Source: Anthoceros angustus
Taxonomy: Eukaryota; Plantae; Anthocerotophyta
Assembly: GCA_010909165.1 (NCBI GenBank)
Contig: VJWM01000134.1
Coordinates: 434,001-498,000, forward strand
Direction: 5' to 3'
Length of the DNA: 64,000 bases
Shown in pieces: positions 1-64,000 of this stretch. Position 1 is the stretch's first letter. Every line of letters begins with the position of its first letter. A model generated the notes under the pieces. It did not search any database. It saw nothing but the letters and a program-made list of their open reading frames with translations, and was not told where the DNA came from. The translations under genes and the position numbers were made by a program.

Positions 1-456
1 TACGTTCTCGTTCCTCCACAGTAGGCTCCTCCCATCGTTGAGTACGAGCATCCAACAACAGCCCATTACATTACGATCGCATAAGAACCGGAAAAGCGGC
101 CGGTGTGGGTAGAGTGCGGCGGCATGCGGTGATTAGTTGGAAACCATGGAGACTTCTCCACAGCCTTCACAGGATGCGGACTATGATATGGTTCCAAAAC
201 ATCTTGCAACCGGAGCTGATCATCACGGCTCTTTGAAGTGCCAATTGCAAAATTGTGCATGGAGCCCAATTGGTCCAATAGCGTGGCGGTGGGCAAAGCT
301 ACCGACTGCGACATCCATGACAAAAGCGGAGATCCCACCACATGTTGGATCAGCGTGGCATCGACAAACAAGTGCGGCCGAGGATCTAAATGTGCGGAGT
401 ATTCTCGAGCACATACACCATATGAGGGTGCACTGAAGCCAATGCAAAATCGGCGT
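1..456 (-). repeat. Second, partial copy of the DNMT segment (direct repeat of ~1017-1467; period ~1.02 kb)
   Basis: 1-456 aligns by eye to 1017-1467 with scattered substitutions and 1-3 bp indels. The junction interrupts the RT start at ~455. Confidence 0.9.
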
Positions 457-914
457 GGATGGCGAATCAACCCGGCTTCATGTAACTCCTTACAACGTCG
501 TCCACGATCTCCCACTCGGCGGGGCTAAGGCGGTACGGCGCTGTCGCCGGCTCATTAGTGGTCGGTGAACACGGAACTGCATCACATTACAAGTGCCCAA
601 CTCCTTCATAGAAGGCAAAACAATCTCGGTACTTAGAGTCACTTAACTGCCTCGATCTTACATCAAGCGAGACCCCATATTCCGAAACATATCGAGGCTC
701 AAGCTGCTGCGGTGATGATAAACGGTCTCCGAATCCAAAGAATTGCTCGACCACAAGCCGAATGATGGACACGAAAGCTATTGACTCCCCGGCATCCAGT
801 ATAAGAGAGATCTTTGGAATCGGAAAGGGCAAGTGAGCGACATCTGGATGACATGCTCCACCTGAAATAAACCCACAAAAGCGGAGCACGCGACAAGATT
901 TGAAACACTAAACA

Positions 915-1800
915 AATGGTAACGAGCCAGGTAAGCACATGTAAATCCATAGCACGCCCGAGAGCAGCAATCCGTGACGAGTCGCCAATGGTACAGCATG
1001 AGTATCAAACCCCATGATACGTTCTCGTTCTTCCACAGGAGGCTCCTCCCATCGTTGAGTACGAACATTCAACAACAGCCCATTGCCACGATACGCGCAT
1101 AAGAACCGGAAAAGCGGCGGTGTGGGTAGAGTGCGGCGGCATGCGGTGATTAGTTGGAAACCACGGAGACTTCTCCACGGCCTTCACCGGACGCGGACTA
1201 TGATATGGTTCCAAAACATCTTGGCCGGGCTGATCATCACGTATGTCTGAAGTGCCAATTGCAAAATTGTGCATGGAGCCCAATTGGTCCAATAGGCGTA
1301 AGCGGTGGGCAAAGCTACCGACTGCGCGGCATCCATGACAAACGGAGATCCCACCACATGTTGGATCAAGCGTAGCATCGACAAACAAGTGCGGCCGAGG
1401 ATCTAAATGTGCGGAGTATTCTCGAGCACATACACCATATGAGGGTGCACTGAAGCCAATGCAAAATACGAGCCAACGACAAAAGCGATCCGCTCGTGGA
1501 TCACGCAAACCCGCACCTTGGCCAGCACGGAAAACCCGACACTCCCATCCGATCACCGGATCAGCGGGCAAAGCACGGATGTGAGATTGGTGAATGTCCG
1601 ACATCTTGAGGTAAAGCGTTGAGCGTAGTCACCCGTCGATCGAAACAAACTAGCATGGCGAGAATGTAAGCTGCGCAAGCGATGCCCGACAATGTTGACG
1701 GCCGGACAATTGTCCGCGTAATGCATTATTGGCAGCGCGTGGCGTAATAGAGCCTCCAAGCGATTACAAACCCCAAATAATTCCAATACCACATAACCGC
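915..1800 (-). pseudogene. DNMT3-like C5 cytosine DNA methyltransferase domain embedded in retrotransposon pol (frameshifted)
   Basis: Motif I VVLELFG (~1772-1790); motif III LPQDV; motif IV IGWEC..RAGQGAGLRDPR (Cys ~1539-1541); motif VI YVLENT (~1417-1433); motif VIII MDAA.VGSFAHRLRL.WTN (~1280-1335); motif IX EEPPVEERERIMGF (~1006-1047); motif X LGRAMDLHVLTWL (~925-963). Order and spacing match DNMT3 (DAKEVSAAHRARYFWGN, EMERVFGF, LLGRSW). Confidence 0.85.
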
Positions 1801-2241
1801 GTACATGGGCCAAATAATGGTATGTTGATTCAAAGGTGGAAACAGCGTGGGCAGACTCAAGAAACGGCTTTGTCCCGGCCTCAATCCCGGCCGCATGAAA
1901 TTGCTGTAAAGCATACTCCACATCTTGCAGGCGGCATTCCATCTTGCTGACTCAACAACGGGGCACTCGCATCAGGGGCAATAGTATCCACATCATCAGA
2001 ACAACAGGTGGCATCATCCTCTGTAAAAATCCAAGAGATGTGATGATCATCCTGAGGTAACAAAGGATAACGTAACGCCGGACATGCTTGGCGGTCGACT
2101 AATGCAACGTCACCGGCAGCTAGCGATGATGTAAGTCAAAGGAATGTAGGCTAACGCCGACCACCCGCCAATCCGGACGATAATATGCTCCGTCCGGTTG
2201 TCAATCCCAACTCGGTGAGCGAAATTCACTTAGCGAGGATG

Positions 2242-2856
2242 TCATAGTTGGTGGCGGTGATACCAAAGCAGGCAAGTCCGGTGAACAACATCGTTAGTAC
2301 CAGGTTTCAAGACGATAGAAACTGGACACACTGTCTCGCCTTGAACTGGCTCGATGGCCCCTGTGGCGGTACGAATACTCCACGACGGGCTCTTGAGAGC
2401 ATCCCCCACCAGTCGTAACCGTGCCGCCAAGGCTTGACCGATGATAACAGGTTGTGCTCCAGTGTCCAAGAGCACCACCCGTGGTGCTACTCCATTGACA
2501 GTAACACAACCTGCCTGATTGTCAACCACGGCATGGTTGATAGGCACCTGCATCCGCTGAGTAGGCTGGATCATGGGATGACCATGCGAGGCTCGAGCCA
2601 ATTGTGACATCAGCACCTCCTTGCCAGCAGTCAGCTGCTCAAGCCAAGCCCCTTGACCAATTGTAGCCGCCCCTGGCCGTATAGAAGCCGACTCCTCGGG
2701 TGGTACCGCGCTCGAGGACGGCCCCGTCCGAGCAACCAAGGACTGCGCTAGCGTGGCAGCATATTGATCGCCAACATCCAGATCCGCTAAGGTGAACAAA
2801 GGAGCCCGTGCAATCTTCTGTACCAACTCGAAGTTGACCATGCACGGCGGGAACAC
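2242..2856 (-). pseudogene. Retropepsin aspartic protease domain of pol
   Basis: VTVNGVAPRVVLLDTGAQPVIIG catalytic DTG motif, followed by a SIRTATG flap-like segment. Confidence 0.88.
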
Positions 2857-2999
2857 GAATGGTTCCTACCAACCCTATGATGATTGTGGTGGCTCCAAAG
2901 CCTCCATCAAATGATCGCACCACGTAGAGGAATGGAAGTTCACGGTGACAATGGCACAAAGGACTTGGGCATATGACTGGGCGATTGGTGCGAGCAACG

Positions 3000-4400
3000 C
3001 GTGTTACATAAGCACACACTGCGGATCGTACATCATGCCCAGCCATGTTGCGGGCACATCCTCTTCCTCCACATCCACCTTATGAACCGTACATGCACGA
3101 TAGGGATCTCCATAATCCTCACCTTGACACCACGGTGAAGACACGGCCAGCCACACCGGAGGTTTAGTCGTCAGCGAGGCGGTCAACATATGGCGAGTAG
3201 TCGGTGGGCGACGGAGACTCCAAAGCCGTCATCTTCTCGAGATACGCAGCCACCTTGTGTTTGCCCTTATCCGCTTGACTTGCTCTTAGTGAGACACCCC
3301 CATGCTTGGGCTGCGAGGTCAAGGCTCCGATGGCTAACTGCGGTGTGGGAGTTTCTCCTTCACTGCTCCCCGATGCGTTCAGGAACCATACCGTAACAAC
3401 ATGACCCGTCTTGTGGCAATGTGTACAATATAATGCTTCCACCGCACATTTGCAAGCTGGTGACAAATGATCGATCAGCGATTACACATAGTGTGGGTAT
3501 TGACGAGATAGCGGTGACCACCTTAGCCATCTTAACCTGTCCAGGCTTAAGCACACCAGCAGAGCTGATAGGAGCTGCACCTTCAGAAGATACACCCTTC
3601 CCAGCAAACATGGTCTGATAATGAGCATACGACTTAGTGTGCTTATAAGCATAATGACGCCAACTCCTTGGATTACGCCTCTGGAAGACGATCTAGAGTG
3701 TATTGATCTCCATATTTGTCCTGGCGAGGTAAGCGTGAAAATGAAACAATGGTTAGTCTCGAGCGACCCGAGCTTTTGTCTTTGCCTCTTGATCGATCAA
3801 CATACGATTGCCATCCACGAGCTTTTGCGGCAATACCATTTACCTTTGTCTCTCTCCCGTCGTTTAGCGACAAGTTCGACTATCTTCTCGGGGTTTTAAA
3901 TGGAAAAGCCTTCTCCAATATAGTGAAAAACTCCTCTGAGTTGGCAAACTTGGGTACAACAACGTGCTCATCAATCCGGCGATGGCAGCCCTCTCTTGGT
4001 ATCATTCACTGTAGGCCTTACGTGGCCTTCCTGCTGCAACTTTGAGCTTGATGATGAGCCATTCTTTCTTTGCATGTGTGTTATGCAGCGCCCTATAAGC
4101 GGATTGGGAGAAAGCCGATTGCCGACAAATCGGGTATGTGCTTCATACAAATCCAACGCCTCGTCACTCATATATCCGGAAGTTGTTCAAACATATCTTG
4201 ATGAGAATATGCGGACCATGCTTAAACTTCACCGGGTAAGGAAATTGAAAAACATTACGAAATCTCTCAGCGTTTGAGTCGGGCACACTGAAAATTTATC
4301 GACCCTAAGCGATCAAGCTACGCCATCTCTTACGAACCACTCGAATCTTGGCCTCTTCAGCGGCGAATCGTCCTCGGTGATCACCAGCGTTTACAATACC
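3000..4400 (-). pseudogene. gag (frameshifted) with CCHC-type zinc knuckle
   Basis: ORF 3164-3466 contains LYCTHCHKTGHV; gag-like MSDEALDLYE in ORF 3971-4171; lies between the LTR and the protease. Boundaries approximate. Confidence 0.65.
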
Positions 4401-4709
4401 CGACAAGGGTGACCAGCTAACCAATTGTTGACGGCGCACGCGTACGACCTCCCCTCCTTTGTCAAATCGCTCCTGGTTCAAGTTACATAAACTCCACCGT
4501 CTCGGGTAACCCCTCTTGACGGGTAACCTGCGGATGACGAGGAACCACTCGCGATCTCAAGCAATAGCGTGGCTCTTCATCCTCCTCGGTGACATGCATT
4601 ACCCAGCAGACATGTCACGAGAACCACGCGAGCATGAGTGAAAACCTCCTACCTACGCTAACCAATGTCAGTAGCGGTGATGCTTCTCACGACCAACGCA
4701 GAAGCAAAT

Positions 4710-5292
4710 TGTCATACCTCCCCCCTCCTTCCACCGAGAAGCCAAAATGCAAAGACTCCGCTTCCCAGCTGAAGCAGTTGTGAGAGTAGAGGTTCGAGCT
4801 AAATGCGTCAGCATCCGCTCAAGTTGAGTGGAGAGTTCCCTAGTCCACAAAAAAACGCGCATCATCAACGTGCAGAATGTGGGCTCATGCTCACTCGATC
4901 ATGCAACCTATTGTTCCAACCGGATGAATTGCATAGAAAAGAATGACAATCGTGAGCCATTGCTCGGCCGATGCTCAGCGACCGCTTTCCATTCTGAGAC
5001 TCTCTGACTCGGCTACCAACACAGGACCTCTTAAGCTCGTCCCCGTCTCATCCGTCTCCATCTCGTGCCAACTGCCTGATTCGCTCCCGCTCCCGCCATC
5101 ACTTCTCGGTAACTTTGTTCGCATCATCATTCATGCGGATTCTCAACCAAAAGCCTAAATCTCGGCGCCCTATTCACATAGGCACCGGCACACCATTGAC
5201 CTAATCGTGTTTTCTGTTACCACGCATTTATACCCACATGCGCGAATTAACCTAGAACCGCTTATGTTAGCCCTACATATCGCAGCATGACA
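4710..5292 (-). repeat. Candidate 5' LTR (~583 bp) of the DNMT-bearing retroelement
   Basis: Perfect 6-bp inverted termini TGTCAT (4710-4715) and ATGACA (5287-5292), directly upstream of gag. Sequence character changes abruptly after 5292. No matching TSD, as expected when the partner LTR lies outside the window. Confidence 0.6.
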
Positions 5293-5399
5293 GGCGTGAG
5301 TGCTGTTTAAATACTCCAGAGTTAGGGTTCCATATGCTTCGAGGAGTCTGTGTGCGTGGCAGGTTTTTATTGGCCAGCAGGTTCGTTTTACGCCCTGCC

Positions 5400-6720
5400 G
5401 TTAAGAGGTTCGGAAAGTAGGTTAGGTGTTGCATGGCTAGGTTTGGAACAAGGTGACTAGGTTTGGTTGAGGTGGGCGCCGGCGGCAGACGAATGGCGAT
5501 CCTAGCTTGGTTTGGTGCCCGGCTCGGTAGTTTAGGTTTGGTATTTTCAAATCTGGTTTGGTAGAGAGAGAGTCGCGGCGCCGACAGAGTGAGAAGGGTT
5601 AGGGTTTGGTGGCCTATATAAACGGGTTCACCAAATGCCGAAGTCTTTTTGCTGTTGTGTTGTCGAGGGCCGAGGAACTTCTAGCTGCGTCTCTCCTCCC
5701 TTCGCTTTTGGCCTTTTCCTTTGTCCGAATGCCAAGGTCTTTTTAGAGTTCCAAGTTTTCATTCTGGCTTTTGTCCGAGGGCCAAGGCGTTTGCTTCCTC
5801 AGTTTTTGCAGTCCGAAGGCGAAGGTGCTTTGTGGTCTACGCTATCAAGGCGCTTCTTGAAAGGTCTAGACCTGCTGGTAGCACTTGTCCTGTTTTCAGT
5901 TCCCTTTTGCGTTGTATGTCTGCGCAGCCTCGTCGTTCTTTGTCTGCACCCCATCTTGTTCTGTTTGCATGTGGTTTATGGTGGTTTTGTTTCGTTTTTT
6001 TAGCTCGATCTGGACACTCTTGTATTGTCGGTCAGTCGTTTTTATTGTACAGTTCTTTGTTGTGCTTTTCGGCCGAGGTTAAAGCTCCGTTTTCTTGATT
6101 CTGTTGTTGGCCTCTCTCTTCCTTTGTCCTTACGCTCTTATGTTTTTTTGTCCGAAGGCCAAGGTCTTTTTAGTGTTTCAAGGTTTTTCATTCTGGCTTT
6201 GTCCGAAGGCCAAGGGGTTTGCTCCCTCAGTTGTTGCGTTTCGAAGGCCAAGGTGCCTTGTCGTCAGCGCTATCAAGGCGCTTCTTTAAAGGTCTTGACT
6301 TGTTTTAGTACTTGTTCTGTTCTCACTTTCCTTCTGTTTGTCTGCGCAACCTCGTCGTTCTTTGTCTGCTTAGTGCCGTCTATTCTTTTTGGTGTTTTTT
6401 GGTTCTGTTTCGTTTTGGTAGGTTGACCTGGACACTTCTTTTTGTGGTAAGTGGTTGCGTTTTTGTTGGCGCTCTAGTCTAGCCTTTTGCTTTTCGTTTT
6501 TATGTTCTTCCTTATTCCCGTTTTCTGTTGTGATCCACAGTCAATGAGGCATACATCTGTGATTTTGTGTCTGTGTCTTTACAAATGTAGGCTTAGGTTG
6601 TTGTCCGAAGGCCAAGGTCTATTCGCGTTCCGAATAATTAGGATATTTTGTTCTTCGTTTCTTGTTCGAGGGGCAAGGGGTTGCTTCCAAAGTTGTTTCG
6701 GGTCGAAGGGCTAGGAGCCT
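5400..6720 (+). promoter_or_regulatory. Repeat-rich promoter/5'-leader module: GGTTTGG repeats, TATATAAA (5615-5622), GAAGGCCAAGG array, internal ~425-bp duplication
   Basis: Clear sequence homology to 28080-28640; 5690-6100 is repeated at 6110-6500; downstream sequence is strongly T-rich on +. Confidence 0.6.
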
Positions 6721-7674
6721 TGGCGGGGTGTCACGGCCTTTAGGGTAGACCTGTTTGTTTGTTGGTGTGTTTTGAAGGTTCCGTTTGTGTTTATTGTCGT
6801 TTTGCCTAGTCTCGTCCGTTTCTCTTTCTCTTTGTCTTATTTTTTGTAGCTCATAGCCACTACCATGTTGTTCTAACGGTGAGCTCAGTTTTGTTTGCGC
6901 TTTGTTTAAACCTGTGTTTTCGTGTCAGTCTTGTCTTTCAGTGCTTGTTTCTTGTGGTCTTTTGGCCTCGAATGCTTAATTTTTGTGCTGTTACGCTTCA
7001 CCGTTGTGTCTCGTTTTTTTGAAAACGTTCAAGACTCACTCGTGAAGTGCCTCCTCAGTTGACAGGAGTAATATCTAGTCGTCGGGTTTGTCCTGTGTCT
7101 CATCTGTCCCTGTTTTGATTTTCTTTGTATCTTGCTATGTTGTCTGAAGTTGATCATGCAGTTGTCTTTGGTCTACTTGTGATTGTCTTCATCTAGCTTA
7201 TGTGTTTGCTTGGTCTTATCTTTTATCTCCATTGCAGCTGTTTTCCTTATTGCTGAGTAATAACACTTGTGGACATGCTAGGTAGCCTCATTCCTTATGC
7301 CCGAGCAACTCTGCCGACCTTTTATATGGCAGTTTCAAAGTGACGCTATGGTCCATGCTTTGGCTGGTCATTTAAAATGACCATATTTGTGAAATTGCTA
7401 AACTGCACATGAAACCCGAAATGAATGAAACCCTAAACAGGTTCAAGATACCTAACCCGCTCCCTCCCCATGGATGTCGGCTGGCTGGCCAGTGTCGTCT
7501 CTAATGGGCGCCGGCACGCCATCTCCTCGTTCGCTCGCTCCCTATGGACGCCGGCCAGCCTTTCCCATGGGCGCTTGTATATAGAGTCTTAATTTGACAT
7601 TTCCGACGTGTAATGACATGAACAAGTAGTCAAGTGGTGGTTGTTTTGTTTAGAAACTCTAAGTCTTGGGTTTG

Positions 7675-8037
7675 AGCCCTGTATTCTTAAGTACTTTGCG
7701 TTTTTGGAAGGGCTGTCTTTGTTTTGTTTGGGCCCTGTATTCTTAAAATGAGAGTGTCAAAATTTTAAATTGGGTCCAGCAGGGCCTTGTATTCTTAGAA
7801 TGAGAGTGTCAAAATTTCAAATCGGGTCTAGCAGTAAACCTGTTTCAGGAGAGCCACTCTTCTCCACATTCACTTGGTAAACTCACTCAATTCACACTTC
7901 TCCGTCTTCGTTTGAGCCCTGTATTCTTAGAATGAGAGTATTAAAATTTTAAATCGGGTCCAGCAGTAAACCTATTTCAGGAGAGCCACTCTTCTCCACA
8001 TTCATTTGGTAAACTCAGTCAATTCATACTTCTCCGC
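7675..8037. repeat. Local tandem repeats: ~130-bp unit x2 plus partial copies beginning CCCTGTATTCTTA
   Basis: 7786-7905 and 7915-8037 are near identical; partial units start at ~7675 and ~7734. Confidence 0.85.
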
Positions 8038-9601
8038 TAGATCCTGTAGGGAACCTCCCTTCTTCACAATTGATCATAGGAGCAATAATCGGCTTAGTTT
8101 AAGAGCTCATGGATTCACCATATGAGATCCTGTTGATGTTGAGTAGTAAAATAGTGCAAATATTTTTTGGAAAGCACTTTTAGAAAATGAACATGATGAA
8201 CTATGCATTATTACTCAGGTTTCTCAATGTGAATCTTCCTACTGTGACTATACAAGTTCATTGAGCATGAAATGGTAAATACGAGACATATACGAATTGT
8301 AAGAGTTATACTGCCAAAAAAGACATGAACTAAACTAAAAGTTGATCTCACATTTTATAGTATCGCACGTGGAAACCAGCCCGACCCATTCACACACCTT
8401 GTGTGAAGAAGAGATGTAGGCACAAAAAAGTGCTCACGTAAAAGATGAAAGGAATTATCTCGAAGACAATGATGATGATGTTTTATGACCATACGGTAGC
8501 CAACATCTCTAAGTACAGTGTATACACAATGGAAAAACGGAGGTATGTGGCAAATTTATAAGAGAGCGTGATTTCGATATAGGGCCAATATGTTCCTAAA
8601 TGTGGATATGAAGTGAGAAAATTGACTACCTGCCTCGTATTGTAATAAAAAATAAATTTTATAAAAATATTTATAGTAATTATAATTTATTATTATTTAG
8701 ATAGGTAGTTCACAGTTCGCTTTGTTGTCTAGGATGTGAAAGGCTCATGAGTCCCAGCCGAGGAGAAAATGCACGGAAGAGCTCCCTCTTGTGAAAAAAC
8801 TTCGGCCTTCGGAACAACATCTAGCCTTGTTCTAGGAGAGTTTTATTTGTGAAGGAGCGATGGTGGGAGGGAGTGATAGCGAGGGGATGTAGGAGGGTGC
8901 AGGAAGCGGATGCAGGAGGGAGCGATGGCGAATGTGGGAGTAGGTGAATAATATTATTGGTACCAAAATATGAATGATCATCTAATATGGGTTCATGTAG
9001 ATGAAAAAATTGAAGTGGAAGTTTGGAAGTATTGAAATTCTTGCAGATGTATTATGGCCACGCTCTTTGCACCTTTCTATGAGTCTATTTTTCCTCCTTT
9101 CCTCATTAGTAGCTACATTTGATATGCCTACCATTCACATCCAGAGCTAGTTGTTTTTGTCTTTTATTTAGAATCAAGGCTTATGGTAAAGCATACTACA
9201 TCTGCACCTACGGAATGGGACTCCTTGTTTTCATATGCTCGCTCTGCCGATGAGGTTGGCCCCGGACTTCAAACGCGGGAACGCAACATTTCAGCTCCGG
9301 TAGTGAGTGGGCCCTTCCTTATTCCTTCCTGGCCTGGGACTCTCGAGACGATTGTTGCTGGAGGTCCAAGATCATGTTTCCACATGCCGATGGCTCCGTA
9401 ACGAAGTTGATGGTTGTTGCAGCTGGATTGCAGGTATGTTGCGGGGTTCATGCGGGGAAATGAGCAAGCTCACGTCCATCTGGTGCATCCAGCAGGTGGG
9501 CAGGCGTGGCTGGGCTCACACCTTGCATTTTGATCATGGGTGAGAGTGCAGTTTTGGGGCACGGGCCCCGTGTCTGAACACAAAGGAGGTTGGGGTCTTT
9601 G

Positions 9602-12139
9602 ATGGCCAGACAGGGCAGGTTTGTTTCCAGGGACATGTTATGTTGCCTGAAGGGATGTGGGTTGAAGGGAGATGTGGCTGTTGGCAGATGGACGGGGATG
9701 CAGGGGGCACGACAGTTGTTTGAGAAATTACCATCAGCATTTGTGAGAGCAGGAGATAGTGAGCATGGTGAAGTGGAGCAGGCTAAGCATCTGTACTATG
9801 AGATGAACAATTCGAGCAGCCTGTTTGTGGCTGCCCTGAAGGCCTGTGGGAGTGCAGGGGATCTGGTGAAGGGGAGGTCTGTGCACGCTGATGTGGCTAG
9901 GGCTGGTCTTCAGTCGAATGTGATGGTCGGGAGCGCACTGGTGGACATGTATGTCAAGTGTGGGAGGCTGGCAGACGCTTGCAGAGTGTTCGGTGGACTG
10001 GAGAGGAAGAACGTGGTGACATGGAATGCCATGTTGGGAGGGTATGTTCGGCATGGGCTTGCTCAGTCAGCTCTTGATCTTTACGCGAGCATGCTAAGGG
10101 ATGGTAGCACGCTAGCTAACAGTGTTACGTTCGTCTTCCTCCTTAAGGCTTGTGGCAGTGTAGGAGCCCTGTTAGAAGGCATCCGGTTTCACGCGCAGAT
10201 CGTGGAACAGGGGCTTGAAGCAAATGCGTTTGTGGGTAGCGCTTTGGTGGTCATGTATCTGAGATGTGGGAGCCTGGAGGATGCTCGAAAGGTGTTTGAC
10301 AGACTGCTGATGCGAGATGCTGCTACATGGAATGCGATGATGGGCGGGTATACTCAGCATGGGCTTGGGCACGAGGCCCTCAAGCTGTATGGCAAGATGC
10401 AGGAGGATGGTACTATGTTGGCAGGACAGACATTTGTGATGGCTCTCAAAGCGTGTAGCAGCATAGGAGCTGTCTCAGCAGGGAAACAACTTCATGCTCA
10501 GATCCTGGAAAGAGGACTTGAGGCGGACGTTTTTGTGGGGAGCTCCCTGGTGGATATGTATGTGAAATGTGGGAGTGTAAGTGATGCGTTCATTGTCTTT
10601 CGGAGGTTGTCGGATAGAGATGTTGTGGTATGGAATACAGTGATTGCAGGGTGTGTGCTTCAAGGCCTTTGTCGTGAGGCTCTTACATTGTATGTGAGCA
10701 TGCAGAAAGAGGGTTGGACACCGAATGAAGCCACGTTTGTCAGTGCTCTCAAAGCTTGTGGCAGCACTGGGTTCTTGCAAGAAGGGAAACAGATCCATGC
10801 GGAGATGCTGCAAAGGGGACTCGAAGTGACTGGGTGTGCAGGCAACACTCTTGTAGACCTGTACGCGAAATGTGGGAGCCTGGAGGATGCTCGCAAAGTG
10901 TTTGACAGATTATCGGGTTCGGATGCTGTGACATGGAATGCCATGATCTCGGGATATGCCCAGCATGGCCTTGGGCAGGAAGCTCTTGACCTTTACGCAG
11001 CCATGAAAGAGAGAGGCTTCACGCCGGATGAAGCAACGCTTGTTTGCATTCTGAAAGCATGTGGAAGTGTAGGAGCGCTACAGGAGGGTAAGCGCATTCA
11101 TGCTCACGTGCTCGAAAGGGGCCTCCAAGCATTCGTCTCTGTCGGGAACACGCTCGTGGACATGTATGCCAAATGTGGAAGCCTGGTGGATGCCAGGACT
11201 GTGTTTGAGGCGTTGCCTAAGAGGAATGTGGTCACATGGAATGCACTGATCAACGGATACGGCCAGCACAACGACTGCACAGCAGCTATCCAATGCTTCC
11301 ATCAAATGCAGCAACAGAGAATCGAGCCTGATGCAGCCACATTCACAGCTCTCCTTTCCGCATGCAGTCATGTGGCTTCGGTGGATGATGGTCAGCTCTA
11401 CTTCAACATGCTGGTGGAGAACTACGCCATCACACCCACAATAGAACACCAGACCTGCATGGTTGATCTCCTCGGCAGGTCCGGCCGTCTGGCTGAAGCA
11501 GAGGCCATGTTGCAGGCAATACCACTCAAGCACAGCGCCGCTGGTTGGAGGTCTCTGCTAAGATCCTGTGGAAGCCACAGTGACATCGTCCGAGCAAGGG
11601 CATGTTTCGACTGTCTTGTGGACCTGGAACCTCAGCAAGCTGCCGGGTATGCACTCATGTCTAGCATCTACACGGATGCCGGCATGTTCCAACATGCCCA
11701 CGAAATAGAGTTGCTGAGAACATGTGCAGGTGCTCGGAAGAAGCCAGCCAAAGCTCTTATCGAAGTGAACAACAAGGTCCACGAGTTCACTGTAGGGGAA
11801 CGAAGGAACGACCTGTTTTCCAAACTGAGAGGCCTGGAAGTGGAATCTACTGATGCATCCCGTGACCCCCGCACTGCCGAAGTGCTGAATTCACCAGCCT
11901 ACAGGGAAGTGGGAGATGCACTGTGCGGTCATGCTGAGAAATTGGCTCTGGCTTTCGGCCTCCTCAACACTCCCGAAGGCACCTCTCTGCTGGTCGTGAA
12001 AAACCTAAGGATGTGTGACCATTGCCACAGCGGAACCAAGATCATCTCCAAGCTTGAACAGAGAGAGATCATAGTTAGAGACGCCCACCGTACGCATCAT
12101 TTTCACGATGGCATGTGCTCATGTGGAGACAATCATTGA
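9602..12139 (+). CDS. PLS-class PPR protein with E domain and DYW:KP-type deaminase domain (organellar RNA editing factor), intronless
   Basis: Repeating P-L-S motifs (ALVDMYVKCG, VVTWNAMLGGY, TFVFLLKACG); KKPAKALIEV (11738-11767); HAEKLALAFG; KNLRMCDHCH; C-terminus CSCGDNH. First in-frame ATG at 9602. Confidence 0.97.
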   Translation: MARQGRFVSRDMLCCLKGCGLKGDVAVGRWTGMQGARQLFEKLPSAFVRAGDSEHGEVEQAKHLYYEMNNSSSLFVAALKACGSAGDLVKGRSVHADVARAGLQSNVMVGSALVDMYVKCGRLADACRVFGGLERKNVVTWNAMLGGYVRHGLAQSALDLYASMLRDGSTLANSVTFVFLLKACGSVGALLEGIRFHAQIVEQGLEANAFVGSALVVMYLRCGSLEDARKVFDRLLMRDAATWNAMMGGYTQHGLGHEALKLYGKMQEDGTMLAGQTFVMALKACSSIGAVSAGKQLHAQILERGLEADVFVGSSLVDMYVKCGSVSDAFIVFRRLSDRDVVVWNTVIAGCVLQGLCREALTLYVSMQKEGWTPNEATFVSALKACGSTGFLQEGKQIHAEMLQRGLEVTGCAGNTLVDLYAKCGSLEDARKVFDRLSGSDAVTWNAMISGYAQHGLGQEALDLYAAMKERGFTPDEATLVCILKACGSVGALQEGKRIHAHVLERGLQAFVSVGNTLVDMYAKCGSLVDARTVFEALPKRNVVTWNALINGYGQHNDCTAAIQCFHQMQQQRIEPDAATFTALLSACSHVASVDDGQLYFNMLVENYAITPTIEHQTCMVDLLGRSGRLAEAEAMLQAIPLKHSAAGWRSLLRSCGSHSDIVRARACFDCLVDLEPQQAAGYALMSSIYTDAGMFQHAHEIELLRTCAGARKKPAKALIEVNNKVHEFTVGERRNDLFSKLRGLEVESTDASRDPRTAEVLNSPAYREVGDALCGHAEKLALAFGLLNTPEGTSLLVVKNLRMCDHCHSGTKIISKLEQREIIVRDAHRTHHFHDGMCSCGDNH

Positions 12140-12710
12140 GGAAGGAAGCAGGATTTACTGCTGCAGTGTTGAATCCATGCATACTTGCATGCGGCTAGCG
12201 TCGGACGGGAAGGGCACGAAGGAGGGAAGGTGTCTGGAAGGTGCAGCCGCTCCCAAGGTCTGTATGTATGTACATCCATGTGTATGTACAGAGAAAGAGA
12301 TACGTACATACATATGTACATAGATCGTAGTCAGAGATGGCAAGCGTGTGCATCATTTTCACGAGACGTGAATCACGACGGCCTGTGCGCATGTCAGGAT
12401 GATGACACAGGAACAGCCCGTATATGTGTAAAGTGGTATTTGCGTTGTTGTGATGGTGGGTGTAAAAACGCCTTGAACTGGTTTTTGAATCGTGTTAGGG
12501 CGAGGAGAGTCAAGTCGAGAGTGAACGATTCCACCAACTGCGTCGTGAATTGATGATGTCCGGAAAGGACAGACCTGGCTTGCGCTGTCGAGGCAGATGA
12601 TCAGAACAACAGGACGGGACCACGAGGAACGGCCTGCCCCGGTTGATCACTCCTGAACATGTACAAGAACATTCAGCTGGATCTGTCCTCAGGATATCGG
12701 CGCGGTGACC

Positions 12711-15700
12711 ATGAGTGACATCGAATTTGTGAAGGAAGAGCTCGATAGCATAGATGACGCATGGAAGCAGGCTCGCTTCGATTCGCTGCCGCATGTGGTG
12801 AAAATTCTGACGTGCCAAGATCCTGACGAGGCGCTGCAGCATTTGCGGGACCAGCGGGATGAGATCGAGGAGCTTGTGGACGAGGTCGTCAGGGGATACC
12901 ACAATGGGTTCAATAGGGCCATTCACAACTACTCGCAGGTGTGTAAGGCTTCCTCCGTTTGTGCTGGATCTGTGGCGCCAGGTGGTGCACGAACACTTAA
13001 TGGACGCTTGCTTTCTCTTGGACTCCCCAGATTTTGCGGCTGTTTAGTGAATCCGCAGCAAGCATCAGCGGGCTGAAAGGGAACCTTGGGGAAGCCAAAA
13101 ATCTCCTTGGCACGCGCCACAAGCAGCTTCAGCAGCTGTGGTATCGATCTGTTACTTTGCGGCATGTCATCGCACTCCTTGATCAAATTGACAATGTCTC
13201 TAAGGTGAAGCTCGGCCATCTTCGTTTTCAAGACATGCAGGACATGCGCCTCCTTCAAACGGCTCCTTATCCGCCTCTGCAACGTAGTCTCCAGCCATGA
13301 CTGCTGGTTCTTTTGCGATATGGGCTGTTGTCAGTTTTCACCACCTGTGTTCTTCTCGCAGGTCCCTGCAAGAATCGACAAGTTGATAGCAGAACGGCGA
13401 TATTATGCTGCTGTGCAGCTCCACGTTCAGTCAATTAGTATGCTTGAAAGAGAAGGCATCCAAACGGTATGACCATGTTTGATGAACTCAATAATCCCTG
13501 ACAAGACGTTTGGGTGTCCTTCCCAAGTTGTCGGCTTTGCTCCGTGTCTAATATAAATAACTTAAGGGAATTCACTTGGAGCCTCATTTGAAATCTGCTA
13601 ACTCATGTCTGTGGAATATATCATGTCCGAATTACTGAAGCTGAGTCTGGATTTGGCACACTACCTGGTTTGTCCAGGAGGTGGGACAGGTACCTTGTTC
13701 ACCAACTTAAGCTGTACCTGTTGGTATACTCTTGACAGCGTTAAACTTCATGTGGGATCAGCAAAGCTGTGTGCGGGTCAAAGAAGTCTGTGCCATAATC
13801 TGTTGTATGCACAGTCTATCCTTTTTCGTACCTTGCAGTGTGTAGCTTCTTTCCTCTTTCCTTCCTCCTCGTCTCACGTCCAGAATTGTATTCTGAGCAG
13901 TAGGAGATTTGGAGAATCTTTGGCTGTGGTCTTCCACTTGGCGACCTCTTGAATGTCGTTGTTTTGTACACTAAAATGCTTTCTAGAAGGCACATAATAA
14001 CCAAGCCTTCTGCATCAGTAACACAAAGAACATTTACTTTGGGAACTGGTCAGACATTGCCATGATCCAGTCTGTGTGGTCCTCAGATGTCTTAAGGTTC
14101 TGGGGTTCCTTGTTTTTCTGGTTCCAATCACTAGTCGTCCTGACTGTCTTGTTTGTCAAATGTATTTTTTGCGCACTGCAGGTTGGCGCATTGCAGGATG
14201 TCCGAGCAGACCTCTCCAAACTGAAAGGAGTTTTATTTTTCAAATTGATTGAGGATCTTCATCTTCATCTTTACAACAAAGGCGAGTACAGGTAGTACGG
14301 GGTTGTAACTTCTCACCAGGGGAAATCAGTATTTTTGTTTTCACCACTAGTAGAACCCTTTGCTGGTGGGACTATGTAGATTGCTTACTTCACAGGTTGG
14401 TATTCTATAGTAGGGAAACAGTGCTTGAATTCTGTTCTCAGCAAACTATTCTTCTGTTTGTACCTGCTAGTCTGAGAAGTTTCTTCCTATGTGCAGTGAA
14501 AATTTGGCTGATATGCATGACAAAGATGATGACCTATCCAATCTAGTTGTTGCTCTTCCCCCAACACAACCAGTGTCGAGACGGACTAGGACAATGCGCC
14601 GGCACGACTCTCAAATTTCTGGCTCTGAAAGGGCATCAGATGCTCGTGGTTCTGTTGATGGGTGAGCACCAGTGTTCTGAGCTCTCAACCCCATGGTTCT
14701 TGTGACTGTTGTAGAGTCACTGGGTTTTGTTTTGACCAAACTTTTGGGTGCAGCTCGTCAGTGGATGGTAGAGATGATGAGAAGTCACAGAATGGGGACC
14801 TTGCGGATGGACCCTCGTCAGAAACTGTTTTATCTCGGCCTTTATCAAATGGCTCTACTGAGGATGCTGCAAGCAAGGACGCCAAAAAGAATGCTAAAGT
14901 GTTACCTGTTTGGCTAGCTGAGGCGAATCCAAATGAATTTACTGTATGTGCTCACCATTGCTGGCAATGTTTGATTATTGAGGTGTTTTTGTAGCTTCAT
15001 AATTGTGTCCCTCTATTGCCTATGCAGGATGTAATGACGAAAAGCGAAGCAACTAGGAATGTCAAGTACCTCCAAACTCTGGTGGAGTGCCTCGCATTGC
15101 TGGGGAAGGTTGCTGCTGCTGGTGCAATAGTAAGGTACTACATTTGCTCTTTGCTAGAGTCAGGGGGCAATTTTTATGTTTTTGGTTCATCTGTTGATGA
15201 CCTTCCATGCAAGAAACAGGTTGAGTTCTTTTCTTGTAATTGCTCTTGGGATAATGTTGTTGCAGTCAAAGGCTTAGACCCACTGTTCATGATCTTATAA
15301 TTACTGAGATCAAAGCCTGTGCGGCAGCACTTGAAGCTTCAAGGCCCCGTGTTGAGCAAGTTTCCAAAACCGCTGCAGCAGGCTCAGCTCTGCCCAGAGT
15401 CAATGGTGTCATCAAATACAAGAAGATACCTGTCCAGAAGCCATACAAGAACAAGAAGGCCAAAGGGGATATATTTATTCCAGACACCCCTGTCCTGGGC
15501 CCTGTTGCTCCGTCTATGGGACCAATGGGAATGGCCCAAATCTCGGCCCAAGAGCTCTTGGAGCACATTCTAGCTGCGGTTACTCGTGTGTTAGGTAGGT
15601 ATCATCTCAGTAGGTGCTCCCCATATGTGAACTTCTGCATGAAATCAACTATGCAAGGGACAACTCTGTGACTCTGCAGCCTAGAATTCAAATTGTCTAG

Positions 15701-18700
15701 GAGTTGTTTTCATTGTTGCACAGCACTGATGATATATCATGACAAGCTCTGCAGAAAATCATGTTGTTGTTGGAGAGATGTTGGAAGCCAGGGCAAGTGT
15801 GTCAGATACTGGTGCATCTCCTTCGAAGAAACCAAATGGTGATGCACATTGGAGTGGAGATACGGATATTGCCCGTGCAACTGGTGGCTACAGCTTGGGC
15901 TTTGCATTGACTGTGGTGCAGGTGAGGGATTGGTCTGATGCTCTGTATCACTGGCGTTAGGCATACTGCTTACAGGTATGTTCCAATTTGACCTTTGTAT
16001 GCAGAGTGAATGCCAGCAGCTTATCTGTGATATCCTCCGAGCAACACCAGACGCTGCCTCAGCAGATGCTGCCGTTCAGACAGCCCGCCTAGCAAGCAAA
16101 ATGCCTCCTGATAATTCAAGGTGAGAATCTTGTTGGCTCATTGGGAGGTACAGCTCTCTTCGTTTCTTTGTGCCACCGCCAATCTCAGTCCTCAATTGTC
16201 CTATTTGTGATCACGTGGTAGCTTTTCTAATTTGTTTCAATTGTAACTGTAGCAATGGTGCTGTTGAGGAGGGATTGTCATTCGCTTTCCGCTTTACAGA
16301 CACAGTTCTTTCGTCTCCTGGTAAACTTCTCTGTTTCTTCATTTCTCTAGTGTAAATATTCTTCACGTATACTTCAGAGCTTCTGATTTTGTTTTCGTCT
16401 GACAGGAGGAGGTGATAGCTTGAGTAGGGCTCTTGGCGGAGACGGTTTACGGCATGGACGGAACAGACGAAGTACCTCTGGAGGTCAGGAGGGTTATGGA
16501 ACAGCTAGTATATTGTCAGAGAGGGGGATTTATCTCACCTCCGCTGTGTATCGGCCAGTTCTTCAGGTTTGTCAATGCACCCATGGTTTGCAGGACTCGC
16601 AATAGCATTGTCGGCTAACTAGCTTTTACAAGCAGTAGTGAAATACCAGGTGTTTCCTGGTAAATTAAAATCACCTTTTTTCATAGCTCTCAGAATCAGG
16701 AATTTCTGTCTTGTCAACGTGCAGTTTACAGATAAGGTATCGAGTTTGCTTCCGAAGAAGTACTCGCAATTAGGGTACATATCTCTTCAACTGGATGTTT
16801 CATTAAGGGAGCAAGTTTACTATTGCATGATCCTAGGAATGCCTTTTATGCTGACTCTTTCAAAAAACCAGACTGGGTGGTCATGGTGTGTCTCTCATTT
16901 CTTTGTTGGTTCAAGCAGGAAGGATGGTCTTCAAAGTTTCATTGAGAATTTCATCAAAGATCAGTTTCTGCCTATAGTGCGGGTTGATTACCGTACACGA
17001 GTGGCAGATGCCCTAGCAAGTAATGCATTGAATAGAAGTTTTGTAGGGACTTGTAGGGTGTACTTGTCAACTCCTCACTATTCAGCACACTGTTTGCAAA
17101 GTTAAGCTCCTGGCATGCCACTTGTGCAGGCCCTGCTGCATTTCGGCCAAGATCACGTGCAGGTGCATCATACAGATCCTCTGTTGAGAAAGGGAGACCT
17201 GTGCTGCAGGGCCCTCTGGCTGCAAATCAACTTGTTACTGAAGTAAGTGCTCTTGGGCCTCCCTGCCAATTGGAGATTTTGCCCTTGTAGGCGAACATGG
17301 TGGATTTTAGTTGCCATAGGCGGTTTCACAGGATGGACTTGTGCTCTGTAGAGTGGTTGTGTGTATAACCCTGTCGGGTGATGCTGATGCTGTGCAGGTC
17401 CTGGGATGGGCACAGTCGATGCCTGTATATGCTGGAGAATTTCTGGAATTGGTGCATGCCCTGTTAGAGCGAACTTTAGAGCGCTGCCGTGCAGTATATA
17501 CAGAGGTAGTTTCTGGCTTCAGTATTGTAATCTGGGTATCTGTTGTTCAGCCTTATGTCTGACTTTGTCTCAAACATTTAAAATTCAGGCAGTACTGGGA
17601 AGTTTAAGCTCTAGCGCCATTGGCAAGACAGAGATAGCTAATCTCATGAAGCAAGAGTCTGCCCATTCTTTGCTTGAGGCCGCTTTCTATAGTGAAGTTG
17701 GCCAAAAGCTCTCTTCAGATATTCAGTTAGATGCGGAGAGCATGGAAGTGGAGATGGAGCTGAACAATCTCCTTCTCAGCTTACGGCCAATCAAACAGGT
17801 ACATTTTGCTTTGGTACAGCGGTGTGAGGTTTGCATCGACAGGGTATATCTATGCTCTGATGTAGGTACATGCATCAAACAGGTGTACATTTTCTTTGGT
17901 GTAGCCTTGTGAGATTTCATCATTTGTCTGGAGCTGTGCCTCCATGTAGCCAAGTGTCATGTTCCCTGGGTTTCATTTGTGGAAGATGGTCAACCATACT
18001 TGAAAGAGTGATTCTGTGCTTTCTGCGTGGCTGGATACAGGAGCAGCTCATCACTGATGACCACAAGTTCAACCTACTTGCCAGTCTGAGCGATTCCTTG
18101 GACTACCTCTCGGAGTCTATGCTACAGTATGTGCTTATGGGCATTTCACGCCTGTGTGGTTTTGGTCTTGGTATGGGATTTTAAGAACCTATAACACATG
18201 CTTGTTTTCAACTCATGACAGGTTGGGGCAGAAAACAACATCTGCATCTCAAGCTGCAAGGCGAAAGCGTGACTCGCAGCACCAGGTACATCACCATAGA
18301 CGCACCAGTAGCACACTCACCGCAGGGTTGGGGGTGCTTGCCGAGAAGTATCGTGCTTTGTCGTCAGAGTGTTTGCGGACTCTTCGGATGGAGATGCAGC
18401 TAGAGGCCATATACCATCTTCAGGTTCAGACATGTTCCATTCAGTGGTTTTCCTTGGGGTTCCAGTTGCAAGCGTGAGTGTAATGGTGAATAATCATCCT
18501 AGTGGCATGTTGTCTCATCCTAGTGGCATGTGCTCAGAAGTTCACAGACTGCTACAAAGTGTTCACATGACCTTGTCCTGATCATCCTGTTTGATGGAAT
18601 TTAGAGCATGATCGGAAGGGGCTACACAACTGATCAGGATGCTGAAGAGCCTGAAGACTTTATTGTCCAACTTACTTCACTGGTAGGATCCTTGAATGTC

Positions 18701-19543
18701 CTGGTATATATGTTGCTGGGACCGTTTATGTAACCGTGTTTTTATTGACCGATCAAAGACGGTAAGTAATGAATGTCTTTCATGCAGATTTCACGAAGGG
18801 ATGAGGAACTTGCAGCATGTGTGCCCCCTCTGAAGCGTAGCTATGTCTTTGGTGGTGTCTGCAGTATTGCAGCAATGGCATTCATCAAGGTATCAGGAGA
18901 GAGGCTTGCTACATCTGCATATTTGCGCAAACAGATCAACCAAATTTGTATGTGTGTGGCAGGTCTTGAATGATCTTAGTTCTGTGAACATGCTGGGTAT
19001 CAGGCAAATCTGCCGGAATTGCATTGCACTTCAGCAGGTGGGTTAACTCTTAATGGTGCCATTGTTGACAATTGCGGCCTGTTTTCTTAAGTCTGGCGGG
19101 TTCTGAACCCATGTGCAGGCCCTTGCAGCACTAGCGTCAAGTAGTGGCAACATCGTTCAGCAGTCATTGGATCGTGTTCGAACGTATTATGAGCTTTTGA
19201 ACCTCCCTTTTGAGGTAACATACTGAGCTGCTTCAAGATTTGTACCTGTTTCTCTCAGAAATTCTCACTCATTTGCACCATTGTATCTTCTGATTTAAAC
19301 GTATCTTCTTACGCAGGCTTTAATTGCTTTTGTCACTGAGCATGATAAATTGTTCACATTCCCAGAGTGAGTCTTTCTGCCTTCCAGTTGATGGGTTGCA
19401 ATCATGGGGTACTGTCTGAAAGCTGAGCTTCTATTGTCTGAATGAACAGGTACTCCAGCCTCCTGAAAGTAAATGTTCCGGGGAGGGAGATACCTGCTGA
19501 TGCTATCCAGCGAATTGGCAAAATTTTGGCTCCTGGGTTGTAG
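12711..19543 (+). CDS. SEC8: Exocyst complex component SEC8 (EXOC4), multi-exon
   Basis: Exons encode ARFDSLPHVVKILT, YHNGFNRAIHNYSQ, LWYRSVTLRHVIALLDQI, VGALQDVRADLSKLKG and last exon YSSLLKVNVPGREIPADA..GL*, matching plant SEC8. GT-AG introns visible. Exact start uncertain. Confidence 0.96.
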
Positions 19544-19946
19544 TTTTTCCTGGATATCTGTTTTGGGACGATGTATATTGATTTAGGACGTCACACCATT
19601 CATGTGTGATATAAAATTCTTTTGGTGTGTTCTCGCCTTTTTGTTTTAGCATGAATGAAGATGTGGTGTCAATTGCCCTTTCCAATGTTCATTGTCATAC
19701 CATTTTGCTACTTAGAACGGACGCCAACTCGTGGTACGGGCAGGGGCCCCTCAGCAGCGCGGCTCCAAGGGAACTTGGCGGATGGCTACTGTGCATGTGG
19801 CAGATCAAAGGCATCCACGATCCTCGCTCGTTCTCACAGGGGTCTTTCTGCGTCAATGATTTTGTCGATCAATACTGCATCATGTGAGTCTCCCATGCTT
19901 AAAACAAACTGCAGGTGTCCTTCATGCCACATGTTCAAGTGTACAA

Positions 19947-21518
19947 TCAGGTGCCCACTAAAATCAACGAGTGATCGAAGCCAGAGGCGGCCTGGAGCAC
20001 GACCGTATTTTCTAGTTCTTCCAGAGGCGATGGAAATTGCTGATCGTGATTGCTTCCTAGTCCCAGTCTTCCATTTCTGCCACTTCCCCATGCCCACAAT
20101 CGGCCCTGTGCCGTCACAGCCAGTGAGTGAACTCGCCCTCCCGACATTGACACAACCTCCTCATGCGACAGCTCTTCAATCACACCAGGCACGGTGAAAT
20201 CTTCAGAACTATTGTCCCTGCGTCCAAGCTGGTGACCCAGATTCCAACCCCAGGAAAAAGGCATGCCTGACTTTGCAGAAGTTTCTCCTTTGTCGAATCT
20301 CTTGCCTGGCTTGAATAATGAGGATACCACTGCCAAGGAATGCCCCAGCCCAGCCCCGATTGATAGCACAGGTCGGCCTGAGAAAGCTACTGCCAAGGAC
20401 TTAATCATAACATTGGAAGCTGACCCAAGCTGATTCAGCGTGTTGTCTCCGAACGAGAACAGCTCTCCACCTTCTGAAGAAAGGAAGCAAGCAAGTTAGC
20501 AAACACTCTGTAAGAAGGTTGAGAGCCGTATATGGCATGCACCATACCTGCGAGGACAAGGGAGTGGTCCAGGCCGGCAGCAACTTGAGCTATTCTGAAT
20601 TGTGAAAGCTCCTGAACTGAACAGGGCTCCCAGGCTAGAACGGCAAGGCGCTCCTTTTCCTTCTCCTCGTCCACTTCATGCTCAGCTTCCTGCTGGTTCT
20701 GGCTGGAGCTGAAGCTGCTAGGAGGGATGCCCAACCGTCCGTCTGCAGCATATCCCCAGGAGAAGAGCTCTCCTTCAGTTGTGCACGCTAGGGCATGTCC
20801 CCACCCCAGGGCTACCTGCCACACGAGGGACTGAGCAATGCTGCAATTTGGGAGCAGGCTAAAGTTTAGATGCAGAGAGGTGTAGATGTACCTAACCACC
20901 TGCACAACATGCCGTCCCTTGAAGGCTTCAATCTGTGTGGGGAGGAGAGCCTCTACGACCCCCATGCCAAGCCCCAGCTGTCCTCGTTTGGACCTGCCCC
21001 AAGCCCACACAGATCCATCTTCTGCCACAGCCATGGACACAACTCCGGAGCCTGCCACCTGCTTCACGCGGATTTTCTCCAGCCCCGTCACTTTGGCAGG
21101 AGCACTCCAATCTCCCCTGACATCAGACCACAAAACACTTGAGATCCAGGGGCCGGGAACAGACAAACCCACAAAATTTCCCAGCGAGCAACCTGGATAG
21201 ATCGGACTGAACGTAGCCACGACCCAGCTGGCCTTCGGAGTTTCTTCCCCAGGCCCAAACTTCTCCACCATCCGTGACTGCAATGGAATGGTAATGCCCA
21301 CACGCAACTGCCACCAGAGCGCCTGGCAGGCCTGCAACTTCCTGGGGCTCATAAACATCTTCAGCAAGCACACCTCTGCCATGGCCGAGAGCACCGCTGC
21401 TGCCAGCTCCGAAGCTGAGGACCCTTGTTTCAGACGAACCAGCTGTGCTCAAGTGGCTGACATGCGTGAACCGCTGCAAGTAGCGCAGAAAGGAGATGCT
21501 GCGGACACTTGTTCTCAT
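19947..21518 (-). CDS. RCC1/UVR8-like repeat protein, RUG1/RUG2-like, with probable organellar targeting peptide; 4 exons
   Basis: RCC1 repeats VACGHYHSIAVT..VWAWGRNSEGQLG, VWAWGRSKRGQLGLG, VALGWGHALA, GGRVHSLAVT..WAWGSGRNGRLG. N-terminus MRTSVRSISFLRYLQRF is rich in Arg/Ser. Confidence 0.92.
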
Positions 21519-21673
21519 ACTGGAAAACAGGTGCGAACATAGAAAACACTGCAGGCGTGGAAGGTGCATGTATGTAATAAAGATGTACATAGGTACTTCG
21601 GGGAGTGGAATTACAGCATGATTGATCAGTTCAAGGGGTCTAGCAATTAGCAAATAGGCAAGCGCGTGCGCTT

Positions 21674-22807
21674 TCAAAGCCAGGACAGCCCATGCTTGTC
21701 ATCGTCCAAGAGCAAATCCCACTTTTCAGACACGGGGGGCTCGGGAGGAACGCTGTAGATCAAGCGACGGCCGTGTAAGTATCCACAATACTCCACACCA
21801 TACACGTAGACCCCGCCAATCTCCATAGCTGCAGCAGCCATGGCATCACCTAACGAGAAAAATTAAGGACAGTCAGTAGACGTTCAGTGCATGCAATGAT
21901 GCGGGCATATCCCGGAATTCACAAACTCACAAAAACACTCACCGTGTGTTACACACAAAATATTCTCGGAAGGGAAACAATTAGCAGCATGGTTTATGGC
22001 TTTAATGAATCTTGCATGGGCATCCTCTGTGCTCTCTTCCATGGGGGTGAGCTGCCAAAGTTTTCACGATGTGAGCCTCAGCTGAACTGCATACCAGCAC
22101 CGTCATAAACTTGCCTCCAAGCTAAAATGGACAGATCCTGACCTTCCTGAGAAACGGATCGAAGGAGTAATCTCTCATCTGGGCCGGAAAAAAATCGAGC
22201 AACACAGACATGTCCAAAGCGGACACAGGAAACTTGGGACAGACTCGAAGGATTCTTGAGTTCATGACTTCTCCAATCCCACACTCGATGCACACCTGCA
22301 CACATCAAAACCAATGTCCCCCGGGCCAAGTCAGCAGGCTGCAGACAAGCACACCTAGCTCCAGACACTCACGAGATGCAGAAAAAAAAACTTGGCAGCA
22401 ACTTGACAACGCACCTTGATCTCGGATGAACATGAGTTGCCCTCGCCAGCGTCGTCCGAACAAAGAGCTTTCACAACCTCAGCAGCAGTCTGGACGCAGC
22501 GTAGAAAGGGAGAGCAAACGATTCGCGTGACATTCCACTGCTCCCGCTTCATGGTTAAGCCAAATCCCATGGCCCGATTCCTGCCGCTGTCCGAGAGAGG
22601 CGGATCATACGGCCTCTCCGCTGTCTCATGCCATGACGTATTCTTTGTGTCCAATCTATCCCCGTGCCGCATCACAAAGCAGTTCTGCAAGAATGGCTGG
22701 TTTCCCCCCAAATCCGAGCTGGCGTCCCCTGCATTTTCAAGGCTCTTTGCCATGTCTGGCTTTTCAATCAGGGTCTCATCCCGGCGTAAAAATTCGAAGA
22801 GGGACAT
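21674..22807 (-). CDS. Histidine phosphatase / phosphoglycerate-mutase-family protein, multi-exon
   Basis: FVMRHGDRLD catalytic motif, DPPLS, CSPFLRCVQTA; later exons VCIECGIGEVMN, NILCVTHG and GD..GVYVYGVEYCG..WL*. The N-terminus may extend further upstream. Confidence 0.9.
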
Positions 22808-23641
22808 ATGCTGCTCACCGGCTGGCTTCCTCGCTGCAGACTGTGATCTCCTGCGTTGCACAACGACAATACATACCCCTCCTCCTCAGCTGAAGGGTAT
22901 GCCGGCAAGGAGCGGTAGCTATTCCGGCGTTTCTGTCCTGCCATTGCCCCCCTCCACATGGCGTTCTCCCTCCCCGATGCTCCAAGCCCCCCGGGCCAGA
23001 GTCAAGTGCAGAGGCTGGGTCAGGATGCCAACCGCACCAAGGCGAAGGCCGCATCGACATCGGCCTTGATCTGGAAGAGGAAATTGGGAGGAGCACTCAC
23101 CAGTTACAGATCCGCGACGATGCACACCCAAACGCTGCTCACTTCGTCTTTCATCTGGCATTTTTAATACAAGGGCCTAATAGGACCTCCTCAACTGTGG
23201 GGGAAAGCACCGAACCACGAGTAGGAATCGTTGGAGGTCCAATTCAAAGCATGTTGCTTGGGGAGAATTTTTATGAACTTGCTACCTGTTTCCTAGCATG
23301 GAACGATCAGATATGAATATTTTAGATATTATATATTTCTAGACTTCTCTTCTGCATTTTGCTCTTTTGTGTAAGTCGTATTCCCGCGTTGGCTCATGCC
23401 GTCATTGAATAACATGCCCACTTGCGGGCTACTTCCTTCATTGTTTACTATGTGAGCGATATCGCATGGAACCTTTTTCCTTTTGTGCTACTCTTTGCAC
23501 CTAATTAACCCCCGAATGCCTACAAGTCCTGATTTGAGACTTTGATACTGTTCTTTCCATTAGGTAAAAAATGATACTGGGATAATTTTGAAGGGACGTT
23601 GGTTTGTTTTCATAGGCCTCACTTGCCCTGCCCATCTAGCA

Positions 23642-23815
23642 TCCATGTACATCAAAACTCCATACCCAAGATCGTCTCCTTACAAGTGAAGAATGTAGTC
23701 TCCATGGCCACATCCTCTCCTCCCCCCTCCATGTACATCAAAACTCCATACCCCATATCGTCTCCTTACAAGTGAAGAATGTAGTCTCCATGGCCACGTC
23801 CTCCCCTCCCCCCTC
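23642..23815. repeat. 86-bp tandem duplication
   Basis: TCCATGTACATCAAAACTCC... units start at 23642 and 23728. Confidence 0.9.
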
Positions 23816-24428
23816 CATCCCCCCGACCAAGGGTTCTTCCCATAGGAGCCATCATAGAATGGAATAGTTGTTCCGCTCCCACTCTTCCACCAAGATATTC
23901 TACCGAGGAATGTGAGTTTCGAACTATCCAACGGAGGAGAGCCACCTTGTAATCGTTTTAAAGCATACAATAGGGGAGATGCTGATGAGGAGCTATTGAG
24001 CTTGCTCACCCTAGAGAGGTTGATAAGAGCCTGGCAAATTTGGTGATGCAAGAGTTACACGTGGGTCAGCACGTGCCTCTCCTACTAGGGTACAACATGC
24101 CTTTGTTGGAGAAGCACCACATACACCGGTGCCACCCGTGTCGACGAACTGTGCAGCCTGTGGAGAGCCGAGCCTTGTTGTGCGCTAGCGCTTTGCGCGC
24201 AGGCTTGAAGCTTGCCAGACCTCTCCCTGAGTAAGCTCACAGAGCTAGCTTGAGTCATAAAAGGGTGGTGAATCTGAATCGCACACTGTTCCATCATGAT
24301 AGCGACCATAGTGGAATTCCAATGTAGCACGGAGTTATGAAGCTTGCTTGCAACCGAGACGTGAACGATAGTTGGTAAACATCCTCAAACTGCTGCTGGA
24401 ATCTTGATAGCAACAGCAGTAGCAGCGT

Positions 24429-24840
24429 TGTCAACTGGGCTCTAGCAAGGCTTGTTTGTAAGCTTGTATCGTGGTTAATCTAGGTAAGACCTACCCTAAC
24501 CTAGCCATCTTAAACTATTGCAACTACGACTCTCTAGTTGCCCGCTGTCCTTCGAGACATGCGTTGTCCGCTCACGGTTATGTATTAGGGAACGGACGCG
24601 CGGAGGGGCGTCATGGCCGAGAATGGTCGAGGCCATTAGCCCGAGACCGTTCTCTGCGCCCGGCTCCGTTCAGCGTAAGGCGGCGGCGAGTCTGGGGCAG
24701 GCAGCGGCAGTGACCCGGCGAGAGCCGAGGTCTATTAAACATTTAAGAGTTGTTGCCATACACATCCAGTCTATACTTCTATTTTCTCTCTCCTCAAGTA
24801 TAGAAATCTCTCATTTTTTCTACTTTCGCACTTCATGACA
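24429..24840. mobile_element. Solo LTR (412 bp)
   Basis: TGTCA...TGACA termini; flanking 5-mers AGCGT (24424-24428) and AGTGT (24841-24845) differ only by one C-to-T change at a CpG. Confidence 0.7.
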
Positions 24841-24869
24841 AGTGTTCAGGTAAATTCAATTTTCGGTTT

Positions 24870-26581
24870 TCACACATATTCTACTAGTGTAGATGGGGTG
24901 TACACTGGTGATTTTGGTGCTGTAATTTCTTCATAACAATATTTCTTCTTTGACTTGTTATAGGGTCCAGATAAGAAATTTATCATTTCAAAAATCTCGT
25001 CCAATCGAGAATATTTCTGCAACCAGAAGCCAACTGTGAGAATCTATAGACATTTTATGTAGACTTTCTTACTTTCAAATACTAACCTCAAATAGTGCGA
25101 ATAACTCGTTTTGGTTCTTGGATAGCTACAAAAGAAATTAGACTAAGATTAATAATTTACCTCCATTTCAAGTCGAAGTAGATCCTGCTTTGCATATACC
25201 TTTTTTACTAATGTTAAGCAGGTGCTGTGAAGATTCCCCACACTGTGAAAGTGTGATTGTACATTCTGGAAGGGACAAATGTTAGAATTGTTATTTTGTG
25301 TTGAAAATGAATTCCAAATTGCAATACCTTTTGGATGTTTTTTGTCGTCTCCGGATCTTGCATGAGAGACATTAAGTCTGTAGTTTTTAGCTCCTTGTTT
25401 TGAATAGCGACTGATATTTCTGTGTACAAAAAATTGAAATTATACACTATCGAAGAGAGCAACGAAAAAAAAACCTACAAAAACTTACTTCTTTGGATTT
25501 CCATATACTCTTGGAATGTTGGCGTGCTCCCATCTTCATTTAGGATTGGTTGTGCTGGGTCTTTAAAACTATGCTCCAAAATTAGAACATAAGTGTTCTT
25601 GAAATCTTGAAACATTTTAGGATATTGAAAGTTGTTCATCCATTTGCCATACTCAGTAAACTCTGTTGAAGGGCCGTACGTTGGTGCGTTGTCTTCGAAG
25701 TCATCTATCTTTCTTTTTTTGCCCTACAAAATAAGAAAATTAGTATTGATACCGGCAGAATTTGTGATGTAAATGTGTATAATATAGACTGATTTAAGCA
25801 AACCTGAATTGATATGGCTGAAAGATCAATTTTTTCGTCAATTGCGTCTATCTTATCTTTGATTTCCTTAGCAGTAATTGCTTGTTCTCCAGCATTCTGT
25901 AAATAGTGAAAGAGATGGCAAAACTATTATTCAATTTGAATTCACTTGTGTGAGTGAAACTGAGAAGTTGGATAACATACCTCTAATATGGACTGAATTG
26001 AGATTTGATGTCCGTTGAACCTCTCGACAAGAGTCATGGTTTCAAGTTCTAAATGAGCAGTTGTTCGCAGATTTTTCTTAATATCCTGTAAAACGCCAAA
26101 TTAGATAAACCTTCCCAGCATCCTGCCAAGGCTTAATGCTGCGAAAAACATTTTTGTTACATATTTACCTTTTTTATTTTGTTAAGCTGGGCAGGCACAT
26201 CGCAAAGAAGCTGCAGGTCTTGTTTGTTCATGGATAAGAACATGGTGTGCTCTGAAATAACTGAAACAGTTCCAAATAATTAGTTACGAAACCTAAAACA
26301 GCTAACCATGCTCTTGCGAGTTAAGGTACCTTTTTCAACGATTTTTCGAATCTCGAGAAGTGGAAGCTCAATCTCGAGTCTGGTGTCATATCCTGGATCC
26401 CCATGGGTGGGAACATGTTTGTCTGATCGCAAATTGTCAATGTGTGTCGCTTTAAGCTCCTGTGGTCGCTCTCTGTAAAATAAGATTTCAGCCATGGTTT
26501 CAATTTATCAGTTAAACAACCTACGCGATTACCTTCTTCGATTTCAAGCTTATCATTGTTGCTTTCGTTGTCCGATTCCAT
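24870..26581 (-). CDS. Spliced AT-rich orphan gene (~9-10 short exons), no recognisable domain
   Basis: Consecutive GT-AG introns join in phase into an open frame: ...EHTMFLSMNKQDLQLL | DIKKNLRTTAHLELET | NAGEQAITAKEIKDK | GKKRKIDDFED...EYMEIQR | KISVAIQNKELK | NVQSHFHSVG...LEME | LSKNQNELFALFE | ...TPSTLVEYV* (TGA 24870-24872). Phase of the first exon junction is unresolved. Confidence 0.7.
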
Positions 26582-26619
26582 CCTGAACGAGAAAAGGAAA
26601 CTGTTTTGATCAGACAGCT

Positions 26620-27835
26620 GTATTAATGCATCTTGACTGTAAAAAACTCACTGCCAGATGAAGAAAAAAGAGGAAGAAGGCTACTTGAAGTGGTGACCTT
26701 CTTCTATGGTTCTTGGCGTATTGCACTTATAGCACTGTCATTATACAACATGCAATAGAGTTAATCTCACAATAATTGGCGATCATGCAATAGAGGTAAG
26801 GTGACAAAACTGCAGGGCAGGCCTATTTTGAGAATGTTGGTTCCACTCATGCGAGATCGCGTGGGACTAGTGCTTAAAGAAAATCGATGCCGAGTTAAAG
26901 AAGGTAAACGAATCGAAGAAAGGCGCAACTGGCATGCATGGTGCCAAACCCACCATGTAGTCAGACTGAAACACATCAAACCCAAACAGTTTTGGTGGAT
27001 GGTTTCATTTAGAACCGCTCAAGAAAGGAATGTTTCAGAGCATGGTGTGTTCAATAGCAGGGAGCTAAACCGGCCGTTTTACAATCAAGTAAGGTTAGTA
27101 GCTCCATCAATGGAACAACCGCACTAAGCGTACAAAAAGGACAGATCTGAAAATAAACTGTACTGAAGGTCCTGATGTTAAAATTTTCAACAAGACACAA
27201 TGCTTCTGGCAGTAACTAGTTAAGAGGTTAGTGAGTAGAAGCGACTAATTTGCACGATGGATTTAGATCAAACTTCCAAGAGAACCCACAAATGCCTCGA
27301 GCTCATAAATGACAAGCTAAGACACACTTCCCACCGGACCCCTATTTGTTACATACGGCAAGCATCGAGGCAGAACTAGGTGTTTATACAAGACAACATT
27401 CGGTGCAACAAGACCACTAGTCAGTTTGTTGGGCGTGGTGGGGAGTACCTTGTTGGTATCATGTGAGTTGTGTATGATGGTAGTGGGGCACTGGTCAGTG
27501 TCTTGGCGCAAGATGTGTTGAGAGAGGCGAGTGCTGCACAAGAAAGGTAAAGGGGTCAAAAACCTAAAGCAGATGCCCAAATACCCAGAAAGCAAAAAAG
27601 AAAGGGAGATGAAAGGCCCATCAGCAGCAAGGGCAGGCGCTGCGGGTAGTACCTCGCTGATCGTTAACCGCGATGTTGGGCGCTATGAGAGACTGACTGA
27701 TGCTCTGAAGACTTCTCGAAAACCGCCCAAGACGGTCTTTTGCAAGATGCTGGCAAAACCTTTGCTCACTCAAAACTTCCGCCGAACCACCGCCGATCTC
27801 TAGAACCTCCGACTACCGCAAGAACCTCCGCGAGC
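26620..27835. repeat. Copy A of ~1.2-kb direct repeat
   Basis: Aligns by eye to 28771-30010 from TATTAATGCATCTTGAC to AGAACYTCCGCG. Confidence 0.93.
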
Positions 27836-28079
27836 ACCGGGGCCGATTGCAAGCGAGATAGGTGAAAGGGAACTACGCCGAAGCAGGCTTGAGCTCGAGG
27901 ACCTCCGTCGACCAACCACGTGAGGGCCTTGAATAACAAGCAGAGCTGGCGGGCGTGAAAAGTAATAGACACGGTTGCCTCGAGTCTCTTTAAGTACTCA
28001 CAAACTAGGTTTCCAAATGGTTCCGGTGGTGCGTTTGTGGCGGTTGTGATTTGATGGCGACTTTATCCTATGCCCATTG

Positions 28080-28640
28080 CCGGGTTTGGAGACCAGTTTG
28101 GTTTTGTCGAGCTAGGTTTGGAAGATAAAAATTAGGTTTGGTTGAGCGGTAGGTGTGGCGAATGGCGTTGCTAGGTAGGTTTGGTAGTCGGCTTGGAATC
28201 TTAGGTTTGGTAAATTCAAATGAGCTTTGGTAGAGAGAGAGTGGTGGCGCCAACAGAGGGAGAACGTCTAGGGTTTGCATGCCTATATAAAGGGCTTCTT
28301 GAAAGGTTGAGGTCTTTATTCCCTCCTGTTTTCCGAAGGCCAAGGTGGTAGGTTGTGCTCCAAAGTTTCCAGGCCCGCTTGTTTTGTCGAAGGCCAAGGT
28401 TGTTTTAGGTCTTCTCCGAGGCTAAGGCCTTCTTCTGGTTGTTCGAAGGCTAAGGTCTTCTATCTTTGTTTCGAAGGCCAAGGTACTTTTGTTTCTGTGT
28501 TCCGAAGGTTCCTTTCGAAGGCCAAGGGGCCTTTTTCTTCCGAAGCTCAAGATTTTCCTTTGAAGGCCAATTGTGTTTTGTCCAAGGGTGTTTTCGGCAC
28601 CAAGGCCAAGGTCTATAATAGTTTAAAGTTCTTTGCCTCT
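28080..28640 (+). promoter_or_regulatory. Promoter module homologous to 5400-6300: GGTTTGG repeats, TATATAAA (28284-28291), GAAGGCCAAGG array
   Basis: Shared string TGGTAGAGAGAGAGT..GGCGCC.ACAGAG.GAGAA..AGGGTTT..GCCTATATAAA. Lies between the divergent orphan gene and the recombinase gene. Confidence 0.65.
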
Positions 28641-28770
28641 TCATCGTTGTGCATTTGTGTATGCATATACATCCTCGAGGCTCTGTTATTATCGTAGTTT
28701 GTTTCGCGGTATCGGTTTCGTTTCTTGCGCTTTGTACTGTGGATTGCTACAAGCAGTGCTTTTAGCGACA

Positions 28771-30010
28771 TATTAATGCATCTTGACCGAAAAACTCACG
28801 CGGATGAAGAAAGAGGAAGAAGGCTACTTGAAGTGGTGACCTTCTTCTATGGTTCTTGGCGTATTGCACTTATAGCACTGTCATTATACAACATGCAATA
28901 GAGTTAATCTCACAATAATTGGCGATCATGCAATAGAGGTAAGGTGACAAAACTGCAGGGCAGGCCTATTTTGAGAATGTTGGTTCCACTCATAAAGTAA
29001 AACAGTAACAGGGACTATTGCTTAAAGAAAATTAGTGCCCAGACTAAAAGAAGGTAAACGAATCGAAGAAAGAAAGGCGCACTGCTCTGGGCAAACCCAC
29101 CATGAAGTCGGTGAAACACATCAAACCCAAAGCTTTTGGTGGATGGTTTCATTTAGAACCGCTCAAGAAAGGAATGTTTGAGCATGGTGTGTTCAATAGC
29201 GAGGAGCTAAACCGCCGTTTACAATCAAGTAAGGTTAGTAGCTCCATCAATGGAACAACCGCACTAAGCGTACAAAAAGGACAGATCTGAAAATAAACTG
29301 TACTGAAGGTCCTGATGTTAAAATTTTCAACAAGACACAATGCTTCTGGCAGTAACTAGTTAAGAGGTTAGTGAGCTGAAACGAGCTGCTAACTGTTTGC
29401 ACGATGGATTTAGATACTGAAACTTCCAAGAGAACCCACAAATGCCTACAGGAGCTCATAAATGACAAGCTAAGACCGCACACTTCCCACCGGACCCCTA
29501 TTTGTTACATACGGCAAGCATCGAGACAGGAACTAGGTGTTTATACAAGACAACATTCAGCGTTGCAACAAGACCACTAGTCAGTTTGTTGGGCGTGGTG
29601 GGGAGTACCTTGCGCTGGTATCATGTGAGTTGTGTATGATGACTGAGTGGGGCACTGGGTCGCGGTGTGCTGGCGCAAGATGTGTTGAGAGAGGCGAGGT
29701 GCAGCTGCACAAGAAAAGGTAAAAAGGGGGTCAGCCCAAAACCTAGAAGCACAGATGCCCAAATACCCAGAAAGCAAAAAAGAAAGGGAGATGAAAGGCC
29801 CATCGGCAAAGGGCCGGGTAGTACCTCCATCGTTAACCGCGATGTTGGGCGCTATGAGAGACTGACTGATGCTCTGAAGACTTCTCGAAAACCGCCCAAG
29901 ACGGTCTTTTGCAAGATGCTGGCAAAACCTTTGCTCACTCAAAACTTCCGCCGAACCAGCAGCGCCGACCTCTAGAACCTCCGACTACTACTAGAACTTC
30001 CGCGGAGCGT
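28771..30010. repeat. Copy B of ~1.2-kb direct repeat
   Basis: As copy A; differs mainly by many 1-3 bp insertions. Confidence 0.93.
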
Positions 30011-32162
30011 GGGAACTTATGTTTCTTACTGTGTCGGTTTTGTTTTAATGAATTGCTGGCTCCTGTTGCAGACGTTATTGGAAGTAAGAATACAGAGTAT
30101 ATCAGGTCTGTTCCAAATAGCTGTTCCAAACTGACAGTATCCAGTGGTCTTTTGAGTCCTTTGAAGTGTTTGTTTCTTTCAGTGTCTATGTTTGGACTCT
30201 GGAGGTTAGTTCGCATGCGCTCGTCTCGTTTTGTTTTCTGTCGTGTCTTCCAGTAACGTTGTTTGCATGTACTTTGTTCCTATGTTGTGTCCTTTTCTTG
30301 TAGCATGTTTTCCATGTTGTTCAGTGCTCTCTTTCATAAATTTTGTCAGTTTTGTTTCTTTCCTTCTGTTTCTTTTAAATATGAGCAGACTTATAATACC
30401 CTTGCCTCTTAGTTTTGTAGTTTGTTACCCTCCCGTCAATGCTTTGCTACTGGCTAAAACACTGGGAAGTAACAGGCCGCGTCTCATCGTCGTGTATGTA
30501 GGATTGTATGGCTGATTCGTATTGAAGCATAGATAGTAATTGTAGTTTGCGTTTTTTCCATGTATTGTTTTTTGCTCTTACAATGAGGTTTGGCTAAGCC
30601 AATTCTGGTTTCTTTTATGTGGTTGTGTTGGTCCTTTTTATGTGAGTAAACAACCTTTGGTAGTTGTGTCATCCTCTCATCAGGCGCTTGTCCGCTGCGT
30701 ATGTGTGCGGGAAGTGTCCGGACGTAATTTGGATACATTTTGATACACGTGTACTCTGGGTAGCTGGTGTCTGTGTTGTGTTGGGTGCACTTTGTTTGCA
30801 GTTATCAATATTTCAGTTTAGAATTTACTTTTCGTATTTGGTTCTTGTCTGTTGTGTGTTTCTTTTTAGTGAATATTTCTGGGCGCTTTTTATTCTTTGT
30901 GTTGTATCATTGTTTCCAGTGTCTTGCATTCTTGCCATTAGAGTTAGTGTGCTGTTTGATATTTGTGTCACCTAATTTTTCCATGGAATGTTTTACCATC
31001 GTTTTTTCGCTATTTGTGGTTCACAGTTTTGCATTGTAGTTGTCTTATTAAGTTTTTACCATGTTCTTGTGTATGAAGATAAACTTTGAAATCAGGTCGG
31101 TATCTTTTTATGTTTCGTGATATAGGTTATGTCTATCCTGTCTCGTATACTCTCATAGTGTTGTCTGTCTCCTGTCCACCTTAGGTTACTGCTTGTTAGC
31201 TGGTTTCACTTTTGTGTTTTTACCCACTGATTTCTCGTGCAAATGCTGAAATGCTGTAACTGTTTAATCGTGAAAGATTTGTCCTTTGTTTGTTTACAAT
31301 CAGTATGTTTTTAATGAAGTCGTTGAAGACTGGTCGTCATGTTTTTTTTGCGTTTAGTGATGTTTTGTAATCCTCTCGTTTTTCAAGATCGTTGAAAGTG
31401 TTATTGTCTAGCGCTCATCATTCTTAGTGTTTATCTGTGATAATGTTTTCTTTTTACTATGTGTGCATCATATCTCTAACTGTTATGTAAAAAAATTGTA
31501 TGTCTCAGGTTTTTCTTTGCCGTGTTTGACGCAACTGTGAGCTGCTCTATTGTGTATCTGTGTGTGCCCTTTACTGTAAGTTATGGTCTATGTCTTAATC
31601 TTGCAGTTAGCAAGCAATCTTGCGCTTTATCATGTATTTATTTTTCAATTAATTGAATGTTGCTTTCGTCGCAGGTGATTGCAACGTTTGGGAGGGTTTG
31701 CTTCAAATCCTTTGGGGGAAACCTTTCAAAATTGAGTCTTGATATGTGTTAATTGCCTGAAGGCCGTTGAATTTGCAAATGTTCTTTTGTGTTTTATTGT
31801 TTGCTATTTGGGGGTCAACTGTTTTTAATCGTTTTTTGTGTGAATTGTATCGGAATGCGATTCGTAAGTGCGTCCATGTCCAGAACAATAAGGTGGAAGA
31901 TGTCTATCTGTTGCATTTTCATCAAAAAGAAAAGGGGAGAAATTCATAGGTATCGCCGTCAGATGTTTTTGCTGTCACAATTGTTACCATCGCCCTTGCT
32001 TCAGCCTCGATCATCTGATAATCAACTTCTAAACCTTCCAGCAGGTTTTGTCTGGAATTCTGTTTTTCACAAGTAAGTCTAACAGTGTTGTTTTAACTGT
32101 TCCTTTAAATTTTTGCTGTATTGTGTTCCTGTAGTGCTTGTCTGACATTATATTTTTTTCAG

Positions 32163-35100
32163 ATGGCTCCAAAAAGGGAACCTACTAGACTTGCTGAACC
32201 GGGGAAGAAACATGTACCTATGTCTGAAGTCATGTCAAAGCCCTTCACATGACAACGTGTCAAGTCTGCCATTGCACGTACTTCTACTCACCCTCTGAAT
32301 GATGACGGTAAAATTGATGGCGTTCTTGTCCATAGTGAGGGAACATATTTGGTACCAGTGAAGGATTGTCCAAAGTTGCCAAGGCGGTTTTCCTCTAAAG
32401 TGGCTACTCGACGCGCAGCTGAGTTTGCTCAAAAGAGAAGACGTCTTGACACCCGACATGTTCCTTTGGTGGAAGGCCTATTATCAAAGATCACTAACTA
32501 TGTTCCTGTTTCTGAGAGGGGAGTAGTCTTTGTTGGTGAAAATGATCATGTGCTGCAGGGCAACCAAGTAGCTGCCTTGCAACCTCAGCTTGGTGAGTTC
32601 TCGATGCCTTTGGTTGTCCGCCATCCTGAAGTGGTGCCTGATCAAGAGTGTCTTGATATGTTTGAAAGACTGAGATGTGCGGAGATGTGCCCGGAAGATG
32701 ATTTTGCAATGGGCGCTGAAGAGATTGAGGATGAAGCTAATTTTAGAGAAAGGTTTGACCTTACATTCTCGATGGTCTTTGTTGATGCCGAGTGGGGTGA
32801 GGATAAGTCTAAGCGTCAAAACAATTGGTGTCGTAGTAGACTAAAAGCTTTCATGGTTAATGGTGTCAAGGGTTGGGATAGAGTAGTAGAGGATATCCTC
32901 CATAGGGATCTTAACTTGATTCTTATACCCTTCTTCCACCAAGTGCGCAATTTGAAGGACAACTCCAGGTTCTCTCCAGAAACGTAAGTGTGTTTCCCCT
33001 TTTGTGTTTTTTAACTTTTGCTATACTAGCGACAAAGCTTTTTGTTTATTTTTAGGTTGATGTCCTTTTTTCGAGGGTTCAATCGAATTCTCATGAGAAA
33101 GTGTGTGCTCGATCAGAGCCGTTTGGGTTGTGATGTTCCTATCATCAATATGTTCCATGGTATATTTCATGGGGCTCAGGCTGCCCCGGTTGCATCGATG
33201 AAGATAAGCAAGGACCTTGGAATTGTATCTTGCTGGAAGGAGGTGAAAATCATGTCTGATGATGACGAGCGGAGGATCCTAGTCCACAAGGACCATCAGT
33301 TTTCATTTGGACGTGGCGCTCAGAAGAGGTTTGTCTACTCTGCACTTTTGATTATGTTGAAGATATGCTGCTTCTGAGTTCAAGTTGTTTATTGGTGCAG
33401 GTGTGCATACTTTTGTATGAATTGGTTTGGTGTTCGTGGTGGAGAGGAGTTGCACAATCTTCTGATCAAGGACTTCTCCTTTGGATCGATTCTCGGAATT
33501 TTGTCCAAGAAGTTCCTTTGTGTCTTGTACGACCAATGAACTTTTGGGTATTGGGTGATTTCTAAAGCTTTGCGGTATGAGGAACGAATGTCTAAAAACT
33601 ATAAGGTTGATATGCGCAACTACCAGAGCGAGCATTTTCGGCCAAAGCTCAAGAATTATGAGTTGGATGTGATCCAAACCTTCTGGGCTGTTATTGATCA
33701 CTCGCCAAAGTGGATGCTTTTGTTTAAGTTATTCTTTTCCATAATGCACTAACTCGAAACTGTTTCACTAGGCGTGGTATGCAAAATTGCGTGTTTCGAA
33801 AGGGATGCTTTCACGGTACATGAAGACAATGGCAGAAGTTGCTGGTCTTAAAGGCTATTACACCAACAAGAGTTATCGTGTGACAATGATTACACGTCTA
33901 ACAATGGCCCAGGTGCCCTCTGACGCAGGCAGAAGTGTTACTGGGCACAAAACAGATGCTGGGTTTTCAAGGTACATTTTGGTGGGTTATTCTCTGTTGA
34001 TGGTTGTGCTCTTTTTTCTGATATCTTGTGGATTCCGCAGTATGATAGTCGGGCAAAGCGGCGGGCGACAAGGGTTGGTGCACGGAGAATGAAGATCTTA
34101 CAAAGAGTTGCTGACTGAGGAACTCAATCGTATGCAAGATGACTTGCGTGGTGTGCTTCCATCAACTGTTCTTAGTGTGACTCCGAAGTTGTATTTGCGA
34201 GTCAGCATGAAGATGTAAGTGTGTTTGGTTTTGAGGATAAGCTATTTGTCTTGAAAATGTTTTGACATATTGCGTTCTGTGTAGGCCTGCGGTGAATTTC
34301 CCTTGCAAGTTCAACGTGATGAGAATGTAAGTGAGAAATTTGTGGACTGGTTTTCAGAATCTCTTCTATGCTTTAGTGTGTTCTGACTCCTTTATTCTCT
34401 GGTTATGGCTGTTGCCACACCTGTTATTCATCATGAAAACGGATTGCAAATCAATGTCAGTAGCATACCAGATATTGTTGGAAGTGGTGTTTCGCGTCTT
34501 GAAGTTCAGGTTGGTATTCCATGTGCTTGTTTTACCTATAGGCGTTCTTTTGTAATGTGGTTTAACTTCTTATGCCTTGATAGGTAACGGATGCAGTGTT
34601 TGAAAGCATTGCTCAGGAAAGGCAAATCAATAACAGCAGACCAATGACTGGGTCTGCAAGTGATGAAGCGTCATTGCCGCTTGCACACATTCCTGTACAT
34701 AGCCTGCAAGTGATGAAGCGTCTGAAGTGCAACAAGACAGGAATGTGGCTATATTACCCGTGGACGTGGTTTTGCAGAATGGGACTGGGAATTTCAGCAA
34801 TTTTGAGCAGCGTTTGGCTGATATCTCCCGAGAACGGGAGTTGGAATATGATAGACAGAAAGAGGAGAGAGAATTTCAACGGCGGAAAGATTTCGAGGCA
34901 TTGATTGAGAGGCAGAGGCATAAAGCTGTCGAACTACGAGTGTCGAAGCAGAGGGAGAAAGCTCTTGAGATTCAAAGGCGAAGAAATGTGGAAAGAAGAC
35001 AACAATACATGAAACAGCAAGAAAAACTGAAACAGCAGCAGAAGGAGCAGCAAGAGAGGCGGAGAATGCAGTGGGAGAGACAACAGATTCAGAATGATCC

Positions 35101-35374
35101 TGGGCCTCGAGAAATGCCCGGTGCCAATCACAAAAATCCGTCCGGAACTGTAAGTGATGTTATACTCCCTTAATTATTTGTATTTGAGTGAAAATTAATG
35201 TTTGTGATTGAGCAGGTTGTTTTACAGGAAAATGATGAATTTCTTCGAAGTCCTCAACTTCAGCAACTTCTAGTCAACTATGATAATGTTGGACAAGTTG
35301 TGCCTATGAAACCAAATGGACGTGAAATTTACATTTTCAACTTGTACAATTATACAGTGAATTTTCCGAAATAA
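32163..35374 (+). pseudogene. Crypton/DUF3504-type tyrosine recombinase gene with introns and coiled-coil C-terminal extension; premature TGA at 32250-32252
   Basis: Core-binding region KSKRQNNWCRSRLKAF..LIPFFHQVRNLKDNSRFSPET|LMSFFRGFNRIL; catalytic WFGVRGGEELHNL (R 33435); YEERMSKN; WYAKLRVSKGMLSRYMKTMAEVAG..TNKSYRVTMITRL..VTGHKT..FSRY; tail IFNLYNYTVNFPK*. In-phase GT-AG introns at 32984-33055 and 33329-33400. Confidence 0.85.
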
Positions 35375-37186
35375 AGTTAGTGTGTTTTCTTAAGTAACTT
35401 TGGTTATTTCTTTATATTTTTGTTCTTCTATTACATGCCTAATTTACATTTTTATGTAGGTTTTAGTGTGGCAGTAGCGGGGATCAATCTACCTGGGTAT
35501 TTACTCTACATTGTTTTAATTTGTCTTTCATGCTATTCTGGATATACAAGAAACTCTACAAAGAAAAGGTTTCTTTGTTGGTTTTTTGTATATCCTGGAT
35601 CCGCATGAATGGTATTTAACTGAATATGCTTTACTACCAGATTTAGCGATTTGGTGGGATTTCTAGAATGAGCTTCTATCTAGATGTACCTGGTATTCAC
35701 TTGGTGTCTATTTTTTTCTACCCTGCTGCCTTGGTTTCAACATTTATGGTGGATGCATTTCACTCGACATGCCATGTTTTCTACTCTATTGTAATAGATT
35801 TTACTATATTGAGTAAAAATAATGACCAAATGGTCAATTCTCTCTCTAGAAATCTACCCCCTCGCCCCCGAAAAAAAATCGAGCTAGCGCGTCGAGGCCC
35901 CAGACGAGGCCGCGACTTTACGTGTGGCCGTAATAAAGATTCATGGTAGTAGTTAACGATAAAACATATTGTATGGTGATATATCCTACGATCCAAGATC
36001 ATTTTAACAAATTTTGTGCAAGCTACTAGTTATGGAATTTAGGTTCCACAATGGCAACTCGGAGAACTATGAGAGAGAGGACACATTCAATACCAATATA
36101 AACATATCTTTTATGTGCGACTCATTAGAGGGAGAGACCAACATTATTCCTTTACTACACGGCCCTAAATGGCCCTAGGGGCAGTAGTTCTGAAAGTACA
36201 CTTGAAGAGGCTTTTAGAATAATTAATATACACATCTAATTTAATTTTACTTTTTATAAGTATTTCTTTCTTGCTTTCTTGGCTGCATGGCTGGTTTCCT
36301 TGAGGAAGAACTCCAAGCGTGATGAAAAATTGCGTTCTACACCTGGGCATGCGGCCTCCGTAAAGCGAATTGCAATATGTTGATTTGCGAATAGAGACGT
36401 AGGTAGCGTAAACTGAAGGAGGAGACAGCTGGCCAGAGATGAGGATGAGGTTTACTTGGCCTTGAGTTCAACAGGTATTATGTCATACGAACGGAGCAGA
36501 CGGCAGGGAAGGATTTGTGGATTATACGGCTACAGTATAGCAGATAAGGTCTTTTTGGTGGATACGATGGTAAGCAAGAGTGAGCCAATCGGGAACGTTG
36601 AGGGAGCGGATCCTATCCATGGCCTGGATTCAGAGACGTCTGTGTTGGTGGCCCCTGCCAACTGCACCCACAGCGTGATCGAGGCTGACATTGAGACACA
36701 TCGCAGAAATATCCATACGGCCGGCACCCGCAATCGTGTGGAGCTCTGTTGCCGAGAGAAGCAGGCCAAGGAAAGATCGGCAAAATCCGGCATCTTCAGG
36801 TGGAACAAACCGGAGCTGACCTGGGGTTGGAACTTGGAACCAGTTACCTGCCCGCAAGCATGTGGGAAAGAGAAAGCAGGGCCATAGAAAATCTGGCCAG
36901 CCTATAGCAAAAGGCCTGGCTGGCGAGGATCAAGAGAGGGCGGTGCCCGTTAGCACGGCCTGGAACCGGGTCTGGAACAACGGGGAATCTGATTCTAGAA
37001 TGAGTGGGGGAAGGGTGTCCTAGGATGTGAGATGTGGGAGTGTGTCTGCCTGGGCTCAACAGAGAGCCTCAAATTCCCGTTGGGCTGCAGGAGGCCTCGG
37101 CAGCAGCAGCATTTTCGGGTGAAGGCGAGACCTGAAGTGCTGTTGCTGCCGGCCTGGTGATTGTGGGTTGTGGAATTGGGTTGCAA

Positions 37187-39322
37187 ATGGCTGCCCAGCT
37201 GAATGCGGTGGTGAGGGGTGTGGAGGCCGGCCCTCTGCAGGCCTGGGAGTGCAGGAGCTGCAGCGTCGGGGGAGCTGTGGGTCGTGTTTGCCTCAAGTCG
37301 GGCTACTTCGGGTCCAGCGTGAGGCTGGTGGAGGGCGGGAAGTTTCCGGGTGTTGGGAGAAGTGGGATTGTGGGCGTGAGGGCCAAGGGGTCTTCCTTGG
37401 CGGATGTGGATATCGCGGCGCAGAGGTCAGGGCTGGAAGATTCCTTCTCCCACTCCTCGCCGTTTCCTGCCCCCGCGGTGGAGGGGAAGGGGGGGAAGAA
37501 GGGCAAGGCGGGCGGGTCGTCCATCTCCTCCGGGGTGAGGCTGGAGCACGTGAGCAAGACGTTTAAGGGAGCAGCTGTTTTGAAGGACGTGAGCTGGGAG
37601 GTGAAGAAGGGGGAGAGAGTGGGGCTGGTAGGGGTGAACGGGGCCGGGAAGACGACGCAGTTGAGGATCATCGTGGGCGAGGAGGAGGCGGATGAGGGGG
37701 TTGTGGTGAAGGCGAAGGAGAACATGAAGATCGCGTTTCTGACGCAGGAGTTCGAGGTCGTGCCCACCAGGACTGTGAGGGAGGAGTTTCTGACGGCCTT
37801 CTCGGAGCAGATGCAGATTGCGGGGCGCATTGAGCGGGTGCAGCGGAGCTTGGAGGCGGCCACGGAGGATATGGATTTGATGGCCCGGCTGCTGGACGAG
37901 CTCGACAGGCTGCAGCGGCTGGCTGAGGCTGCCGACATGTACGATGTGGATGTGCGGATAAACAAGATGATGCCTGAGATAGGGTTCACTGCGGATGATG
38001 GGGATCGGCTGGTCGCGTCTTTCAGTGGTGGGTGGCAGATGAGGATGTCGTTGGGGAAGATACTCCTGCAGGATCCGGACTTGTTGCTGCTTGATGAGCC
38101 GACCAACCACTTGGATCTGGATACTATCGAGTGGTTGGAGGGGTATTTGAAGAAGCTGGATGTCCCCATGGTGATCGTGTCGCACGACAGGGCTTTCTTG
38201 GACCAGTTGTGCACCAAGATTGTGGAGACGGATCAAGGAGTGTCGCAGACTTTTGAGGGAAACTACAGTGCTTACATTCTTGCCAAGGCTGCGTGGGTGG
38301 AAGGGCAGCGGTTGGCTTGGGAGAAGCAGCAGAAGGAGATCACTCGTGCAGAGGACTTGATTCAGCGCCTTGCTGGAGGAGCGAACACGGGCAGAGCCAC
38401 CTCTGCTGAAAAGCAGCTGGAGAAGATGCTGGAGGAAGGACAGTTGGTGGAGAAACCGTTTGAGCGGAAGCAGTTCAAGTTCCGGTTTCCTGATGCAGGG
38501 AGGAGTGGCAGAAACGTAGTGCGGATCAACAACATGAGTTTCCAGTACGAGGACAAGAAGCTGTTCGACAACGCCAAGCTTCTCATTGAGAGGGGTGAGA
38601 AGCTCGCCTTCATTGGGCCCAATGGGTGTGGGAAAAGCACGTTGTTGAGGATGATCATGGGATATGAGCGGCCCACGTTTGGTGAGATCAGTTTAGGTGA
38701 GCACCGCATTGTGCCCAACTACTTTGAGCAAAACCAGGCAGAAGCACTGCCGCTGGACAAGACTGTTCTACAGGTCGTGGAAGAAGCTGCCGAGGACTGG
38801 AACTTGAATGACATCAAGGGGCTCCTGGGCCGTTGCAACTTCAAGTCCGAGATGTTGGACAAGAAAGTGGCAGTCCTGAGTGGTGGGGAGAAGGCTAGGT
38901 TGGCTCTCTGCAAGTTCATGGTGACACCGTCCACTCTGCTGGTCCTGGACGAGCCCACAAATCACCTCGACATTCCTTCCAAGGAAATGCTGGAGGAGGC
39001 TCTCCGAGAGTATCGAGGCACTGTCATTGCAGTGTCTCATGATAGGTATTTTCTGCGACAGATTGTCAACCGAGTTGTGGAGGTGAAGGAGAGAGCTCTG
39101 GAGGATTACGCTGGTGACTACAACTACTACCTGGACCAGAACCTGGAAGCCAGGCAAAAGGAGCTGGAGCGAGAAGCCGACTTTGAGGCTAATAGTCCGA
39201 CGGTGAAAGCAAAGTCCAAGATGTCCAAGGCTGAGAAGGAGGCTCAGAAGAAGCAGAAAGCGCAATCGTTTCAGCAAAAGGGCCAAAAGAAGTCCACGGC
39301 CAACAGCCACAGATGGAACTGA
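37187..39322 (+). CDS. ABCF5: ABC-F family ATPase, plastid-type (ABCF2/ABCF5-like), intronless
   Basis: Two NBDs (GVNGAGKTT, FSGGWQMR, LLLDEPTNHLD; GPNGCGKST, LSGGEKAR, LVLDEPTNHLD), no TMD, N-terminal transit-peptide-like extension, C-terminal NSHRWN. Confidence 0.93.
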   Translation: MAAQLNAVVRGVEAGPLQAWECRSCSVGGAVGRVCLKSGYFGSSVRLVEGGKFPGVGRSGIVGVRAKGSSLADVDIAAQRSGLEDSFSHSSPFPAPAVEGKGGKKGKAGGSSISSGVRLEHVSKTFKGAAVLKDVSWEVKKGERVGLVGVNGAGKTTQLRIIVGEEEADEGVVVKAKENMKIAFLTQEFEVVPTRTVREEFLTAFSEQMQIAGRIERVQRSLEAATEDMDLMARLLDELDRLQRLAEAADMYDVDVRINKMMPEIGFTADDGDRLVASFSGGWQMRMSLGKILLQDPDLLLLDEPTNHLDLDTIEWLEGYLKKLDVPMVIVSHDRAFLDQLCTKIVETDQGVSQTFEGNYSAYILAKAAWVEGQRLAWEKQQKEITRAEDLIQRLAGGANTGRATSAEKQLEKMLEEGQLVEKPFERKQFKFRFPDAGRSGRNVVRINNMSFQYEDKKLFDNAKLLIERGEKLAFIGPNGCGKSTLLRMIMGYERPTFGEISLGEHRIVPNYFEQNQAEALPLDKTVLQVVEEAAEDWNLNDIKGLLGRCNFKSEMLDKKVAVLSGGEKARLALCKFMVTPSTLLVLDEPTNHLDIPSKEMLEEALREYRGTVIAVSHDRYFLRQIVNRVVEVKERALEDYAGDYNYYLDQNLEARQKELEREADFEANSPTVKAKSKMSKAEKEAQKKQKAQSFQQKGQKKSTANSHRWN

Positions 39323-39589
39323 TCCCGCACTCGGCAAGACAATGGGTTGATGTACTCTATATCAAAGTAGACCAATTTATCCCATAGCATTCTTACAGCA
39401 CTCCCACTACAGTTGGCCTCTCGATAGTGGAGAGTAAATCCTTCATGTACATTTTTCACTCTATTGTACAAAACGTCTCAACTGTTCACCCGACTTGACG
39501 AGGGCGAATGTGTATGTGTGAAAAATTTCGTAGAAGATGAAAACAAGTCTCTAGTTAAAGTTGAAGAAGAAGTTTAGTATAGTTTAAGT

Positions 39590-40010
39590 TGACGAAGCTG
39601 ATTAGTATAGTTTAAGTTGACGAAGAAGTTTATTATAACCCCGTCATGCAATTTCCTAAGCTACTTACACCAAGGGCACCCACTCCCTCTAATCACCTCA
39701 TATAAATACCCATCTAAGTGGTACCAAGGGTATCCACCCTCTTTTGACACCCCGTGTAAGTACTGATCTAAGCGCCCATGTAAGTACCCATCTAAATGTG
39801 GGACTGTAGGCATCGCATGATGTGCCTAATTAGCACCCATGTAAGTACCCATCTAAGTGTGGGATTGTAGGCATCGCATGATGTGCCTAAGCACCAGGGT
39901 ATCCACTTCCTCTAGACACCCCATCTAAGCACCGATCTAAGATTTAAGTACAAGATGCTTAACAACATTGTTCTTATAAATGTGTGTCCCCTTTAGCCTA
40001 TCTTAGGTGG
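39590..40010. repeat. Non-coding repeat with internal duplications; same family as 48500-48727
   Basis: CCTAAGCTACTT.CACCAAGGGCA, CACCCCATCTAAG.ACCGATC and GTTCTTATAAATGTGTGTCC shared with 48515-48727; internal ~60-bp duplication at 39775-39890. Confidence 0.8.
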
Positions 40011-41713
40011 TCACAAAAATAAAATGTCACATCATTCTCATTATTAGTAAGCGTCTTTGTTTGAATGTGCAGGAATTCCGCTGTCGCCTATCCAACGTGA
40101 AAGCAATCACATCATGGCAGATCACATGCTGAAGGCGGGCTAAAGCCACATCATATGGCATACCGTGGCAGACTATATGTATATACTATATGTATATACT
40201 AAAGGCGGGCTAGATTTGTATCATACTGTACACCATGGCAGATAGTATTTGAAAAGCTGGTACTGGGTATATCGGAAGCCGGGAGCCGGTAGCATCCTCT
40301 CTCTACAAGCATAAAACCCCGTACGGCCCCATTTTGGGTAGACCTACACGGGTGGCTTCAGAAGCTCCATGTATTACGAAAATGCAAGCGAACTCGGGGA
40401 CAGGCATGCAAGATAGCTTTGTAAAACAAGGGTTGCAAATCTCACTTTGAGTTTGCCAAGTCCCTCTGTCTACTGCAACATCTCTGGTGCTATGCGTGGA
40501 TGTCTGCTACAACATCTTTGGTGCTATGTGTAAATACAAAACAACATTTTTGGTATTATGTGTGGATACAAATAGCCGACCCATTAATATGTTTTGGTGC
40601 TATGCATAGATATAAATAACAGACCTATTAATCTGATCAATTCTGGTTTGATATTTGAACCCTCCGTGAGGGCTATCATATCAAGCTAGATGTGATCATA
40701 TTGATAGGCATCAATTACTCGGTAGCCAATGTAGGCTAAAGAAACTTAGCAAACTCAAAATGAGGTAGGGACTTTTATTTGCGTATATTATATATTCATG
40801 ACTAAAATAAAAAAAGAACAAAGGAGATTCGTGTTGAATGCAAGCTGATGAAATTGATGTAGTTAGGTAAGTCTTTTTATGCAATGGCAAGAATTTCTTA
40901 TGCAACAGTTTTATATGCTTTTTATTTGTACAAATGAGATGTGAAGACCTTTGCTGTCATGTATATGAATGATCTCACACGGCAGGCAAAGAGAACCGCG
41001 GTGGTGAACGGTGACGTGGCCCAGGCCAACCAGCACAAGTGCTAGCGTTTGAATCCAAGCTTGCATATCAAGGTGATGAAGTGTGACGTGGCCCAAGCCA
41101 ACTAGAACAGGTGCTAGCTTTTGGATGCTTGCATGTGAAGGCAACTGGTGTACGTAATGGTAGACTATCCACATTTCTCTGGCTTAACACACTCATCCTG
41201 GGAAAGAACTTTGTGCCCTAGCATCTGTGTCTACGAGTTTACGGGCAACGGCAATCTGCATGACTCTTTACTGCAACCCGACCACGCAAGACATGCAGCA
41301 GGAAATGGGGTTTCGCGATCCATGTCCCGCAAATTGAGCAGATCGTGCATTGGATTTTTCTCCGCAGAACAAATCCTCGCCACAGAAGGGTCCGACGAGT
41401 CCCAACCTCGGTTGCCTCAGTGCACGAGAAACGCCTCCTCATACCTGGCGGTCTCCTGCTCTAGTCTGAAGTTCCCAGTTCCGGCGGGATTCGAGTGACA
41501 GCCAGTTCAAACCCGTGTGACGCCATTTCTGTGACAGAAGTTGCGAGCTTTGTATGAACTTGACAGGATCCAGGAAGGGTCTTTTTGAATGACGCATTGC
41601 TTGTGTGTGACTATCCACGCAAGGGCTGGCTGGCTAGGGCAAAGTTGGTCATAGAAGGTTGTGGCGTTCTGGGTTGTGCAAATGTGCGTGGTGTGTGCTG
41701 TAGGTGGCGACGA

Positions 41714-42964
41714 ATGGTGAGAGAGATGGATGACTGTGGAGTGTCGAATGTGAGGGGCGATGGCTGGGAAGGAGGAGGAAGCTCGGGCAGCAGAGTGAAA
41801 GGGGAGGATTCGGGGGAGCGGCTGCCCAGGGACGTGTTGGAGAGGATTCAGGCATACCTGCCCGTAACAGATTTCTTCCGCTCCCGCCTGGTTTGCAAGA
41901 GTTGGCATTCGAATTTGCTGTCGCCTGCATTCCGCAAGATGCATGCCGAGCTGGCGCCGAAGGAGGAATGGGTGCTCACCCTGGCACGCTGCGATCATGG
42001 GAGGGACATCCACAACTCGCCATGCGCCTACAGCCCAGCATCGGAGAAGTGGGTGAGGCTCCCCTTGCTGTGCTTTTGCCCTAATGGTGCGTCAGGGAAT
42101 TTCCTTGCAAGCGCAGGCATGGTGTGCTTTCAGGAAGGCACTGAACCGAGCCGCAATGTGATCGTATGCGACCCGTGTCTGGGTAGTCGCAAGGCTGTGC
42201 CTGTGCCCAGCTTCATGCCAGACTCCGAGCTGCAGCTGGTAGGTTTTGTGATAGACCCTGGCACCAAGGAGTTCAAGGTGTTTGGGATCTGCTCCACCAG
42301 CCCTGAGCAGCCGGCGCCCACTGTAATGTACGACTCCAGGAAGGGCGAGTGGGCCGTGACCGGCACTGCGTACGTGAGCATGCCTCGCCAGATCGAGAGG
42401 AGTGTGGTTTGGGAAGGCTTCCTCTATCTGGTGGGACGGGGTAGTAGAGATTGGGGAGGCCGGTCGTACGAGATGTTCAAGTGCAAGGTGGAAGACGGCG
42501 TTTGGCGCCGGGTGCCGGCCTCTTTTGCCATCCATGGTGGGACATCTAGGGTGGAGCCTGGCCTGGACCTGGTCGTCCACAACAACAGGTTGTTCCTGAT
42601 AGGAAAGGTGGAGGACGAGAATGCGGAGGAAGACGAGTTCGAGTACTTCCCTACCATGTCGGAGTGCGTCTTGTGGGAAGTGGTGGAGACTGAGCCGTGT
42701 GTGACAGTTGGCTCTGCTGGCCGAGCACCCTCCTACTTCACGGATGATTGGGCAGGTGCATTTACTGGCCGCGACGACTTGCTCTACATCCAGCTGTCCG
42801 ACATCAGCCCCAGAGTTGCGGTGTGTGACCTATCGACAGCACCATATTCCTGGTGGCTGCTGCCTCCCTCGCCGGCAGCCGAGCAGCAATCTCATGGCGG
42901 TGTCACATTCGTCACCATGCCTGTCCAACCTGAGCTCGATGCTTTTGTGGGCAGCCAGAGTTGA
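41714..42964 (+). CDS. F-box protein with kelch/F-box-associated-like C-terminal domain
   Basis: F-box ERLPRDVLERIQAYLPVTDFFRSRLVCKSW; long open frame with beta-propeller-like W/Y-D repeats. An upstream exon is possible (acceptor-like site at ~41703). Confidence 0.9.
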   Translation: MVREMDDCGVSNVRGDGWEGGGSSGSRVKGEDSGERLPRDVLERIQAYLPVTDFFRSRLVCKSWHSNLLSPAFRKMHAELAPKEEWVLTLARCDHGRDIHNSPCAYSPASEKWVRLPLLCFCPNGASGNFLASAGMVCFQEGTEPSRNVIVCDPCLGSRKAVPVPSFMPDSELQLVGFVIDPGTKEFKVFGICSTSPEQPAPTVMYDSRKGEWAVTGTAYVSMPRQIERSVVWEGFLYLVGRGSRDWGGRSYEMFKCKVEDGVWRRVPASFAIHGGTSRVEPGLDLVVHNNRLFLIGKVEDENAEEDEFEYFPTMSECVLWEVVETEPCVTVGSAGRAPSYFTDDWAGAFTGRDDLLYIQLSDISPRVAVCDLSTAPYSWWLLPPSPAAEQQSHGGVTFVTMPVQPELDAFVGSQS

Positions 42965-43763
42965 TGGAATCGAATCTCCGTGGCAGTGGCTGGGGACGCG
43001 TTTGTCTGTGAGACCTAATCGTGTGAGGTAGCAGAGTGTGGCAAACAGGTACGAGCAGCACACACTGCAGTTATTGGCGAATATGAAACTGTCGAAGAAG
43101 ACCGACCTCGATTGTCCATTGTGGGTATGAAATTAGTCGTCCCTGGACATACTCAGTCATGGAAGCTGAGTTGTCGGAGTTGTTCTCAGCTTTCGGACCC
43201 AGCTTTTGTTTCCTTGCTGAGGACAAGGAAATAGGTCACTGGCCTTGCTGAGGACAAGGAAATAGGTCACTGGTTGGAATGTGTTGAACACGTTAGGCTT
43301 TTCCATAAGCTTTCTTCCGCTTTCTTCCCTCCTCTTCTGAGGGCGACACAGTGATGAATTTTGTGTCACTGTACGTACGCTTCGGTCATGAAAACTGAGT
43401 TGTCGGATTTGTTCTCAGGTTTCAGACAGGTTTTTTCTTTCCTCCTTGAGGAACATGGAACTACGTGGGGAACTAGCTTGTTCAACCCATTCCGACTCTG
43501 TATGTGTTTTTGGTGCTTACGGACAAGTTCTTCGGAAAAGGTCAGATACGTGTGATGGAGCTGTTCTCAGCGATGAGGGAGATGGGTGGCGTTGGAGTCT
43601 CGGATGTCAGAAGCTATGCCGAGCAAGGAGGGGGAAGGGCAGTAAGGGCGCGGATCGAAGTGACAAGGGAGGAGTCCGAAGAGCGGCTGCCCAAGGACAT
43701 CTTGGAGAGAATTCAGGCATATCTGTCCATTACAGACTTCTGCCGGTCGCGCTTGGTGTGCAA

Positions 43764-44010
43764 GAGTTGGCATGCGAGGGTCCAGTCGCCTGCGTTCCAG
43801 AAGATACATGCCGAGTTGGCATGCGAGGCTTAGAACGCAGCGCCAGAAGATACATGCCAGTTGGCATGCGTGGCTCTGGAACACAGCGCCAGAAGATACA
43901 TGCGGAGTTGGCATGCGAGGCTCTGAAACGCAGCGCCAGAAGATACATGCCGAGTTGGCATGCGAGGCTTTCGTCGCCTGCGGTCAGGAAGATACATGCC
44001 GAGGTGGTCC
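43764..44010. repeat. ~47-bp minisatellite x5 derived from F-box coding sequence
   Basis: GAGTTGGCATGCG at ~43764, 43813, 43858, 43905 and 43952. Confidence 0.92.
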
Positions 44011-44049
44011 CGAAGGACGAGTGGGTGCTCGCTCTCTCTCTGGCACGTT

Positions 44050-44405
44050 GTGATCATGCCAGAAACATCTACAAATCGCCCTGCGCTTACATGAGTGAAC
44101 ACAAACATCTTACTGAGTGATCACAAACATCCACAATTCGTCCTGCGCAACGATCACAAACATCTACAAAAACATCCACAATTCGCCCTGCGCAGCGATC
44201 ACAAACATCTACAAAAACATCCACAATTCGTCCTGCGCAACAATCACAAACATCTACAAATCGCCCTGCGCTTATATGAGTGATCACAAACATCACAACT
44301 TGCCCTGCGCTTACATGAGTGATCACAACTCTCTCTGCGCAGGGATCACAAACATCCACAACTCTCCTCACGCAGTGATCACAAACATCCACAACTCCTT
44401 CTGCG
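44050..44405. repeat. ~40-bp degenerate minisatellite (~9 units) derived from F-box coding sequence
   Basis: TGATCACAAACATCYACAA.TCGCCCTGCGC units resemble parent 41990-42030 (CDHGRDIHNSPCAY). Confidence 0.88.
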
Positions 44406-44546
44406 CTCACGTCTACGCAGTCTACGTCACGTCTCACATCTAAGTCACGTCAGAGACTCCACTGCTCTGACTACGTCACGTCTCTTTCACACTCCCACTC
44501 AAAGTGGGAGCGTTCACTTCTAAGTGATATAAAATAGCCCCAGCCT

Positions 44547-44800
44547 CAGCCTACATTGCTCAATTGTGATAACATGTCGGCTATAGCTTTAGTCGCTAAT
44601 CCTCGTTATCATGCTCGTATTAAGTACATTGAGCTATATCACCATTATATACGTGATGTTACTTCACGAGGAGTGGTGGTAGTGGCTTATGTAAATATCG
44701 AGGATAATACTGTCGATATTTTTACTAAGTCTCTTCCGACTCATAAACAGAACAAACATAGGGAAGGACTTGGAGTAATTGATGGTAGTGATATCATCAC
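44547..44800 (+). mobile_element. Ty1/copia RNase H fragment
   Basis: CDNMSAIALVANPRYHARIKYIELYHHYIRD...YVNIEDNTVDIFTKSL matches the copia RNase H consensus; PPT-like AAGTGGGAG at ~44852. Confidence 0.9.
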
Positions 44801-45349
44801 TTTAGCAGCTGAGGAGGCCAAGTCAAGGACAAAATAGTACTTTCCAAGCTTAAGTGGGAGCTGCCAAGTGGCGAGAGTGGATGAAGCTAATCTGAATTAG
44901 ATCCATCGTCAAGTCACTTAGGAGTCCTTTAAGCAACCTTAGTGTGCCTAGAGCTGAGTAGAGTGTGAAAGAGACGTTTCGTAGAAGACATAAGACAGTT
45001 TTGTTTGTATTTCTAGTTACTTCAATTATGCAAAGCATCTTGTGCAAGTCTCGTACGACTTTTGCTTTGCCACTAGCTCCATAGTTCTGTTGTGTGACCC
45101 TTCGAAAACACCATGTCCGTGGTGGCTGCTGCCTCGCTCGCAGCAAGATGAGGGCGGCGTCAGATTGGTCACCATGCCTCTTCAACCTGAGCTTGATGCT
45201 TTTGTGGGCAGCCAGAGTTGATGGAGTCCAAACACCGTTGCAGGGGCTGGGACGTGCGTGTTTCTGCGAGACCTCATCGTTTGAGACAAAACGAAGGGGG
45301 CAAACAGGCACGAGGAGAGCACGCTGCAGTTTTGTACAGGAACTCTGGG

Positions 45350-45870
45350 ATGTGCAGGGGAAGGATGTGGTAACTAAGGAAGGACTGGGGATGAAAATTC
45401 TGCAGGGTTACAAGAGCCACACCAGACAGACAGAAAACAGGATGAGGGGGATGGGCGAGAGTGGCAGCCTAGGCAGTTGAATCGCAGCAGCAAAAGACGG
45501 GCTGATTCCGGCCATCTCGAGACGATTCGTCTTCTTCCAGAGAGCATGCATATGGTTGATGCATAGTTGGCGCAAGAGGTAAACTTTCCGCTGTGCATGC
45601 CAGCCGTAGAATCCTTGGAGGTGAGTGGTGATGCGACAAAAGGGATGGGGGGGTGGAGAGGGGGTGGCAATTCCATCGCGGACTGCCCGAAGCAGGTTGG
45701 CAAGCCAACATCGGCATCCGCTTCGATCCCGATTCCTCATATTGGCAAGGAAAGCCAACCCACTGGACCGCTTCGATGGCGGAGATGCACCCGCGTCTCA
45801 TACGCTGTATGCCTCTACGGTGCAGGTTCCATGGAGCTACATACGCTGGGTTCTCGTCTTCCGACTTCCA
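45350..45870 (+). repeat. Dispersed segment homologous, in inverted orientation, to 51090-51375
   Basis: GGGGATGA..ATTCTGCAGGGTTA and TTGGCAAGCCAACA..CATATTGGCAAGGAAAGCCAA shared; this copy has an ~210-bp extra insert. Confidence 0.85.
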
Positions 45871-48072
45871 GAGCCTGGGATCATGTGCAGGAATGCCGTA
45901 AACAGTACGTAGCTTGCACGTAATGTGCAATTTGTAATCTCCAGCGCTGGGCAAGGTGGGTTATATTCACATCCGATTCCGGGCCCGTTAACCTAGTGAC
46001 GCTTCGGTTGCAAGCCTCTGCGCACAGGCGAGATCAAATTATCAAATTCTGCGGCCAGCAACTTGGTCATCTACCAGTACCATTTTCGAACTATCAAATT
46101 ATGAAGAAAAAGTCCACTGATACCGGCCAGCAGAAGTTGGGAACCCGGAAGCTTCGACATCTTTGGCCATCTGATGCTACTGCCGAGAGGGCTTTCCCAA
46201 GAATGGTTTTGCGGTAAGAAGAAACTACATCTTCTCCTACCTGTAGGAGAATGTGAGGTTTCTTCTTACCGCAGAACAAATAGCCTCTCCGTGTAGGTAG
46301 GATGGCAGCAACCATGATAGGAGTGCCCTAGAGTCTAGGCTCAAGGAAGTTGCAAAATCACAAAATATGTCCCACACCATTCTTTAGATCTGGATACTAC
46401 ACTTTGCTCCGGTTGATTTAGCTCTCTCTAGGCATATAATAGGGTATCATATTAAAAACTTCAAATTTCAAAATAAACTAAAGCTATTGGGAGGGATGGC
46501 CCCCACAGCTACAAGCCCCTGATGGATCGGAAGCACGGATCAGGCCAGCCCAAATCTGTACTTGCATGGAATCCAATAAGCATCAAAAATCACAACATAC
46601 ATGAGTGTGTAACACCTTAAGAAAGCCAAAGGTTTCACCCTCTAGTCACAGATGGGTCACCTGTGCTGACCGGTGCACAGGTGAAACGACATATATATTA
46701 GGGTTCGAGTGTGGGACAATGGCCTCAGCCGAAAGATGGTGATTTAACTTTCAACAGGAATCTTCAGAAGTTTTCGGATTGTAATTTGCATCACTGGCCA
46801 TGTCTCCACCACTGCCTACCCAGAAAATCACACAAGCGCTAGAGGCACATGCAAGCATCCACAGAACTGTACTTGACCGGAAGAAGTTGTCAGCTGGTAG
46901 TGCATGTTGTATCATCACCAGACTAAGAACAGGTCTATGAGTTGATCATCATCCAACTTCGGATCAGTCTGGAGAGGAAAGCAGCTCGCTCAATGAGCAA
47001 CACAGGCATCCAACAGGGTGTATGTAGGGGTAACAAACTCAAGAGAGATGACCACAATCCACCATGCTTGTCAGATGGTACGCAGTATCACGCACTCGAC
47101 AGTCGCAGCCATGAAACAGATCAAAGAGAGGCATCACAACTCTGCACTGGGCCGATTCACCGGTATGGATCGACCCCAGGCGCCAGTACACCAGCAACTT
47201 TCTGGGACACAATGTGGCCGCGCAGCTGCGAACGTGTCTGAGATGCTATTGTCAGGTGACACACACGAACGAACGAACTGAATGCTTCAGCGAAATTTCA
47301 AGTCACTGTATGCCTCCGATGAATCAGGCGAACATAGCGGACCAACGGGTCACGCTAGAAACAAGGCACGACCAAGAAAAGACCAACACACACAAGGAGG
47401 CCAGAAAGCGCAAAAACATGGAGCCTAGAAGGCACATCGACAAGCCTGCTCCGTAATCCGGGACAGGGCGCGTACAGAAGTCCAGAGCCTAGCCCCGCTC
47501 TCCTTGCTAGGGCACACGACGCTAGGGCGGCATCCACCTGAAATACAAGCAAGGGGCTCGATTGCATCACAGAAGAGGACCTCTTGGTTGTTATGTAGCC
47601 CCCTACACCATTTTTAGGGCTTCTATCTTTATATGAATTAGGGTTTTGGGCTTCTATCATTATATCAGTTAGGGTTTTGGGCTTCTATCCTATTTGATTA
47701 GGGTTTTGCAAAACCGGTTGATGAGTAGTTGATTTGAAAGGTCTAAAACTCTAGAGCGGCATAGTCTTACCACATAAATCAAAGAAAATATTATTGAGGG
47801 GAAAAAAATGATGGGGAGAGCCATTTAGGGACAACAATGGGCGATCCTAGAGTCGGGATAAAAAGGAGCTATTAAGTCCCCAACCTAAAGTCACTTATTA
47901 TGCAAGCAATATGATAAGGTAGGTAGGGCAAATGGCCTACTCACAACGGAGGAAGAAGAAGATGCAATCACCTGCTGTCGCCACGTTGTGAAGGATCTCT
48001 GTTGCGAGAGCCCGTTGAGAGGTGATAGAAACGCGCTGTAAGAAAAATATCATGAAGAAATAGGGGGACAGC

Positions 48073-48727
48073 CCCGCCCCATGTCTGTGGGCATGGTAGA
48101 CTTAGGTGCAGGATTTTGAAAATTTATCGAAGTCCTCAGCCATTGTCCCATAAGTATCTAAGGCCCGCCCCATGTCTGTGGGCATGGTAGACTTAGGTGC
48201 AGGATTTTGAAAATTTATCGAAGTCCTCAGCCATTGTCCCATAAGTATCTAAGGCGAGCGAGATGAAGAGATGGCCGCTTGCATCCCGTCATGCTTCCTA
48301 ACCGGGCATGTAGAAGAAGAAGAAGAATTTTATTTAAGTCCACTAAGGACGGATTTCCGTCATGGGACTCGGTCCTTAACAACAGAAGAATTTTATTTAA
48401 GTCCACTAAGGACGGATTTCCGTCATGGGACTCGGTCCTTAACAACTTTATTTAAGTCCACTAAGGACGGATTTCCGTCATGGGACTCGGTCCTTAACAA
48501 CTTGTACCATGGTTGCCTAAGCTACTTGCACCAAGGGCATCCATTCCCTTTAGGCACCCCATCTAAGTACCGATCCAAGCTCAGGATGCTTAATCACGGC
48601 GTTCTTATAAATGTGTGTCCATTTGGCCACCAAGGGCATCCATTCCCTTTAGGCACCCCATCTAAGTACCGATCCAAGCTCAGGATGCTTAATCACGGCG
48701 TTCTTATAAATGTGTGTCCATTTGGCC
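48073..48727. repeat. Three abutting tandem duplications (91 bp x2; ~63 bp x3; 99 bp x2)
   Basis: Units start at 48073/48164; 48321/48384/48447; 48529/48628. Confidence 0.92.
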
Positions 48728-49382
48728 TAGGCCAGTTGGACAAGATTTAGGCTTAGGCGCAAGATTTTGGCATCTTCCTCCCTATACACGTGTCGTTCTC
48801 TCAGCGATCCTCCCCCAACACCATGCCTCGGTCTCCGCAGCGTGCATTCCACTTACCCAAACGAGTGCATTCCCGCCCTGCTGCACATGGAGGCCACGTG
48901 GGAAGTTGAACTCGTCCAGTGTTGAAACCGTCATGGCTCGCCGTGTGACATTCCCTTCCACTTTTCAGGAAATAAGCTAATGTTTCCTCCGATTCATCTA
49001 CAAATACCCTAGAAAAAACGACGTGTATCTGAAAAAGCCGTGCAGTCCACGGCGGGGATTTTTTACAGGCACAGCCAGGTGGCCTTTCGGGATAAGGCGA
49101 TCAGCCGGTGCCGACGAGGATGAACCTTCCCGTGAAAGCCCCCGTTCCAGTCCTTTATAGCCGCGACTTACGTCCGCGACTTGGAGCAGGGCGCGGTCGA
49201 GGCAGGGGTCGGTCAAGCCTGCATCCGAAAAGAGCGCGCTTTTTCCAGGTGAGGACACGGAGCCGACATCACGCATTGCATTTGATTCAATAGTTTGTTT
49301 AGTTTCTGGCAGCGCATTCCGCCATGGCAACTTTCAAGGAGTGATCTGAAGATGGGAGTGGGTTGTGGCAGTGACGAGGAAG

Positions 49383-50291
49383 ATGAAGGGTGTGTGCCTC
49401 CCCGTGCAGCTCGCCATTGTGGCGCTGCTCATGGTTGCAAGCAGCGGCATTGGGGCCGCGGCCAGCAACCAGCATCACAAACGGCCCGACGTCCCCAAGG
49501 GAGTGAGCCTCTCCTACCCGCCCTTCACCTCGGCCCTCAACTGCAGCTTCGACGGAGCAGACGTTCCCGTGAGGGACATCTGCACGCCGTCCGTCCCGCC
49601 CGGGCAGATCGTTTTCTCCTATGACAATGACGTCATCTCCGTGCGCTACGCGTACAACAAGAAGGTGCGGCTGTACAAGAAGAAGAGCAGGCTCGCGGCC
49701 TCCTTCTCCACGGAGTACGTCATCAACTTTGACCGCGACAGTGAGCGGAGCGTGCAGCGGGTGTTCGGAGGGGGGTTCGCCTTCGCCATCACCCCCACCC
49801 AGGACGTGGGCAGCAGCGGGCCCGAGAGCTTTGGTTTGTTCGAGATCGATCCCGCCACGGGCAAGTCGCTGCGCGGGAAGAAGACCAAGACCGTGGCTGT
49901 GGAGATTGACACGTCCCGGGTGGAGGGGGAGACCTGGGACCCTCAGATTCCGCATGTCGGGCTGGATATCAACAGCGTGGACTCCGTGGTGGACAGCTTC
50001 CTCTGGGACGGGGCCAGCTTCATCGATCGGAAGATTGGGGTGTTCATTGATTACGATGCCAGGAAGGAGTATCTGTCTGTGAAGTTTCAGAACATCTCTG
50101 CTAACGGGAAGCCTGATAAGAAGAAGGCCAAGCTGTACCTTCAGTACTCGGGTTTGAAGCTCTCGGATTACGTGAATGAGAAGTCGTATGTTGGGTTCTC
50201 TTCCAGAGTTCCTGTCACCACTGATGGGGTCTACAGGCTTTACGACTGGAAGTTCAGCACCAAGTGGGTTGTCACTCGTCACTGGCATTGA
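49383..50291 (+). CDS. Secreted legume (L-type) lectin-domain protein, no kinase domain, intronless
   Basis: Signal peptide MKGVCLPVQLAIVALLMVASSG; ASFSTEY, GGGFAFAI, TVAVEIDT, HVGLDINSVDS, IDYDA, SYVGFSS, LYDWKFST. Confidence 0.9.
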   Translation: MKGVCLPVQLAIVALLMVASSGIGAAASNQHHKRPDVPKGVSLSYPPFTSALNCSFDGADVPVRDICTPSVPPGQIVFSYDNDVISVRYAYNKKVRLYKKKSRLAASFSTEYVINFDRDSERSVQRVFGGGFAFAITPTQDVGSSGPESFGLFEIDPATGKSLRGKKTKTVAVEIDTSRVEGETWDPQIPHVGLDINSVDSVVDSFLWDGASFIDRKIGVFIDYDARKEYLSVKFQNISANGKPDKKKAKLYLQYSGLKLSDYVNEKSYVGFSSRVPVTTDGVYRLYDWKFSTKWVVTRHWH

Positions 50292-51089
50292 TCCATTTGC
50301 GTGTAGTGGGTTGTGACCCGCGAGTGGCACTGATGTTTTGCGTGTAGCGGTGTTTAATACCAGGTCGTTTGTCAGCAGCAAGTGGCGGTGTCTGCATTTC
50401 TAGGCAGACGAAGCTGCATTGCCTGCACATCGGCTTAGTCCTACCGGCTTGACAGAGCCTGACTTAGATCTGTAGACAAAGATTTTTCGAATTCTGCTTG
50501 CTGGTCCTCGCCCATAACACTGACGTTACCCGATTTAGCCAAGACTTGTCCAGATGTACCGCCAACAAATACAGTGCCAAGACTTTTCCACATGCATTAA
50601 AAACAAGTACTGAATTGGAATGGTTGGAACCATCATGTTGTCTATTTTCTTGTGCTCGACAAGGAAACAACAGTTATGCCTGAACACGGAGATCAAGTCC
50701 CACAACTCAATTTATGGCTGAAGACCCTTCAGTGAAGAGTGGAACTTTCAGTCTGTAGCCCTCAAAGTAGAATCAAGGCCGGTCTTCCTCAACAGCCTTA
50801 CAGTTGCTAAACACTTCAGCAAAGATTGCTCAGCTGCCTGTGCCTGTTTGCTCCACTCTGCTACCTCGAACAATTTGATCTCACATAATCACACACGTCC
50901 CAGCCACTGCTACGGAGTTTGCGTTAACTATACAGGTCCTCCTTGAAGTCTGAAAGGACTACATATTAGGTTGTCGACTTCTTCAATTGCAGAGAGGTCT
51001 TTCTGTTACGCGTTTTCTTTCCAGCTGCCTTCAGAAGCCCTGGTGAAGGTCACCCTGTTTGCACGGGATACCGTCTCCGACTGTTCACA

Positions 51090-51375
51090 CTGTACAGAGC
51101 TCCACGTCCCATGGGTTGAAACCCAGCGTATGCAGCGATCGGCTCCAACAGGAGCAGAAGCGTACAGCGTATGAGATGCGGGTGAATGGCTTGGCTTTCC
51201 TTGCCAATATGGGGATGGAAGCGGATCCCGGTGTTGGCTTGCCAATCTGGGGAGTAAGGACCACGATGGAAATGCCACCCCCCCATCCCTTCCCCTCTCT
51301 GGTCTGGCCCTTCTAACCCTGCAGAATCCTCATCCCCAATCCTCCCTTGATTTCCACATCCCTCACCTGCACTCC
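51090..51375 (-). repeat. Inverted homolog of 45350-45870
   Basis: Reverse complement aligns to 45350-45430 and 45640-45860. Confidence 0.85.
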
Positions 51376-52327
51376 TTCCCCACTCCTTCTCCTGCTCCAC
51401 GGGTTCTTTCTTTCTTGGGACGATCCAGTTCTGATTGATGAAAGTATCTGCTCACACCACAAGCAACAAGTCACACTCGCCAGACGGTGGACTACCTACA
51501 AATGCTTGCCGCCACAACCGCTGTTGCTGCGAAATTGACGAGGCATTGTTGTAGAAGACAGGTATGTATGCCTCTGTGAGTTGAATCCAGGCGCTCAACT
51601 TGAAAGGAAACGTAAATAATTCCTCCGGTACTTTCTCACCCGGCCCTCAACGCTGCATGAAGCACCTGAACAACGAGTCTGTAATTGTTCACTTTGAGGC
51701 TGGAAAAACAACTACGTGGATCCAAAGGGTCATCGCATCTAGACAAGTCCATGAGCTGGGACTCTCCAGAACTGCGGCTTAAGGGAACTGTCACTGCAAA
51801 CTAGTCCGGGAAGTGCTTTCAGCATATGCAAACATGACACGGTGCGTGACATACCACAATGGCATAAATGTTGGTGGTAGCCCATTCATTTTAAAGAGGG
51901 ACACAAACAAGGAGAACACCGCAAAATTTCTTGAAGAACATCAAAATAACACAATCCTGCATACTAGTATATAGAAGCTAACATTAGATCTTACCCCATC
52001 TACAAATTCCCAAGTGGAGAGCAACTCCCATGTAGGAAGTTACTATAAATAATAACCTCCTCGTGAATAATAGTTTTCTCGATAGAAATAGCTTTCGACT
52101 ATATATGGCATTATAGGGCGACATAATATAGTCATTCACTTCATTAGTTGGGCCACTCTTTTCATTTTTCAAGGAAGAAACGAATAATGGTCTAAGAAAA
52201 AGAAACCTATTTGATGTATTTTTTGAAAGCTGATGTGTTTTTCCCATTGAATTGAGACAATTATAATCTATAGATTTTTCGTTCATAGTAAAGAGGAACA
52301 TAGTGAGGAGTTGGTCTACAAGTCATC

Positions 52328-53764
52328 ATGGAGGATGACGGAGTTCTTGGAGGCTCAATACAACCTCCTTTACCCGGAAACCTACCTATAAGTCTTCGAT
52401 GGCTAGAAGAATTTATTCTAATGCACAACAATTTTCATACAACTGTCTGCACAGATCATAAGACAACAAGGAAAAGCTCGAAGTTTAATAATATATTTTA
52501 TTGTGTTACTTGTGTACAAAGTTCACTATGTAGGGTGTGTGTGAATAATGACCATTTAAACCATCAAACCTTAAAAACAAGGTTGGTTGGTTATCGTCTC
52601 AGCGTTCGTGTAGAAGACATTCAAGCTGTAGATAAAGAGGTTGATTATTCTCATATTACATCTTATAAAGATAGAGATTCCTATGTATTTGCTATACAAA
52701 GCAGAAAAGAAGATAGAAAAAAGAAAAAAGCAAATAATGAGCTCACGCAAGCTAAAAAACACCATGGGACATTCTGCACTTATTGTATGAGATCAGCTTA
52801 TCCCGAGACTCAAAATAGGTCTTCATTTTGTTCACTAGCATGCAAGTTTTATTTTTTGAACAAAAATATGACAAGTGGAGCCAAGGAGCTTCAAGATTTG
52901 GAGCTTGACGTATTGCCTAAGAGAAACAGTCATCATATCACTAAGAAAAGAAAAGCATATATGGTTAATGGAGTTAAGGAGATTCAAGACTTCGAGCCCG
53001 ATGTATCGCCGAAGAGAAACATTAATCACAACACTAAGAAAAGGAATGCAGATATGACTGATGGAGTCCATGAGATTCAAGCTTTAGAGCTCGACATATC
53101 CCCAAAGGTAAACAATAATCACAACACTAAGAAGACTAAGAGAGATATGAATGATGGAGTTCAGGAGATTCAAGGTTTGGAGCTGGATATATCTCCAAAG
53201 GGAAACAATAATCGCAACGCTAAGAAGACTACGAGAGATATGAATGATGGAGTCCAGGAGATTCAAGGTTTGGAGCTCGACATATCTCCTAAGGGAAACA
53301 ATAATCGCAACACTAAGAAGACTAAGAGATATTTGAATGATGGAGTCCACAAGATTCAAGATTTGGAGCTCGACATATCTCCAAAGAGAAACAATAATCG
53401 CAGCAATAAGAAAAAAAAAGCAAAACCGGTTCCTGAATTGGACAAAGAAACAAGTGATACATTCCACTTGGTTAGAGTAGATGAAAATCTAGAAGTGGAT
53501 GCTTTGACGATTTTTCACATTGATCAATCTTCACGTATTATTTTGATCAAAGTACCAGATACAAGAAATGCAAGGGAAGTAATGAGAGAACTCCCTACTT
53601 ATCTGTCTGAAATGCATCTTAATAGTGCCGACAATTGTATAAAAGTCCAATACCCACCCGACAAATTGAGTGCAGATGTGATAGGAGACTTACATCATTT
53701 AGATATTTTTGTTAAAAAGAATGCAATAAGCAAATATCGCATACATAGTCTATTAAATTATTGA
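52328..53764 (+). CDS. Divergent PLATZ-type zinc-binding protein with six 31-aa repeats; intronless, AT-rich
   Basis: WLEEF..C..H..FYCVTC..LCRVC...H..H; DYSHITSY; CTYCMR..FCSLACK match the PLATZ Cys/His pattern. 93-bp repeats at ~52877-53420. Confidence 0.85.
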   Translation: MEDDGVLGGSIQPPLPGNLPISLRWLEEFILMHNNFHTTVCTDHKTTRKSSKFNNIFYCVTCVQSSLCRVCVNNDHLNHQTLKTRLVGYRLSVRVEDIQAVDKEVDYSHITSYKDRDSYVFAIQSRKEDRKKKKANNELTQAKKHHGTFCTYCMRSAYPETQNRSSFCSLACKFYFLNKNMTSGAKELQDLELDVLPKRNSHHITKKRKAYMVNGVKEIQDFEPDVSPKRNINHNTKKRNADMTDGVHEIQALELDISPKVNNNHNTKKTKRDMNDGVQEIQGLELDISPKGNNNRNAKKTTRDMNDGVQEIQGLELDISPKGNNNRNTKKTKRYLNDGVHKIQDLELDISPKRNNNRSNKKKKAKPVPELDKETSDTFHLVRVDENLEVDALTIFHIDQSSRIILIKVPDTRNAREVMRELPTYLSEMHLNSADNCIKVQYPPDKLSADVIGDLHHLDIFVKKNAISKYRIHSLLNY

Positions 53765-56699
53765 ATTTTGTTTATATAATATTAGAAATACAACTATATT
53801 GGTTGCTCTTCAAAGTTCTTTAACTTCTTGCATATATCGAGTAAAGAGCTCTTTTTCAAAGCCGCAACAAGTAGATGAAAGAGATGCAATATCTCTTTTG
53901 TTTGTTGTTGCATTAATATAGTGCAGGAGCCTAGGACTTTTGGATTTTTTTATTTTTATTAAAATTTTGAATATCTATTTATATAAATATTAAAAATAAT
54001 AGAACCAAGCACTGAAATTCAACATATGACCTAGCCAAGGGGACGTCAAGTGTCCAACACCGCAATCAAGGTGCCACACGGCCTCTAAACTAGGTAGTAC
54101 AAATCCAGGTGCTTGACCTACATGTCATGCCCTGTGACACTAATCTCTGCATTTGGGTTTAGTGTTTGATTAGTATTAATTAATCTAATTACTTATCTTT
54201 AAGTAAGTGATTGGTATTAATTAATATGAAGCTATGACTCCGAGAGCGAAAAGAAAAGGTGGTGATTGTAAGGCAAAGGCCATAATTCTTAAAACTTGGC
54301 TCTTGCGTATGTCTCAGTGTTGTGATCACCTTGACTGAGAACAGCACCATGCTAGACAGTGGAAGGGGACTAATCAAGCCAATAAGATGTCTTCATGCAA
54401 GATTTATTAAAGCACGACAAATGTTTAGCTATTTGGTAGTATGCTGTGGGTTCGAAATCGGCAAACCTTATGTATGTCGCACGAGATAAGCAATTGAATT
54501 CATATAAGCACTTCCTCAACAAACAACCAAGCAAAACAAATATAATATGCAAGTATAGGTGCAAACCAATGAACAATAGGAGAGAGTAGCTCACACGTCG
54601 TGGCACGAAAATACTCAAATGCACGATGTGCGAGGGTTCTCTTCTCCAATTACGACTTTTGCCTTACAAATACATGAACAAGAATGCACAATGTGCTGGG
54701 GTTCGCTTTGCAGCCTTTGCCTTACAATAACAACCATTGACTTACAACTACGACCTTTGCATTACAATTACATCACTACACTATTATGGCTCGGTTTATG
54801 ATGGAATTAAATACATTGTGACGAAATGGGAAACCTTATGACAATCTGGCCGGTCCGCGAAATTGTCTTATCCTTGTGTTTTTTAAATCGGGCTCCATTT
54901 GCTTATGACGCTCCCACACCGTCTGTGCGATTCCGTTCCCGTTCGCCGCCAGTGGACTATCGTCCGGCTAGACTACTCTCTCATTTCTTGTGGCATTGGG
55001 TACCAGTCCATCGTCCGGTGGTGGATGGTCGTCCGTGCCCGCCAGCGTTGGTTTGAGTTCTCTCTCCGACGTCCGTCGATGGGCGGCCCGAGGGTTTCTA
55101 GTCTATGCTTGCCATGTGCCATGTTCTTCGTAGTTGGTTCTGCGCATGTCCTTTTGCCTTCTGACATGGTCCTTTGGCAGATGACCTCAGTCGAAGAAAA
55201 CCATGCGAGCACCTCAAGCATGACGCGACAGGGTCATGTATGATGCACCCGTTTTCTAATTGTGATTATTTTAATCAATTAAATAGTAAACTCCTGTTTA
55301 GGTCCTCGTCTGCTTAAGTGTGTCGGTGGGTTCCACGTTATCTTTGGTCTGGTTAAAAACAAATGGATTTTGTAGGTTAAACATAAACCGACGGATTTCG
55401 CAAGAAGATGTTGTATGATTACGATGCAGTTATTGAGTACGCATTTCCGCAGCAGTCTGGGGTTTAATGTTTGCCGGGATGCCAATCCCAACCATCTGGG
55501 AGTGTGACATCAGCAAGAGGTGTTCAGGCTTCAAAGCCTTTCCTTGCTTGAAACATGTAAAGGTCTGACGTCTACCTCCTACCAAAACTGGCCGCCCTTC
55601 GGCCTTTGAAGTGGAATCACTCTTGGCGAGATGCGCTCATTGGATGTCCCTTCGCCTCTTCCTCTTGGCGCCTCACGCCAAGGCCCCTTCCTATTCCTGA
55701 GGCCCGCCAATCTTGGCGTGTAGGGGGGGGGTCAGGCCGATCCACGCCCTCCACAAGCTCACCACCAACTCCATCCCGAATTGCTAGCCTGGTGACCCTG
55801 CAGCTTGGAGTGGCAACGAGCTCTTGCGTCTCGTGGACAATCTGGGTGCGTGCATGGTTAGGTGCTCACTTTAGTTAGAAACGGTTGAAACGCTCTTATT
55901 TTGTCCTCACGCAATGTCTACAATTTTGAAAAATTCATTTCTTTTCCAACTTGTCTGATTTTTTTTAAATGTTATGGTAATGTCTATTTTTATCTAGGAT
56001 TAAAATTTAATAAATAATGGTATATTAAAATATGCTTAAAAAATTCAACTTGTTTAAGGACAATGTTCCCACATAGGCCTTTTGCCGCTTCATTTCACGA
56101 ACTCGTGGCCGAACGGGCCCGCCACGCCTTCAAATGCTCCGAGTTTAATAATCATGGAGGTTGAATATCATTTGTGGTGCAAAGGGATGGAGTACGTGCA
56201 TACCGCTAGGCCGGGCAAATGACCTAGGTACCGAGCTCAACTTGAACTCAGAGGCTAGGTAATCGCTAAGCCTGTGGCTACATGTGGAGGACGCGTGGTG
56301 GAAGGAGCGGATCGTTGACGGCAAAGTTGCAAGTAGGTCCGCTTGGTGGTGGATAGGGGCGGTGGCCGCTTCAAATACGGTGGATAGTGCCGTGGCGTTG
56401 GAGGTGCCTCAAACCCTTGGCGTTTTGGATATGGCTCGGCCACCTTCCCAACAACGGAGTCGATGGGCGCCAAACGCCGTGCTAACGGCGGAAGCACTAA
56501 TACAAGGTGCTTCACGTGAAGTCTGTGGTGTGGAGGAAGAAGGGTAGGGATACATCTTGAGGTGGAGGAGTGATGTTAAACGAGGAGTCACGTCCTCCAG
56601 CCAAGGAGAGTAGGGAGGATGCTCCTTCCGGGAGAGTTGAAGGAGAGGGCGTAAAACATCAACGCAGTGACATAGAGAGCGGCAGGCTCTTGCACTGTA

Positions 56700-59400
56700 T
56701 TAGGGAATGCTCAAGAAGTGGCTCGACACTAGCCAATCGCTTTTATGCCTTACCACGATACATACAGAAAGTCGAGAGACATCTTGGAGGTGTTTAGTCA
56801 CCTACCACTTCTCAAGTTGTATAGGCCAGGGCTACAAAGGATGCAAAAGAGATCCAACTAGGAGCATTGTTGTTGAAGAATGTCGTGAGGCTTGCACAAA
56901 CTTGAAGGCGTTCAAGTTGGAGACCATTTTGCAGCAAGGAACACCTGCTCAACGCATTTTATCTCAAGATCTCCAAGACAATCACCTTGTTGCTACGCTT
57001 TCCCACCACATTGGAGTCGCAGGAGGCGATCCATCGAGCCCTAAGCACAAGGCGGGGAGGGCATGCCTCGTGAGATCGGTTGGGTGATGGAAGGAGATCA
57101 AGATCGACATCCTTTCGCCACATGTTAAGGCCACCATCGTCCACTTTTGGGAATCGCCCGTCCTTCATCCAACACAAAAGATATGTTGCGAATAGCACCG
57201 AAAACGTTCATCAAACATATCACGCACTCTGGACATGTCACGGTATGTGGAATATGTGTGAGTTGAAGTGTTGATTGTACATTGTTCTTCTCAAGGACGA
57301 ATGTGGAAGTTTGGCTTGCTAGGTTGTTGTGAAGGTTGTTCTTGATCGAAGGGCGTGTCTTGGGTCCTTCTAACCGCTTGTGTTTCCTTCCTCATACAAC
57401 CGTAGGGTGTCTTCCTATTGGGCAACTAAGTGGTGACTGCTATGCCGCCAAACAGACAAATTGAACGAGTGTTACATGTTATGTTTGTGTGGGTTACGCC
57501 ACCGGGACCCAAGCTTGCATGTTTGACCCCAATGTCCTATGCTCACATATGATCCGCGACTCCATGTGGCCTCCATTGTGGGTTTGGTGTTGCTTTTACC
57601 AGTAGGTTTCTTAGGCGATTGTGTGTTCTTCGTGACATGTGCAGAGTTCTACCTTCGCTCACAAGAACACCCGGAAATACAAGTTGGGCAACGGTCATTC
57701 GAGAAGTTGAAGCCGTTCTTTGTTAAGAGCTTGCAAGAGCGCAATCTCCGCTTGCACCATGTGGAAAATGGCGCTCCTTAAAGATGCCTTCAATAACCTC
57801 CGGGCATGTGGTTCACCCGTGGCGATGTCATTGTTCTGCGGTGTGCTCATCCTTTTGGCTCAAGAGCTTCATTGTAACGCTGCCTCCACTTGTTTGGCTT
57901 GATCGAGGACACTATGTGAGCGTGTTCTTTGTGCAAAGGGTGAGGATGCACCGGCATTCCCCGCATGCTTGCTAGAACATGTGACAAGTGTGGTGTCAAC
58001 ACACTTCCCTTCTGGCCTTCAGAGACATGTTTGGATATTCAGGCAAATGCTTTTCTTAAGTGGCGTTGTTTTCAATATCAGGTAGTCGGAAAGGATGCTG
58101 ATGGCAACGACAAGAAAAGGATCAAACTAGTGTTTAGGGAAACACATCCTTCCGTGTTTGTGGAGTATCCGGTAAGGTCAAGGAGTTTCGCTTTCATGAT
58201 TACATCCAGTGTGGGGATAGAGTTACATTGTCTCGAATGGTTCCACAGGATGTTGTGGTTTCGATCGATTTTGCTCAACTATGCATTTGGGGTCCAATGA
58301 GATTCAATCCATGCCGCGACCAGTGTTACTATTTTGGTGTTGGTTTTTACAGCGCAATGGCCTGTTGATGAGGACCGCATCAATTGAGAAGTACTATCAC
58401 TTTTATATTAGCGATGACATGGTCCATGACACTCTATTTGTGCAACACTTTGCTAAAAAAAGTGGCGGATGCGATGCGGATTCCCTCAACCTCGAGAACA
58501 CTGCTGGTCGATGGGGCAGAATTCAAAGCGTGTCGACCTAGCTACTTCATTGCTCGGTATCCTAGCATCATGTGGGTGCAACATGCTTTGGTCTTATTTT
58601 GGAAGTGGGCACGGAAGGGGAGCACGATGGTGGTGCCATCTTGAAGCTCTGCCGCAGAGTCCCCTCACTGGCGGGATGGAAAATGCAGATGTGGAGTACC
58701 ACAGAAAACATCTTGGTGCACTCTTATGCAAGTGCTGATCATGCAACAAGTTTTGGCTCATTGGAAAGACAGAGGTAAACCAATAACAAATTTGGTTGTG
58801 ACCCCATACCTGGATCCAAGCAAATGCACATCCTGTATGGTTGTGACATGCATGACCCCACGCAATTGCGAATGCGGAGCCTTGCATGTTTCTGTGCAGA
58901 GTGTATGGAGAGCAACCATTCAGCGTGTGAAATGGTGCCTCATGTTGGCTTTTGGAGGTTAGTGCGAATCACACCTCATGGACAGGCTGCTGGCCCCAGA
59001 CAAACACGACAAGCGGTTGACCAGCAAGTCCCTGCACTGATGATTGCTGATCATGCACTTCCAACAATTGAAGCAGCTGAGGATGATGATGTTGTTGATG
59101 TCTCGAGATGGCGTATATCTTGGAAGTTGGAGATAACTTGTCTTGCGCACCGCAGATGAAGGGCTGGATTTTTACTGTGACTTGCACTAAGGCCAAGCAC
59201 ACGTTATCGAGTCTCGGATTGCCCTTGGAGTAAAAGAGAATTCCAGTGAGGAGGTGGTTGTTGGACAATACTATATGTTGGAAAAGCATTTGCCCGAGTG
59301 TGTATAGCTTGCCTTGGGATCCGGAGGAATGCATTTTGCCACTCAAATTGTTCGGACATGCAAGTTCACAATGGCACCACATGGGCACGATGGAGAAGTC
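56700..59400 (+). mobile_element. Degenerate DDD transposase, Sola (Sola2)-like
   Basis: Across frameshifts: GQRSFEKLKPFFVK; SIDFA.NYAFGVQ/NEIQSM; QVTILV; HFYISDDMVHDTLFVQH; W.DG..AEFK; WSYFGSGHG.GEHDG; MRSLACFCAECM. Superfamily assigned from recalled motif pattern only. Confidence 0.7.
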
Positions 59401-59544
59401 CAGTATAGGCTAACCACCAAGCCTGAACAAGTCACCGCTATGTCTATGAAAGCAACCGAGGAAGGTGAGTACTCTTACGTGGACTAGTTCGTGGTTCATG
59501 ATCAACTGGTTGTTCACAACGATTACTGCATCGCGCGGAGAACG

Positions 59545-60005
59545 AATTAATCGTGCCCCGATGTTATTTTCACATTGTTGGGGCGCGCGTTTATCGATCT
59601 GCTATGTTGTCACTGCTTCGGGTGCCGAGTTTACTACACTATGTTGTCACACTATACAGCTTTGCAAGGTCAGCTGCCACAAAATGTTTTTGGCTCAAGA
59701 CTTGTGACCCAAATTCGTGCTATAACGTCGCTTTTGCCGATATATGTTGCTGTTCGATAGATCATGTTCATTCTGCCTTTGAGATGAGCACAACCCGATG
59801 ATGAACACTGCCGCGAGGAGGACAACGAATGCAATGTGCCCGAGGTTTCTATTTTCACATTGCTCCGGGCCGCGCTTTGTGCATGTTGTCACCTGCTTCG
59901 GTGCCGAGTTTACTAGACTATGTTGTCACTATATGGTTTGCAAGGTGGCATGTTTGTTTTTGGCTCAAGACTTGTGACCCAAATTCGTGCTATAACGTGC
60001 TTTGT
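59545..60005. repeat. ~290-bp period tandem duplication
   Basis: TTTTGGCTCAAGACTTGTGACCCAAATTCGTGCTATAACG at ~59688 and ~59958; flanking sequence also aligns. Confidence 0.88.
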
Positions 60006-60066
60006 CGAGCATATTTCGCTGCCCTAGATGTGCGTGGGAGTGGAGCTCAAGTTTGATAAATGATGC

Positions 60067-60384
60067 ATGGGTATGTGGGATGTGGGATGTGGGATGTGGA
60101 TGTGGGTATGTGGGGATGTGGGATGTGGATGTGGGATGTGGGTATGTGGGTATGTGGGGATGGGGATGTGGGATGTGGGGATGTGGGGATGTGGGATGTG
60201 GGGATGTGGGGATGATGTGGGGATGGGGGGGATGTGGGGATGGGGATGGGGATGATGTGGGATGTGTGGGATGTGGGATGTGGGATGTGGGATGTGTGGG
60301 ATGTGGGGATGTGGGATGTGGGGATGTGGGGATGGGGATGATGTGGATGGATGTGGGATGTGATGTGGGGATGTGGGGATGGGG
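60067..60384 (+). repeat. Degenerate (GGGATGT)n G-rich satellite
   Basis: About 320 bp composed of GGGATGT/GGGGAT variants. Confidence 0.97.
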
Positions 60385-61599
60385 TTACTCGCCCGCTTGT
60401 TAGGTTACTCCCGAGGCCGCTTTCACAATCCTTCACCGCTTATTTTGACGGACAGTCCGTTAGTGCGGCGTTAGGCGGTGTTATGATGTGGACTCTTCAT
60501 TCACACCGGGGCCAGGGGCGTGGAGGGTCCATGGCAAACCAAACTTCGGGAGTTCGGAGGGAGACGCGCCATCAGCCGGCCAGAAGTGTCTACTCACCTT
60601 CCGCCTGCATCAAGACGTTGAATGTGAGGAGGATGCTTTTGATTCACCGTCACGCTTGTGCTTGATGAGGATAACGCAATGCCTCAAGGATCGCACGGCA
60701 GCCAGGCATGTTGTGATTCCGCTCCGGTTGGAATGTCAAGCTTGTATCCTTTGGATCTTTCAAAGCATCCGATCCGACTTGGGAGTTGGGGTATCTTGGA
60801 TCGTAGGAATGCTAATGAAGGCACGTTAGAATTTGCAAAAGGCCCGTCGCTGCGCAGGATCCGAGCATGCTGAGGCCGAGGTGGGTGTCGTGGACGCAAG
60901 CCGCACATGCTATGTGCAAATTCAAGTTGGAGCATGACATTCAAGGTTACTAGCTTCGAGCGTTCAAGGTGCAAAAGGAGTTCTGGACAAAATTCAAACA
61001 TTGGTGCAGTGATCCGCTTAAACTGAGACAATGCGCCTATGACTCGGGAGGCTCTGGTGACTGCAACCCCGACCAGCAAGAGGTTGATTGTCCACATTGA
61101 AGGTTCTAACGGCAATAACAAATAGGTTTGAAAACGAAAGAGGACGCCGGGTGGTAAGCACCACCGTGGTTTCAAGTTCATGTGTTGTCCTTGAAGACCG
61201 CAACGCTTGTCGAGAAGTTGTAGTGGCTATAGCAAGCATGAAGGCGTTAAGAACTTTGTGGATGTGTTTGCTTTGCCCATCGCTCACCTTGACTGCTAGT
61301 GAAATTCTTTATCTCCGTAAATGGCCCTAGTTTTCCCATTTTCAATCATTGCAAACAAAGCGACTCCATGCACTCTTTGTCATGTCGGACTCTTGGTCAC
61401 GTTGGCCTCAAATCTTTGGTCCCCTATGCCGGGTTCGATGTCGTTGAAAGGATCGAGGTCGAATTTTCAAAATCTATCCCTGATTGGCCATCTAGGCCTT
61501 GCTTTCCTTACACTTGGGGCATGTTTGTAGTAATCATGTCACCCACCCACCTTTCGGTGGCCTTATGCACACGAGTGGCCTCACGATTGGCAATTTAAA

Positions 61600-64000
61600 G
61601 CCGTAAAGATTTTCTTGGTGGTGACACATCAGACATAATGTCCACCACCAGTCCTTATGCATCCCCTTTATTACCACCTCCGTTTCACTTTGTTGAGTAC
61701 CTTCGTTCCACGTCGGCCCCACCTTAAAGATGCAACGTTATACGGCCAAAAGGCGGCGTAGTGCACAAAGGCACTGTGGACCCGGTTGATCCGTTTGGTA
61801 GTTCCATCTCCCAGGTGCGTTCAACTCCGCAGAGGCGCCCCTGCGTCGCTCCCTTCTCCGCTTTGCGTGGGTCCATTTGACTTAGGGTTTGTCCTGCACT
61901 CCTCCACGTCTTCCTCCGCACGGCCGCAATTCTTCGGGAAGGTGTCCTCCTGATCCTGCAGGACCGGCTCCGTCTTTAATCTGGACAGGAAGTCAGCGTT
62001 TTGGTGTTGCCGCCCTTGCCTGGTCTCCACCTCAAAGGTGAACTCCTGTAGCAACAGAATCCACCTCGCAATTCGTCCGGACAAGTCTGCCTTGTTCACC
62101 AAATGCTTGAGCGCGAAGTGATCGACATAGAACACAAACTCATTGGGCAGAAGGTAATGCCTGAATTTCTTAACTGCGTATACCATCGCCTCTCGCTCGT
62201 GTAGTGTACCGTTCAGCATCGTGGTGTCTTCCGTAGTAGATTGGATGGTCCCTCGCTTATCGTCCTTTTGGTGACACCACTCCAATGGCAAAAGGCATCC
62301 ACATACATGGAATCGCTTTCCCGGTCGGACCTTTCGTCTTGGGGCAGCGATCGGTAGGAGGTCTCAGATGCCGCCTCCCTCTACAGTGTCCAGGTCCACT
62401 CCTCCTTCTTCAGTACCTCCGTTAGCTTGGCGGCCCGCTTTGCAAAGTCTGGATGGCGCCTGTAGTAACCCACCATGCCGGGAACCCCGCTCCTTCAAAT
62501 TCGTGAGTGAGGTTTGGATGACCTTCACCTTGTCTTGGTCACTTCTATCCTCGCGACACGATGTCCAACAAGATTCCTCGTCATGCGAGTAGCATTTCTC
62601 GGATGCGAGCCTGATTGGGTCTCCTTACAGCGTTCCAAACACTTCATAAGTGTCCAACGTGCTTTTCCTCTTCCCGTGCATAAAGTCGTCCGAGGAATAC
62701 CTCCATGAAGTCCCTTAGGAAGTCACGAAGACATTGGTCACCATCCGCATGAATCCGGTGCTCTGTCATCCCGAACTTCATGGCGAGCGTTCCCCACTCC
62801 GTGGTGAGCGTTGTCTTATCCCGATCCGACTCCGTAGGTGCGGTTAGTTGTAAGATGTCAGTCAAAAGGAGTAAGTACTTCGTCCTGCCACCTTGTCCAG
62901 TATGTCATCTACGAAGGGCATGGGAAAGTGGTCCTTCTCGGTAGCGGCGTTGAGTTTTCTCCAATCCTGACAGACGCGAATCTGGCCTTGTTGTTTCTTG
63001 GGCACGACTACGATCGGTGCTACCCACTCACTGTTCACGATCGGGAAGATGATGTCCGCCTCCAAATATTTGTCCAGGACCTCTTTGACCTTCAGCGAGT
63101 GTTTGGGATTTAGCTTATCTTGGATCCGAGCACTCCGCTTCGGTCTATCGGTGTCCCTTGTTTGAATGCCTTTCATATCCGTGACCTTGAAAGCGAACAC
63201 CTCGCTGAATTCCCCCAACAACTGTGTGAGGTCTCGTTTCAACTCTGCCGGCATACCCTTGCGAATTTTAGGAATTTCCACAGGCGGACCTCCACGTCTT
63301 CCACATCGTCGGGATTGGCCAGTCTCCCTTTCTCTTCTTTGGCCTCGTCGAGCCGTCATCCTCCACCGAGGTTCATCTTCACGCATTCCCCACTCTCGGG
63401 AAGTTCGTAGTGAGCAGGTCACTTCCTCGTTCCGCCTCTTCATCCTCTTGGACCCTCCTCTTCGCCGCCCTCGGCTCTTGTTACATTAGCCACCGGAAGC
63501 AATCGGCGACCTCCTCGTCCACCACCTCGCTCCAAGGCGTCCCTCGGTAATCCATCTCCTCCTCCGAACCACGTGATTTTGGGGAAAGGGTAGCATCCGT
63601 GTCTTCCCTTTCATCATCGTCTATCCTCGGCCGGTGTACCCCTCGATGGTGCTCACGGTTTCCCCGGTATGTCCTTACTGCTCCAAGTGGCGCCTCTTCC
63701 TTCTCTTACCTTCGGATCCCAATCCACGGGTTTAAAGTGGATTTCCTTCTCACCAGTGTAACCGTGAGCAAGTCCAAGCCACGGGCTAGCGATGTTCGTA
63801 CCCTAGAGGCCCCGTGGCTTTGATGACCACAAAGTCCAGCGTGTACGGTGCTCCTGAGATATTAGCTTGTACTGCGAGCAATTCCCCTGCAGGCGCACGT
63901 CTCGACATGTCCGCCATCCTTAGGGTCTTGGTGGAGTGTTGAGGTTGGTAAACCCAGTGCGGTGGCCTCCGTAATGAGGTTAACCCCCGATCCCGTATCC
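61600..64000 (-). mobile_element. Second Ty3/gypsy pol, degenerate: protease-RT-RNase H-start of integrase zinc finger
   Basis: DTGSGVNLIT at the window end; SEWVAPIVVVPKK..RVCQDWRKLN..DHFPMPFVDDIL; VFLDDF (one extra G); MVYAVKKFRHYL..YVDHFAL..ARWILLLQEF..NADFLSR; MH..GGGHY..TTKKI. No DNMT insert between protease and RT. Confidence 0.93.

Follow-up and report, generated by a model that had tools for sequence, protein, structure and literature searches.

A probable DNMT3-type cytosine methyltransferase domain in a Ty3/gypsy-type retrotransposon copy from a land plant

A single Ty3/gypsy-type retrotransposon copy that carries a DNMT3-type C5-methyltransferase (C5-MTase) domain of ~300 residues between its protease (PR) and reverse transcriptase (RT) probably occupies positions 1 to ~5300, on the minus strand, of the window, that is, of the whole 64,000-nucleotide stretch of DNA analyzed here. 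The host is a land plant, since the neighboring genes in the window encode a PPR protein with an E motif and a DYW deaminase and a PLATZ protein, which bears out the land-plant setting given in the original prediction; it is probably a hornwort. The central claim of that prediction, a gypsy element with a DNMT3-like C5-MTase in a land plant, stands at the level of motifs and in a block test of our own design, while a match to a curated HMM was not obtained. The features of the element are collected in Table 1.

Table 1. Features of the retrotransposon copy, in window coordinates
Feature	Position	Strand	Frame or basis
Unit 2 of the 1017-bp tandem duplication, duplicating 1018-1467 (motifs VI-IX) and truncated at the window edge	1-450	-	blastn
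Putative RT N-terminus: PYRLSPAEWEIVDD (frame 2, 497-538), then HEAGLIRH (frame 1)	459-538	-	translation
Motif X, RIAALGRAMD (LGRAMD 945-962)	945-974	-	frame 1
Motif IX, EERERIMGFDTH (EERERIMGF 1007-1033)	998-1037	-	frame 2
Target-recognition-domain (TRD) region, ending in FPVLM (1098-1112; DNMT3A: FPVFM)	1098-1290	-	frame 1
Motif VIII: FVMDAA 1325-1342 (frame 2), SFAHRLR 1296-1316 (frame 1), YWTN 1283-1294 (frame 2)	1283-1342	-	two frame changes
Motif VI, HPHMVYVLENT (YVLENT 1415-1432), in-frame TAG stop at end	1403-1470	-	frame 2
Motif IV-V region: DPVIGWEC 1539-1562, then VFRAG, then GLRDPRADRF 1482-1511	1482-1568	-	frame 1
LPQDV	1600-1614	-	frame 0, translation
Motif I region (VLELFG 1772-1789, then disrupted FxGxG)	1748-1797	-	frame 2
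Retropepsin ORF, 204 aa	2242-2856	-	Pfam Asp_protease_2 (E = 1e-6), gag-asp_proteas (E = 1.5e-6)
Retropepsin active site, LLDTGA	2455-2472	-	translation, inside ORF 2242-2856
Presumed gag and 5' portion, with putative boundary 5292	2857-5292	-	no Pfam matches
Putative gag-like zinc-knuckle remnant, CTHCHKTGH, final Cys absent	3401-3427	-	translation

The retroviral-type aspartic protease that a Ty3/gypsy assignment calls for is present and is recognized by Pfam. The label "gypsy" is drawn from this protease and ~30 RT residues only, with RT, RNase H, and integrase lying outside the window. The ORFs around the candidate zinc knuckle gave no Pfam match. The RT-start pattern, a stretch covered by no Pfam model, resembles the RT start of a second gypsy at 61.6-64 kb of the window (protease DTGS near 63.99 kb, RT start near 63.0 kb). 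What follows the presumed RT start in the element is a second copy of motifs VI-IX rather than RT, so that the proposed location of the methyltransferase between PR and RT holds as to the order on one strand and falls short in that the RT start is not continued by RT. The element edge placed at 5292 is putative: no repeat marking an LTR was found at this boundary, no LTR-like or inverted repeats occur in 1-9500, and a search for a primer-binding site for initiator tRNA-Met gave no match above chance.

Translating the minus strand directly recovered every motif string listed in the original prediction, each at the position claimed for it, in the correct order and split over frames. The order on this one strand is the canonical I-IV-VI-VIII-IX-X, and the motifs lie between the Pfam-backed retropepsin and the RT N-terminus. 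The likeness was scored with a frameshift-aware, order- and spacing-constrained block test of our own design, which uses six motif blocks of human DNMT3A and was devised after the sequence had been seen; its blocks and spacings agree with the catalytic domain printed in bioRxiv 10.64898/2026.03.20.713290. The six-block score at the site is 161-168, with the runner-up among all sites on both strands of the 64-kb window at 146, and the eight-block score is 202 vs 177. None of 1000-2000 shuffles and none of 30-100 decoy block sets reached the site score (z about 5). In the block test, eight genuine C5-MTase genes from bacteria and phages reach 144-178 and 176-220, and the site, falling in the range of these genes, thus scores like a real C5-MTase. 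Motifs I, IV, VI, VIII, IX, and X therefore occur in order and with family-like spacing, all six spacings being within 0.75-1.35 of those in DNMT3A. The second gypsy gives no methyltransferase signal in the same frameshift-aware test, in line with the earlier observation that it lacks the insert.

E. coli Dcm outscores the site overall, and the block test alone does not separate DNMT3 from other C5-MTases. The assignment to DNMT3 comes from individual blocks, namely VIII (38), IX (38), and the TRD (22), the last picked post hoc, all of which are closer to DNMT3A than in any of the eight bacterial and phage controls (20-35, 23-29, and 14-21, respectively). This upholds the likeness of motifs VIII-X to DNMT3 that had been noted by eye. 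For both motif VIII (in the frameshift-aware alignment) and motif IX, the score at the site is the best for that block in the whole window. A closer inspection of the residues shows S-x-A-H-R-x-R-Y-W-x-N in motif VIII of the element vs SAAHRARYFWGN in DNMT3A, FPVLM vs FPVFM at the end of the TRD, ERERIMGF vs EMERVFGF in motif IX, and LGRAM vs LGRSW (within LLGRSWS) in motif X. DNMT3-type signatures are thus present in motifs VIII-X and at the TRD end, in a non-rearranged order, as evidence at the motif level only. Motif X (block score 21-28) and motif I (22-26) are, each taken alone, not above background.

The catalytic and cofactor-binding motifs are not intact. In motif IV, the residues G-W-E-C (1539-1550) place Glu-Cys where the catalytic Pro-Cys is expected, and the block scores 26 vs 32-49 in genuine bacterial and phage enzymes. 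A GFPC string at 1525-1536, in another frame, was considered as the catalytic motif and rejected as a misfit with the downstream motif. The AdoMet-binding F-x-G-x-G of motif I is absent; the element reads L-F-G-V-C-N-R, one residue short of the LFDGIATG of DNMT3A. At the position of E-N-V in motif VI, L-E-N-T is found in both duplicate units (1415-1432 and 398-415).

Standard searches with single-frame pieces were blank, which is explained by the at least seven frame changes and one stop in the methyltransferase reading. PF00145 was absent among 19 stop-free pieces, each of only 10-60 in-frame residues, searched against Pfam with E up to 10. A phmmer search of PDB with six pieces gave chance matches only, the prolactin receptor and PAIP1 being dismissed as such. 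An exhaustive phmmer search with the 199-aa ORF at 1005-1604 against 1.84 billion representative proteins returned no match with E up to 0.001, and homologous-protein searches found none, whether with this ORF or, at E up to 10, with the protease ORF. A feature-based search of the ESM Atlas yielded nothing usable. We also built our own C5-MTase HMM from nine sequences (E. coli Dcm and eight phage genes). On single-frame pieces this HMM gave no signal; a frameshift-aware dynamic programming run with it gave 17.8 vs 15.6 ± 1.9, which is not significant, and a block chain derived from it reached p about 0.07. A homologue search seeded with E. coli Dcm returned close Dcm orthologues only.

These blank searches and non-significant bacterial-type profile tests are what would be expected if the resemblance were due to chance, with the ~600-residue PR-RT stretch being unrelated to methyltransferases and the motifs having been picked by eye from three frames. 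Long stretches are open in both frame 1 (207 aa) and frame 2, and motifs could be drawn from either. An earlier ungapped version of the block test also speaks for chance: its signal came mostly from block IX and was gone without it, and decoy sets equaled the maximum of the whole window; an ungapped chain of DNMT3A blocks without spacing limits was marginal only. We nevertheless regard chance as unlikely, given that the site leads the rest of the window by 15-25 units in the frameshift-aware test, with 0/2000 shuffles and 0/100 decoys reaching it, that its score equals those of real C5-MTase genes with spacings close to those of DNMT3A, and that the two independent blocks VIII and IX have their window-wide best matches ~300 nt from each other, with order and strand both correct.

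On the preferred reading, that of a gypsy-type copy with a DNMT3-type domain, the copy is unable to function as assembled, judging from its frame breaks, its stop, the Glu-Cys, and the disrupted motif I. The original prediction that the element may methylate DNA is hence ruled out for the copy as assembled. The region is also rearranged. A 1017-bp tandem duplication repeats motifs VI-X together with the first ~30 RT residues; positions 1-450 align with 1018-1467 in blastn with 92.6% identity over 458 columns, at a repeat spacing of 1014-1017. Between the units there are about 17 substitutions and about 10 small indel events, the indels being of 1-3 nt, clustered, and compensating. The units also break frame at different places: at 286-324, FVMDVAVGSFAHR can be read in unit 2 with no frame change, and unit 1 needs a shift there. 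The element has a CpG observed/expected ratio of 0.96, compared with 0.70 for the window and 0.54 for the PPR gene. This normal CpG content and the clustered, compensating small indels between the units make it probable that many of the frame breaks are assembly indel errors in the repeat rather than a sign of age.

The same rearrangement, together with element edges that have neither LTR nor primer-binding-site support, would also fit a genuine DNMT3-derived stretch that the element does not pass on as a module of its own and that sits by accident among retrotransposon parts, such as a pseudogene fragment of a host DNMT3, or a one-off capture or nested insertion confined to this copy. This appears improbable. 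The methyltransferase motifs share strand and direction with the protease and RT, they are readable from I to X without introns, and the stretch 550-2240 is uninterrupted by any LTR, repeat, or target-site feature. Furthermore, motif X and the RT start lie together within a single duplication unit, which implies that the two were contiguous before the duplication arose.

A third explanation is that the first 5.3 kb are of algal or other foreign origin and were misjoined to the plant genes as a contaminant or chimera. A tandem-repeat block at 5.7-8.0 kb, between the element and the first host gene, is a possible place for such a misjoin. The GC content of the element (0.51-0.52) is, however, continuous with that elsewhere in the window (0.43-0.55), and scans of metagenome and viral contigs with the ORF at 1005-1604 and with the protease ORF revealed no relative in either collection. 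We consider a chimera very improbable, and a gypsy-type copy residing in the land-plant genome remains the preferred reading.

The closest known system is KnitGypsy-Dnmt3 of the charophyte Klebsormidium nitens, in which a DNMT3 is encoded in a Gypsy Pol (de Mendoza et al. 2018, Nat Commun 9:1341, PMC5890265). Both have an intron-less DNMT3-type domain with non-rearranged motifs inside a Gypsy-type Pol, both reside in a streptophyte host, and both show poor conservation of motif X (supplement of PMC5890265; LGRAMD in the present element). They differ in that Klebsormidium is a green alga whereas the host here is a land plant, probably a hornwort, and in that the present copy has a broken reading frame, a tandem duplication, and no Pro at the Pro-Cys position. 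KnitGypsy-Dnmt3 also has DIRS-like terminal repeats (PMC5890265), while none are visible in 1-9500 here. Among host enzymes, motif order and spacing match those of DNMT3, as represented by mammalian DNMT3A and Physcomitrium DNMT3 (Yaari et al. 2019, as cited in PMC10952607). Unlike a host DNMT3, the domain here lies in a retrotransposon pol, has no PWWP or ADD detected upstream, and has a degenerate motif IV. Plant DRM enzymes share a DNMT3-related catalytic domain and a streptophyte origin, but are circularly rearranged, with motifs VI-X before I-V (PMC5890265), in contrast to the I-IV-VI-VIII-IX-X of this element. SymbioDIRS-Dnmt3 and SymbioLINE-Dnmt of Symbiodinium (PMC5890265) likewise encode a DNMT within a retrotransposon Pol, but the elements are a DIRS with tyrosine recombinase and a LINE, in another eukaryotic supergroup. 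Literature searches on retrotransposon-encoded DNMTs yielded only this Klebsormidium and dinoflagellate report and none for land plants, which agrees with the earlier statement that no description in embryophytes was known; the 2018 survey of de Mendoza et al. included no hornwort (supplement, PMC5890265).

Intact members of the family to which this copy may belong would have a Pol polyprotein with an architecture like that of KnitGypsy-Dnmt3, that is, with a DNMT3-type domain of non-rearranged motif order I-X. The DNMT domain would be translated within Gag-Pol, would accompany RT, and would in that way most likely methylate the new cDNA or the fresh insertion, as de Mendoza et al. (2018) proposed, a mechanism that is supported by the de novo CG methylation in yeast reported for SymbioDIRS-Dnmt3 domains (PMC5890265). 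That a living hornwort Ty3/gypsy family with a DNMT3-type de novo methyltransferase in its polyprotein exists, and that the frame breaks seen here are mostly assembly errors, is a tentative and rather doubtful extension of the reading.

Methylation is usually pictured as a weapon of the host against transposons, a view that retrotransposons with their own DNA methyltransferase invert. So far, retrotransposon-borne DNMTs have been recorded in dinoflagellates and one charophyte alga (PMC5890265). If such a living hornwort family exists, embryophytes would have their first retrotransposon-encoded DNMT, its lineage being either inherited from streptophyte algae, as kin of KnitGypsy-Dnmt3, or the product of a second, independent capture, and the element family could add de novo methylation in its host. 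The copy itself, being a broken relic, is of value for the family it points to. Hornworts are now transformable (PMC10952725). A land-plant family would mean that the design persisted through the transition to land or evolved a second time, and would offer a plant for testing what a transposon gains from methylating DNA.

The minus strand of window positions 1-5400 was read by three-frame translation, stop-to-stop pieces and a motif locator. All motif strings listed in the original prediction, which described a gypsy-type retrotransposon carrying a DNMT3-like cytosine methyltransferase, were seen at the places given for them. The ORF containing the retropepsin matches Pfam Asp_protease_2 (E 1e-6) and gag-asp_proteas (E 1.5e-6). 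As described, the methyltransferase motifs are split over frames, with at least seven frame changes from motif I to motif X plus one stop. An element boundary had also been placed at 5292; repeats and a primer-binding site were looked for, and neither supports an element edge there.

Features of the element and of the surrounding sequence in the window
Feature	Position	Strand and frame	Detail
Motif X	945-962	minus, frame 1	LGRAMD
Motif IX	1007-1033	minus, frame 2	EERERIMGF
TRD end	1098-1112	minus, frame 1	FPVLM
Motif VIII	1283-1342	minus, frames 2 / 1 / 2	FVMDAA / SFAHRLR / YWTN
Motif VI	1415-1432	minus, frame 2	YVLENT, terminated by a TAG stop
Motif IV-V	1539-1562, 1482-1511	minus, frame 1	DPVIGWEC, then GLRDPRADRF
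Motif III candidate	1600-1614	minus, frame 0	LPQDV
Motif I	1772-1789	minus, frame 2	VLELFG
Retropepsin	2455-2472	minus, frame 0	LLDTGA, within ORF 2242-2856
RT N-terminus	497-538, 459-482	minus, frame 2 then 1	PYRLSPAEWEIVDD, then HEAGLIRH
Tandem repeat	5720-6640		period ~425 nt, 4 units; between element and first host gene
Tandem repeat	7723-8036		period 132 nt, 2-3 units; between element and first host gene
PPR protein	9590-12139	plus	849 aa, intact, intron-less, PLS-type, E motif and DYW deaminase (DYW_deaminase E 1.3e-30)
ORF, 360 aa	49299-50381	minus	overlaps the 308-aa ORF
ORF, 308 aa	49365-50291	plus	overlaps the 360-aa ORF
Second gypsy fragment	61600-64000	minus	DTGS near 63.99 kb, RT start near 63.0 kb

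Six blocks, corresponding to motifs I, IV, VI, VIII, IX and X of human DNMT3A, were used for a motif-level test that was devised once the target sequence had been read and is no substitute for a profile search or a tree; their sequences and spacings agree with the DNMT3A catalytic domain printed in preprint 10.64898/2026.03.20.713290. An ungapped chain with unlimited spacing gave a marginal result only. When spacings were restricted to 0.6-1.5x those of DNMT3A, the target obtained 144 vs 111.8 +/- 7.2 in 191 control tiles, and 2 of 500 shuffles reached its score; in this version decoy block sets were able to equal the whole-window maximum, and the signal came mainly from block IX. When frameshifts were allowed within blocks, the site scored 161-168 and the next best place on both strands of the whole window 146, a site score reached by none of the shuffles (0/1000 and 0/2000) or decoy sets (0/30 and 0/100). 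The best matches to blocks VIII and IX in the entire window both fall at the site, ~300 nt apart and in the correct order. An eight-block chain that includes motif V and the TRD end, both chosen post hoc, gave 202 vs 177 (z 5.3).

In the positive control, eight authentic C5-methyltransferase genes from bacteria and phages scored 144-178 with six blocks and 176-220 with eight; judged by sequence, the target, though broken, has a score like that of a real superfamily member. The proposed DNMT3 likeness of motifs VIII and IX is borne out against the DNMT3A blocks, where the target lies above all eight controls (block VIII, 38 vs 20-35; block IX, 38 vs 23-29), as it also does for the TRD-end block (22 vs 14-21), while it is weaker than the controls in blocks I and IV (26 vs 32-49). 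Such a combination is the pattern expected of a putative DNMT3-type domain with decayed catalytic motifs. In motif VIII the target VMDAAQSV\SFAHRLR/Y-WTN aligns with DNMT3A VMIDAKEV\SAAHRAR/YFWGN, and in a further alignment EERERIMGFDTH pairs with DNMT3A TEMERVFGFPVH.

An HMM for C5-methyltransferases, derived from Dcm of E. coli plus eight enzymes of phages, was applied in three ways, none of which gave a signal: piece by piece there was nothing, a frameshift-aware dynamic programme scored the target at 17.8 vs 15.6 +/- 1.9 in other window tiles, and chaining the most informative blocks of the HMM yielded p ~0.07. PF00145 had no match among 19 stop-free pieces at E up to 10 (Pfam), and six pieces run with phmmer against PDB sequences gave chance matches only. 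The 199-aa ORF at 1005-1604 matched no protein at E up to 0.001 in an exhaustive phmmer search of 1.84 billion representatives; word-indexed searches with this ORF and the protease ORF found nothing, the ESM Atlas gave no usable match, and a scan of metagenome and viral contigs found no relatives. The host proteins of the window had no exact match in the protein collection either, so the genome itself is seemingly absent from those databases. These empty searches are weak evidence against the methyltransferase-like part, because its in-frame stretches are just 10-60 residues long and E-values were scaled to billions of sequences.

The methyltransferase motifs do lie between the protease and the RT start, as predicted. 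What follows that start on the minus strand is not RT: motifs VI and VIII, the TRD and the first part of IX recur there in a second unit that is cut off by the window edge. Positions 1-450 are a direct copy of 1018-1467 (92.6% identity, spacing 1014-1017). This is most simply explained by a tandem duplication of 1017 bp, with a unit that comprises the first ~30 RT residues and, of the methyltransferase-like part, the C-terminal two thirds; motif X thus already adjoined the RT start before duplication. The two units differ by ~10 small indel events, clustered and restoring frame, and ~17 substitutions. Unit 2, at the window start, needs just one frame for the first half of motif VIII (FVMDVAVGSFAHR, 286-324), and the frame breaks thus differ in place between units. 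We also noticed that minus-strand frame 1 runs for 207 codons without a stop (1008-1628), crossing segments where the methyltransferase reading uses another frame, and that the matching frame of unit 2 (69-524) is open for 152 codons despite several inter-unit indels.

As assembled, this copy cannot, on its sequence, encode an enzyme, because of the frame changes, the stop, the Glu-Cys in the position of the catalytic Pro-Cys (G-W-E-C, 1539-1550) and a motif I in which one residue of F-x-G-x-G is missing. A canonical G-F-P-C is present five codons downstream of G-W-E-C (1525-1536, minus frame 0); it is in another frame, does not fit with the downstream motif and may be a coincidence. The CpG observed/expected ratio is 0.96 in the element (1-5292) and 1.09 in its methyltransferase part; the window has 0.70, the neighbouring PPR-DYW gene 0.54 and the ABC-F gene 0.66. 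This contrast is opposite to that of a long-methylated transposon beside unmethylated genes. Since CpG decay is absent and the inter-unit indels are clustered and frame-restoring, we think that many of the frame breaks stem from indel errors in an assembly poorly polished in repeats, and the true element may be less damaged than the assembled copy.

The gypsy fragment at 61.6-64 kb, previously offered as an internal contrast lacking the insert, indeed gave no signal in the DNMT3A block tests. Its RNase H (61.8-62.3 kb) matches Pfam RT_RNaseH at E 1.9e-12. The fragment is unrelated and of another family, which limits the weight of the contrast. Between its protease and RT it has a stretch rich in arginine and glutamate. 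Besides the PPR protein, which ends in G-D-N-H in place of D-Y-W, host genes in the window encode an ABC-F protein, an F-box protein and a PLATZ protein. PLS-class PPR-DYW editing factors are a hallmark of land plants. The minus-strand ORF of the overlapping pair had no Pfam match.

DNMT-encoding retrotransposons have been published, as the original prediction stated, from both dinoflagellates and a charophyte alga (De Mendoza et al. 2018, PMC5890265). In KnitGypsy-Dnmt3, a Gypsy element of Klebsormidium nitens, the Pol ORF contains DNMT3-type domains that have no introns and keep their motifs in non-rearranged order; purifying selection acts on these domains, and their motif X shows poor conservation. 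Yeast assays of their activity were inconclusive, whereas de novo CG methylation was observed for the SymbioDIRS-Dnmt3 domains of dinoflagellates (PMC5890265). The land plants in that survey were Arabidopsis, Mimulus, Aquilegia, Brachypodium, Sorghum, Selaginella and Physcomitrella, with no hornwort among them (PMC5890265), and a 2025 re-survey mentions retrotransposon-embedded DNMT3 only "as previously reported" (PMC12344493). Our literature search found no land-plant report of a retrotransposon-encoded DNMT, in line with the earlier statement that no embryophyte description was known. Given this precedent and the lack of a land-plant report, the element is best filed as the same known design as KnitGypsy-Dnmt3 in a new host lineage, and at most as a candidate member of the Klebsormidium family itself.

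The putative DNMT3-like domain lies inside pol. In line with the 2018 proposal (PMC5890265), intact copies would produce it within Gag-Pol and carry it along with RT, and it would then methylate the cDNA or the new insertion. Such methylation would perhaps make the copy resemble methylated host DNA, or limit its own expression.
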